From: Myxococcota bacterium
GTDB taxonomy: Bacteria; Myxococcota; XYA12-FULL-58-9; JALHOP01
Length of the DNA stretch: 49,200 bases
NCBI GenBank assembly: GCA_041288095.1
Contig: JBGGMJ010000181.1
Location: 1-49,200 of the forward strand
Direction of reading: 5' to 3'
Below, piece after piece: positions 1 to 49,200 of the stretch. The position numbers and the translations under genes were made by a program. Under the pieces are notes generated by a model. It worked only from the letters and a program-made list of their open reading frames with translations. It was not told where the DNA came from and did not search any database. The number at the start of each line of letters is the position of its first letter. Positions within the stretch are counted from its first letter, which is position 1.

Positions 1-152
1 CCAGCGAGCTGCATGAACGCGCGTGGGTTGCCGGTTTGGATGGCGCGATCGAGAGCGGCGCTGACTTGTGGCTGGAGCTGCGGGAGCTGAACTGCTGCTC
101 CAGTCGGGGCGAACATCGAGGGCGAGCGACCCGCCGGTGTAACTCCGTCCAT
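1..152 (-). CDS. Hypothetical protein, N-terminal 50 codons only (runs off window edge; not in ORF track)
   Basis: ATG at 152 with GAGGAG just upstream; open frame MDGVTPAGRSPSMFAPTGAAVQLPQLQPQVSAALDRAIQTGNPRAFMQLA; shares a motif with the 19936..21015 protein. Confidence 0.7.
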   Translation of the reverse strand, partial: MDGVTPAGRSPSMFAPTGAAVQLPQLQPQVSAALDRAIQTGNPRAFMQLA

Positions 153-231
153 GCTGCTCCTCACGCGTTTTGGCGGCGCGTGTTAGCAGCATACCCACCT
201 ACGCCGAAGGCCGGCCAACGAAATCGCTCAA

Positions 232-888
232 TTAGCGTCGTGGCGGAATCGGAATCGGCGGGATGGGCGGCTGCGGGAACGGGTCCGGCCGCGGAAACTC
301 GGGGCTCGGCACGTAGCTGCAGGAGGAGCGATAGGTGTCACCATCCCGATAAACTACGGCAATTCCGTCCAGCGAGGCGCTGCGGAAGTCGAAGCGGCCG
401 GTCTCCGGGTTGATGTAGCCGACGACGGGACCCTGACGGGAGCGGTTGACCTCGACCTGGTTGGTAGCGGGGTCGACGACCATGCCGACGCCTTCGCCAA
501 AGCGACCGAATTCGAAACGCGGTGCGTTGGTCGCGGGGTCGACGACGCCGGCGACGCCGCCGCTCAGATTACGCCGGGTCTGGACGTTCCCAGTCTGCGG
601 ATCGCGTACGGCCGCGATCGCCTGACGAGGCGCGCGGTACCAATCGACCCGTTGCGTATTCGGGTTGTAGAGCCCGGTCACGCCGCCGTTGGGCTCGGTC
701 GTCCAGACCACGCGCTTGGTGGCCTCGTTGTAGACCCCGCAGATGCCCGAGTTGAACGAGTAACGAAACTCGATGGGCTCGATGGCGGCGGCGGCGACCT
801 CGAAGGTCTGCGGCTCGGCGGCTTGGCTCTCGCCGTCGGTTGCGGTGGCGGCGCGGGGCAGCGCTCTCGAAATGACGGCGTCACTCAT
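232..888 (-). CDS. Hypothetical protein with ~20-aa beta-rich tandem repeats (paralog of 885..1670)
   Basis: Start MSDAV at 888 overlaps the upstream stop as ATGA; repeats of the form GxxGx(Y/V)(N/D)PxTxxVxW; Pro-rich tail. Confidence 0.8.
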   Translation of the reverse strand: MSDAVISRALPRAATATDGESQAAEPQTFEVAAAAIEPIEFRYSFNSGICGVYNEATKRVVWTTEPNGGVTGLYNPNTQRVDWYRAPRQAIAAVRDPQTGNVQTRRNLSGGVAGVVDPATNAPRFEFGRFGEGVGMVVDPATNQVEVNRSRQGPVVGYINPETGRFDFRSASLDGIAVVYRDGDTYRSSCSYVPSPEFPRPDPFPQPPIPPIPIPPRR

Positions 889-1670
889 TGGGATCCTCCA
901 GCCGGGCGGCGTGCCGCACCGGGCGGATAGTAGGCGCACTGCGAGCGGTACGTGTTCTCTTCACGGTCGCGGTAGATGACCGCGATGGCGTCCGTGGGGC
1001 TGGTCGCGAAGCGGCGCTCGCCATTTTCGAGATAGCCGACGACCGGCTGCCCCGGGACCTCGTGCGTACGAGCGTCGAACGCGCCGTCGCCCTCGAGCAT
1101 GCCGATGCCGCGACCCTCGCGTGACTCGAAGTGGGGTTCGAGCATGGCGTTGTCGAAGATGCCGGCGACGCCGCCCGCGGCGTTGCGTTTCTCGAAAACC
1201 GCCGAGGTCGCCGGGTCCTGGGCCACCGCGACGGCTTCGCGGGGTGCGACCACCCAATCGATTGAGCGGGTCGTCGGATTGTACGTGCCGGTGACGCCCG
1301 CGAGCGCCTCGCGGCGCCATTCGGCGCGGCCGGTTTCCTCGTTGTAGACGCCGCAGAGCCCAGCACCGTTCGCGTGGCGGATCTCGACGTCTTGCGACTC
1401 GCGCAGGAGAGTGCCCCGGAGGCTCGCGATGCGCGCCTCGTCCCGCGTAGCCCGTGCCAGACGCTCCGACGGCGATGGTAGCTGGAGCCCGCTCGGCGCC
1501 GGCGCTTGGGTGCCGGCGGCGGCCAAGCGCGCGGCCTCGAGCTCGGCGAACGCCGCGACGTGCAAGGTGTCGGCATCGGGGATGATCTGCGCCACGGACT
1601 CCCGGCGCGTGCTCTCGTAGCGGCGCACCAAGCCGTCGATACGGGCGGAAATGGATGCAAGCTCGGCCAT
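885..1670 (-). CDS. Hypothetical protein with N-terminal helical region and ~20-aa beta-rich repeats
   Basis: GAGG RBS before ATG; C-terminal ~150 aa aligns by eye with 232..888 (CGVYNE, GVTGxYNP, GGVAG, PVVGY, IAVxYRD, TYRSxC). Confidence 0.8.
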   Translation of the reverse strand: MAELASISARIDGLVRRYESTRRESVAQIIPDADTLHVAAFAELEAARLAAAGTQAPAPSGLQLPSPSERLARATRDEARIASLRGTLLRESQDVEIRHANGAGLCGVYNEETGRAEWRREALAGVTGTYNPTTRSIDWVVAPREAVAVAQDPATSAVFEKRNAAGGVAGIFDNAMLEPHFESREGRGIGMLEGDGAFDARTHEVPGQPVVGYLENGERRFATSPTDAIAVIYRDREENTYRSQCAYYPPGAARRPAGGSQ

Positions 1671-1707
1671 GGTGGAACCTCGTGCGGCCGCTTGGCAGCG
1701 GCGCCGG

Positions 1708-1737
1708 GTTATCGCCGACGGGTGTCGCGGCGTTGCG
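1708..1737 (-). promoter_or_regulatory. Candidate sigma28 (FliA/WhiG)-like promoter CGCAAC-N16-GCGATAAC
   Basis: 38 nt upstream of the 1670 start; same boxes recur at 28754..28782; -10 box differs by one base from GCCGATAA. Confidence 0.55.
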
Positions 1738-1776
1738 TCGGTAGCCGGGGTGCCCGGGCTGCCGGGGAGTCAGGCC

Positions 1777-3105
1777 TCAGAGCAGAATGCGTAGAGCGAA
1801 GAAGATCGACTCGACGATCTTCTCGGCGATCGGCCGCCGGTGCCAAGTGGCGCGGTCGATACGGACCGACTTGGCGATGTCACGCTCGAACGTTTGATCC
1901 ATGGCGGCGCCAAGGCGCTTGTCGACGCACGCGATGTTGGCCTCGAGGTTGTGTAAGAGGCTGCGCGCATCGATGTTGTAGCTGCCGATGGTGCACCACT
2001 CACCGTCGATGACCGCGGTCTTGGCGTGCAGGACGCGATCGGTCCACTCGTAGACCTCGATGCCCCAGGCCATGAGACGCGCATAGAGGGCGCGCGAGGC
2101 GTAGCGGACGGCGACCACGTCGGTCTTGCCGGCGACGAGGAGTTGCACCGTCACACCACGACGAACCGCGTCGCGCAGCGCGTGACGAAAGTGCCGATCG
2201 GGAATGCAGTAGGCGTTGCAAATGCGGATGGTACGACTCGCCTTGCGAATGGCGCGGAGATAGGCGCGGCGCACCGAGTAACGACGGGTGAGCGCGCTCT
2301 CGAGGACCTGCAAGGTCGTGCTGCCGCGGCGCTGCGCGTGCGCGATGCTGCCGTTCCAATGCTCGCCGGTCATGTTGCGCCAACCGCGGTTGAACAGACG
2401 CACGAGCTCGCGGACCACCGGACCTTCGACGCGCGCGTGCACGTCGTGCCAGGCTTTGCCGCCCCAGCTCGTCGGCGCGTAGTCGTCGCCGATGTTGATG
2501 CCGCCGATGAAGCCGACGACGTCGTCGATGACCAAGATCTTGCGGTGGTTGCGGCGCCAGATGCCCCAACGGCGGCGCCACGGTTGGATCGGCTGGTAGT
2601 ATTCGACGCGTCCGCCCGCCTCGATCAGAGGCTTCCAGAAATTCGGATCGGTGGCCCACGAGCCGACACCATCGACCATGATGCGAACGCTCACGTCGGC
2701 GCGGGCGCGCGCGATCAAGACATCGAGAAAGCGCTGACCGGTCGCGTCCGAGGCGAAGATGTAGCTCTCGAAGACGATCGAGCGTTTGGCCTCCGCCATC
2801 GCTTCGAGCATCGCGGGAAAGGTCTGCTCGCCGTCGATGAGCAAGTCGACCTTGTTGTAGGGGTAGACTTTGCGGCCGCGCAGCCAGAAGGCGACGACGT
2901 CGGCGTCGGGCGCGACGTGCAGGTGTCTGCCCTCGATGATCTCGGGTTCGCCATACAGCTCGATCTCGCGCTTGGCCTCGCGCGCGCGCACGCGACCGAT
3001 CTCGAGCTCTTCACCGTGATGGCCCGTGATCGTGCCCGCGCCCTCGTCACGAACGACGACGCCCGCCGCCTTCACCACCTGCTCGATCTTGCGTCCCGAT
3101 GACAT
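1777..3105 (-). CDS. clsB: Cardiolipin synthase ClsB-like phospholipase D
   Basis: Two HKD motifs (HRKILVID, HAKTAVID), GGINIG, IGSYNID; no N-terminal TM helices. Confidence 0.85.
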   Translation of the reverse strand: MSSGRKIEQVVKAAGVVVRDEGAGTITGHHGEELEIGRVRAREAKREIELYGEPEIIEGRHLHVAPDADVVAFWLRGRKVYPYNKVDLLIDGEQTFPAMLEAMAEAKRSIVFESYIFASDATGQRFLDVLIARARADVSVRIMVDGVGSWATDPNFWKPLIEAGGRVEYYQPIQPWRRRWGIWRRNHRKILVIDDVVGFIGGINIGDDYAPTSWGGKAWHDVHARVEGPVVRELVRLFNRGWRNMTGEHWNGSIAHAQRRGSTTLQVLESALTRRYSVRRAYLRAIRKASRTIRICNAYCIPDRHFRHALRDAVRRGVTVQLLVAGKTDVVAVRYASRALYARLMAWGIEVYEWTDRVLHAKTAVIDGEWCTIGSYNIDARSLLHNLEANIACVDKRLGAAMDQTFERDIAKSVRIDRATWHRRPIAEKIVESIFFALRILL

Positions 3106-3141
3106 GGCTTCAAGGGAACATAAGACGACCAGGCACCCATG

Positions 3142-4953
3142 TCACTCTACGGTGACGCTCTTTGCCAGGTTGCGCGGCTGATCGATGTCGGTGCCGCGCA
3201 GATCGGCCACGTGATACGACAGGAGCTGCAGCGGGATCGTCGCGACCAACGGCGCCAGCATCGGATCGATGTCGGGCACGCTGATGACATCGTCGGCCAT
3301 GCGTCCGATCTGCCGGTCGCCTTCGGTCGCGATGGCGATGATGTGACCCTCGCGCGCGCGCACTTCCTGCAGATTGCTGATGACCTTGTCGTAGAGCGGG
3401 CCTTGCGTCGCGATGACGATGACCGGCACGCCCTTCTCGATGAGCGCGATGGGACCGTGCTTCATTTCGCCGGCCGCGTAACCCTCGGCGTGAATGTAGG
3501 AGATCTCCTTGAGCTTCAACGCGCCTTCGAGAGCGACCGGGTAACCGAAGCCACGTCCGAGATAGAGGACAGACCTCGCGTTGCGAATTTTCTGCGCCAC
3601 GTCCATGACCGCTTTTTCGGACTTCAACGTTTGCTCGATGAGCAAGGGCACGGAGCGCAGGCCTTCGATGAGCTGCTTGGCGCGCGCTTCGGCGAGGCCA
3701 CGCGCTCTGCCGAAGGCGATGGCCAGGAGCTGCAAGGCGATCACCTGGGTGATGAACGCCTTCGTCGACGCAACGCCGATCTCCGGGCCCGCGTGCGTGT
3801 AGAGCACGTGGTCGGACTCGCGCGCGATCGAGGAGTCGACGACGTTGACCACCGAGAGGATGGGTGAGCCCTTCTCCTTGGCGGCCTTGATGGCGGCGAG
3901 AGTGTCCGCCGTTTCACCCGACTGCGACACCGCGAGCACCAGGGTCTCGGGGCCCATCATCGGGCTGCGATAGCGGAGCTCGCTCGCGAGATCGACCTCG
4001 CAACCGATGCGCGCCAGCTCTTCGAGCATGAGGCGGCCGACGAGTGACGCATGCCAGCTCGTGCCGCAGGCCGTCAGCATGATGCGCTGGACCTTCGCGA
4101 GCTTGTCGATGGGGAGTCCTTCGAGCTGCACCGTCGCCTCGTGCGCGGAGAGGCGGCCACGCAAGGTGTCGATGACGGCGCGAGGCTGCTCGTGCATCTC
4201 CTTGTGCATGAAGTGCTTGTGGCCGCCCTTTTCGGCGGACACGGCGGACCACTCGATGATGCGCGGCTCGCGATTCACCGGCTCGCCAGTGACCTTGCTC
4301 ACCTTCACCTTGCCGGGTTGCACGACCGCCATCTCGCCCTCTTCGAGGACGATGACCTTGCGGGTGTGCGAGAGCAGGGCCGGGATGTCGCTGGCGATGA
4401 GGCCGGCGTCGTCGCGCAAGCCGATGATCAACGGCGAGGCATTCTTCGCGGCGATCATGGTCGTGGGCTCGCTCGACGAAATGACCGCGATAGCGTACGC
4501 GCCGCGGACGCGAGCCAGCGCCTTGCGCACGCGCTCTTCCAGCGTGCCTTTTTGCCCGGCGATCAGGTGCGCGATGACCTCGGTGTCGGTCTCGCTCTCG
4601 AACTTGGCGCCCTGCTCCGAGAGCTCGGCCTTGAGATCGAGGTAGTTCTCGATGATGCCGTTGTGAACGACGACGACGTCGCCGACACGGTGCGGGTGCG
4701 CGTTCTCGTCGGAGGGCTTGCCGTGGGTTGCCCAGCGCGTGTGGCCGATGGCGATATCGCCCTTCAAAGGCTCGGCCTTGAGGAGCTTCGCGAGCTCGGC
4801 GAGCTTTCCCTTGCGACGCCGGACGTCGAGCTTGCCGTCACAAACCGTGGCGATGCCGGCGGAGTCATAGCCGCGATATTCGAGGCGGCGTAGACCTTCC
4901 AACACGTTGTCCGAAGCTTCAGCGTTCCCGACGAAACCGACGATGCCGCACAT
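3142..4953 (-). CDS. glmS: Glutamine--fructose-6-phosphate aminotransferase
   Basis: MCGIVG start, LEYRGYDSAG, GHTRWATHG, EGALKLKE, PRNLAKSVTVE end. Confidence 0.98.
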   Translation of the reverse strand: MCGIVGFVGNAEASDNVLEGLRRLEYRGYDSAGIATVCDGKLDVRRRKGKLAELAKLLKAEPLKGDIAIGHTRWATHGKPSDENAHPHRVGDVVVVHNGIIENYLDLKAELSEQGAKFESETDTEVIAHLIAGQKGTLEERVRKALARVRGAYAIAVISSSEPTTMIAAKNASPLIIGLRDDAGLIASDIPALLSHTRKVIVLEEGEMAVVQPGKVKVSKVTGEPVNREPRIIEWSAVSAEKGGHKHFMHKEMHEQPRAVIDTLRGRLSAHEATVQLEGLPIDKLAKVQRIMLTACGTSWHASLVGRLMLEELARIGCEVDLASELRYRSPMMGPETLVLAVSQSGETADTLAAIKAAKEKGSPILSVVNVVDSSIARESDHVLYTHAGPEIGVASTKAFITQVIALQLLAIAFGRARGLAEARAKQLIEGLRSVPLLIEQTLKSEKAVMDVAQKIRNARSVLYLGRGFGYPVALEGALKLKEISYIHAEGYAAGEMKHGPIALIEKGVPVIVIATQGPLYDKVISNLQEVRAREGHIIAIATEGDRQIGRMADDVISVPDIDPMLAPLVATIPLQLLSYHVADLRGTDIDQPRNLAKSVTVE

Positions 4954-4962
4954 ATTCTTTGA

Positions 4963-6357
4963 CTACTCCCGTTTTGCCTTGGCTTTCGCGGCCGCCATGC
5001 GCTCGCGTAGTGCCTTGGCATATCCCAATCGCGATTCTTGCCGCGCCCGTCCGAAGGCGAGCGCGTCGGCGGGAACGTCCTTGGTGATGGTCGATCCCGC
5101 CGCCACGTATGACTGCTCACCCAGGGCGACCGGCGCCACCAGGGTGCTGTTCGATCCGACGAAGACACCGTCGCCGATCTTGGTGCGATGCTTGGCCACG
5201 CCGTCGTAGTTGCAGGTGATGGTGCCGGCTCCGATGTTGGCTCCCGCGCCGATATCGGCGTCGCCCAAGTATGCCAGGTGATTGGCCTTCGAGCCCTTCG
5301 CGACCTTGCTGTTCTTCACTTCGACGAAGTTGCCGATGTGGACGTCTTGGGCGAGCTCGGCCCCCGGGCGCAGGCGCGCGAACGGGCCAATCTTCACCCC
5401 GGTCGCGACCTTGGCGCTCTCCAAGTGGCAGAACGATTCGATGCGGGTGTCGTCACCGATGGTGATGTCCTTCAAGACGGTCGGCCCCTCGACGACGACG
5501 CGGTTGCCGAGCTGGACAGTGCCGTAGAATTGAACGCCCGGGCCGATGACCACGTCCTCGCCGAACGAAGCGCGCGGCGTGATACTGACGCTCGCGGGGT
5601 CGCGAAAGCGGACGCCCTTCTCTTGCCAGCCACGCACGATGCGGTCGCGCATCATGCGATCGACTTCGGCGAGCTGCGCTTGCGTATTGATACCGCTCAT
5701 CTCGCCGATGTCGGCGACGTCGACCGCGCGCACGCTCTTGGCCCGCGAGACGATGTCGGTGAGGTAGAATTCGCCCTGTGCGTTGTCCGCTTTCAAGGAC
5801 GCTACCGTGTCTTGCATGAGCTGCATGCCGCACAGGTAAACGGCGACGTTCACTTCGTTGATTGCGCGCTCTTTCTCGCTGGCGTCTTTGTGCTCGACGA
5901 TGCGCATCTGCGAATCGCTTTGGCGGACGACGCGCCCGTAGCCGCTCGGGTCGGGGAGCTTCGCGGTCAACATGGCGAGCTCGACGCCTTGCAACGCAGG
6001 CATGAGCTTCTCGACCGTCGACTTGGTGAGGAGTGGGACGTCGCCGCAGAGGACGAGCACGCGGTCCGCTTTGATGTACGGGAGGGCGGAGCGCGCGGCG
6101 TCGCCGGTCCCCAGCGCCTTCTCTTGCACGGCGAACGTCAGCTGGAGCTCGGGAAAGAGCCCACGCAGGGTCTCTTCGACGCGCTTACCGTTCACCGGGT
6201 CGACGACGACCACGATGGGCGCGCAACCGACTTCCTTGGCCAGCGCCACGACGTGCGCCACGAGCGGCAGATCGCAGGCGGGATGCAGGACCTTGGGCAG
6301 GGTCGTGCGCATGCGCTTTCCCTGCCCGGCGGCAAGAATGATGGCCCCTGTGGTCAT
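4963..6357 (-). CDS. glmU: Bifunctional UDP-GlcNAc pyrophosphorylase / GlcN-1-P acetyltransferase
   Basis: ILAAGQGKRM, EFYLTD, IGNFVEVK, GAGTITCNYDG hexapeptide region; adjacent to glmS; start taken at MTTGAII. Confidence 0.97.
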   Translation of the reverse strand: MTTGAIILAAGQGKRMRTTLPKVLHPACDLPLVAHVVALAKEVGCAPIVVVVDPVNGKRVEETLRGLFPELQLTFAVQEKALGTGDAARSALPYIKADRVLVLCGDVPLLTKSTVEKLMPALQGVELAMLTAKLPDPSGYGRVVRQSDSQMRIVEHKDASEKERAINEVNVAVYLCGMQLMQDTVASLKADNAQGEFYLTDIVSRAKSVRAVDVADIGEMSGINTQAQLAEVDRMMRDRIVRGWQEKGVRFRDPASVSITPRASFGEDVVIGPGVQFYGTVQLGNRVVVEGPTVLKDITIGDDTRIESFCHLESAKVATGVKIGPFARLRPGAELAQDVHIGNFVEVKNSKVAKGSKANHLAYLGDADIGAGANIGAGTITCNYDGVAKHRTKIGDGVFVGSNSTLVAPVALGEQSYVAAGSTITKDVPADALAFGRARQESRLGYAKALRERMAAAKAKAKRE

Positions 6358-6378
6358 GGCGATGCTATATCCGCTCCC

Positions 6379-7011
6379 GTGAGCCGTACGCCAGGCACCT
6401 GCGGCGCGTGCATCGCCTTCCTTCCCGAGCACACCGACAACGACCGCGGTCGCTGTCGTCTTCGGCCCGAGATGGGTGTTTACGGACACTCACTTCCACG
6501 CTGCCCCAAGTATTTAGAGCGCGGCACCGGCGCGACCTGGACCCCACCAAAAGTGGCGCGCCCGCGCGGCAGCGGCAAGGCCCGAGACGACGACGACGAC
6601 ACAGAAGTCATTCTTCAGAAACCCAAGGAATACGGCGCCACCATCGATCTCGGCGACGACGGAGAACCCATGGATACCAATGCCCTGCGTGCCCTGATCC
6701 GCGACGTCATCCGCGAAGAAGGCCTCACCGGCGAGACCCCGCTCGGCAAGAAATGGGAGGGCGGCACCGTGCTCATGAAGCCGGCCGACGCCTCGCTGCA
6801 AGCCAAGGAGATTCCAGTCGAGACCTTCTTCCACAAGATCGTCATGGTCAGGGACCGGCTGCGTGTGCTCGAGCAAAAGATCAATGGGCACAGTGGTTTG
6901 TCCGACACCGACAAGGTCGAGCTGCAGCAATACGTGACCCGCTGCTACGGCTCCCTCACCACCTTCAACGTGCTATTCAGGGACAAGAACGACCAGTTCG
7001 AGGGGACGTAA
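6379..7011 (+). CDS. Conserved-looking hypothetical protein with N-terminal Cys cluster
   Basis: 3' part of the 5188..7011 ORF; GTG start inferred; CGAC...C...C motif; globular C-terminus (FFHKIVMVRDRLRVLEQKIN...YGSLTTFNVLF). Confidence 0.75.
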   Translation: MSRTPGTCGACIAFLPEHTDNDRGRCRLRPEMGVYGHSLPRCPKYLERGTGATWTPPKVARPRGSGKARDDDDDTEVILQKPKEYGATIDLGDDGEPMDTNALRALIRDVIREEGLTGETPLGKKWEGGTVLMKPADASLQAKEIPVETFFHKIVMVRDRLRVLEQKINGHSGLSDTDKVELQQYVTRCYGSLTTFNVLFRDKNDQFEGT

Positions 7012-7038
7012 GCCCACCGGTCGCCGATCCTCAAAGAG

Positions 7039-8265
7039 ATGGTGAAGGCGCTTCGAGAGCTGCTGACGGGCTGGCTGCGAAGTCCAGCGACGCCGGAGCA
7101 ACGCCCTGCCATGCAGGTCGGCGGCGCGGGCATGCGGCGCGGCACCGCTACCCACCCTGGGGACAAGCTTCTCGGGGCGAGCCCCGAAGAACGCCTCGCC
7201 GCGGCGCAGCGCGCGATGCGCTCACGTAATTCGTTGGCCTTGGCGGCAATCGCGAGCTCCGGTGTCAAAGCCATGGCGACGCGCAGCCTGTCGCTCAACT
7301 TCGGCCAGCTCCGCATCCCGTTCATCGCCGAAGTTCCGTTCGCCAAAGCCCGGCGCTCGCTCTACGACACCATCGTCGCGAGCGAGCTGCGGGGTCTCGG
7401 TGACGCGGGGCGAGCCGCGATGAAGCGCATCTTCCTCATCGAGGCAGAGCGGGCGCCGCTCGACTTCATCCAGTGCCAAGAGCTGTGGCTGCGGTCCGCG
7501 CAGCGTGATGCGCGCAAAACAGCCGAAGCAAACGGCTTCATATGCGCTTTAGCGGACGAACAGATGCGCGCCTACGGCTTGCAGCTCTTGATTCGCAAGG
7601 GCCCCGAGGTCAAAGGCATCAAGGAGAGCGGCATCATCGAGTATCGCGAGAACGGTAAGCCTCTCCGCTCGCTCGGTGAGCGCCTCTGGGGCGCGCGCCG
7701 GGGCTTTGCCTATGCCGTGGTCGAGCTCACGAACGGCGACACCATCTTGACCGGCACGACTCACCTGTCGCCGCTCCCCGAATACACCGAGCTACGCGGC
7801 AGACAATTCGTCGCTTGGAAGGACATCATCGCGACCCTCGTCCGCGAGAAGCAACCGACGTTCACCATGGTCGGCGCCGACGTCAACACGACCGACGCCG
7901 ACGGCCACCTCGGTGACTTCTTCGAGGGCACCGGCCTCGCCGACGCCTGGGCGGCCGGCGGCGCGCAAACCCGCGAGCCCGACGGCACCATGCACCCGGA
8001 CTTTCGCCAATACGTCGGCGGCACCTGGGACATGGTTGGCAAGCGCATCGACATCGCCGCGGCGTGCTCCAATTCTCCGGACCGCGCCATCGCCGTCATC
8101 GACCATCAGACGTGCTTGGACGATCTGTATGCGGTGGGCGACGAGCGGCACGCCGTCTCCGATCACATCGCCATCGCGACCACGTACATTCTCGGCGTGA
8201 AGCCTTCGGAACCGGAGCGAAGCCCGAGTGGCATCCGCCGCTATCGCGTACGCAAAGGTCAATGA
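7039..8265 (+). CDS. Endonuclease/exonuclease/phosphatase (EEP) superfamily protein with N-terminal extension
   Basis: Ordered EEP motifs SLN, QE, THL, GADVN, RID, SDH. Confidence 0.75.
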   Translation: MVKALRELLTGWLRSPATPEQRPAMQVGGAGMRRGTATHPGDKLLGASPEERLAAAQRAMRSRNSLALAAIASSGVKAMATRSLSLNFGQLRIPFIAEVPFAKARRSLYDTIVASELRGLGDAGRAAMKRIFLIEAERAPLDFIQCQELWLRSAQRDARKTAEANGFICALADEQMRAYGLQLLIRKGPEVKGIKESGIIEYRENGKPLRSLGERLWGARRGFAYAVVELTNGDTILTGTTHLSPLPEYTELRGRQFVAWKDIIATLVREKQPTFTMVGADVNTTDADGHLGDFFEGTGLADAWAAGGAQTREPDGTMHPDFRQYVGGTWDMVGKRIDIAAACSNSPDRAIAVIDHQTCLDDLYAVGDERHAVSDHIAIATTYILGVKPSEPERSPSGIRRYRVRKGQ

Positions 8266-9647
8266 TTGGCGTCTTTGACGACCGCCACGATCTTGCTCAG
8301 CGTCGCCTTGGCATCGCCGAAGACCATCATCGTTTGCGGCAAGCCGAAGAGCTCGTTGTCGATGCCGGCGAACCCCGGGGCCATGCCGCGCTTCAGCACG
8401 ATGACCGCTTTGGCGTAGTCGGCGTTGAGCACGGGCATGCCGTAGATGGGACTGCTCTTCTGGGTGCGCGCCGCCGGGTTGACGACGTCATTGGCGCCGA
8501 CCACCACGACGACATCGGTCTGCGCGAAGTCGTCATTGATGGCCTCGAGCTCGTAGAGCTGGTCGTAGGGCACGTTCGCCTCGGCGAGCAGCACGTTCAT
8601 ATGGCCAGGCATACGACCGGCGACCGGATGAATGGCGTACTTCACGCGCGTGCCGTTGGCGGCGAGCGCATTGGCGAGGTCGCGTACCGCGTGTTGGGCC
8701 TGGCCGACCGCCATGCCGTAGCCAGGCACGAAGGTCACAGACCCAGCGAGCTTCAAGAGCTCGCCGGCGTCCTCGGCGCTGCCTTCACGGACGCTGCCCT
8801 TGGCGTTGTCCGCTGTGGCGGTCACCTCGTTGCCGAACGCGCCGAAGAGCACGTTGGCGAACGAGCGATTCATCGCCTTGGACATGATGATGGCGAGGAT
8901 CACACCCGAGCCGCCGTCGAGCGCGCCGCAGATGATGAGCACGTGGCTGTCGAGGACGAAGCCCGAAGCCGCGGCGGCGAGCCCCGCGTAGGCATTGAAC
9001 AGGCAGATGACGACCGGCATGTCGGCGCCGCCGATGGGCAAGACCACGAGCACCCCGAGCGCGAGGCCGACGCCGATGATGCCGAGAAATAGACGCACGT
9101 CGCCGGGATGCGCAACGAGCAGGCCCAGCGCCACGGCGGCGGCGGCGAACATCGCGAGGCTCGCCACGTTGTTGCCCGGGAAGGTGACGGGCCTGCCGGT
9201 GATGGCGCCATTGAGCTTGCCGAAAGCCATCAGCGAGCCGGTGAACGTCATGGTGCCCATCAACACTTCGAAGCCCACGGCACCGACAGCGAAGTGCGTC
9301 ATCGCGGATCCGTGGTGCAGAAACTCCGCGATGCCGACGGTGGTCACGGCGAGACTGCCGAAGGCGAGCGACAACGCCACACGCTCCGGCATCTTGGTCA
9401 TCGGTATGAGCAGTCCCATCGGCACACCGATGAGCGCGCCCAACACGACGCCGCCGACGATCCATTGGTATTCGACGATGTCGTGATGGAGGAGCGTCCC
9501 AGCAACGCCGACGAGCATGCCGACGGCCGCGTACGCGAGGCCACGGCGCGCGGTCTCGGGCTTGGTGAGCGCGCGCAGACCCAGCAAGAAGAGCAGCGAC
9601 GCGACGAACAACGCGACGCGATAGATGACGGTGCGTGCGTCGGTCAC
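8259..9647 (-). CDS. pntB: NAD(P) transhydrogenase beta subunit
   Basis: IGGADMPVVI, PGYGMAV, HPVAGRMPGHMNVLLAEA, GANDVVNPAA. Confidence 0.97.
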   Translation of the reverse strand: MTDARTVIYRVALFVASLLFLLGLRALTKPETARRGLAYAAVGMLVGVAGTLLHHDIVEYQWIVGGVVLGALIGVPMGLLIPMTKMPERVALSLAFGSLAVTTVGIAEFLHHGSAMTHFAVGAVGFEVLMGTMTFTGSLMAFGKLNGAITGRPVTFPGNNVASLAMFAAAAVALGLLVAHPGDVRLFLGIIGVGLALGVLVVLPIGGADMPVVICLFNAYAGLAAAASGFVLDSHVLIICGALDGGSGVILAIIMSKAMNRSFANVLFGAFGNEVTATADNAKGSVREGSAEDAGELLKLAGSVTFVPGYGMAVGQAQHAVRDLANALAANGTRVKYAIHPVAGRMPGHMNVLLAEANVPYDQLYELEAINDDFAQTDVVVVVGANDVVNPAARTQKSSPIYGMPVLNADYAKAVIVLKRGMAPGFAGIDNELFGLPQTMMVFGDAKATLSKIVAVVKDANH

Positions 9648-9937
9648 TTGTTGGCCTTCTTCTTGAACATCCTCAGCATGCGGTCGGTGATGATGAAGCC
9701 GCCGACGACGTTGACGGTCGCGGCACAGACCGCCAGCATTCCCAGCGCCGAGCTGAGCTGACTACGCGCCGATCCAGCGATGACCAGCGCGGCGACGAGC
9801 GACACACCCGAGATGGCGTTGGTGAACGCCATGAGCGGCGTGTGCAGGAGCTGCGGCACCTTGGAGATCACCTGGAAGCCCAAGAAGGCGGCGAGCGTGA
9901 ACACGTAGAGTCCGAACAATAGGCGATCGAGATCCAT
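9644..9937 (-). CDS. pntA: NAD(P) transhydrogenase alpha subunit, membrane part (alpha-2)
   Basis: VPQLLHTPLMAFTNAISG, NVVGGFIITDRMLRMF. Confidence 0.95.
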   Translation of the reverse strand: MDLDRLLFGLYVFTLAAFLGFQVISKVPQLLHTPLMAFTNAISGVSLVAALVIAGSARSQLSSALGMLAVCAATVNVVGGFIITDRMLRMFKKKANK

Positions 9938-9939
9938 GG

Positions 9940-11064
9940 CTACCCCTTCATGGCCTCACGCACTTTGGCGTGCACGACGGCGCCGTCGTGGGTGATGACG
10001 CAGCCGGCGGTGATCTCTTCGGCGAGGTCGATGGACCAAGCCCCGTTCTTGGTGAGGTGCACCAAGAGCTTCTCGATGTTGCGCGAGAAGGCGACGCTCG
10101 CGTGATGAGCGACGTTGCTCGGCGCGTTGGCCGGTCCGATGATGAGCACGCCATGGCGAGTGACGTCGCGCCCGGACTCTGAGCCCTCGACGTTGCCACC
10201 CTGCTCGGCGGCGAGGTCCACGATCACGGACCCAGGCCGCATCGACGCGACTTGCGCGTCGGTCACCAAGCGCGGCGCCTTGCGGCCGGGCACGAGGGCC
10301 GTGGTGATGACGACATCGGCGCGCGCGATGGCTTGCGACACGAGCTGCGCTTGTTTCTGCTTGTAGGCGTCGGATTGCTCGGCGGCGTAACCACCCGCGC
10401 CTTGCGTCACGGCGGCGCCCTCGACGACGAGGAATCTTCCACCAACCGACTCGACTTGCTCGCGCGTCTCCGGCCGCACGTCGGTGGCCTCGACGACAGC
10501 GCCGAGGCGCTTCGCGGTGCCGATCGCTTGCAAGCCCGCGACCCCGGCGCCGATCACCAGCACACGAGCCGGCGTGATCGTGCCCGCGGCGGTCATCAAG
10601 AGGGGAAAAATCTTGGGTAGCCGCGCGGCGGCCGCGACCACCGCCCAGTAGCCGGCGAGGTTCGCCTGCGACGAGAGCACGTCCATGCTCTGCGCCAGCG
10701 TCGTGCGCGGGATCATGTCGAGCGCGATGGTGATCACGCGTTGCTCGGCCGCCGCGCGCACCACGTCGGCGCTGCCGAGCGGATACAACAAGGTGACCAG
10801 CGCCGCGCCACGCTTCAACGAGGTGACAACGTCGGGCGCCGGCCGCTTCACGCAGAGCACGATGTCGGCGGCAAGCACCTCGGCGCGCTCGGCGATAGTC
10901 GCGCCCGCGGCCGTGTACTCCTCATCGCGAAATCCGGCACCGAGCCCGGCTCCGCGCTCGACGCTCACAACGAGCGACTGCGCTGCGAGCTTTTTGACCG
11001 TCTCCGGTACCACCGCAACACGCCGCTCGCCGGCTTCGGTCTCTTTCGTGACCCCGACGCGCAT
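9940..11064 (-). CDS. pntA: NAD(P) transhydrogenase alpha subunit, soluble domain I (alpha-1)
   Basis: GERRVA, AQSMDVLSSQ, GAGVAGLQA, DLAAEQGGN. Confidence 0.95.
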   Translation of the reverse strand: MRVGVTKETEAGERRVAVVPETVKKLAAQSLVVSVERGAGLGAGFRDEEYTAAGATIAERAEVLAADIVLCVKRPAPDVVTSLKRGAALVTLLYPLGSADVVRAAAEQRVITIALDMIPRTTLAQSMDVLSSQANLAGYWAVVAAAARLPKIFPLLMTAAGTITPARVLVIGAGVAGLQAIGTAKRLGAVVEATDVRPETREQVESVGGRFLVVEGAAVTQGAGGYAAEQSDAYKQKQAQLVSQAIARADVVITTALVPGRKAPRLVTDAQVASMRPGSVIVDLAAEQGGNVEGSESGRDVTRHGVLIIGPANAPSNVAHHASVAFSRNIEKLLVHLTKNGAWSIDLAEEITAGCVITHDGAVVHAKVREAMKG

Positions 11065-11134
11065 GGCGGCAGACTACGTCGGGTCGGGGGGGCCTTCCAG
11101 GTTTTCTCGGGGGTTCGGGTAGCCGCGAAGGCAA

Positions 11135-13336
11135 TCAGCGCGGAACACAGGCCGTCGAGCCGCCGCAATACTCGTCGTAGCAGCAGCGTATCGAACAGAT
11201 GCTGCCGCCCACGCAGGCGCCGTCTTGGCACGACGACTCGCCGCAGCGACCGTTGTTGCAGAAGCTGCCGTTGGGCGCGTTGCCGTCGGGCGGGCAATCG
11301 ACCCCGCCGCTACAGTATTCGGCTGCGTTGCAACCATCGTTCGCCGAAGCCCGGCAAATTGCGCTCGAGCGCGCGTCCCCGGGGCAAGAGACGCCGCCAT
11401 CGCAAGCCTCGGCGATATCGCAGATGCCCGCCGCGGCGCGACACGTGGTCCCGGCGGCGACACGCGCGTCCGGACAGGCCGGGCTGTTACCAGGACAGGT
11501 GTCGGCAACGTCGCAATCGCCCTGCGCCCCGCGACAGACATTTCCGCTGGCGTAGGCGTCCCCTGGACAATCGTTGCTGCCGCCGGGGCAGATCTCCGCG
11601 AGATCGCAGTCGCCCGCGGCGGGGCGGCAGACGTAGCCGAAGGAGCGCTTGGTGTCGCCCGGGCAATCGACGCTACCGCCGCTGCAGACCTCGGGGAGAT
11701 CGCAAGCGCCCGCCGCGCCGCGACACGTCGTGCCGGAGCCATGGAGCGCATCGCCGGGACACGCTGGTGAGGCGCCACTGCACGTTTCCGCCGGATCGCA
11801 CACGCCCGCCGAGGCGCGACAAACGGCGCCACCGGCGAACGCATCGCCAGGACATGCCGACGAGCTACCAGTGCAGAACTCGACGAGGTCGCACGGCCCG
11901 GCGGCGCCCCGGCATTGTGTCGACGGCGGTGCGAACGTGTCCGTCGGGCAGTTGATGCCGCTGCCCGAGCAAACCTCGGTCACGTCGCAGATCGACACCG
12001 CCGGGCGACACAACGTCCCGTTCGCAAGCAGGTCGGTGGGGCAAGCGGGCGACGAACCGGAGCAGCTCTCGGGCACGTCACAAGCCCCGGCGCTGGCGCG
12101 GCAGGTCGCCGAGCTATCGAGGAACGTGTTCACCGGGCAGGCCGGAGCACTGCCGGTGCACACCTCGGCGATGTCACACACGCCTCCCGCTTCGCGGCAG
12201 GTGACGCCCGAGCTCACCAACGCGTCCGGCGGGCAGGCGTCGCTCACCCCATCGCAATACTCCACGACGTCGCAGGCCCCGGCGGCGGCGCGGCAGATCG
12301 TGCCCGCGCCTTTACCGGCGCACGGCCGCACGTCGTTGCAGTTGGGCGCGCAAACGCCGCTGCAGCATTGGTCGCCGCTGCCGCACAACGGCGTTCGCAA
12401 GCAGCGATTGTCGCCGCACTGCGCCACCTCGCAAGCGCCCGGGACGCAGTTGTCGGAGTTGCAGGGCTCGGGCGTGCATCCGCTTTCGCGGTCAGCCTCC
12501 GGCGAGCTCGGATCGCAACGCGACACACCACAGACGCTGTCGTCACGCGAAATGAAACATCGACCGACGTCGCAACGCTCCTGCGTACAAGCAAAGCCGT
12601 CGGTGCAATCGTTCTCGACGCCACACTCGACCTGGCGCGCGACGCAACCCGTGCCCGGAATGCAGCGCTCGTCCTCGGCGCACGCGTCGTCGTGACGGCT
12701 CTGCAGGCACAGTCCGCCGATACAGACAGCGGTGGAGCAGTCGCCGAACGAGTTGCAATCGCTATCGAGCGAGCAGACCGCCGGTGGGCAGACATCCGGA
12801 CGGACGGGCGAGCACAAGACGCTGAGGCAGGCGCCGTTCTGACATTGATCTTCGCCGGTACATTGGCGCCCGAGACAATCGCGCGTGACGTAGACCGGGA
12901 TGACGAGGTCACTGAAGGCGCTGAACACCACGCGGCGCTCGGCCCTCGTGACACCTCGCAGCCGCAGGGTCACCACCACTTCATGTTGGCGCTCGGGGGC
13001 GATCTCCTGGAACTGGCCGATCGGCACCGGCGTGAGCAGGTCGTTGGTGACGTTGACGTCGAGACCACGGACCGCATCATCGAGCCTGACGATGATCTGA
13101 TCGAGCTCGTAGCCGGGCACGTAGTCCGTCGACACGGCCACCGATGCCACGAAGGACGTGCCGCTCGAGCATGCGACCTGACAGGCGCCGCTACAGCAGA
13201 GCTGGCTCCCGGGACAGTTCGCGTCGGTGACGCACGGCGCGCCGGTGCTCTCGAAAAGGCCGCAAGCCACCACGACGCAGCAGAACAATGCCGCCGCCAG
13301 GGCCGCCAGGCGCAGATGAGAGGTCGACAGCTTCAT
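11135..13336 (-). CDS. Cys-rich lipoprotein with 11 disintegrin-like tandem repeats
   Basis: Signal peptide with lipobox-like VVAC; repeats CRxxxGxCDxxExCxGxxxxCPxD. Confidence 0.85.
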   Translation of the reverse strand: MKLSTSHLRLAALAAALFCCVVVACGLFESTGAPCVTDANCPGSQLCCSGACQVACSSGTSFVASVAVSTDYVPGYELDQIIVRLDDAVRGLDVNVTNDLLTPVPIGQFQEIAPERQHEVVVTLRLRGVTRAERRVVFSAFSDLVIPVYVTRDCLGRQCTGEDQCQNGACLSVLCSPVRPDVCPPAVCSLDSDCNSFGDCSTAVCIGGLCLQSRHDDACAEDERCIPGTGCVARQVECGVENDCTDGFACTQERCDVGRCFISRDDSVCGVSRCDPSSPEADRESGCTPEPCNSDNCVPGACEVAQCGDNRCLRTPLCGSGDQCCSGVCAPNCNDVRPCAGKGAGTICRAAAGACDVVEYCDGVSDACPPDALVSSGVTCREAGGVCDIAEVCTGSAPACPVNTFLDSSATCRASAGACDVPESCSGSSPACPTDLLANGTLCRPAVSICDVTEVCSGSGINCPTDTFAPPSTQCRGAAGPCDLVEFCTGSSSACPGDAFAGGAVCRASAGVCDPAETCSGASPACPGDALHGSGTTCRGAAGACDLPEVCSGGSVDCPGDTKRSFGYVCRPAAGDCDLAEICPGGSNDCPGDAYASGNVCRGAQGDCDVADTCPGNSPACPDARVAAGTTCRAAAGICDIAEACDGGVSCPGDARSSAICRASANDGCNAAEYCSGGVDCPPDGNAPNGSFCNNGRCGESSCQDGACVGGSICSIRCCYDEYCGGSTACVPR
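11270..12305 (-). repeat. Intragenic tandem repeat, 11 x ~31 codons (disintegrin-like unit)
   Basis: From CRAAAGACDVVEYCDGVSDACPPD to CRASANDGCNAAEYCSGGVDCPPD, counted in the translation; boundaries approximate. Confidence 0.85.
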
Positions 13337-13410
13337 GCTTCAACGTCGGCAAGTGTATCACGGCGGACGCGCGAAATCGGGCCGACGGCCTGTCAGACGC
13401 CCAGGAAACC

Positions 13411-14100
13411 CTAATCAGATTCGAAGCTTACGAGCTCGCTACGAAGCGCGTGGGCGTTCGGATGGCTGTGCGGAAAATGACCGTAGTCCATGGCGGCGAC
13501 GCGGCTGAAGCGAACGTCCTCGGCGAGCGCGTCGAGGGTCCGCGGGGCGATGAAGGGGTCGTCGTTCGACCGCAGGAACAGCGACGGCACCCCGAGGTCG
13601 ATGCGGCGCCTGGCGCCGGGAAGCGCCATCCCCACGAGGCTCGCGAGGATGACCCTGCGGTAGAGAGCGCGCACCCGGGGCATCGCGGTCGCGTACGCCG
13701 GATCGGCCACGGTGCCGATCTCCCGGGCCACGCGCTCGATGCGTTCCCAGGTCGCCGCCTGCATCTTGAACGGGTGGCGGTTCACGAAAACGTTGAAGTC
13801 GTAGACGGCGGTGTTGAAGACGACGACCTTGCAGGGCGGCAGCGCGTCTTTCGCGGCCAACTTGGCCATCGCGAGGAGCGTGAAGATGCCGCCGAAGTCG
13901 TGGCAAACCACGGTCGCGGGCTTGCGCGTCACGATCTCGGTCGCCACCATGGACGCCATAGCGGACACGGTCAGCCGCGACGTGTCGAGCAGCACGCGCG
14001 AGAAAGGCACGACCTCATTGCGGCGATCGCTGGGCAAGAACTCGAGCCACGGCTCGGGCGCACAGGGAAACCCCGGGAACACGAGCCGTAGCTTGCGCAT
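13411..14100 (-). CDS. Alpha/beta fold hydrolase
   Basis: Nucleophile-elbow-like CHDFGG, DDPFI, C-terminal GHFPH. Confidence 0.7.
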   Translation of the reverse strand: MRKLRLVFPGFPCAPEPWLEFLPSDRRNEVVPFSRVLLDTSRLTVSAMASMVATEIVTRKPATVVCHDFGGIFTLLAMAKLAAKDALPPCKVVVFNTAVYDFNVFVNRHPFKMQAATWERIERVAREIGTVADPAYATAMPRVRALYRRVILASLVGMALPGARRRIDLGVPSLFLRSNDDPFIAPRTLDALAEDVRFSRVAAMDYGHFPHSHPNAHALRSELVSFESD

Positions 14101-14118
14101 GCGCGCGGAGTCTTACGC

Positions 14119-14541
14119 TTAAACGAGGCTCGCTTCGAGGGTGATCTTCGTGGCGGCGAGCGCCTTCGAGACCGGGCAGTTCTTCTTGGTCTCCTCGGCG
14201 ATGCCCTTGAATTTGGCCGCGTCGACGCCCTTCAAGCTGACCTTCGTCGTCAGCATGATGTTGGTGATGGCAAAGCCCGCTTCGACCTTGTCGAGGCTTA
14301 CTTTGGCCGAGGTGTCGATCTTCACGTCGGTGGCGCCGGCCGTCGCCAAGCCGAGCGACAACGCCATCGAGAAGCAACCGGCGAGCGCCGCGCCGACCAT
14401 CTCCTCGGGGTTCGTCCCCTTCTCACCCTCGAAGCGGGTCTTGAAGCTGAAGGGTGCAGTCGGACCGTTCGCGGGTTTCATCTCGCCCGTACCGGTCTTG
14501 AGGTCGCCATTCCAGGTCGCGGAAGCATTCGAAATCGACAT
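14119..14541 (-). CDS. osmC: OsmC family peroxiredoxin
   Basis: ATWNGDLKTGTG, TRFEGEKGTNPEE, GCFSMALS, NCPVSKAL; AAGGA RBS before the 14541 ATG. Confidence 0.93.
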   Translation of the reverse strand: MSISNASATWNGDLKTGTGEMKPANGPTAPFSFKTRFEGEKGTNPEEMVGAALAGCFSMALSLGLATAGATDVKIDTSAKVSLDKVEAGFAITNIMLTTKVSLKGVDAAKFKGIAEETKKNCPVSKALAATKITLEASLV

Positions 14542-14657
14542 TGCAGGTCCTTTGGTTGAAAACGCGGCTGGCAAGCTGCGACCGAACGAGTGCCAAGTCC
14601 AGTGCAACCTTAACTAGCACCGACCATGCGTTGTCATTTACGATGGCGGCGCTCGTC

Positions 14658-16379
14658 ATGCGCATCGCCCAATCGCTTGCCGCCGTTGCCCTTTTGGCCG
14701 GTCTCGTCACGACCGCGGAGGCCTATGCGCAAACAGCCGACGTGTCGCGCTTCCGCACGCCCATCACCGCGCGCGGCGGCATCGGTATCGAAGGCGCGCA
14801 GACGCTGACGCCGGGCTCGCTTGCGGCCGGCTTGTTGCTCGACTACGCGCACAACCCGGTGGTCTGGCGTTATTCGTTCGGCGCCTACGAGCCGGTGCTC
14901 GAGCACCAGTACATCCTCGACGCCACCTTCGCGGTCGGCATCGTCCACGGCATCGACGTCGGCGTGGTGCTGCCTCTCGTGCTCACTCAGAACGGTCCCA
15001 CCGGCGCCGGCCTCGGAGATCTCTCGGCCTCGGGCATCGGCGACATTCGTCTCGTGCCGCGCGTCGCGTTGACCAACGAGAACGAGTGGGGCTTCAGCTC
15101 CGCGTTCGTCCCCGAATTCACCTTGCCTACCGGCAACGACGCGCGCTTCACCGGCGATCCCGGCTTTTCGTTCCGCCCGCGTTTGGTCGCGAGCGTCCCC
15201 TTCTCCTTCCTCCGCTTCAACGGATCGCTCGCCTACCGTGCGCGCAAGAATGCCGACATTCGCCCCGATGGCGTCGGCCCCGCCACCGCGGCGCGCCAGG
15301 GTGTCGACGTCGGCAACGAGATCGAGTTCCAGTTCGGCATCGACGCCGAGGTCGCGGACGCTCCCATTCCGGTGTACGTCCTCGCCGAGCTCTCGGGCTA
15401 CACCTCCGCGGCACACGCCTTCTCGGGTGACGGTCTCTTCGGTCTCGAAGTCCTAGGCGGCGCCCGCGCCCGCTTCGCGGATCTCGTGGACGTCACCGCT
15501 GGCATCGGCGCCGGTACCAGCCAAGGCATCGGCACGCCGATGTGGCGCGGCATCCTCGCCGTCAACATCCAGCGCAGCGACAGCGATCGCGACCACGATG
15601 GCATCCCCGACCGCGTCGACGCCTGCCCGGACGATCCCGAAGACATGGACGGCCACGACGATCTCGACGGCTGCCCGGATCCCGACAACGACGGCGACGG
15701 CATCGTCGATCAGAAGGACCGCTGCCCGAACGAGCCCGAGACCGTGAACGGTATCGCGGACAAGGACGGCTGCCCCGACGGCCTCATCACCGACAAGGAC
15801 GGCGACGGCATCCCGGACAACGTCGACAAGTGCCCGCTCGATCCCGAAGACATCGACGGCTTCAACGACGAGGACGGCTGCCCGGATCCGGACAACGACC
15901 GCGACGGCATCGTCGACGAGCTCGACCAGTGCCCGAGCGAGCGCGAGACCATCAACGGCGTCAACGACTACGACGGCTGCCCCGACGACGGCGCTGGCGC
16001 GACCGAATACGTCGAGAACGAGCGCATCCTCATCAACCAGACGGTCAACTTCGAGACCGGCAAGTCCATCATCAAAGAGGACTCGAAGTCGCTGCTCGAT
16101 CAGGTGGCGCTGCAGATCCTCGCGCACGACGAGATCAAGAGCATCCGCGTCGAAGGCCACACCGACAGCGTCGGCCCAGACGAGGACAACCTCATCCTGA
16201 GCCAGGACCGCGCCGACTCGGTGCGCCGCTACCTCATCAACCGCGGCGTGCCTTCCGACAAGCTACTCGCCACGGGCTACGGCGAGACCAAGCCCATCGA
16301 CACCAACAACACCTCGGCAGGCCGCGCCCGTAATCGCCGCGTCGAGTTCGTCATCATCGAGAACCCGAGCGAGCAATGA
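14658..16379 (+). CDS. Outer-membrane protein: beta-barrel, thrombospondin type-3 repeats, OmpA C-terminal domain
   Basis: Signal peptide; DxDxDGIxDxxDxCP repeats; VEGHTD, LSQDRA, GYGETKP, RARNRRVEF; alternative start at 14643. Confidence 0.9.
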   Translation: MRIAQSLAAVALLAGLVTTAEAYAQTADVSRFRTPITARGGIGIEGAQTLTPGSLAAGLLLDYAHNPVVWRYSFGAYEPVLEHQYILDATFAVGIVHGIDVGVVLPLVLTQNGPTGAGLGDLSASGIGDIRLVPRVALTNENEWGFSSAFVPEFTLPTGNDARFTGDPGFSFRPRLVASVPFSFLRFNGSLAYRARKNADIRPDGVGPATAARQGVDVGNEIEFQFGIDAEVADAPIPVYVLAELSGYTSAAHAFSGDGLFGLEVLGGARARFADLVDVTAGIGAGTSQGIGTPMWRGILAVNIQRSDSDRDHDGIPDRVDACPDDPEDMDGHDDLDGCPDPDNDGDGIVDQKDRCPNEPETVNGIADKDGCPDGLITDKDGDGIPDNVDKCPLDPEDIDGFNDEDGCPDPDNDRDGIVDELDQCPSERETINGVNDYDGCPDDGAGATEYVENERILINQTVNFETGKSIIKEDSKSLLDQVALQILAHDEIKSIRVEGHTDSVGPDEDNLILSQDRADSVRRYLINRGVPSDKLLATGYGETKPIDTNNTSAGRARNRRVEFVIIENPSEQ

Positions 16380-17086
16380 AGCTCCGGCGGCTGCGGGTTC
16401 CGTCGCTCGCCGGCGACGAGCTCGGCCTCGTGTCCGCTCAAGCGCACTACGTACGTGACGTCTTGCGGCTCGGCCCCGGAACGGTCGTCGAGCTCTTCGA
16501 CGGGCACGGCAACGCGGCCAAGGCGACGCTGCTGCAGGTCGACCCCGGGGCGGTGCGCGTGCGCATCGACGCGCGCTATCAAGGCGAGGCGGCGGCCGCC
16601 GTCACCATCGCCATGGCGACACCCAAGGGCGACCGCGCCGATTGGGCCGTCGAGAAGCTGACCGAGCTTGGGGTGAGGCGCCTGGTGTGGCTGATCTGCG
16701 AGCGCAGCGTCGCGGTCCCCCGTGAAGACGGAAAGAAGCTCGCCCGCTGGGAGCGCCTCGCCGAGGCCGCGGCCGGCCAATCGGGACGCAGCGACGTCCC
16801 AGTCATCGAAGCGCCGATGCCGTTCGCGGACGCTGTCGCGGAGCTCGGCGGCGGCGCCATCGCTCACATGGGTGGCGAGTCCCTCGTCAAGCTAGTCGCG
16901 GCACAGCCGGAGCTGCCGCTGGTCTGCCTGATAGGTCCCGAAGGAGGCTTCACGAACAGCGAGCTCGAGACCGCAACCGCCGCGGGCTACCTTCGCGTCG
17001 GGCTCGCGCGCCACGTCTTGCGTAGCGAGACCGCCGCCATGGCCGCCGCTATTGCGTTGAGCAACGCCAGCCGTGACCCGTCCTGA
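16376..17086 (+). CDS. rsmE: 16S rRNA m3U1498 methyltransferase
   Basis: AHYVRDVLRL, VEKLTELGV, EAAAGQSGR, IGPEGGFT, VLRSETAA; ATGA overlap with the upstream gene. Confidence 0.93.
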   Translation: MKLRRLRVPSLAGDELGLVSAQAHYVRDVLRLGPGTVVELFDGHGNAAKATLLQVDPGAVRVRIDARYQGEAAAAVTIAMATPKGDRADWAVEKLTELGVRRLVWLICERSVAVPREDGKKLARWERLAEAAAGQSGRSDVPVIEAPMPFADAVAELGGGAIAHMGGESLVKLVAAQPELPLVCLIGPEGGFTNSELETATAAGYLRVGLARHVLRSETAAMAAAIALSNASRDPS

Positions 17087-17091
17087 CGCGC

Positions 17092-18396
17092 TCAACCCAC
17101 CTTGGGCGTCGCTGACAAGGGACCAAACAAGGGGCGAAAGCGGCGGACTTCGCGCAGCTTGCTGATCACGACTTGCACGACTTGCGGTGCCGCATACAGA
17201 GGCTCGCTGAAGACGCGCACGCGCGTGCCGAAGGCGGCCGCGGTCGCTATGCGCTTGGGAATGTGACGCCTCGAGACCCTCCGCCAGAGCCGAGTGAACA
17301 ATCCAAGCTTGTCCCTCTCGCGGTCGGGAGACAGACCCAACATGACGAGCTTGCTTAACGCGACAGGGATCTCGGGCCGCAGCTCATGCGGTGGTCGAAC
17401 GTCGTACTTGCGAACACGCTTGTGGATCGCCGGCACGTCCTCGGCGTCGAAGGCGCGGACGTTCGTGAGCATTTCGTAGAGCACCGCCGACAGCGCAAAC
17501 ACATCCGAGTCGGGACTTACCTTCCCACCGACGATCTGTTCCGGTGGCTGATAGAGAGCCTTCCCGACGATGGCCCCGTCTCCGCCAGTCAGCGAGCCCA
17601 CGTGCGCGACGCCAAAGTCGGTCAGCTTCACCACACCGGCGGCCGAAATGAGAATGTTGCTGGGAGTGACATCACGATGCACGATCCCGGGCCGCGCTCC
17701 GTCGGGGCCCCGATACGTGTGAACGTACTCCAGCGCGTTGGCCACGAGCCCCGCGACATAACAGCAAAAATCGATCGGCAGCTTGAGGTTGGCCTCGGCG
17801 CAGGCATCGAGCAGGTCGGCGATGCTACCGGCCTCGAGGTACTCCATGGCGATGAAATAGGTCGAGCCAACCATGCCGGCCTGGATGACTTTGACGATGC
17901 CCGGGTGGTCGAGCATCCGCGTGAGGTCGGCTTCGTTCAGGAACAGCTCTTGGAGAGTCGAGTCGAGAGCGACCTTTGGAGAGAGTCGCTTGAGAGCCAC
18001 AATCTGACCCCGATGAGGCCCGCGCCTGACCAGAGCTCGATACACTTCCGCCATGGCTCCAGTGCCAATGAGAGCCTCGATAACGAAGTCGCCAAAGGCA
18101 TTCTGATCGTGGAACAGACGGGCGACGAGCGCGGACACCGCGGGCGGCTGCTCGATGTACTCCAGCCGGATGCGATCCGCCTCGTAGGCACGTACGACCA
18201 TGCGGCACGGAGGGAGCTCATGGCCAACGACGATCTGGAGCTCGACGTCGGAGTTGAGAGGCAGCCTCTCCTCCGGTTGCACGAGCATGCTGTCCAAGCT
18301 CAGGCTGACGGTCTCGCCGGCGATGAAGCCCTGCTTCCCTTGGCGACGGATGCGCACAGGAAAGCTGACCGCGGTCGGAGCTTTGCGGTCGGTCAT
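17092..18396 (-). CDS. Hanks-type Ser/Thr protein kinase with N-terminal PilZ-like domain
   Basis: GTGAMAEVY, VALKR, HRDVTPSN, DFG, SDVFA; N-terminal beta-rich PilZ-like pattern; start at an ATGA overlap. Confidence 0.88.
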   Translation of the reverse strand: MTDRKAPTAVSFPVRIRRQGKQGFIAGETVSLSLDSMLVQPEERLPLNSDVELQIVVGHELPPCRMVVRAYEADRIRLEYIEQPPAVSALVARLFHDQNAFGDFVIEALIGTGAMAEVYRALVRRGPHRGQIVALKRLSPKVALDSTLQELFLNEADLTRMLDHPGIVKVIQAGMVGSTYFIAMEYLEAGSIADLLDACAEANLKLPIDFCCYVAGLVANALEYVHTYRGPDGARPGIVHRDVTPSNILISAAGVVKLTDFGVAHVGSLTGGDGAIVGKALYQPPEQIVGGKVSPDSDVFALSAVLYEMLTNVRAFDAEDVPAIHKRVRKYDVRPPHELRPEIPVALSKLVMLGLSPDRERDKLGLFTRLWRRVSRRHIPKRIATAAAFGTRVRVFSEPLYAAPQVVQVVISKLREVRRFRPLFGPLSATPKVG

Positions 18397-18545
18397 CGTA
18401 GCTTGGTGATACTGAACCACAGGGCGGCCGCGGCCGCTATCGCAACCACGATACCGACGGCAGTCCACGCCCAAGGACGGCGGGCTTGCGTCTTCTTGAG
18501 CAGGTACGCGGTCTCGAGCTTCTGGTCTCGATCTGGCTTCGCCAT
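18393..18545 (-). CDS. Small single-pass membrane protein
   Basis: AAGGAG before ATG; hydrophobic WTAVGIVVAIAAAAALWF; stop overlaps the kinase start (ATGA). Confidence 0.65.
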   Translation of the reverse strand: MAKPDRDQKLETAYLLKKTQARRPWAWTAVGIVVAIAAAAALWFSITKLR

Positions 18546-18625
18546 AGTCTCCTTCATCTTACGCTCGATCTCGCCCAACTGGAAACGACCGGCGCCGCGG
18601 GCTACAGTCGCGTCGGATAAGTCAC

Positions 18626-19798
18626 ATGTCGAACGTCAGCTGCCCGCACTGCGGCACCGCCAATCAGAGAGACGCCGTCTACTGCGCACGCTGCCAGCGT
18701 CCGCTCGCCAAGAGCAGCGCCGCGCCCGCGGGGAACCTGCCCTCGGCATCACAGGTCGCCCAGCAAATCATGCAAAAGCGTCCACCCGTGCCCGCCACGG
18801 CGCAGCCGGCGCCGCTGCCGTCCGCCGCCCAGGTCGCCGCGACCCTCATGCAGCGTCGCGCCCAGGACAACACGGGCCCAGTCGAGCGCACGGTGGTCGA
18901 GCGCGCACCGCAACCGCCGGCGAAGCGCTCGGCGCCACCGCCCGCGCCGCCGCCGCAACCGCGTCCGCAAAAGCGGATGGAGCGGCCCGATGACCGGACC
19001 GTACAAGACGATATCAGCGACGAGCCCACCAAGGTCTTCCACGCGCCGAAGTCGATGCACGACGAGCCGACCCGCAACGCCCGTGCCGAGCCGCGCTTCG
19101 ATGCCGGGATAACCCAGCGCAATCCCGTCGTCGCCCCCGCGCCTCGACCGGCGGCCGCGCCCGCGCTACCGCAGCCCGCCCTGGCCCGCGCCGCCGTCCC
19201 GGCCGCCCGCGAGCCCGCCGCGCGCCCAATCGCCAAGCGTCCCAGCGGAACGGCGGATGATCGACGCAGCTCCGGCGCGCCGATGCTCCGAGACGGCGCG
19301 ATTCCGCCCCAGTATCCCGCGCCGCAGCCTCCCGAGAGAACGGCCACGAGCATCGAATACGCCGCCGGTTGGCGCCTGTTCCTCTCGCACGCCGTCGACT
19401 TCGCGCTGCTTTCGCTGTTCTTCGTGCTCATCGCGAAGCTCGACGCCGCCATCGCGGGCCCCAAGAACATCGAGACGAGCGGTGTGTTCGATTGGATCGG
19501 CAGTCACCCCGGGTCGACCCTGCGCGCCGCCATCCTCACGACGCTGGTGGGCACCGCGTACCACATCGTCACGGCGCAGCTATCCGGCCGCACCCTCGGG
19601 CGCTTCGTTGCCGGCACGACGCTAGCGCGCCGCTCCGGTAAGCCGCTCAACACCTTCGTGATCGTCGTTCGCGCCGTCGCGAGCTTCGTGTCGCTCCTGT
19701 TGTTTGGAGCCGGCTTCTTCTGGTCCATCGTCGACCGGCGGGGCCGTGGTCTCCACGATCTCGTCGCCGGAACCATGGTCGTCCGCTATCACGGATAG
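18626..19798 (+). CDS. RDD family membrane protein with N-terminal zinc ribbon and Pro/Ala-rich linker
   Basis: CPHCG...YCARC; AAGWRLFLSHAVD, GRTLGR, RGLHDLVAGT. Confidence 0.85.
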   Translation: MSNVSCPHCGTANQRDAVYCARCQRPLAKSSAAPAGNLPSASQVAQQIMQKRPPVPATAQPAPLPSAAQVAATLMQRRAQDNTGPVERTVVERAPQPPAKRSAPPPAPPPQPRPQKRMERPDDRTVQDDISDEPTKVFHAPKSMHDEPTRNARAEPRFDAGITQRNPVVAPAPRPAAAPALPQPALARAAVPAAREPAARPIAKRPSGTADDRRSSGAPMLRDGAIPPQYPAPQPPERTATSIEYAAGWRLFLSHAVDFALLSLFFVLIAKLDAAIAGPKNIETSGVFDWIGSHPGSTLRAAILTTLVGTAYHIVTAQLSGRTLGRFVAGTTLARRSGKPLNTFVIVVRAVASFVSLLLFGAGFFWSIVDRRGRGLHDLVAGTMVVRYHG

Positions 19799-19876
19799 CC
19801 TCGGGCTGCCGGTGGATTGCGCGGTCGTTGGCCCCGGCCTGACGCCGTAGCAGGTCCGCCCAGGGCGCCTTTCGAG

Positions 19877-19902
19877 AACAGTTCGAGCGCCGGTGCCGAG
19901 AA
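19877..19902 (+). promoter_or_regulatory. Weaker sigma28-like promoter candidate AAC-N15-GCCGAGAA
   Basis: 33 nt upstream of the 19936 ATG; -10 box has one mismatch to GCCGATAA. Confidence 0.4.
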
Positions 19903-19935
19903 GGAAACGGTACACGAACTGGCGAGACGACCATC

Positions 19936-21015
19936 ATGCAACCAACCGAGACATCCGGAAAACCAGCAGCGAAGGCGATCGTGCCCGGCGTGGGCATCAC
20001 GCCACAACAAGCCGCTCCCGCTCCCGCACGCACCGCCGACGTGCGCGCCTTGCTCGACAAGATGGTTCAGACCGGCGATCCCGAGCCGTTCAAGGCTTTT
20101 CTCAACGCCCACTCGGGCTCGTCGCACAGCGTCGGCGGGGCCGGCAGCAACGGCATCGATATTCCGTGGTCGACCGCCGAAACGATCCTGGCGCGGGCCG
20201 GCATCAGCGCCGCCGACAGTACGTTGCTACGACCAGTCTACGAGCGTGGTCTGCGCGCGCACTTCGACTCCAAGCTCGCCGAGGCGGGTCGGTACGCCGA
20301 GCGCTACGACATCGGCATGATGGAGCATGTGCTCGAAGAAGCGGCGCGTCACGCCGAGAACGCCGGCGCCGTGACCTCGATCGAGAACAAGATTCACGCA
20401 CTCAAGGTCGTTCACGCGCCCGCCATCTTCGACAAGGCGCGAGCAAGCGCCAAGGAAGCTGTCGCCAACCCAGAGGTCGCATACAAGCTGTCCAGCGCTC
20501 TCGGGTACATGACGACGTACGGTGCACTCGCGGGCATGACGGTCGCGCAGGTCGAGGCCGCCAAGGCGCCTTTCATGCAGTCGCTCGTCACGCAGTTCAA
20601 GTCGGAGGTCACTCGGTTTGCCAGCACGCCCACCCGCGGTTACTTCCGCAACGACATCAAGTCGCGACGGGATAGCCTGATCGAGCAAGCAAGGCGCGTC
20701 TGTGCGAACGACCCGAAGATGTTCGCCACCGCCAAGGCGCAGATCATCGAGGCATCGCGCGCCTGCGCTCGCGTCACGGCGTACGATTACTTGAAGGAAA
20801 CCGACGCGGTCGTCGCGGGGCAGAACTATATCCAAGCGAACATCTACGCCCGCATGGCCGGCCTGACGTCGTTTTTCGGCCTCGGCGACTCGGAGTTCAA
20901 GGCGGCTCGGCGTCAGTACATCAAGGACGTCGGCCCCAGCTTCGCGCTGAGCTACGCGAGCTGGAAGCTCATCAACGTGCTGAACTTTCCACGGTGGGTG
21001 TCGTTCTTTACGTAA
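19936..21015 (+). CDS. Hypothetical all-helical protein with disordered N-terminus
   Basis: 359-aa ORF filling the gap between flanking genes; no recognised family; N-terminal motif shared with the ORF at 1..152. Confidence 0.8.
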   Translation: MQPTETSGKPAAKAIVPGVGITPQQAAPAPARTADVRALLDKMVQTGDPEPFKAFLNAHSGSSHSVGGAGSNGIDIPWSTAETILARAGISAADSTLLRPVYERGLRAHFDSKLAEAGRYAERYDIGMMEHVLEEAARHAENAGAVTSIENKIHALKVVHAPAIFDKARASAKEAVANPEVAYKLSSALGYMTTYGALAGMTVAQVEAAKAPFMQSLVTQFKSEVTRFASTPTRGYFRNDIKSRRDSLIEQARRVCANDPKMFATAKAQIIEASRACARVTAYDYLKETDAVVAGQNYIQANIYARMAGLTSFFGLGDSEFKAARRQYIKDVGPSFALSYASWKLINVLNFPRWVSFFT

Positions 21016-21050
21016 CCACGGCTAGAAGCTTTGGTTGTCCGCTATAACCG

Positions 21051-22307
21051 CTAGTCGAGCGGCGGCGGGTCCGCTCGGAACTGCGCCTCGGTGACCGAGT
21101 AGTAGGAGATCGGCGTCCAGTTGGTGCCAAGCTTCACCCAGTTGCCCGCGCCCGCGGTCGGGTTGTTGGAGAAGTCCGGGAGGAACGGTGCACCGAGGTC
21201 GCGCCACCAGTCAGCACCGAGCTGGGCGACCATGTTGACGCTGCCGTCGGTCACGCGCATGTCGGCGCGCACGAAGCAACCGTCGACATCCGGCGACGTG
21301 GTGACACGCGACTGGGTCCACCAGTGCGACGTGTAGCCGAGCGGCGGCAATCCGATCTGCACCGTGCGATCGGCGAGATTGGTTTGAAGCCACGGCACGA
21401 GTGGCTTTGCCGTGAAGTCGGCCGCGAAGTTCGCTCCGGCGAGGTTCGCGGTCGCCTGACTCTGCGCGAGCACCCAGCCGCCGGTCCGGCGATGGAAGTA
21501 GACCTTGTAGCGCGCCACTTCGTAGCGGGCACTCGGGTTCACGACGTTGGGCGCGAATTTCTGCGGATAGACGACACCCCAACCAGTGAACGCCGTGAAG
21601 CCTTCCGGCGGCCCGTTGAAGACGCTGATCTTGCCCGCGTACCAATCCCACGATTCGGGGACACCGTAAGGGAAGTAGACGTTCTTGCTGCGCGTGTTCT
21701 GGTCGACCGCGAGCTGGAGATTACCGGGCTGCGGTTGTGGCTCAGGCTCAGGTTGCGGATCTGTTGTCGTTGAACAGCGGCTGATGGTGGTGCGATGCAC
21801 CAGGAGATTTCGCTGCTCATAGGCACTGTCGTAGTTGTTGGTGAACGCGACCGCGACCCTGTGCGCTCCAGCAGACACGTTGACGGTAAACACGTAGCTT
21901 GCCGGCGCCGTCGTAGTTACGAAAGTCGATCCAACACGCTGCTGGTCGACGCGCAACTCCATGTTGGGCCAGACGTTCAACGCTTTCATACCCTTGGCGC
22001 TGATCACGAACTGATAGGAGCCGGCAGCCGGAAAGGTCACGGTCTGCTCGATGTAGCCGTTGCCCCAGAGGTTCCAGCATTCGGCCCAGCAGCTGTTGCC
22101 GAAGGTCTTGGTCGGCATGTTCGCCGCGGGGAGGTTTGCGATCTGCGTGCAAGACGTCGCCGCCAACGGGTCGATGTCGTCAAGGCTCTCGATGCCGTCA
22201 TCGACGCCCGCGAGCTCACCGGGCTCGCCATCGACATCGCCGCCACAGCCCGCCATCGGCTCAGCCAAGAGCGCGGCGACAAGCAACCAACTTCGGTCCA
22301 TTCGCAT
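21051..22307 (-). CDS. Putative lipoprotein with carbohydrate-binding-module-like domain (CBM60-like) and Trp-rich C-terminal domain
   Basis: GGGAG RBS; lipobox-like MAGC; VAVAFTNN...RNLLV beta-sandwich signature; PQPEPEPQPQP linker. Confidence 0.7.
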   Translation of the reverse strand: MRMDRSWLLVAALLAEPMAGCGGDVDGEPGELAGVDDGIESLDDIDPLAATSCTQIANLPAANMPTKTFGNSCWAECWNLWGNGYIEQTVTFPAAGSYQFVISAKGMKALNVWPNMELRVDQQRVGSTFVTTTAPASYVFTVNVSAGAHRVAVAFTNNYDSAYEQRNLLVHRTTISRCSTTTDPQPEPEPQPQPGNLQLAVDQNTRSKNVYFPYGVPESWDWYAGKISVFNGPPEGFTAFTGWGVVYPQKFAPNVVNPSARYEVARYKVYFHRRTGGWVLAQSQATANLAGANFAADFTAKPLVPWLQTNLADRTVQIGLPPLGYTSHWWTQSRVTTSPDVDGCFVRADMRVTDGSVNMVAQLGADWWRDLGAPFLPDFSNNPTAGAGNWVKLGTNWTPISYYSVTEAQFRADPPPLD

Positions 22308-22452
22308 GTCTCTCTCCCTGTTCGTGAGCTTGATGGAGGCCCACAAAGCAATCGGCGAGCCGCGGCCTGATGCCTGAGGACGGCCTCGAATCGCCGTTTT
22401 GGCGTGGTCGCGTGTGGTCCCGCGACGTCAAGGTGTCGCAACGGTGCGACGG

Positions 22453-23583
22453 CTAGCGATCGAAAGTGCGCACGACGCGAAAGGCGTAGAGCACGCCTTC
22501 GACACTGGTTGCGTAGATCGTATCGCCGAGAACAGCGAGGTCGGTGATCACGCCGCTATCGGTCTCGCCCTGCCAGAAGCGCCCGCCATCCTCGCGGTTC
22601 AGGGCGTACAGTCGCCCGTCACCATAACCGCCGGCGACGAACACGAGGTTGCGAAAGCCGACGGGGCGCGCGCGTACCGGTCCTTCCACATCCGCGAGCC
22701 AGTAGAGCGCGCCGCTGTCGCCGTCGATGGCGTAGACGTGGCGGTCATCGCTGCCGGCGTAGACCACGCCATTCTCGACCAGCGGGGCGGCGCGGACCCG
22801 GTCATCGGTGGCGAGCTGCCAGATGAGCGCGTGTGTCGTGGTGTCGAGCGCGTGTACGCCACCGTCGTCGGCACCGGTGATGATGCGCCCGTTGGCCGCC
22901 ACCGGAGTGCTCGCCGCCGCCTCGGCGAGGCGCACGCTCCAGAGCGGCTGGCCGTCGGCTAGACGCACGGCGAAGAGCTCGCCCCTGATGTCGACGACAT
23001 AAGCCGCATGGTCGACGATGGTCACTTCGCCGGGACCAAGAGCATCGAGCACCGAGACCGACGCGGGCCCGACGAAGCCTCCGGGCTGATTGGGACCACT
23101 GAAGGCCCAGCGCGTCGCGCCGTCACCGAGCGACACGGCCACGAGCCGCCCGGTGACCGTTGCCACCACCGCGAGGTCATCACCGACCGCTGGAGCGGAC
23201 GCCACGCGGTCGCCGACGTCACGCTTCCAGAGCACGTTGCAACCGTTGTCGACGGTTGCGAGAGCGCTGCCGCTGGCAACCAGAAGCCTGTCGGCGCTGA
23301 GCAAGCGGGGCGTGAAGACGCGCCCCCCGAGATCGACACGGCAACGCCGTTGGCCCGCCGGGTCGAGCACGACCAGCGCGCTCTCGGTGCCGACGGCGAT
23401 GAAGCCCGCGGTCACCAGCGGCGAGCTCGGTCGCCCCTCGCCCAACGAAGTGGACCACTCGAGGGTCACCGGGGCCCGGCAGCCGGCGCAAAGTCCGAGG
23501 ATCAACCCGACCTTGGCGCCATGGCGCCCAAGGTGCGATATAATCGCCGCAGCGATGAGCCAGTACGTCGAGATCGAGAACAC
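22453..23583 (-). CDS. PQQ-like (BamB-type) beta-propeller repeat protein, probable lipoprotein; start uncertain
   Basis: Repeats such as YAGSDDRHVYAIDGDSGALYW and GRLYALNREDGGRFW; lipobox-like CAGC; the listed GTG start overlaps the divergent gene. Confidence 0.8.
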   Translation of the reverse strand: MFSISTYWLIAAAIISHLGRHGAKVGLILGLCAGCRAPVTLEWSTSLGEGRPSSPLVTAGFIAVGTESALVVLDPAGQRRCRVDLGGRVFTPRLLSADRLLVASGSALATVDNGCNVLWKRDVGDRVASAPAVGDDLAVVATVTGRLVAVSLGDGATRWAFSGPNQPGGFVGPASVSVLDALGPGEVTIVDHAAYVVDIRGELFAVRLADGQPLWSVRLAEAAASTPVAANGRIITGADDGGVHALDTTTHALIWQLATDDRVRAAPLVENGVVYAGSDDRHVYAIDGDSGALYWLADVEGPVRARPVGFRNLVFVAGGYGDGRLYALNREDGGRFWQGETDSGVITDLAVLGDTIYATSVEGVLYAFRVVRTFDR

Positions 23584-24064
23584 AGCCGCTCAATACCTCG
23601 AGTTCATGATCCATGGATTCATGAACGGTCTCATCACGTTGCAGGAGCTAGAAGGCATCAGCGACGAGGAGATGGAGACCATCTACGCGCTGGGCTACAA
23701 CTTCTTTACCTACGGTAAATACGACGCCGCCAAGGATATTTTCACCGGGCTCACGGCTTACGCCCCCTACACCGCTCACTACTGGCGGGCCCTCGGTGCC
23801 GTGAACCAGCAGCTCAAGGACTACATCGAAGCCATCGCCGCGTACGACATGGCCATCGCCAACGACGAAAACGACGTGGTGAGCTTCGTTTATCGCGGGG
23901 AGTCGCAAATCCTCTCGGGCAACGTCCCGGCGGGCCTCTCCGACCTCGAGCGCGTGCTGCAAATCGGCGCCCAGTTTCCGCAGTTCGCACCATGGGTTCA
24001 GCGTAGCGAGCTCCTCATCGGCTTGCACCGTGCAGGCCCAGGCGGAGCCGCGCAACCGGGGTGA
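23555..24064 (+). CDS. SycD/LcrH-family (class II) type III secretion chaperone, TPR
   Basis: TLQELEGISDEEMETIYALGYNFFTYGKYDAA...YWRALGAVNQQLKDY; 169 aa; TATAAT at 23539..23544. Confidence 0.85.
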   Translation: MSQYVEIENTAAQYLEFMIHGFMNGLITLQELEGISDEEMETIYALGYNFFTYGKYDAAKDIFTGLTAYAPYTAHYWRALGAVNQQLKDYIEAIAAYDMAIANDENDVVSFVYRGESQILSGNVPAGLSDLERVLQIGAQFPQFAPWVQRSELLIGLHRAGPGGAAQPG

Positions 24065-24140
24065 CGAGCGTCACTTCTGACCTCGGTCCGAGTTCCCAAA
24101 CGTAGACCCTCCCGCGACCAATGTCGTGGAGGTTACGTTC

Positions 24141-26573
24141 ATGAGTGTCCTTGCCCTCGCCCTGGCGTGCAGTCTCGCCGCGCCGCTCCAAGTCGCATCG
24201 CCCGTTTACACCGATCCCGGTGAAGTGCCGCAGCTACGCGTCGCCGCCGACAAGACGCCGTTGCCGCTCGAGCACACCGCCGTCAAAGCGGACATCACCG
24301 GCTTCGTCGCCCGCGTCGAGGTGAAACAAATCTACAGCAACCCCTCGAAGAATCCGCTCGAGGCCATCTACGTCTTTCCCCTCCCCGAAAACTCCGCTGT
24401 CGACGACATGCGCATCCGCATCGGTGATCGCGAGATCCGCGCCGAGATCAAAAAGCGCGATGAGGCGCGAGCCACCTACGAGACCGCGAAGCAGCAGGGC
24501 CACACCGCGGCGCTGCTCGAGCAGGAGCGGCCCAACATCTTCACGCAGTCGGTGGCCAACATCGCGCCCGGCACGAAGATCGAGGTCACGGTGAGCTACG
24601 TGCAGACGCTCACCTACGACGCCGGCACCTACGAGCTCGTCTTCCCGATGGTCGTCGGGCCCCGTTACAAGGGCAACACACCGGACATCGCGCGCATCTC
24701 GCCACCCTACTTCGGCGAAGGTGAGCGCAACGGCCACGACATCAGCATGGAAGTCACGGTGCATCCGGGCTTCCCGATCCTCGCTTACGACGTGCCGACG
24801 CACGAGACCGTCGCCGAGACCCTCGCCGACGGCGGCCTGCGCTTGAAGCTCGCGGCTCACGACAAGCTGCCGAACCGCGACTTCGTCTTGCACTACGAAG
24901 TAGCCGGCAAGCTGCCGCAGCTCGCCCTCCTCACCCACGGAAACGGCAAGGACGGCGAGTTCGCGCTCGTCCTTCAGCCCGCTAAAATGGACGTCGATCA
25001 GCTCGTCGGTAAGCGCGAGATCATCTTCGTCGTCGACGTCTCGGGCTCGATGCACGGTGTACCGCTCGCCATGTGCAAGGACGCGATGCGCGAAGCCCTA
25101 CGCAAGCTCCGCCCGGTCGACACCTTCAACGTGCTGGTGTTCGCGTCGCGCACGGGGCAGGCGTTCAGCGAGCCCATTCCCGCGAACGACACCAACGTCC
25201 TCGAGGGCCTGAAGTTCATCGACGGCCTCACCGCCGGCGGCGGCACCGAGATGGCGGACGCCGTCGACGCGGCGCTGCGCCCGAGCATCGAACGCGACCG
25301 TCACCGCTATGTGTTCTTCCTCACCGACGGTTACGTCGGCAACGAGCAGCAGATCCTCGACAAGGCAGCGAGCCTCGTCGCCAAGCAAAAAGAAACCAAG
25401 GCGCGCGCCCGCGTCTTCGGCTTCGGTGTCGGCTCGAGCGTCAATCGCTTCTTGCTCGACGGGTTGGGCAAGGCTGGCGAAGGCGCGACGGTCTACGCGA
25501 CGACGCGCGAAGATCCGACCCTCGCGGTCAACACCTTCTTCCGCCTCATCGACGCGCCAATCATGGAGAACCTGCGGATCGATTGGGGCAACGCCAAGGT
25601 CAGCGAGGTGTATCCGGCGCGCATTCCCGACCTCTTCGCGAGCCGTCCGACGATCATCCATGGTCGTTTCGAGGGCAAAGCCGACACGACCATCACCGTA
25701 CGTGGCGAGTCGCAAGGCCGCATGCTCGAGCTGACCGCTAAAGCAAACCTGTCGCCGGCGGCGGCGAACGACAACCTGGCGCTGGGCTCGTTGTGGGCGC
25801 GCTCGAAGGTCGAGGCGCTCGAGCGTGAGCTGTGGAGCGGCCATGACCAGAAGGTCGTCGACAAGATCACCGACGTGGGTCTCAGCCACCGGCTGGTAAC
25901 CGCCTACACCAGCTTCGTCGCCGTCGACACCGCCACGAAAGTGAACGGCAAGCTCCAGAGCGTCGTACAGCCGGTGCACGCTCCCGAAGGCGTCGACTTG
26001 TCGATGGCCGGCGGCGAATACGCCTCGAAGCGCAAGGCAGGGGTTCATAGTGGCCCGGCCGGCCGTGCGACCTACGGCTACGGCGGCGGTGGCGGCGGCA
26101 ATGGCTACGGTAGCGGCAGCGTCGGACTCTCGGGAATTGGTCGCGGCGCCACCATCGAGCGCAAGCCGTCGAAGGCGGACTTCCAGGTTGCCCCGTCGGT
26201 TCCATCGGCGGTGCGCAGCGAAGCCGAAGAGCTCGGTGACGTGGACAAGGTCGTCACCAAGACGCCGAAGCCCCCGAAGAACGAGCCCGTGCCGATGCCG
26301 GTCGTCGCCAGCGGCCTCGACCAAGCGGCGGTGGCTCGCGTCCTCGCAGCCGACAAGGCCAAGCTCGAGGCTGTGCTCGACAAGGCCGGGTTCAAGGGAA
26401 GCATCACCCTGCGCTGGTTCGTGACCGCCCAAGGCACGGCGATTCAAGTGAAGCTCGAGCGTGGCAAGCTCGACGCCGCGACGCTCAAGGAGCTCGCCGC
26501 GCTGATCACCGCCATGAAGTTCCCCGCGGCTGCGCAAAGCACCGCCCGTGTCGACTACACGTTGACTCGGTAG
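24141..26573 (+). CDS. Secreted VIT + von Willebrand A domain protein with TonB-C/AgmX-like C-terminus
   Basis: GGAGG RBS; signal peptide; LEAIYVFPLPENSAV, LLEQERPNIF; MIDAS DVSGS, FLTDG; Gly-rich linker. Confidence 0.9.
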   Translation: MSVLALALACSLAAPLQVASPVYTDPGEVPQLRVAADKTPLPLEHTAVKADITGFVARVEVKQIYSNPSKNPLEAIYVFPLPENSAVDDMRIRIGDREIRAEIKKRDEARATYETAKQQGHTAALLEQERPNIFTQSVANIAPGTKIEVTVSYVQTLTYDAGTYELVFPMVVGPRYKGNTPDIARISPPYFGEGERNGHDISMEVTVHPGFPILAYDVPTHETVAETLADGGLRLKLAAHDKLPNRDFVLHYEVAGKLPQLALLTHGNGKDGEFALVLQPAKMDVDQLVGKREIIFVVDVSGSMHGVPLAMCKDAMREALRKLRPVDTFNVLVFASRTGQAFSEPIPANDTNVLEGLKFIDGLTAGGGTEMADAVDAALRPSIERDRHRYVFFLTDGYVGNEQQILDKAASLVAKQKETKARARVFGFGVGSSVNRFLLDGLGKAGEGATVYATTREDPTLAVNTFFRLIDAPIMENLRIDWGNAKVSEVYPARIPDLFASRPTIIHGRFEGKADTTITVRGESQGRMLELTAKANLSPAAANDNLALGSLWARSKVEALERELWSGHDQKVVDKITDVGLSHRLVTAYTSFVAVDTATKVNGKLQSVVQPVHAPEGVDLSMAGGEYASKRKAGVHSGPAGRATYGYGGGGGGNGYGSGSVGLSGIGRGATIERKPSKADFQVAPSVPSAVRSEAEELGDVDKVVTKTPKPPKNEPVPMPVVASGLDQAAVARVLAADKAKLEAVLDKAGFKGSITLRWFVTAQGTAIQVKLERGKLDAATLKELAALITAMKFPAAAQSTARVDYTLTR

Positions 26574-26646
26574 TCCGCGAAAGCGACGAGCTCGGGATTA
26601 ACCAGTCACGCGGACCCGCGCGCGTCGCCGAAACGGCAGTGGAACG

Positions 26647-26687
26647 ACCGGGCAGCCTGATTCCCAGGCTGCCCGGTTTCATTTTTG
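26647..26687 (+). terminator. Intrinsic terminator between convergent genes
   Basis: Perfect 13-bp stem ACCGGGCAGCCTG-attcc-CAGGCTGCCCGGT followed by TTCATTTTT. Confidence 0.75.
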
Positions 26688-28700
26688 CTGATCGAGTGGC
26701 TCACCCTTGAGCTGGCGCTCGAGGAACGAGAACATCCGCAGGTCATTGTCGCGGCCGAGAATGGTGCCCGCCTTGGCGACGGCGCCGGCGATGATGGCGC
26801 GTTCGGCGTCGTCTTTCGTGCCGGGCTCCGCCGTGTCCGTCAGCGAGGTGCTCGCGAGCTTGTAACCGATGATGAACAGCGCGTTCGCGAGCGTGGCGTC
26901 GGTCTTGGCGAGCTCGGTGACGTCCTCGATGAGGCTTACGGTCGACGCGACACCATCCTGGGTCCGCAGCGACGGCCATGCGGAGCTCTCGACCAAATCG
27001 TGCACCTGCTCGAGGAGGAAGCGCTTGTCGTCGGCGGTGCCGCGGGTCGCGAACGCAAGGCGCGCGGCCGCCACCAGCTCGCGGGCGTTTTCGTCGCGAT
27101 GCGCTCCGCCAAGCAGACCCTTCGCGGCTTCGATGGAATAGCGCGTCTGGCCGCGCTCGTCGTACGCGGTCAACATCGCTAGGGCGCGCTTCACGTTCGT
27201 TTCGACGTTGGCGGACTCCGCGAGCATGCTGTCGCGGGCGTCGAGCCCAAAGTGCGCGGCGATCTCGGCGCGAATTCGCGGTGTTCGCACGAACGCTTGC
27301 AGGCGTCGTTCGCGCTCGCTCGGAGTGCCCTTGATGCCGCCGACGAAAGCAACGAGCTCGTCCGCTTGAGCGACAGTCATGTCGGAGCGCGCGTACGCGA
27401 TCGCGGCATCGGGACCACCGGCGAATCGCGGGCTCAACAGCCAACGTGGCGCGCGGGCGATCTCGCACAGGTCAGCGTCGTTCGGCCGGGCCTCGGGCGA
27501 GCCAGCGGCTTCGAGCGCCGCATCGCGCAAGCCTTGATGCGAGGTCTTGCCGAGCCCATCGAGAATGTCCGCCGCGCGCAACGCGACCTCCGCCCGAAGC
27601 CCGAGTGGGTTCATGGCGCGCGCCGCGTGCTCCGCGGGCGAGACCGGTGAGGCCAGCATGGCGCCCGCCAGAGCGAAGAGCTTCTTGGCGACCGTCTCTT
27701 GCAAGTCGGGAGAAGCAGCCGCGCGCTTCACCACGCTGAAGAGGCTGTCGAGATCGGCGTCCTTCTCGAAGAGCAGCGTCGGCCACCCTTCGACGTGAGC
27801 GACCGCCAGCGCCGCGTCGCAAACGTCCGCCGCGTGCGAGCGACCGCGCGGCGACGCGCCCGCGTGGCGGATGAGCTGCGTGACACCACCGATGGCTTCA
27901 TGCGCCCAGGTGGGAAGGTCATCGCGGCTCCAGGCGCGCACCATGGCGGACCAGCTCGACGCGGCGTAGTCGGTACCGCTCTGCTTGTCGAACGCGGCGA
28001 GCCGCTTTCTGGCTTCCTCGACGCTGTGCCAAGGATCCGCCGGCGGTTTACCCAAGCGCTTGGCGAGGTCGTCGACGTTGTTGTCGATGCGTTTTCGGGC
28101 GGCGAAGATCGTCGCGGGAGTCGCGGCGACGTAGTCACGCAAGGTCTTGGCCTCGTCGGCGCCGAGGGTCTCGGGCTTGGGTGCCCCGAGGCTCGCGGGA
28201 ATGCGCACGAGCTCGCGCGCGTCGTCCGCTGTAATGGACAGGCCGGTGAGGTCGAAGGGCGTGCTGGGCTTGGCGCGAACGGAGATTGGCGTCTCGGCGG
28301 CTGGGTCTGGCGAGGGCGCGGCAACCGGCGGAGTCGCGGGCGCGGCGGGCTTGGCCGGTGCGCGCTTCACTGCTTTCTTGACGGGCACCGTCGAGAGCAT
28401 GGGTTTCGCGTGTGCCTTGGCGCGCGTGACGAGATCGTCGGCAACGGCGCCGGCGGCGCTCGCGGCGCTCTGCAGCTGCGCGGCCATGCGCTTGGCGGCG
28501 GGCACACCCTGCTCGACCGCGGTGGCGGCGAGCTGCTTGGCGACCGGCAGACCTTGCTCGACGGCGGTGCTTGCGAGCTTCTCGGCCGTGGTCGCGAGCT
28601 TCTGAGCCTCGTTGACCAGGCGGTCGGCGCCGGCGGTTACGGTCTTCGGGTCGAGACCAACCCGCTCGGCGATGGATCCCAGTTGCGCGCGCCAGCTCAT
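26679..28700 (-). CDS. Hypothetical Ala-rich helical protein (673 aa)
   Basis: GGAG RBS; long ORF; N-terminal amphipathic repeats (KLASTAVEQGLP / QLAATAVEQGVP) and Pro-rich linker; no family recognised. Confidence 0.8.
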   Translation of the reverse strand: MSWRAQLGSIAERVGLDPKTVTAGADRLVNEAQKLATTAEKLASTAVEQGLPVAKQLAATAVEQGVPAAKRMAAQLQSAASAAGAVADDLVTRAKAHAKPMLSTVPVKKAVKRAPAKPAAPATPPVAAPSPDPAAETPISVRAKPSTPFDLTGLSITADDARELVRIPASLGAPKPETLGADEAKTLRDYVAATPATIFAARKRIDNNVDDLAKRLGKPPADPWHSVEEARKRLAAFDKQSGTDYAASSWSAMVRAWSRDDLPTWAHEAIGGVTQLIRHAGASPRGRSHAADVCDAALAVAHVEGWPTLLFEKDADLDSLFSVVKRAAASPDLQETVAKKLFALAGAMLASPVSPAEHAARAMNPLGLRAEVALRAADILDGLGKTSHQGLRDAALEAAGSPEARPNDADLCEIARAPRWLLSPRFAGGPDAAIAYARSDMTVAQADELVAFVGGIKGTPSERERRLQAFVRTPRIRAEIAAHFGLDARDSMLAESANVETNVKRALAMLTAYDERGQTRYSIEAAKGLLGGAHRDENARELVAAARLAFATRGTADDKRFLLEQVHDLVESSAWPSLRTQDGVASTVSLIEDVTELAKTDATLANALFIIGYKLASTSLTDTAEPGTKDDAERAIIAGAVAKAGTILGRDNDLRMFSFLERQLKGEPLDQQK

Positions 28701-28753
28701 CGAGTCTCCGGACGATGCGCGTGAAAAGGGCCAAGGTCGCGCGCTCGTCGTCC

Positions 28754-28782
28754 GTTATCGCTGCACCCTGAGGGCTGTTGCG
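28754..28782 (-). promoter_or_regulatory. Candidate sigma28-like promoter CGCAAC-N15-GCGATAAC
   Basis: Identical boxes to 1708..1737; 54 nt upstream of the 28700 start. Confidence 0.55.
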
Positions 28783-28897
28783 CCCCCCGTCAGCCATCAT
28801 GGCGCCACGCTGACACTCGCGGGAATGGCGTAATTTGCCGGTTCTAGGCGGTTTACGTCACTCAATGGGCTTTTCTAGCAACCAACATCTTCGCTTG

Positions 28898-28919
28898 ACG
28901 GATCATCCGTTATATTGGA
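28898..28919. promoter_or_regulatory. Overlapping inverted repeats, candidate operator of the XRE-cupin regulator
   Basis: ACGGAT-C-ATCCGT (28898..28910) and TCC-N2-TATA-N2-GGA (28906..28919), directly upstream of the small ORF/regulator pair. Confidence 0.4.
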
Positions 28920-28929
28920 GATTCGTCTG

Positions 28930-29088
28930 ATGGCTCAGCCTGCAACCAACATCGTGAACCTCGACCAGTACCGTGAGACCAGGGAGCGCAAGGCCATGCG
29001 CCCGCGCTCCAACGGGCCTGTCATGATGTGTTGTTGGGTTTTCGTGCCCGTGGTTGTGCCGGCGGCTTACGTCGCCCGTTGGGCATGA
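28930..29088 (+). CDS. Small 52-aa protein or leader peptide with MMCC motif (not in ORF track)
   Basis: GGAG RBS; MAQPATNIVNLDQYRETRERKAMRPRSNGPVMMCCWVFVPVVVPAAYVARWA; stop overlaps the regulator start as ATGA. Confidence 0.7.
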   Translation: MAQPATNIVNLDQYRETRERKAMRPRSNGPVMMCCWVFVPVVVPAAYVARWA

Positions 29089-29765
29089 AGTCGGTCCGCG
29101 ACAACTCGGCGAAAAAGAAATCCAAGGCCGCCTCAGAGAAGGAGCCGGCCGTCGCTCCCAAACAGGAGTGGGGCTACGAGGGCGGTCCTGCGGGGAACGG
29201 GGATCTCCCCGCCGTCGTCGGCGCCAACTTGCGCCGGCTGCGCACCAAACGCGGCCTTTCGCTCGAGCGGCTGGCGCAAGCATCCGGCGTGAGTCGCGCC
29301 ATGCTCGGGCAAATCGAGCTCGGTCAGAGCGCGCCGACCATCAACGTGGTCTGGAAGATCGCAAGCGCGCTCGAGGTGCCGTTCTCGGCTCTGCTCAAGG
29401 CGCGCGGCACTTCCGGCACCAATCTCATGCGGGCCGCGCAGTCCAAGGTGTTGACCAGCCACGACGGCACCTTCAGCTCGCGCGCATTGTTCCCATTCGA
29501 CGAGCCGCGCCGCGTGGAGTTCTACGAGCTGCGCTTCAAGCCGCGGGCGAGCGAAAACGCCGAAGCGCACTCGCCCGGCACGATCGAGAACCTCGTGGTC
29601 ACCTCGGGGACGCTCGAGATCGAGGCAGGCGGCCAGACGCACGTGCTGAGCGCGGGCGACGCCATCGTCTTCGAAGCCGACGTGGCGCACGTCTATCGCA
29701 ACGTCTCCGATCGCGAAGTCGTCGCCTACCTGGTCATGACCTACGCGGAACAGCTGGGCGGCTAG
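29085..29765 (+). CDS. XRE-family HTH + cupin transcriptional regulator (SutR/YdcN-like)
   Basis: NLRRLRTKRGLSLERLAQASGVSRAMLGQIELGQSAPTINVVWKIA; cupin HSPGTIENLVV...GDAIVFEADVAHVYRN. Confidence 0.9.
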   Translation: MKSVRDNSAKKKSKAASEKEPAVAPKQEWGYEGGPAGNGDLPAVVGANLRRLRTKRGLSLERLAQASGVSRAMLGQIELGQSAPTINVVWKIASALEVPFSALLKARGTSGTNLMRAAQSKVLTSHDGTFSSRALFPFDEPRRVEFYELRFKPRASENAEAHSPGTIENLVVTSGTLEIEAGGQTHVLSAGDAIVFEADVAHVYRNVSDREVVAYLVMTYAEQLGG

Positions 29766-29799
29766 CCGACCAAGGCCAGGCCGCCCGAGCAGGCGATCG

Positions 29800-30279
29800 C
29801 TACTTACCGTCGGCCGGCATCGCCATCATCATCATGCCGCCGCAGCTCATCATCATCGGCATGCCCATCGCCATCATGGCGTTCATGGCGTTGCAGCGCT
29901 CGGCCATCATGTCCATGTCCATGCCTTCGCCCGGCATCATGGTGCAGACCATGCCCTGCTTGGTCATGGTGCAGGTCATGCGCGCCATCATCGGCGCCGA
30001 CATCATCATGGGCATCGGCATCATGCCGTTCATCATCATGGGGTTCATGCCGCCCATCATCATCGGCATCATCCCGTTCATCATCATGGGATTCATGCCG
30101 CCCATCATCATGGGGTTCATCATCATCGGGTTCATGCCCATCATCGGCATCCCCATCCCCATCATCGGGTTCATGCCACCCATCATTGGCATCATCCCGT
30201 TCATCGCGCCCATCATGCTGGGGTTCATCATCATCGGGCTCATCGGCATCGGGCCCATGTTCATCGGCATAGCGGTCAT
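29800..30279 (-). CDS. Extremely methionine-rich protein (about 73 Met and 4 Cys in 159 aa)
   Basis: GAGGA RBS; GGMNPMMMN-type repeats followed by a Cys-containing C-terminal domain; Met counted by hand. Confidence 0.85.
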   Translation of the reverse strand: MTAMPMNMGPMPMSPMMMNPSMMGAMNGMMPMMGGMNPMMGMGMPMMGMNPMMMNPMMMGGMNPMMMNGMMPMMMGGMNPMMMNGMMPMPMMMSAPMMARMTCTMTKQGMVCTMMPGEGMDMDMMAERCNAMNAMMAMGMPMMMSCGGMMMMAMPADGK

Positions 30280-30485
30280 CGTTCGATCCTCGTTGTGTGC
30301 GTCGTTACGAAACAACGCGTGCACTTAAAGGCTGTATCGCTTGCGACGCAATGCGTCGTTGCCCGGCGCTGTCGCTTTCCTCCGCGACAACGGACGTGTT
30401 GCAGCCATGAACGGATGATGGTTGTGCATGCCTCCGTAAGAGCGGAGGTCCCGATGCCGACAGCGGACGAAGGCAGCGCCGTTCG

Positions 30486-32879
30486 CTAGGCGTTCTTGCC
30501 CATCGTGAACGCTTGCACGCGCTTGTCCCAATCACGGGCCGTCATGCCCAGCTTGCGCACCGACTCGCGTTGCAGCGGCGAGAGAGTGACGTACGCGGTG
30601 ACCATGACCATCGGCCACTTGGCGGCCGGCGTGTCCTTGGTGTCCCAGCTCTGCTGGTTCCAGCCGAGGTTCTTCAGGAGCGCGAGCTCGGTGCGGCTCA
30701 TCGACTTCCAGTTGAGCGGCAAAAGCGCGTCCATGGTGCGGACCGAGCTGCCGTCCTTCACCAGCGGCTTACCGGTGTACGGCGCGCCTTCGATGTCGCC
30801 AGTGCTTTGCGAGATCTCGGCGGGCAGCGCTTCGGCGCCCGGTGCCTTGACCGCGGAGTGATCGACGCCGCCGAGGTCGCGCTCGAAGGTGCGAGGGATG
30901 CCCCAGCCATCGACCTTGCCCTGCTGCCGGCTCTGCGGCCGTGTCCGCGTCTGCGAGCCTTCCTGCCCATGCGGCCGCGGTGCGACGTCGGTCTGGGTCA
31001 TCTCGGTTGCCGGCCCTTGCTCGACCGAGGTGATGTCGCCCTCGGCTCTACGAGCCCGTGAGCCGCGGGCTCCCATGAGCTGCTGCGTCACTTGCTGCGC
31101 GACCTGCCGGCTCACTTGCTCGGCGACTTGGCGCGCCACTTGGTCGGCGATGCTCTGTGCGATCTCACCGGCGTTGGCACCGCCCGGCGTCACCTGTTGC
31201 AGCGCGTTCGCGACGTGCCGCTGGATGTCCATCGAGCCGACGCGACCACCGATCTGGCGATCGGAGAGCTGACCGCGGAACGGCGTCGACGCGAGCTTCT
31301 CCTGCATCTCGGGCGACTGCTGCGGTCCCGAGGCCGCCTTCATATAGGCCGCTGTAGCGGTCTGCCGGCCGATCGGAGACGCCGAGTTCGGGTTGAAGTA
31401 CTTCGGCTTGCGACCAATGGCACGGCGCTCGTTGGCAATGGCGCGACGCTTGGCCGCCGGCATGCGCTTGGTGCGCAGCTCGCGCGCTTTCTGGCGCTGC
31501 AGCTTCTGCAGGCCGTCGAGCTTGTCGCCCATCTCCTGCGTCTTGGCGCCGATGAGCGCGCGGTCGTCGTCGGACAACCCGTTGAGATCGATGTCCTCGG
31601 GCTTGCGCAGCGTCTGCAGGCTGTTGACGTCCTCGAAGTACTTGGCGCTGCCGAGCTTCTTCTCGGCCTGCTCGTAGACGCGAGAGAGCTGCGTGTAGAA
31701 CTGGATGATCTTGGCGCGGTTCTGCGAGCGCACCTTGCCGGCGTCGTCGGGGTCTAAGCCCTCGGTCGACTGCATGCGCGGCGCCCTCGGCAGCGCCGAG
31801 GTCTTGGACTGCTTGAGCGCCGCCTCGGGGTCGATGCCGCCGGCTCCACCGCGCTGCACCTGCGAGGCGACCTTGGCGAGGAGCTTCGAGACCTGACCTT
31901 CGCGCGCCGGGAACTGCGGGCTCTGCAAGGTGCCGAGCAGCTTGTCGGTGATGGCGCGGAACTCGCTCGGCTTACCGCTGCCGATGGTCGCGAAGAAGCG
32001 GCCCTTATTCTGAGCGCTCTGCGTCTTGAACCGGTTGTGCGTCGCCAGCTTGTCGAAGCCCTCGCGGACCTCACCGGTGCCGTTCGCTTTGGCGAGCAGC
32101 TCGGTCGACTTGCCGCGGGCGAAGCTCGGGAGCTTGGCGATGTGCGGCTGCTGGATGAATGCGTCGACGTTGGTCATCGCGCCGGTGTCGCCGGGCCGCC
32201 GCGTCGCCATGCTCAGGGCGGCGCGCTGGGCGTTGCCGTTCGCGCCCTTGTTGGCGAGCGTGCCGAGCATGTCGCCGGCCTTCTTGAGCGAATCGGTCTT
32301 GCCGTCGCCCATGCGAGCCATGGCGAAGCGCAAGAACTCGTTTTTCGCCTTCTGGTCCGCTTTTGCAGACTGCATGAAGCGCGATTGCAAGACATCCGAG
32401 ATGAGCTTTTCGGACTTCGGATTGTCGATGACCGCGGCGTGGATGGTCGCGGCCTGCGGCGCGGTCTGCACCGCCTGCTTGAACGACGGCGCGTTCGCGA
32501 GCCGGTTCATGGCGTTGGCGGACTCGGTACCCTTCTTGGGGTTCGAAGCCATCGCCTCGCGGAAGAGATTCTTTTGCGCCTCGGTGAGCTTCTCTTGCAG
32601 CGCGCGGTTGTTCTGCCAGTCGTGCAAGGCATGCTGCGCCTCGGGACCGGCGTGACCGCCGAGGATCTGCTGCATGCGCGAATCGACGCGCTCGTTACGC
32701 GAGAAGGTCTCGCGCTGGACGACGCTTTCTTTGATGACCTCGCGTTTTACCGCCGCTTTTTTCTCGACCTCGCGACGCGCCGCCGCATCGGCCTCGCTGC
32801 CCATCTGCGTGCGCTGATAGGCAAGCTGGGCATCGTTTACGAGGCTCTGGACTTGGGCGTCGACCGCGTCGATTGGCAT
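30486..32879 (-). CDS. Hypothetical 797-aa helical protein with C-terminal Trp-containing tandem repeat
   Basis: Long ORF, Q/K/A-rich, no signal peptide or TM segment; TATGCT 8 nt upstream of the ATG. Confidence 0.85.
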   Translation of the reverse strand: MPIDAVDAQVQSLVNDAQLAYQRTQMGSEADAAARREVEKKAAVKREVIKESVVQRETFSRNERVDSRMQQILGGHAGPEAQHALHDWQNNRALQEKLTEAQKNLFREAMASNPKKGTESANAMNRLANAPSFKQAVQTAPQAATIHAAVIDNPKSEKLISDVLQSRFMQSAKADQKAKNEFLRFAMARMGDGKTDSLKKAGDMLGTLANKGANGNAQRAALSMATRRPGDTGAMTNVDAFIQQPHIAKLPSFARGKSTELLAKANGTGEVREGFDKLATHNRFKTQSAQNKGRFFATIGSGKPSEFRAITDKLLGTLQSPQFPAREGQVSKLLAKVASQVQRGGAGGIDPEAALKQSKTSALPRAPRMQSTEGLDPDDAGKVRSQNRAKIIQFYTQLSRVYEQAEKKLGSAKYFEDVNSLQTLRKPEDIDLNGLSDDDRALIGAKTQEMGDKLDGLQKLQRQKARELRTKRMPAAKRRAIANERRAIGRKPKYFNPNSASPIGRQTATAAYMKAASGPQQSPEMQEKLASTPFRGQLSDRQIGGRVGSMDIQRHVANALQQVTPGGANAGEIAQSIADQVARQVAEQVSRQVAQQVTQQLMGARGSRARRAEGDITSVEQGPATEMTQTDVAPRPHGQEGSQTRTRPQSRQQGKVDGWGIPRTFERDLGGVDHSAVKAPGAEALPAEISQSTGDIEGAPYTGKPLVKDGSSVRTMDALLPLNWKSMSRTELALLKNLGWNQQSWDTKDTPAAKWPMVMVTAYVTLSPLQRESVRKLGMTARDWDKRVQAFTMGKNA

Positions 32880-32941
32880 TGCGGTTTAGCATACCCGCGA
32901 CACCCTGAAATTGGCGAGCAACGACGACGCGGAACCCTGCC

Positions 32942-32988
32942 AAAAAGACACTGGCCGGGCAGACCCTCGTCGGGTGGCCCAGCCAGTG
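32942..32988 (-). terminator. Probable intrinsic terminator downstream of the filament-like gene
   Basis: Imperfect hairpin closed by CACTGGC/GCCAGTG, followed by TCTTTTT on the minus strand. Confidence 0.6.
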
Positions 32989-33012
32989 AGTAAATCCCTG
33001 TAAAGTCTCGGG

Positions 33013-33041
33013 AAACGGCGGCCGTACGGGCGCGGCCGCCG
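33013..33041 (-). terminator. GC-rich hairpin just after the stop of 33054..33959
   Basis: 9-bp stem CGGCGGCCG/CGGCCGCCG with 8-nt loop and short TTT tail. Confidence 0.5.
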
Positions 33042-33053
33042 AACCGATGAGAC

Positions 33054-33959
33054 TTAACCGCTGATCTTGCGGAGAACCGCCATCGCGGTGTCGTGCAGCA
33101 TCTTCGAGATGTTCGACATCATCTGCAGGGTCTGCTGCTGCTTCTGCAGCATGTTCTGCAAGTCGACGTTCGCGAGCTGAGCGTCGTCACCGACCGAGTT
33201 GAGCTTCTGCTCGAGGTCGTCGATGTAGTTCGACAGACCTTCCTTGGTCGTCGGGTCGTCGAGGCCCTGGTCGAGCTCGCGGACCGCCACGAACTGGCCG
33301 GTCTGCGTGTCGATGGCCGGCGTACCCGACCATGGGAACAGCAGCTCGTCCGGATCCTGGCCGTTGGCGACCAGCTCCGCCGCCAAGTCGATCGCCGCGT
33401 TGTCCTCTTCACCGGCGTGAGCCGAGAGGATCTTGCGCATCTCGGTGATGTCGTTACGAATCTGCTTCTTCAGGTCGTTGTAGAACTGAACCTTCTGCGC
33501 GTAGAAGTTCAGGTCTTGCGTGCTCGAGAGGTAAGCCTCGCGGAGCACCTGTTGCACCAACGCGTTCACGTCTTCGGTGCCGTTGACCTGCAAACCCGAG
33601 ACGAAGTCAGCCCAGCGGCCCTGGATGTTGGCGTTGCTCGATGTGCCGTTGGCAAGCGCCGAGGCAATCGCGCTCAACGTACCGCGCGCCGAGGGATCGA
33701 GCTTGGCGAGCGACTCGTTCTGGCCTTCGTTTTCGATGGCCAGACCCAAGCTCGCGAGCTCGTTCTTGTAGAGGTTGAACGTCGCGTCGTCGGCGAGGTT
33801 CTCCCAGTTGGTCGTGCCAATGACTTGGCCTTGAGCATCCAGTGCCGTCAGACGTGCACGATCGAATGTGCCGTTTCCGTCGACGTCCTGGAACGTGTAA
33901 CGGACGCCGTCTCCGGCGCTCGTATATGACTGCGTACGCGTCAGGTTATTCGTTGCCAT
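33054..33959 (-). CDS. Putative T3SS filament/needle-tip-type protein (EspA/SseB/Bsp22-like C-terminus)
   Basis: Strong AGGAG RBS; C-terminus LNSVGDDAQLANVDLQNMLQKQQQTLQMMSNISKMLHDTAMAVLRKISG; near a SycD-like chaperone. Confidence 0.65.
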   Translation of the reverse strand: MATNNLTRTQSYTSAGDGVRYTFQDVDGNGTFDRARLTALDAQGQVIGTTNWENLADDATFNLYKNELASLGLAIENEGQNESLAKLDPSARGTLSAIASALANGTSSNANIQGRWADFVSGLQVNGTEDVNALVQQVLREAYLSSTQDLNFYAQKVQFYNDLKKQIRNDITEMRKILSAHAGEEDNAAIDLAAELVANGQDPDELLFPWSGTPAIDTQTGQFVAVRELDQGLDDPTTKEGLSNYIDDLEQKLNSVGDDAQLANVDLQNMLQKQQQTLQMMSNISKMLHDTAMAVLRKISG

Positions 33960-34118
33960 GATCAAATCTCCTAAAAAGAAAGGTCAAAAACTCTACTTCG
34001 AGCGTGGCCGGGGGCTGGTCGGCCGTTTTGGCGGACTCCTTCGAGTACGCCAAGCCCTGTATCCGCTATCGCGACACGAACGAACCGGCGGGCTGTGCCG
34101 AGTCGACGTGCCTGTCCG

Positions 34119-34880
34119 TTAAGGCGTATTGACTGGCGGCAAACCGGTGCCGGGCGAATACGGCATCGCAATGGCCGGGTTGGCGCGGCGGGCGAAGTCG
34201 CTGCCGTCGCCGACGGTACCGAGCACCATCGTGAAGGCGCGAACGATCGTCTTGAGGTCCGACGTATCGCTCACACGCACTTCGCTGTTGCGCCACTGCA
34301 CGCGCAGCGACAGGCGTTGATCCGTGCTGGCCGTGGTGTCGCTCGTTTGCGTATTGCCACCGACGCGCATCTGCTTCTTGGTGCTCTCGCGCTTGGCCGC
34401 CTCGTCGGCGTCGAGCTTGTTCTGCGACGCTTCGGTAACCTTGGCGATGCTCTCGTACTTCTCGCGAGCCATCTTGAGCTCGGCCTCTTGGCGCTCTGCA
34501 TCACGACGAACCGCCGCGGGCATGTCGCTGTTCTCGAGGCGACGGATCTTGTCCTGCAGCTCGCCGATCTTGTTGGCGATCTGCTGGCTTCTGTTGTTCA
34601 GCTCGTCGATGCGACCGCGGATCTTGTTGACCTGATCGTTGTAGCGGTTCATCGCGTCTTGATACGCGGCGATCGCGGCGTCATCGGCACCGGCGCCCGG
34701 GGCCGCCGGCGGCTTCAGGCTTTGCAGCTCGTTCACCAGGTTCTGGATGGCCTGACCCAGGCCTTCGAGCTCTTTGCCCAGGCCTTGGATTTGCTGGCTG
34801 ACGCCCTGAATCTGCTGCGAGACCAGCTCAGCCGAGCTGTGAATAGCATTCTGCCTACCAAGGCCGTGTGTTGCGCTCAT
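34119..34880 (-). CDS. Coiled-coil hairpin protein, putative T3SS-associated secreted protein
   Basis: AGGGAG RBS; heptads SQQIQGVSQQIQGL..., Pro-rich turn, then DDAAIAAYQDAMNRYN; function inferred from context. Confidence 0.7.
   Translation of the reverse strand: MSATHGLGRQNAIHSSAELVSQQIQGVSQQIQGLGKELEGLGQAIQNLVNELQSLKPPAAPGAGADDAAIAAYQDAMNRYNDQVNKIRGRIDELNNRSQQIANKIGELQDKIRRLENSDMPAAVRRDAERQEAELKMAREKYESIAKVTEASQNKLDADEAAKRESTKKQMRVGGNTQTSDTTASTDQRLSLRVQWRNSEVRVSDTSDLKTIVRAFTMVLGTVGDGSDFARRANPAIAMPYSPGTGLPPVNTP

Positions 34881-49200: not shown

Follow-up and report, generated by a model that had tools for sequence, protein, structure and literature searches.

The question raised by this locus is whether a hydrophilic protein, which a preliminary description had read as an EspA/Bsp22-like polymerising subunit of an undescribed surface filament, indeed belongs to a T3SS (type III secretion system) and, if so, at which position of the apparatus it might act. 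We consider it best explained as a T3SS-exported tip/filament-class paralogue, found in one Myxococcota order and drawn from a wider hairpin family, a reading that we hold tentatively, at somewhat less than an even chance.

The gene, its flanks and the predicted fold of its product

The gene lies on the minus strand (a detail absent from the preliminary description) of the window (the whole 49,200-nucleotide stretch analysed here), where the following elements were delineated around it:

33054..33959, minus strand: target CDS, 301 aa (ORF listing and translation; 857 homologues)
33960..34118, minus strand: upstream intergenic gap of 159 nt, with AGGAG at 33968-33972 and a T-rich run
33016..33041, minus strand: downstream hairpin 1, a 9-10 bp G+C stem (folding, recurrence and covariation)
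32942..32988, minus strand: downstream hairpin 2 (itself at 32949-32988), a 12-bp outer stem and an inner stem, then UCUUUUU (same basis as hairpin 1)

The frame is a real gene with an ATG start at 33959, and its orthologues share a MATNNLTRTQ-type N-terminus, i.e., the same start. Its flanks are as initially described: the AGGAG ribosome-binding site is placed 8 nt 5′ of the ATG and is preceded by the T-rich run (U-rich in the transcript), while folding of the downstream region recovers the two tandem hairpins (z-score -3.96, with 0 of 200 shuffles as good). A simple terminator scan of the target region listed none; the hairpins came from the folding, and both are present again in three orthologous loci, with compensatory changes in five of the 26 hairpin pairs across the four sequences compared. 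The one sigma-70-like match returned by a promoter scan overlaps the start codon and is hence not credible as the promoter of this gene. Judged against a reference set of only six genes, the codon adaptation index of the target (0.682) stands at the 90th percentile among 4185 ORFs from a crude gene call, and those of the three upstream genes at the 37th-59th. The signs of high expression emphasized in the preliminary description thus appear modest, as read from the sequence.

The product is acidic (42 D+E versus 22 K+R) and hydrophilic, and neither a signal peptide nor a transmembrane or hydrophobic segment was found in it. The AF2 model (pLDDT 78.9, pTM 0.56) predicts a small beta domain at residues 8-85 followed by two long helices that pair as an antiparallel hairpin; the elements of the model map as follows:

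33861..33887, minus strand: codons of DVDGNGTFD, residues 25-33, within the N-terminal beta domain (motif, AF2 model and homologues)
33420..33569, minus strand: residues 131-180, helix 1, which makes up the first arm of the hairpin and is conserved (alignment and AF2 model)
33246..33419, minus strand: residues 181-238, the acidic insert of variable sequence located at the tip of the hairpin (alignment and composition)
33060..33245, minus strand: helix 2, residues 239-300, the near-invariant C-terminal helix GDDAQLANVDLQNMLQKQQQTLQMMSNISKMLHDTAMAVLRKI (AF2 model and conservation)

The two modelled helices coincide with the internal and C-terminal stretches originally singled out as helical, and the model bears out a core of two paired long helices and an exposed, variable insert. 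The latter, 58 residues without a recognisable domain, is indeed acidic (13 acidic against two basic or His residues) and unconserved in an alignment of 113 sequences. The N-terminal loop, which had been likened to calcium-binding sites, is not a chance motif, since many of 45 homologues have a D-x-[DN]-x-[DN]-G-x-x-D loop in the corresponding alignment columns; it is probably an EF-hand/dockerin-like Ca-binding-type loop. A homo-oligomer prediction with four copies of residues 105-301 and the family alignment, run without controls, scored 0.00, a value that weighs neither way on self-association.

A chaperone-linked operon and a homologue in the translocon tip slot

The target is the fourth gene of an operon that is preceded by a pilus cluster:

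35956..36441, minus strand: 161-aa TPR protein, LcrH/SycD-type T3SS class II chaperone, first gene of the operon (TIGR02552)
35190..35918, minus strand: 242-aa hydrophilic protein, no family (co-conserved with the target in 13 loci)
34119..34931, minus strand: 270-aa coiled-coil protein, no specific family (ORF listing and HMM searches)
30486..32879, minus strand: 797-aa basic hydrophilic protein, no family, directly downstream of the target (co-conserved in 14 loci)
36532..43990, minus strand: type IV pilus minor-pilin/PilY1 cluster directly upstream, coding for an N_methyl pilin, PilW, PilX, PilY1 (1534 aa) and a GspH/FimT-like pilin

The TPR protein matches TIGR02552 with an E-value of 3.7e-26 and 91.4 bits, which does not reach the curated cut-off of 104.8, and it matches this LcrH/SycD model far better than the generic TPR models. 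In 12 related loci its gene is found upstream of the family member and in the same orientation, and the order TPR, 242-aa protein, family member and ~770-aa protein is kept in 12-14 of them; a GspH-like pilin gene adjoins in seven related loci and PilY1 in six. The start of the 270-aa protein is uncertain, with a TTG at 34931 and an ATG 17 codons on. All proteins of the operon are hydrophilic, none being a hydrophobic translocator, and the operon sits outside any T3SS cluster. The class II chaperone-binding motif PxLxxP is absent from all six proteins scanned for it (five from the operon and one, of 673 aa, encoded downstream).

A T3SS setting, as assumed in the preliminary description, is nonetheless evident in this lineage from the LcrH/SycD-type chaperone in the operon and the core genes for SctV, SctU and SctJ in the same genome. 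A separate translocon operon, on a different contig, codes for a 393-aa protein, a tandem LcrH protein (130.6 bits), an SseC-like protein (PF04888, E 8.5e-11), a second translocator-like protein and an SseD-like protein. The 393-aa protein fills the SseB/EspA/LcrV (SctA) slot of this operon, and profile comparison indicates that the target family is distantly homologous to it: hhalign aligns the family profile to this protein over both helices with a probability of 95.2% (E 2.6e-8), and to a four-sequence alignment of its orthologues with 96.4% (E 1.2e-9). Two control proteins of this genome, one needle-like (271 aa) and one SctI-like, reached 1.1% and 2.0%, respectively.

The kinship with EspA suggested at the outset thus survives in one form, as profile homology to the protein in the EspA/SseB/LcrV slot of the target's own genome, and is unsupported in another, as membership in the EspA, Bsp22 or SctF families. 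The target had no match to the EspA, LcrV, IpaD, Bsp22-type or needle HMMs; with EspA/SseB (PF03433) there was none at E<=0.01 and none even at E<=1, and PF03433 is not among the 25 families most matched by the 113 family members. The proposed needle-like character of the C-terminus retains a sub-threshold echo, in that PF09392 is matched by 21 of the 113 members at E<=1 (best 0.023), the target itself having no match. Sequence searches of the PDB returned nothing for the target, the tip-slot protein or the needle-like protein, and the best hit of the family profile had an E-value of 0.12. Foldseek against the PDB likewise gave nothing at E<=1e-3; its weak rows include an EspA filament chain (7khw, E 0.33), IpaD chains (E 0.1-0.29) and flagellin core chains, with TM-scores of only 0.17-0.32 to LcrV/IpaD-type tip proteins. 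All structural matches, by Foldseek and VIA alike, are antiparallel coiled coils, i.e., generic hairpins. The best match in the wide VIA search (IpaB 74-224, Z 9.8) is tied with many unrelated coiled coils and is not taken as evidence of kinship; this Z lies in the range that the tool regards as common for long helices. A protein-language search, which we treat as a lead only, placed among its neighbour clusters (scores 0.88-0.89) two in which EspA and LcrV, respectively, account for 12% of the members.

A widespread hairpin family and the readings it allows

The hairpin defines a family of 1649 clusters at 50% identity, for which the libraries searched hold no Pfam or NCBIfam model. Nearly every position of its C-terminal helix, polar ones included, is conserved among 259 distinct sequences, and most positions of a 45-residue helix are conserved at ~95% or more across bacterial phyla and Archaea. 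A large model-less family with such helix conservation and no known partner is unexplained, whichever reading is adopted. The target's own genome has three to four further paralogues, and the genomes of the order have up to at least eight each (with the best eight matches scored). At the position of the insert these paralogues bear DUF1521, EF-hand or dockerin-like domains, DUF1521 standing between the two helices in some family members; an HMM search did not find it in the target. According to PMC6506597, DUF1521 is the Ca-triggered domain of the T3SS-secreted proteins NopE1 and NopE2 and folds in a Ca-dependent manner outside the cell. The longest members reach 1206 aa. Downstream of the longer paralogues, at a distance of 9-11 nt, lies a gene for a ~154-aa TPR protein in five of the six loci holding the TPR gene; two of these proteins, one from the target's genome and one from a further locus, are both weak SctY/LcrH matches. 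In one Myxococcota order, the family is multi-copy and encoded beside LcrH/SycD- or SctY-like TPR chaperones.

A literature text search with three peptide motifs of the C-terminal helix found them in none of the papers covered, and the titles and abstract openings of the listed publications on DUF1521 and type III secretion yielded nothing on the family, which is no proof that it is undescribed. A phage origin was considered and set aside within the collections used: none of the 258 pattern matches in the viral contigs scanned was a relative, and the target has no PHROGs match. A tblastn search of 72,556 plasmids was also without a match.

Within the order, all 22 sampled genomes have both the family and FHIPEP (SctV/FlhA); since FHIPEP is present in 268 of 301 genomes sampled across the phylum, this co-occurrence says little. 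Beyond it, relatives are spread over at least 13 further phylum-level labels: among 76 loci retained from species-representative genomes, 37 carry non-Myxococcota labels (four of them archaeal), and the family is also seen in Actinomycetota, Acidobacteriota, Bacteroidota, Chloroflexota and Archaea. Ten non-Myxococcota genomes that have a relative were tested, and nine of them lack FHIPEP; taken as a whole, the family is therefore not tied to the T3SS. The preliminary description had tied its own reading to homologues residing in T3SS-bearing genomes; this holds for the target's orthologue group, which is found only in the T3SS-bearing order, and fails in part for the family at large. Tail-tube domains of PF06841 lie near a family member in two, and are fused to one in a single case, of 14 non-Myxococcota loci inspected, and they were found in five of ten such genomes (four over the cut-off) versus 0 of 14 controls. 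A link to contractile injection on this basis is too partial to build on.

Under the tip/filament-class reading that we favor, the TPR chaperone would hold the hairpin soluble in the cytoplasm, and export by the T3SS would proceed through the Ser/Thr/Asn-rich N-terminus of the target. Through the near-invariant hairpin, the protein would then assemble as a subunit of the tip or filament class, at the apparatus's distal end or past it, with the N-domain and the insert facing outward and perhaps folding or stiffening upon binding Ca2+. The inserts of the paralogues (DUF1521/MIIA, EF-hand and dockerin-like) would represent alternative heads on one core. Against this explanation, one may observe that the canonical tip slot is already occupied by another protein, the 393-aa one.

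The phyletic spread, embracing many phyla and Archaea, and the rarity of FHIPEP among the tested genomes outside Myxococcota also suit an extracytoplasmic self-assembling protein with one general role across Bacteria and Archaea, such as a surface filament, an oligomeric coat or an alpha-helical pore former, that operates independently of any T3SS. The TPR neighbour would then be merely a dedicated anti-aggregation chaperone, LcrH-like by common descent. Such a role would accommodate the hydrophobic, Sec-like N-terminus seen in ~13 of 35 non-Myxococcota proteins, the presence of pore-former and translocator coiled coils among the structural neighbours, and the conservation of all helix faces, which fits a buried assembly interface. 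However, the target has no signal peptide, its TPR protein prefers a T3SS-specific model over the generic ones, the family is homologous to a protein within a bona fide translocon operon, and outside Myxococcota-like loci no conserved neighbour gene offers an alternative export route; on balance, we deem this reading somewhat unlikely. A broader synthesis, which we rate as unlikely, would make the hairpin the core from which extracellular oligomers or filaments of an undescribed class, in use across Bacteria and Archaea, are assembled, with constant helices and swappable heads in the manner of pilins and flagellins: most phyla would export it by Sec or other routes, and in one Myxococcota order it would have been coupled to the T3SS as a set of exchangeable tips or filaments, of which some have heads that cleave themselves when triggered by Ca. 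This set may cooperate with the tip cluster of the type IV pilus encoded directly upstream.

The abundance of paralogues with differing inserts, each with its own TPR neighbour, and the length of the largest members invite another interpretation, namely that the hairpin is a chaperone-binding and delivery scaffold and that the insert or the N-domain is the payload of a non-polymerising, polymorphic set of T3SS effectors, as hinted by the DUF1521 domains known from the secreted NopE proteins. Yet the insert of the target is short and has no recognisable domain, the short members consist mostly of the conserved part, the near-total conservation of the 45-residue helix exceeds what chaperone binding usually demands, and the homology points to a tip-slot protein rather than an effector; we hence consider it decidedly unlikely. 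Very improbable, in our estimate, is a regulator that stays in the cytoplasm as a partner of the class II chaperone, coupled to secretion and without an extracellular role: this would suit a leaderless, hydrophilic protein encoded with a class II-type chaperone, but no DNA-binding or known regulator domain was found in the target, the Ca-loop and the Ca-triggered inserts point to the cell exterior, some relatives have Sec-like leaders, and regulators do not typically form multi-copy families in which the inserts are hypervariable. If our preferred reading, a T3SS-exported tip/filament-class paralogue, is true, an uncultured Myxococcota order arms its T3SS with multi-copy tip/filament-class proteins that share one almost invariant core and differ in their heads, a way of gaining versatility towards targets that has not been described in injectisomes. 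A parallel would be provided by the interchangeable Tad-pilus tips of Myxococcus xanthus that depend on T3SS* (PMC12075869).

Relation to known tip, needle, effector and filament proteins

Like EspA/SseB, the target is a hydrophilic protein with a coiled-coil hairpin of two long helices around a variable middle, and a class II-type chaperone is encoded alongside. The known SseB system has the gene order sseB-sscA-sseC-sseD, and the distant homologue of the target similarly stands just upstream of SscA/LcrH-like, SseC-like and SseD-like genes. Unlike EspA/SseB, the target lacks a PF03433 match, has an extra N-terminal beta domain and a far more conserved C-terminal helix, belongs to an operon without translocators and has relatives in organisms without a T3SS. 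With LcrV/PcrV and IpaD/SipD/BipD it shares, in the AF2 model, a dumbbell-like layout, in which an N-terminal domain and a distal insert flank an antiparallel coiled coil at the centre; lcrV precedes lcrH in the known gene order, just as the tip-slot homologue precedes an LcrH-like gene. It differs from these tip proteins in having no Pfam match and low TM-scores. Its C-terminal helix ends in a needle-like pattern reminiscent of SctF/SctI, but SctF needle subunits have ~80 aa, whereas the target has 301 aa and no match to PF09392. The T3SS-secreted proteins NopE1/NopE2 and VIC_001052 (DUF1521/MIIA) have DUF1521 in common with some family members, though not with the target. Flagellar genes are not expected in the target's lineage. 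As an analogy only, there being no sequence relation found, the family recalls the design of flagellins and type IV pilins, with conserved terminal helices, a hypervariable middle and many paralogues.

Architecture and expression signals of the target protein

The target gene lies on the minus strand of the window (33054-33959, ATG start at 33959) and codes for a 301-aa protein, whose AlphaFold2 model (input, an alignment of 113 homologues; mean pLDDT 78.9, pTM 0.56) displays the following elements:

Residues 8-85: small beta domain
Residues 89-122: two short helices
Residues 131-180: helix 1, 50 residues
Residues 181-238: mixed insert
Residues 239-300: C-terminal helix, 62 residues

The internal and C-terminal helices that the preliminary description had placed on either side of a variable acidic insert are thus recovered in the model at 131-180 and 239-300. 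The insert is indeed acidic (13 acidic versus 2 basic or His residues; D+E 42 versus K+R 22 in the whole protein) and the stretch between the helices varies across the family. The Ca-binding-like loop DVDGNGTFD is likewise present, at residues 25-33 between two strands of the N-domain, and its D-x-[DN]-x-[DN]-G-x-x-D pattern is retained at the equivalent place in the alignment by many of the 45 homologues listed. In the target, no 19-residue stretch reaches the hydrophobicity of a membrane segment or signal peptide.

The 159 nt separating the target from the preceding gene contain an AGGAG (33968-33972; 8-nt spacer to the ATG) and a T-rich run, so that the upstream gap, U-rich stretch and RBS reported earlier are all found in the window sequence; in the alignment of homologues, the orthologues share the target's type of N-terminus. 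On folding, the 181-nt spacer 3′ of the target yields two hairpins in tandem, as previously described (z -3.96; 0/200 shuffles equally stable), and UCUUUUU follows the second. Three orthologous loci also have both hairpins (z -3.78, -5.92 and -2.95), with compensatory changes in 5 of 26 pairs among the four sequences compared; a consensus scan listed no terminator. The anatomy described is real, beyond chance. The signal of high expression is moderate: measured against a small reference set (EF-Tu, NusG, L11, L1, L10, L7/L12), the target CAI is 0.682 (90th percentile among 4185 crudely called ORFs). Among the same ORFs, the 797-aa gene downstream also reaches the 90th percentile, and the three operon genes upstream fall in the 37th-59th.

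The hairpin family and its operon

The target matched no Pfam, NCBIfam or PHROGs model and no PDB entry by sequence. A word-indexed search recovered 857 relatives, and an exhaustive search of representatives at 50% identity 1649 with E<=1e-3 (1062 with E<=1e-10), ranging from ~100 to 1206 aa. They share two conserved blocks: helix 1 (D-V-N-A-L-V-Q-x-V-L-R-E-A-Y ... K-V-x-F-Y-N-x-L-K-K-x-I-R) and the extreme C-terminal helix (G-D-D-A-Q-L-A-N-x-D-L-Q-N-x-L-Q-K-Q-Q-Q-T-L-Q-M-M-S-N-I-S-K-x-L-H-D-T-A-M-A-x-I-R-K-I), separated by a region variable in length and content, which in longer members houses DUF1521 (PF07481), EF-hand or dockerin-like segments. Across 259 distinct segments, most positions of the C-terminal consensus show ~95% or higher identity. 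Because this conservation extends to polar positions on every face, it fits a helix that would be enclosed within an assembly or gripped by a partner on all sides, and not a simple two-stranded coiled coil.

In the window, the target comes fourth in a run of minus-strand genes:

35956-36441, minus: 161-aa TPR protein, first gene
Second gene, minus: 242-aa protein
Third gene, minus: 270-aa coiled-coil protein
33054-33959, minus: target
30486-32879, minus: 797-aa protein, after the target

The TPR protein matches TIGR02552, the LcrH/SycD T3SS class II chaperones (E 3.7e-26; 91.4 bits versus the curated 104.8). No protein of the operon has a hydrophobic segment, and it therefore lacks a membrane translocator. 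We clustered ORFs all-against-all from 76 loci of species-representative genomes: in 12 loci the TPR gene lies upstream of the family member and shares its strand, the 242-aa gene is kept in 13 and a ~770-aa gene in 14, all bearing Myxococcota-type labels save one whose sole label is "uncultured bacterium". A ~180-aa gene flanks the longer paralogues in 7 loci, 3 of which have it directly upstream; a ~154-aa TPR gene lies 9-11 nt downstream of them in 5 of the 6 loci holding it, and its product shows weak SctY and LcrH matches in the two cases scanned.

The 797-aa protein, which has no family match, bears at its C-terminus two similar ~35-residue segments with an L-G-W/M ... W-D pattern. Further along, a 174-aa ORF (29800-30324, minus) with 73 methionines (42%) in MNPMMM-type repeats, also without a family match, adjoins an XRE-cupin regulator (29028-29765); an Ile-rich ORF occupies the opposite strand and GC3 exceeds 0.9 in both frames, so that either strand may be the coding one.

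Distribution within and beyond the phylum

Among 301 sampled Myxococcota genomes, the family is found in 22/22 of the window's order versus 5/279 others, the latter all weak matches. Its co-occurrence with T3SS inside the phylum is uninformative, since the SctV/FlhA marker FHIPEP is found in 268/301; one unpublished genome is flagged in this tally, and no conclusion here depends on it. Labels other than Myxococcota are attached to 37 of the 76 loci: Armatimonadota, Bacteroidota, Actinomycetota, Acidobacteriota, Gemmatimonadota, Chloroflexota, Nitrospirota, Planctomycetota, alpha-, beta- and gammaproteobacteria, and four archaeal records. Mis-binning does not account for them, because several lie on contigs of 0.4-1.7 Mb and, on one Thorarchaeota contig, L44e, eIF2-alpha and STT3 are beside the family gene. 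The preliminary description had tied its proposal to homologues residing with a T3SS; this holds only in part, FHIPEP being absent from 9 of the 10 genomes tested outside the phylum that have a family member. Of the non-Myxococcota proteins, ~13/35 begin with a hydrophobic, Sec-like stretch. Leaderless hairpins of ~180 aa also occur, and in a few proteins the C-terminal helix alone is retained behind unrelated N-terminal parts, among them a zinc ribbon and a tail-tube domain of the T4 gp19 type. No conserved neighbor gene was found among these loci, nor was the family found on the viral contigs or plasmids searched.

A ~180-aa leaderless subfamily with a conserved two-cysteine insert (L037, L043, L044, L039, L046, L058) spans records with the labels Actinomycetota, Acidobacteriota, Armatimonadota and Gammaproteobacteria, a spread suggestive of transfer between phyla. 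T4 gp19-type PF06841 tail-tube domains were noted at L079:6612-10685, L083:9459-10481 and L088:2-2014: in Nitrospirota- and Chthonomonadales-labelled loci, proteins with Tat- or Sec-like leaders that carry the domain adjoin family members, and in a Chloroflexota-labelled locus the domain and the family's C-terminal helix form one protein. Hcp and VgrG genes are close by in L079. The same Pfam domain is presumably carried by a prophage tail-like effector of Burkholderia gladioli. In that species, a prophage tail-like protein has been reported as a T3SS effector (PMC7372643).

Relation to T3SS tip proteins and pili

The target's own genome (212 contigs, ~90% complete) codes for a T3SS with the following components:

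C31: SctV
C41: SctU
C92: SctJ, with an ATPase-sized gene near it
C203:34945-45069 (L012): translocon operon
Operon, 1st: 393-aa tip-slot protein, in the SseB/EspA/LcrV position
Operon, 2nd: tandem LcrH/SycD chaperone, 130.6 bits, over cut-off
Operon, 3rd: 491-aa SseC-family protein (PF04888, E 8.5e-11)
Operon, 4th: 501-aa second translocator-like (SseC-like) protein
Operon, 5th: 347-aa protein, weak SseD match
Operon, also: 704-aa protein

Three to four more target paralogues are present as well, together with an SctI-like protein whose match to PF17001 is only weak (E 0.008). An ordinary ~80-aa needle gene was not found in this genome; a 271-aa protein open to the contig end (C196:70-885, L015) matches the needle model PF09392 with its last 34 residues (E 7.7e-5 genome-wise, 2.9e-4 by hmmscan).

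We take the translocon operon to have the order of sseB-sscA-sseC-sseD and of lcrV-lcrH-yopB-yopD; the tandem chaperone follows the tip-slot gene in each of four orthologues. By profile comparison, the family is a sister of this lineage's tip-slot protein, because hhalign aligns both helices at 95.2% (E 2.6e-8), or 96.4% (E 1.2e-9) against the four-orthologue alignment, versus same-genome controls of 1.1% (the needle-like 271-aa protein) and 2.0% (the SctI-like protein). Two further divergent relatives reach ~96%. This kinship is the strongest support for the earlier idea of an EspA/Bsp22-like polymerising filament subunit.

Direct comparison with known T3SS proteins was less favorable to that idea: Foldseek returned nothing at E<=1e-3 for the target model, with flagellin cores, V-ATPase stalks, prefoldin, IpaD and EspA as weak rows. 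The independent VIA search placed the IpaB N-terminal coiled coil on top (Z 9.8, rmsd 2.2 over 106 residues), a rank that it shares with many unrelated hairpins; this Z is under the tool's meaningful level for long helices. A protein-language search gave unnamed clusters first and, lower, a cluster with 12% EspA members and another with 12% LcrV members (scores 0.88-0.89), which are leads only. The proposed needle-like C-terminus has sub-threshold backing: PF09392 matches below threshold occur in 21 of 113 family members, the target not among them. Membership in the EspA, LcrV/IpaD or SctF families could not be demonstrated for the target.

For the target's own lineage, the best-supported reading, which we place a little short of an even chance, is a chaperoned, predicted T3SS-exported paralogue of the tip or filament class, in which the near-invariant hairpin would form an assembly or docking core and the N-domain and insert would be exposed and possibly Ca-responsive. 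A T3SS-independent self-assembly role for the hairpin family is, in our view, the less likely reading; in its favor, the same hairpin is widespread in organisms without a T3SS, and this is the most intriguing unexplained point.

Next to the target operon, 90 nt upstream of its TPR chaperone gene, is a pilin cluster:

36532-43990, minus: type IV pilus minor-pilin/PilY1 cluster (N_methyl pilin, PilW, PilX, a 1534-aa PilY1 with FG-GAP repeats, and a GspH/FimT-like pilin)

An ordinary FloA flotillin-like and NfeD gene pair (44888-47380, minus) lies upstream of it. The adjacency of pilin cluster and target operon recurs in related loci, with the GspH-like pilin in 7 and PilY1 in 6. This conserved adjacency is of interest given that interchangeable Tad-pilus tips depend on T3SS* in Myxococcus xanthus (PMC12075869); the pilins described there are of the TadE/F/G type, whereas those beside the target operon are of the PilVWX/PilY1 type.
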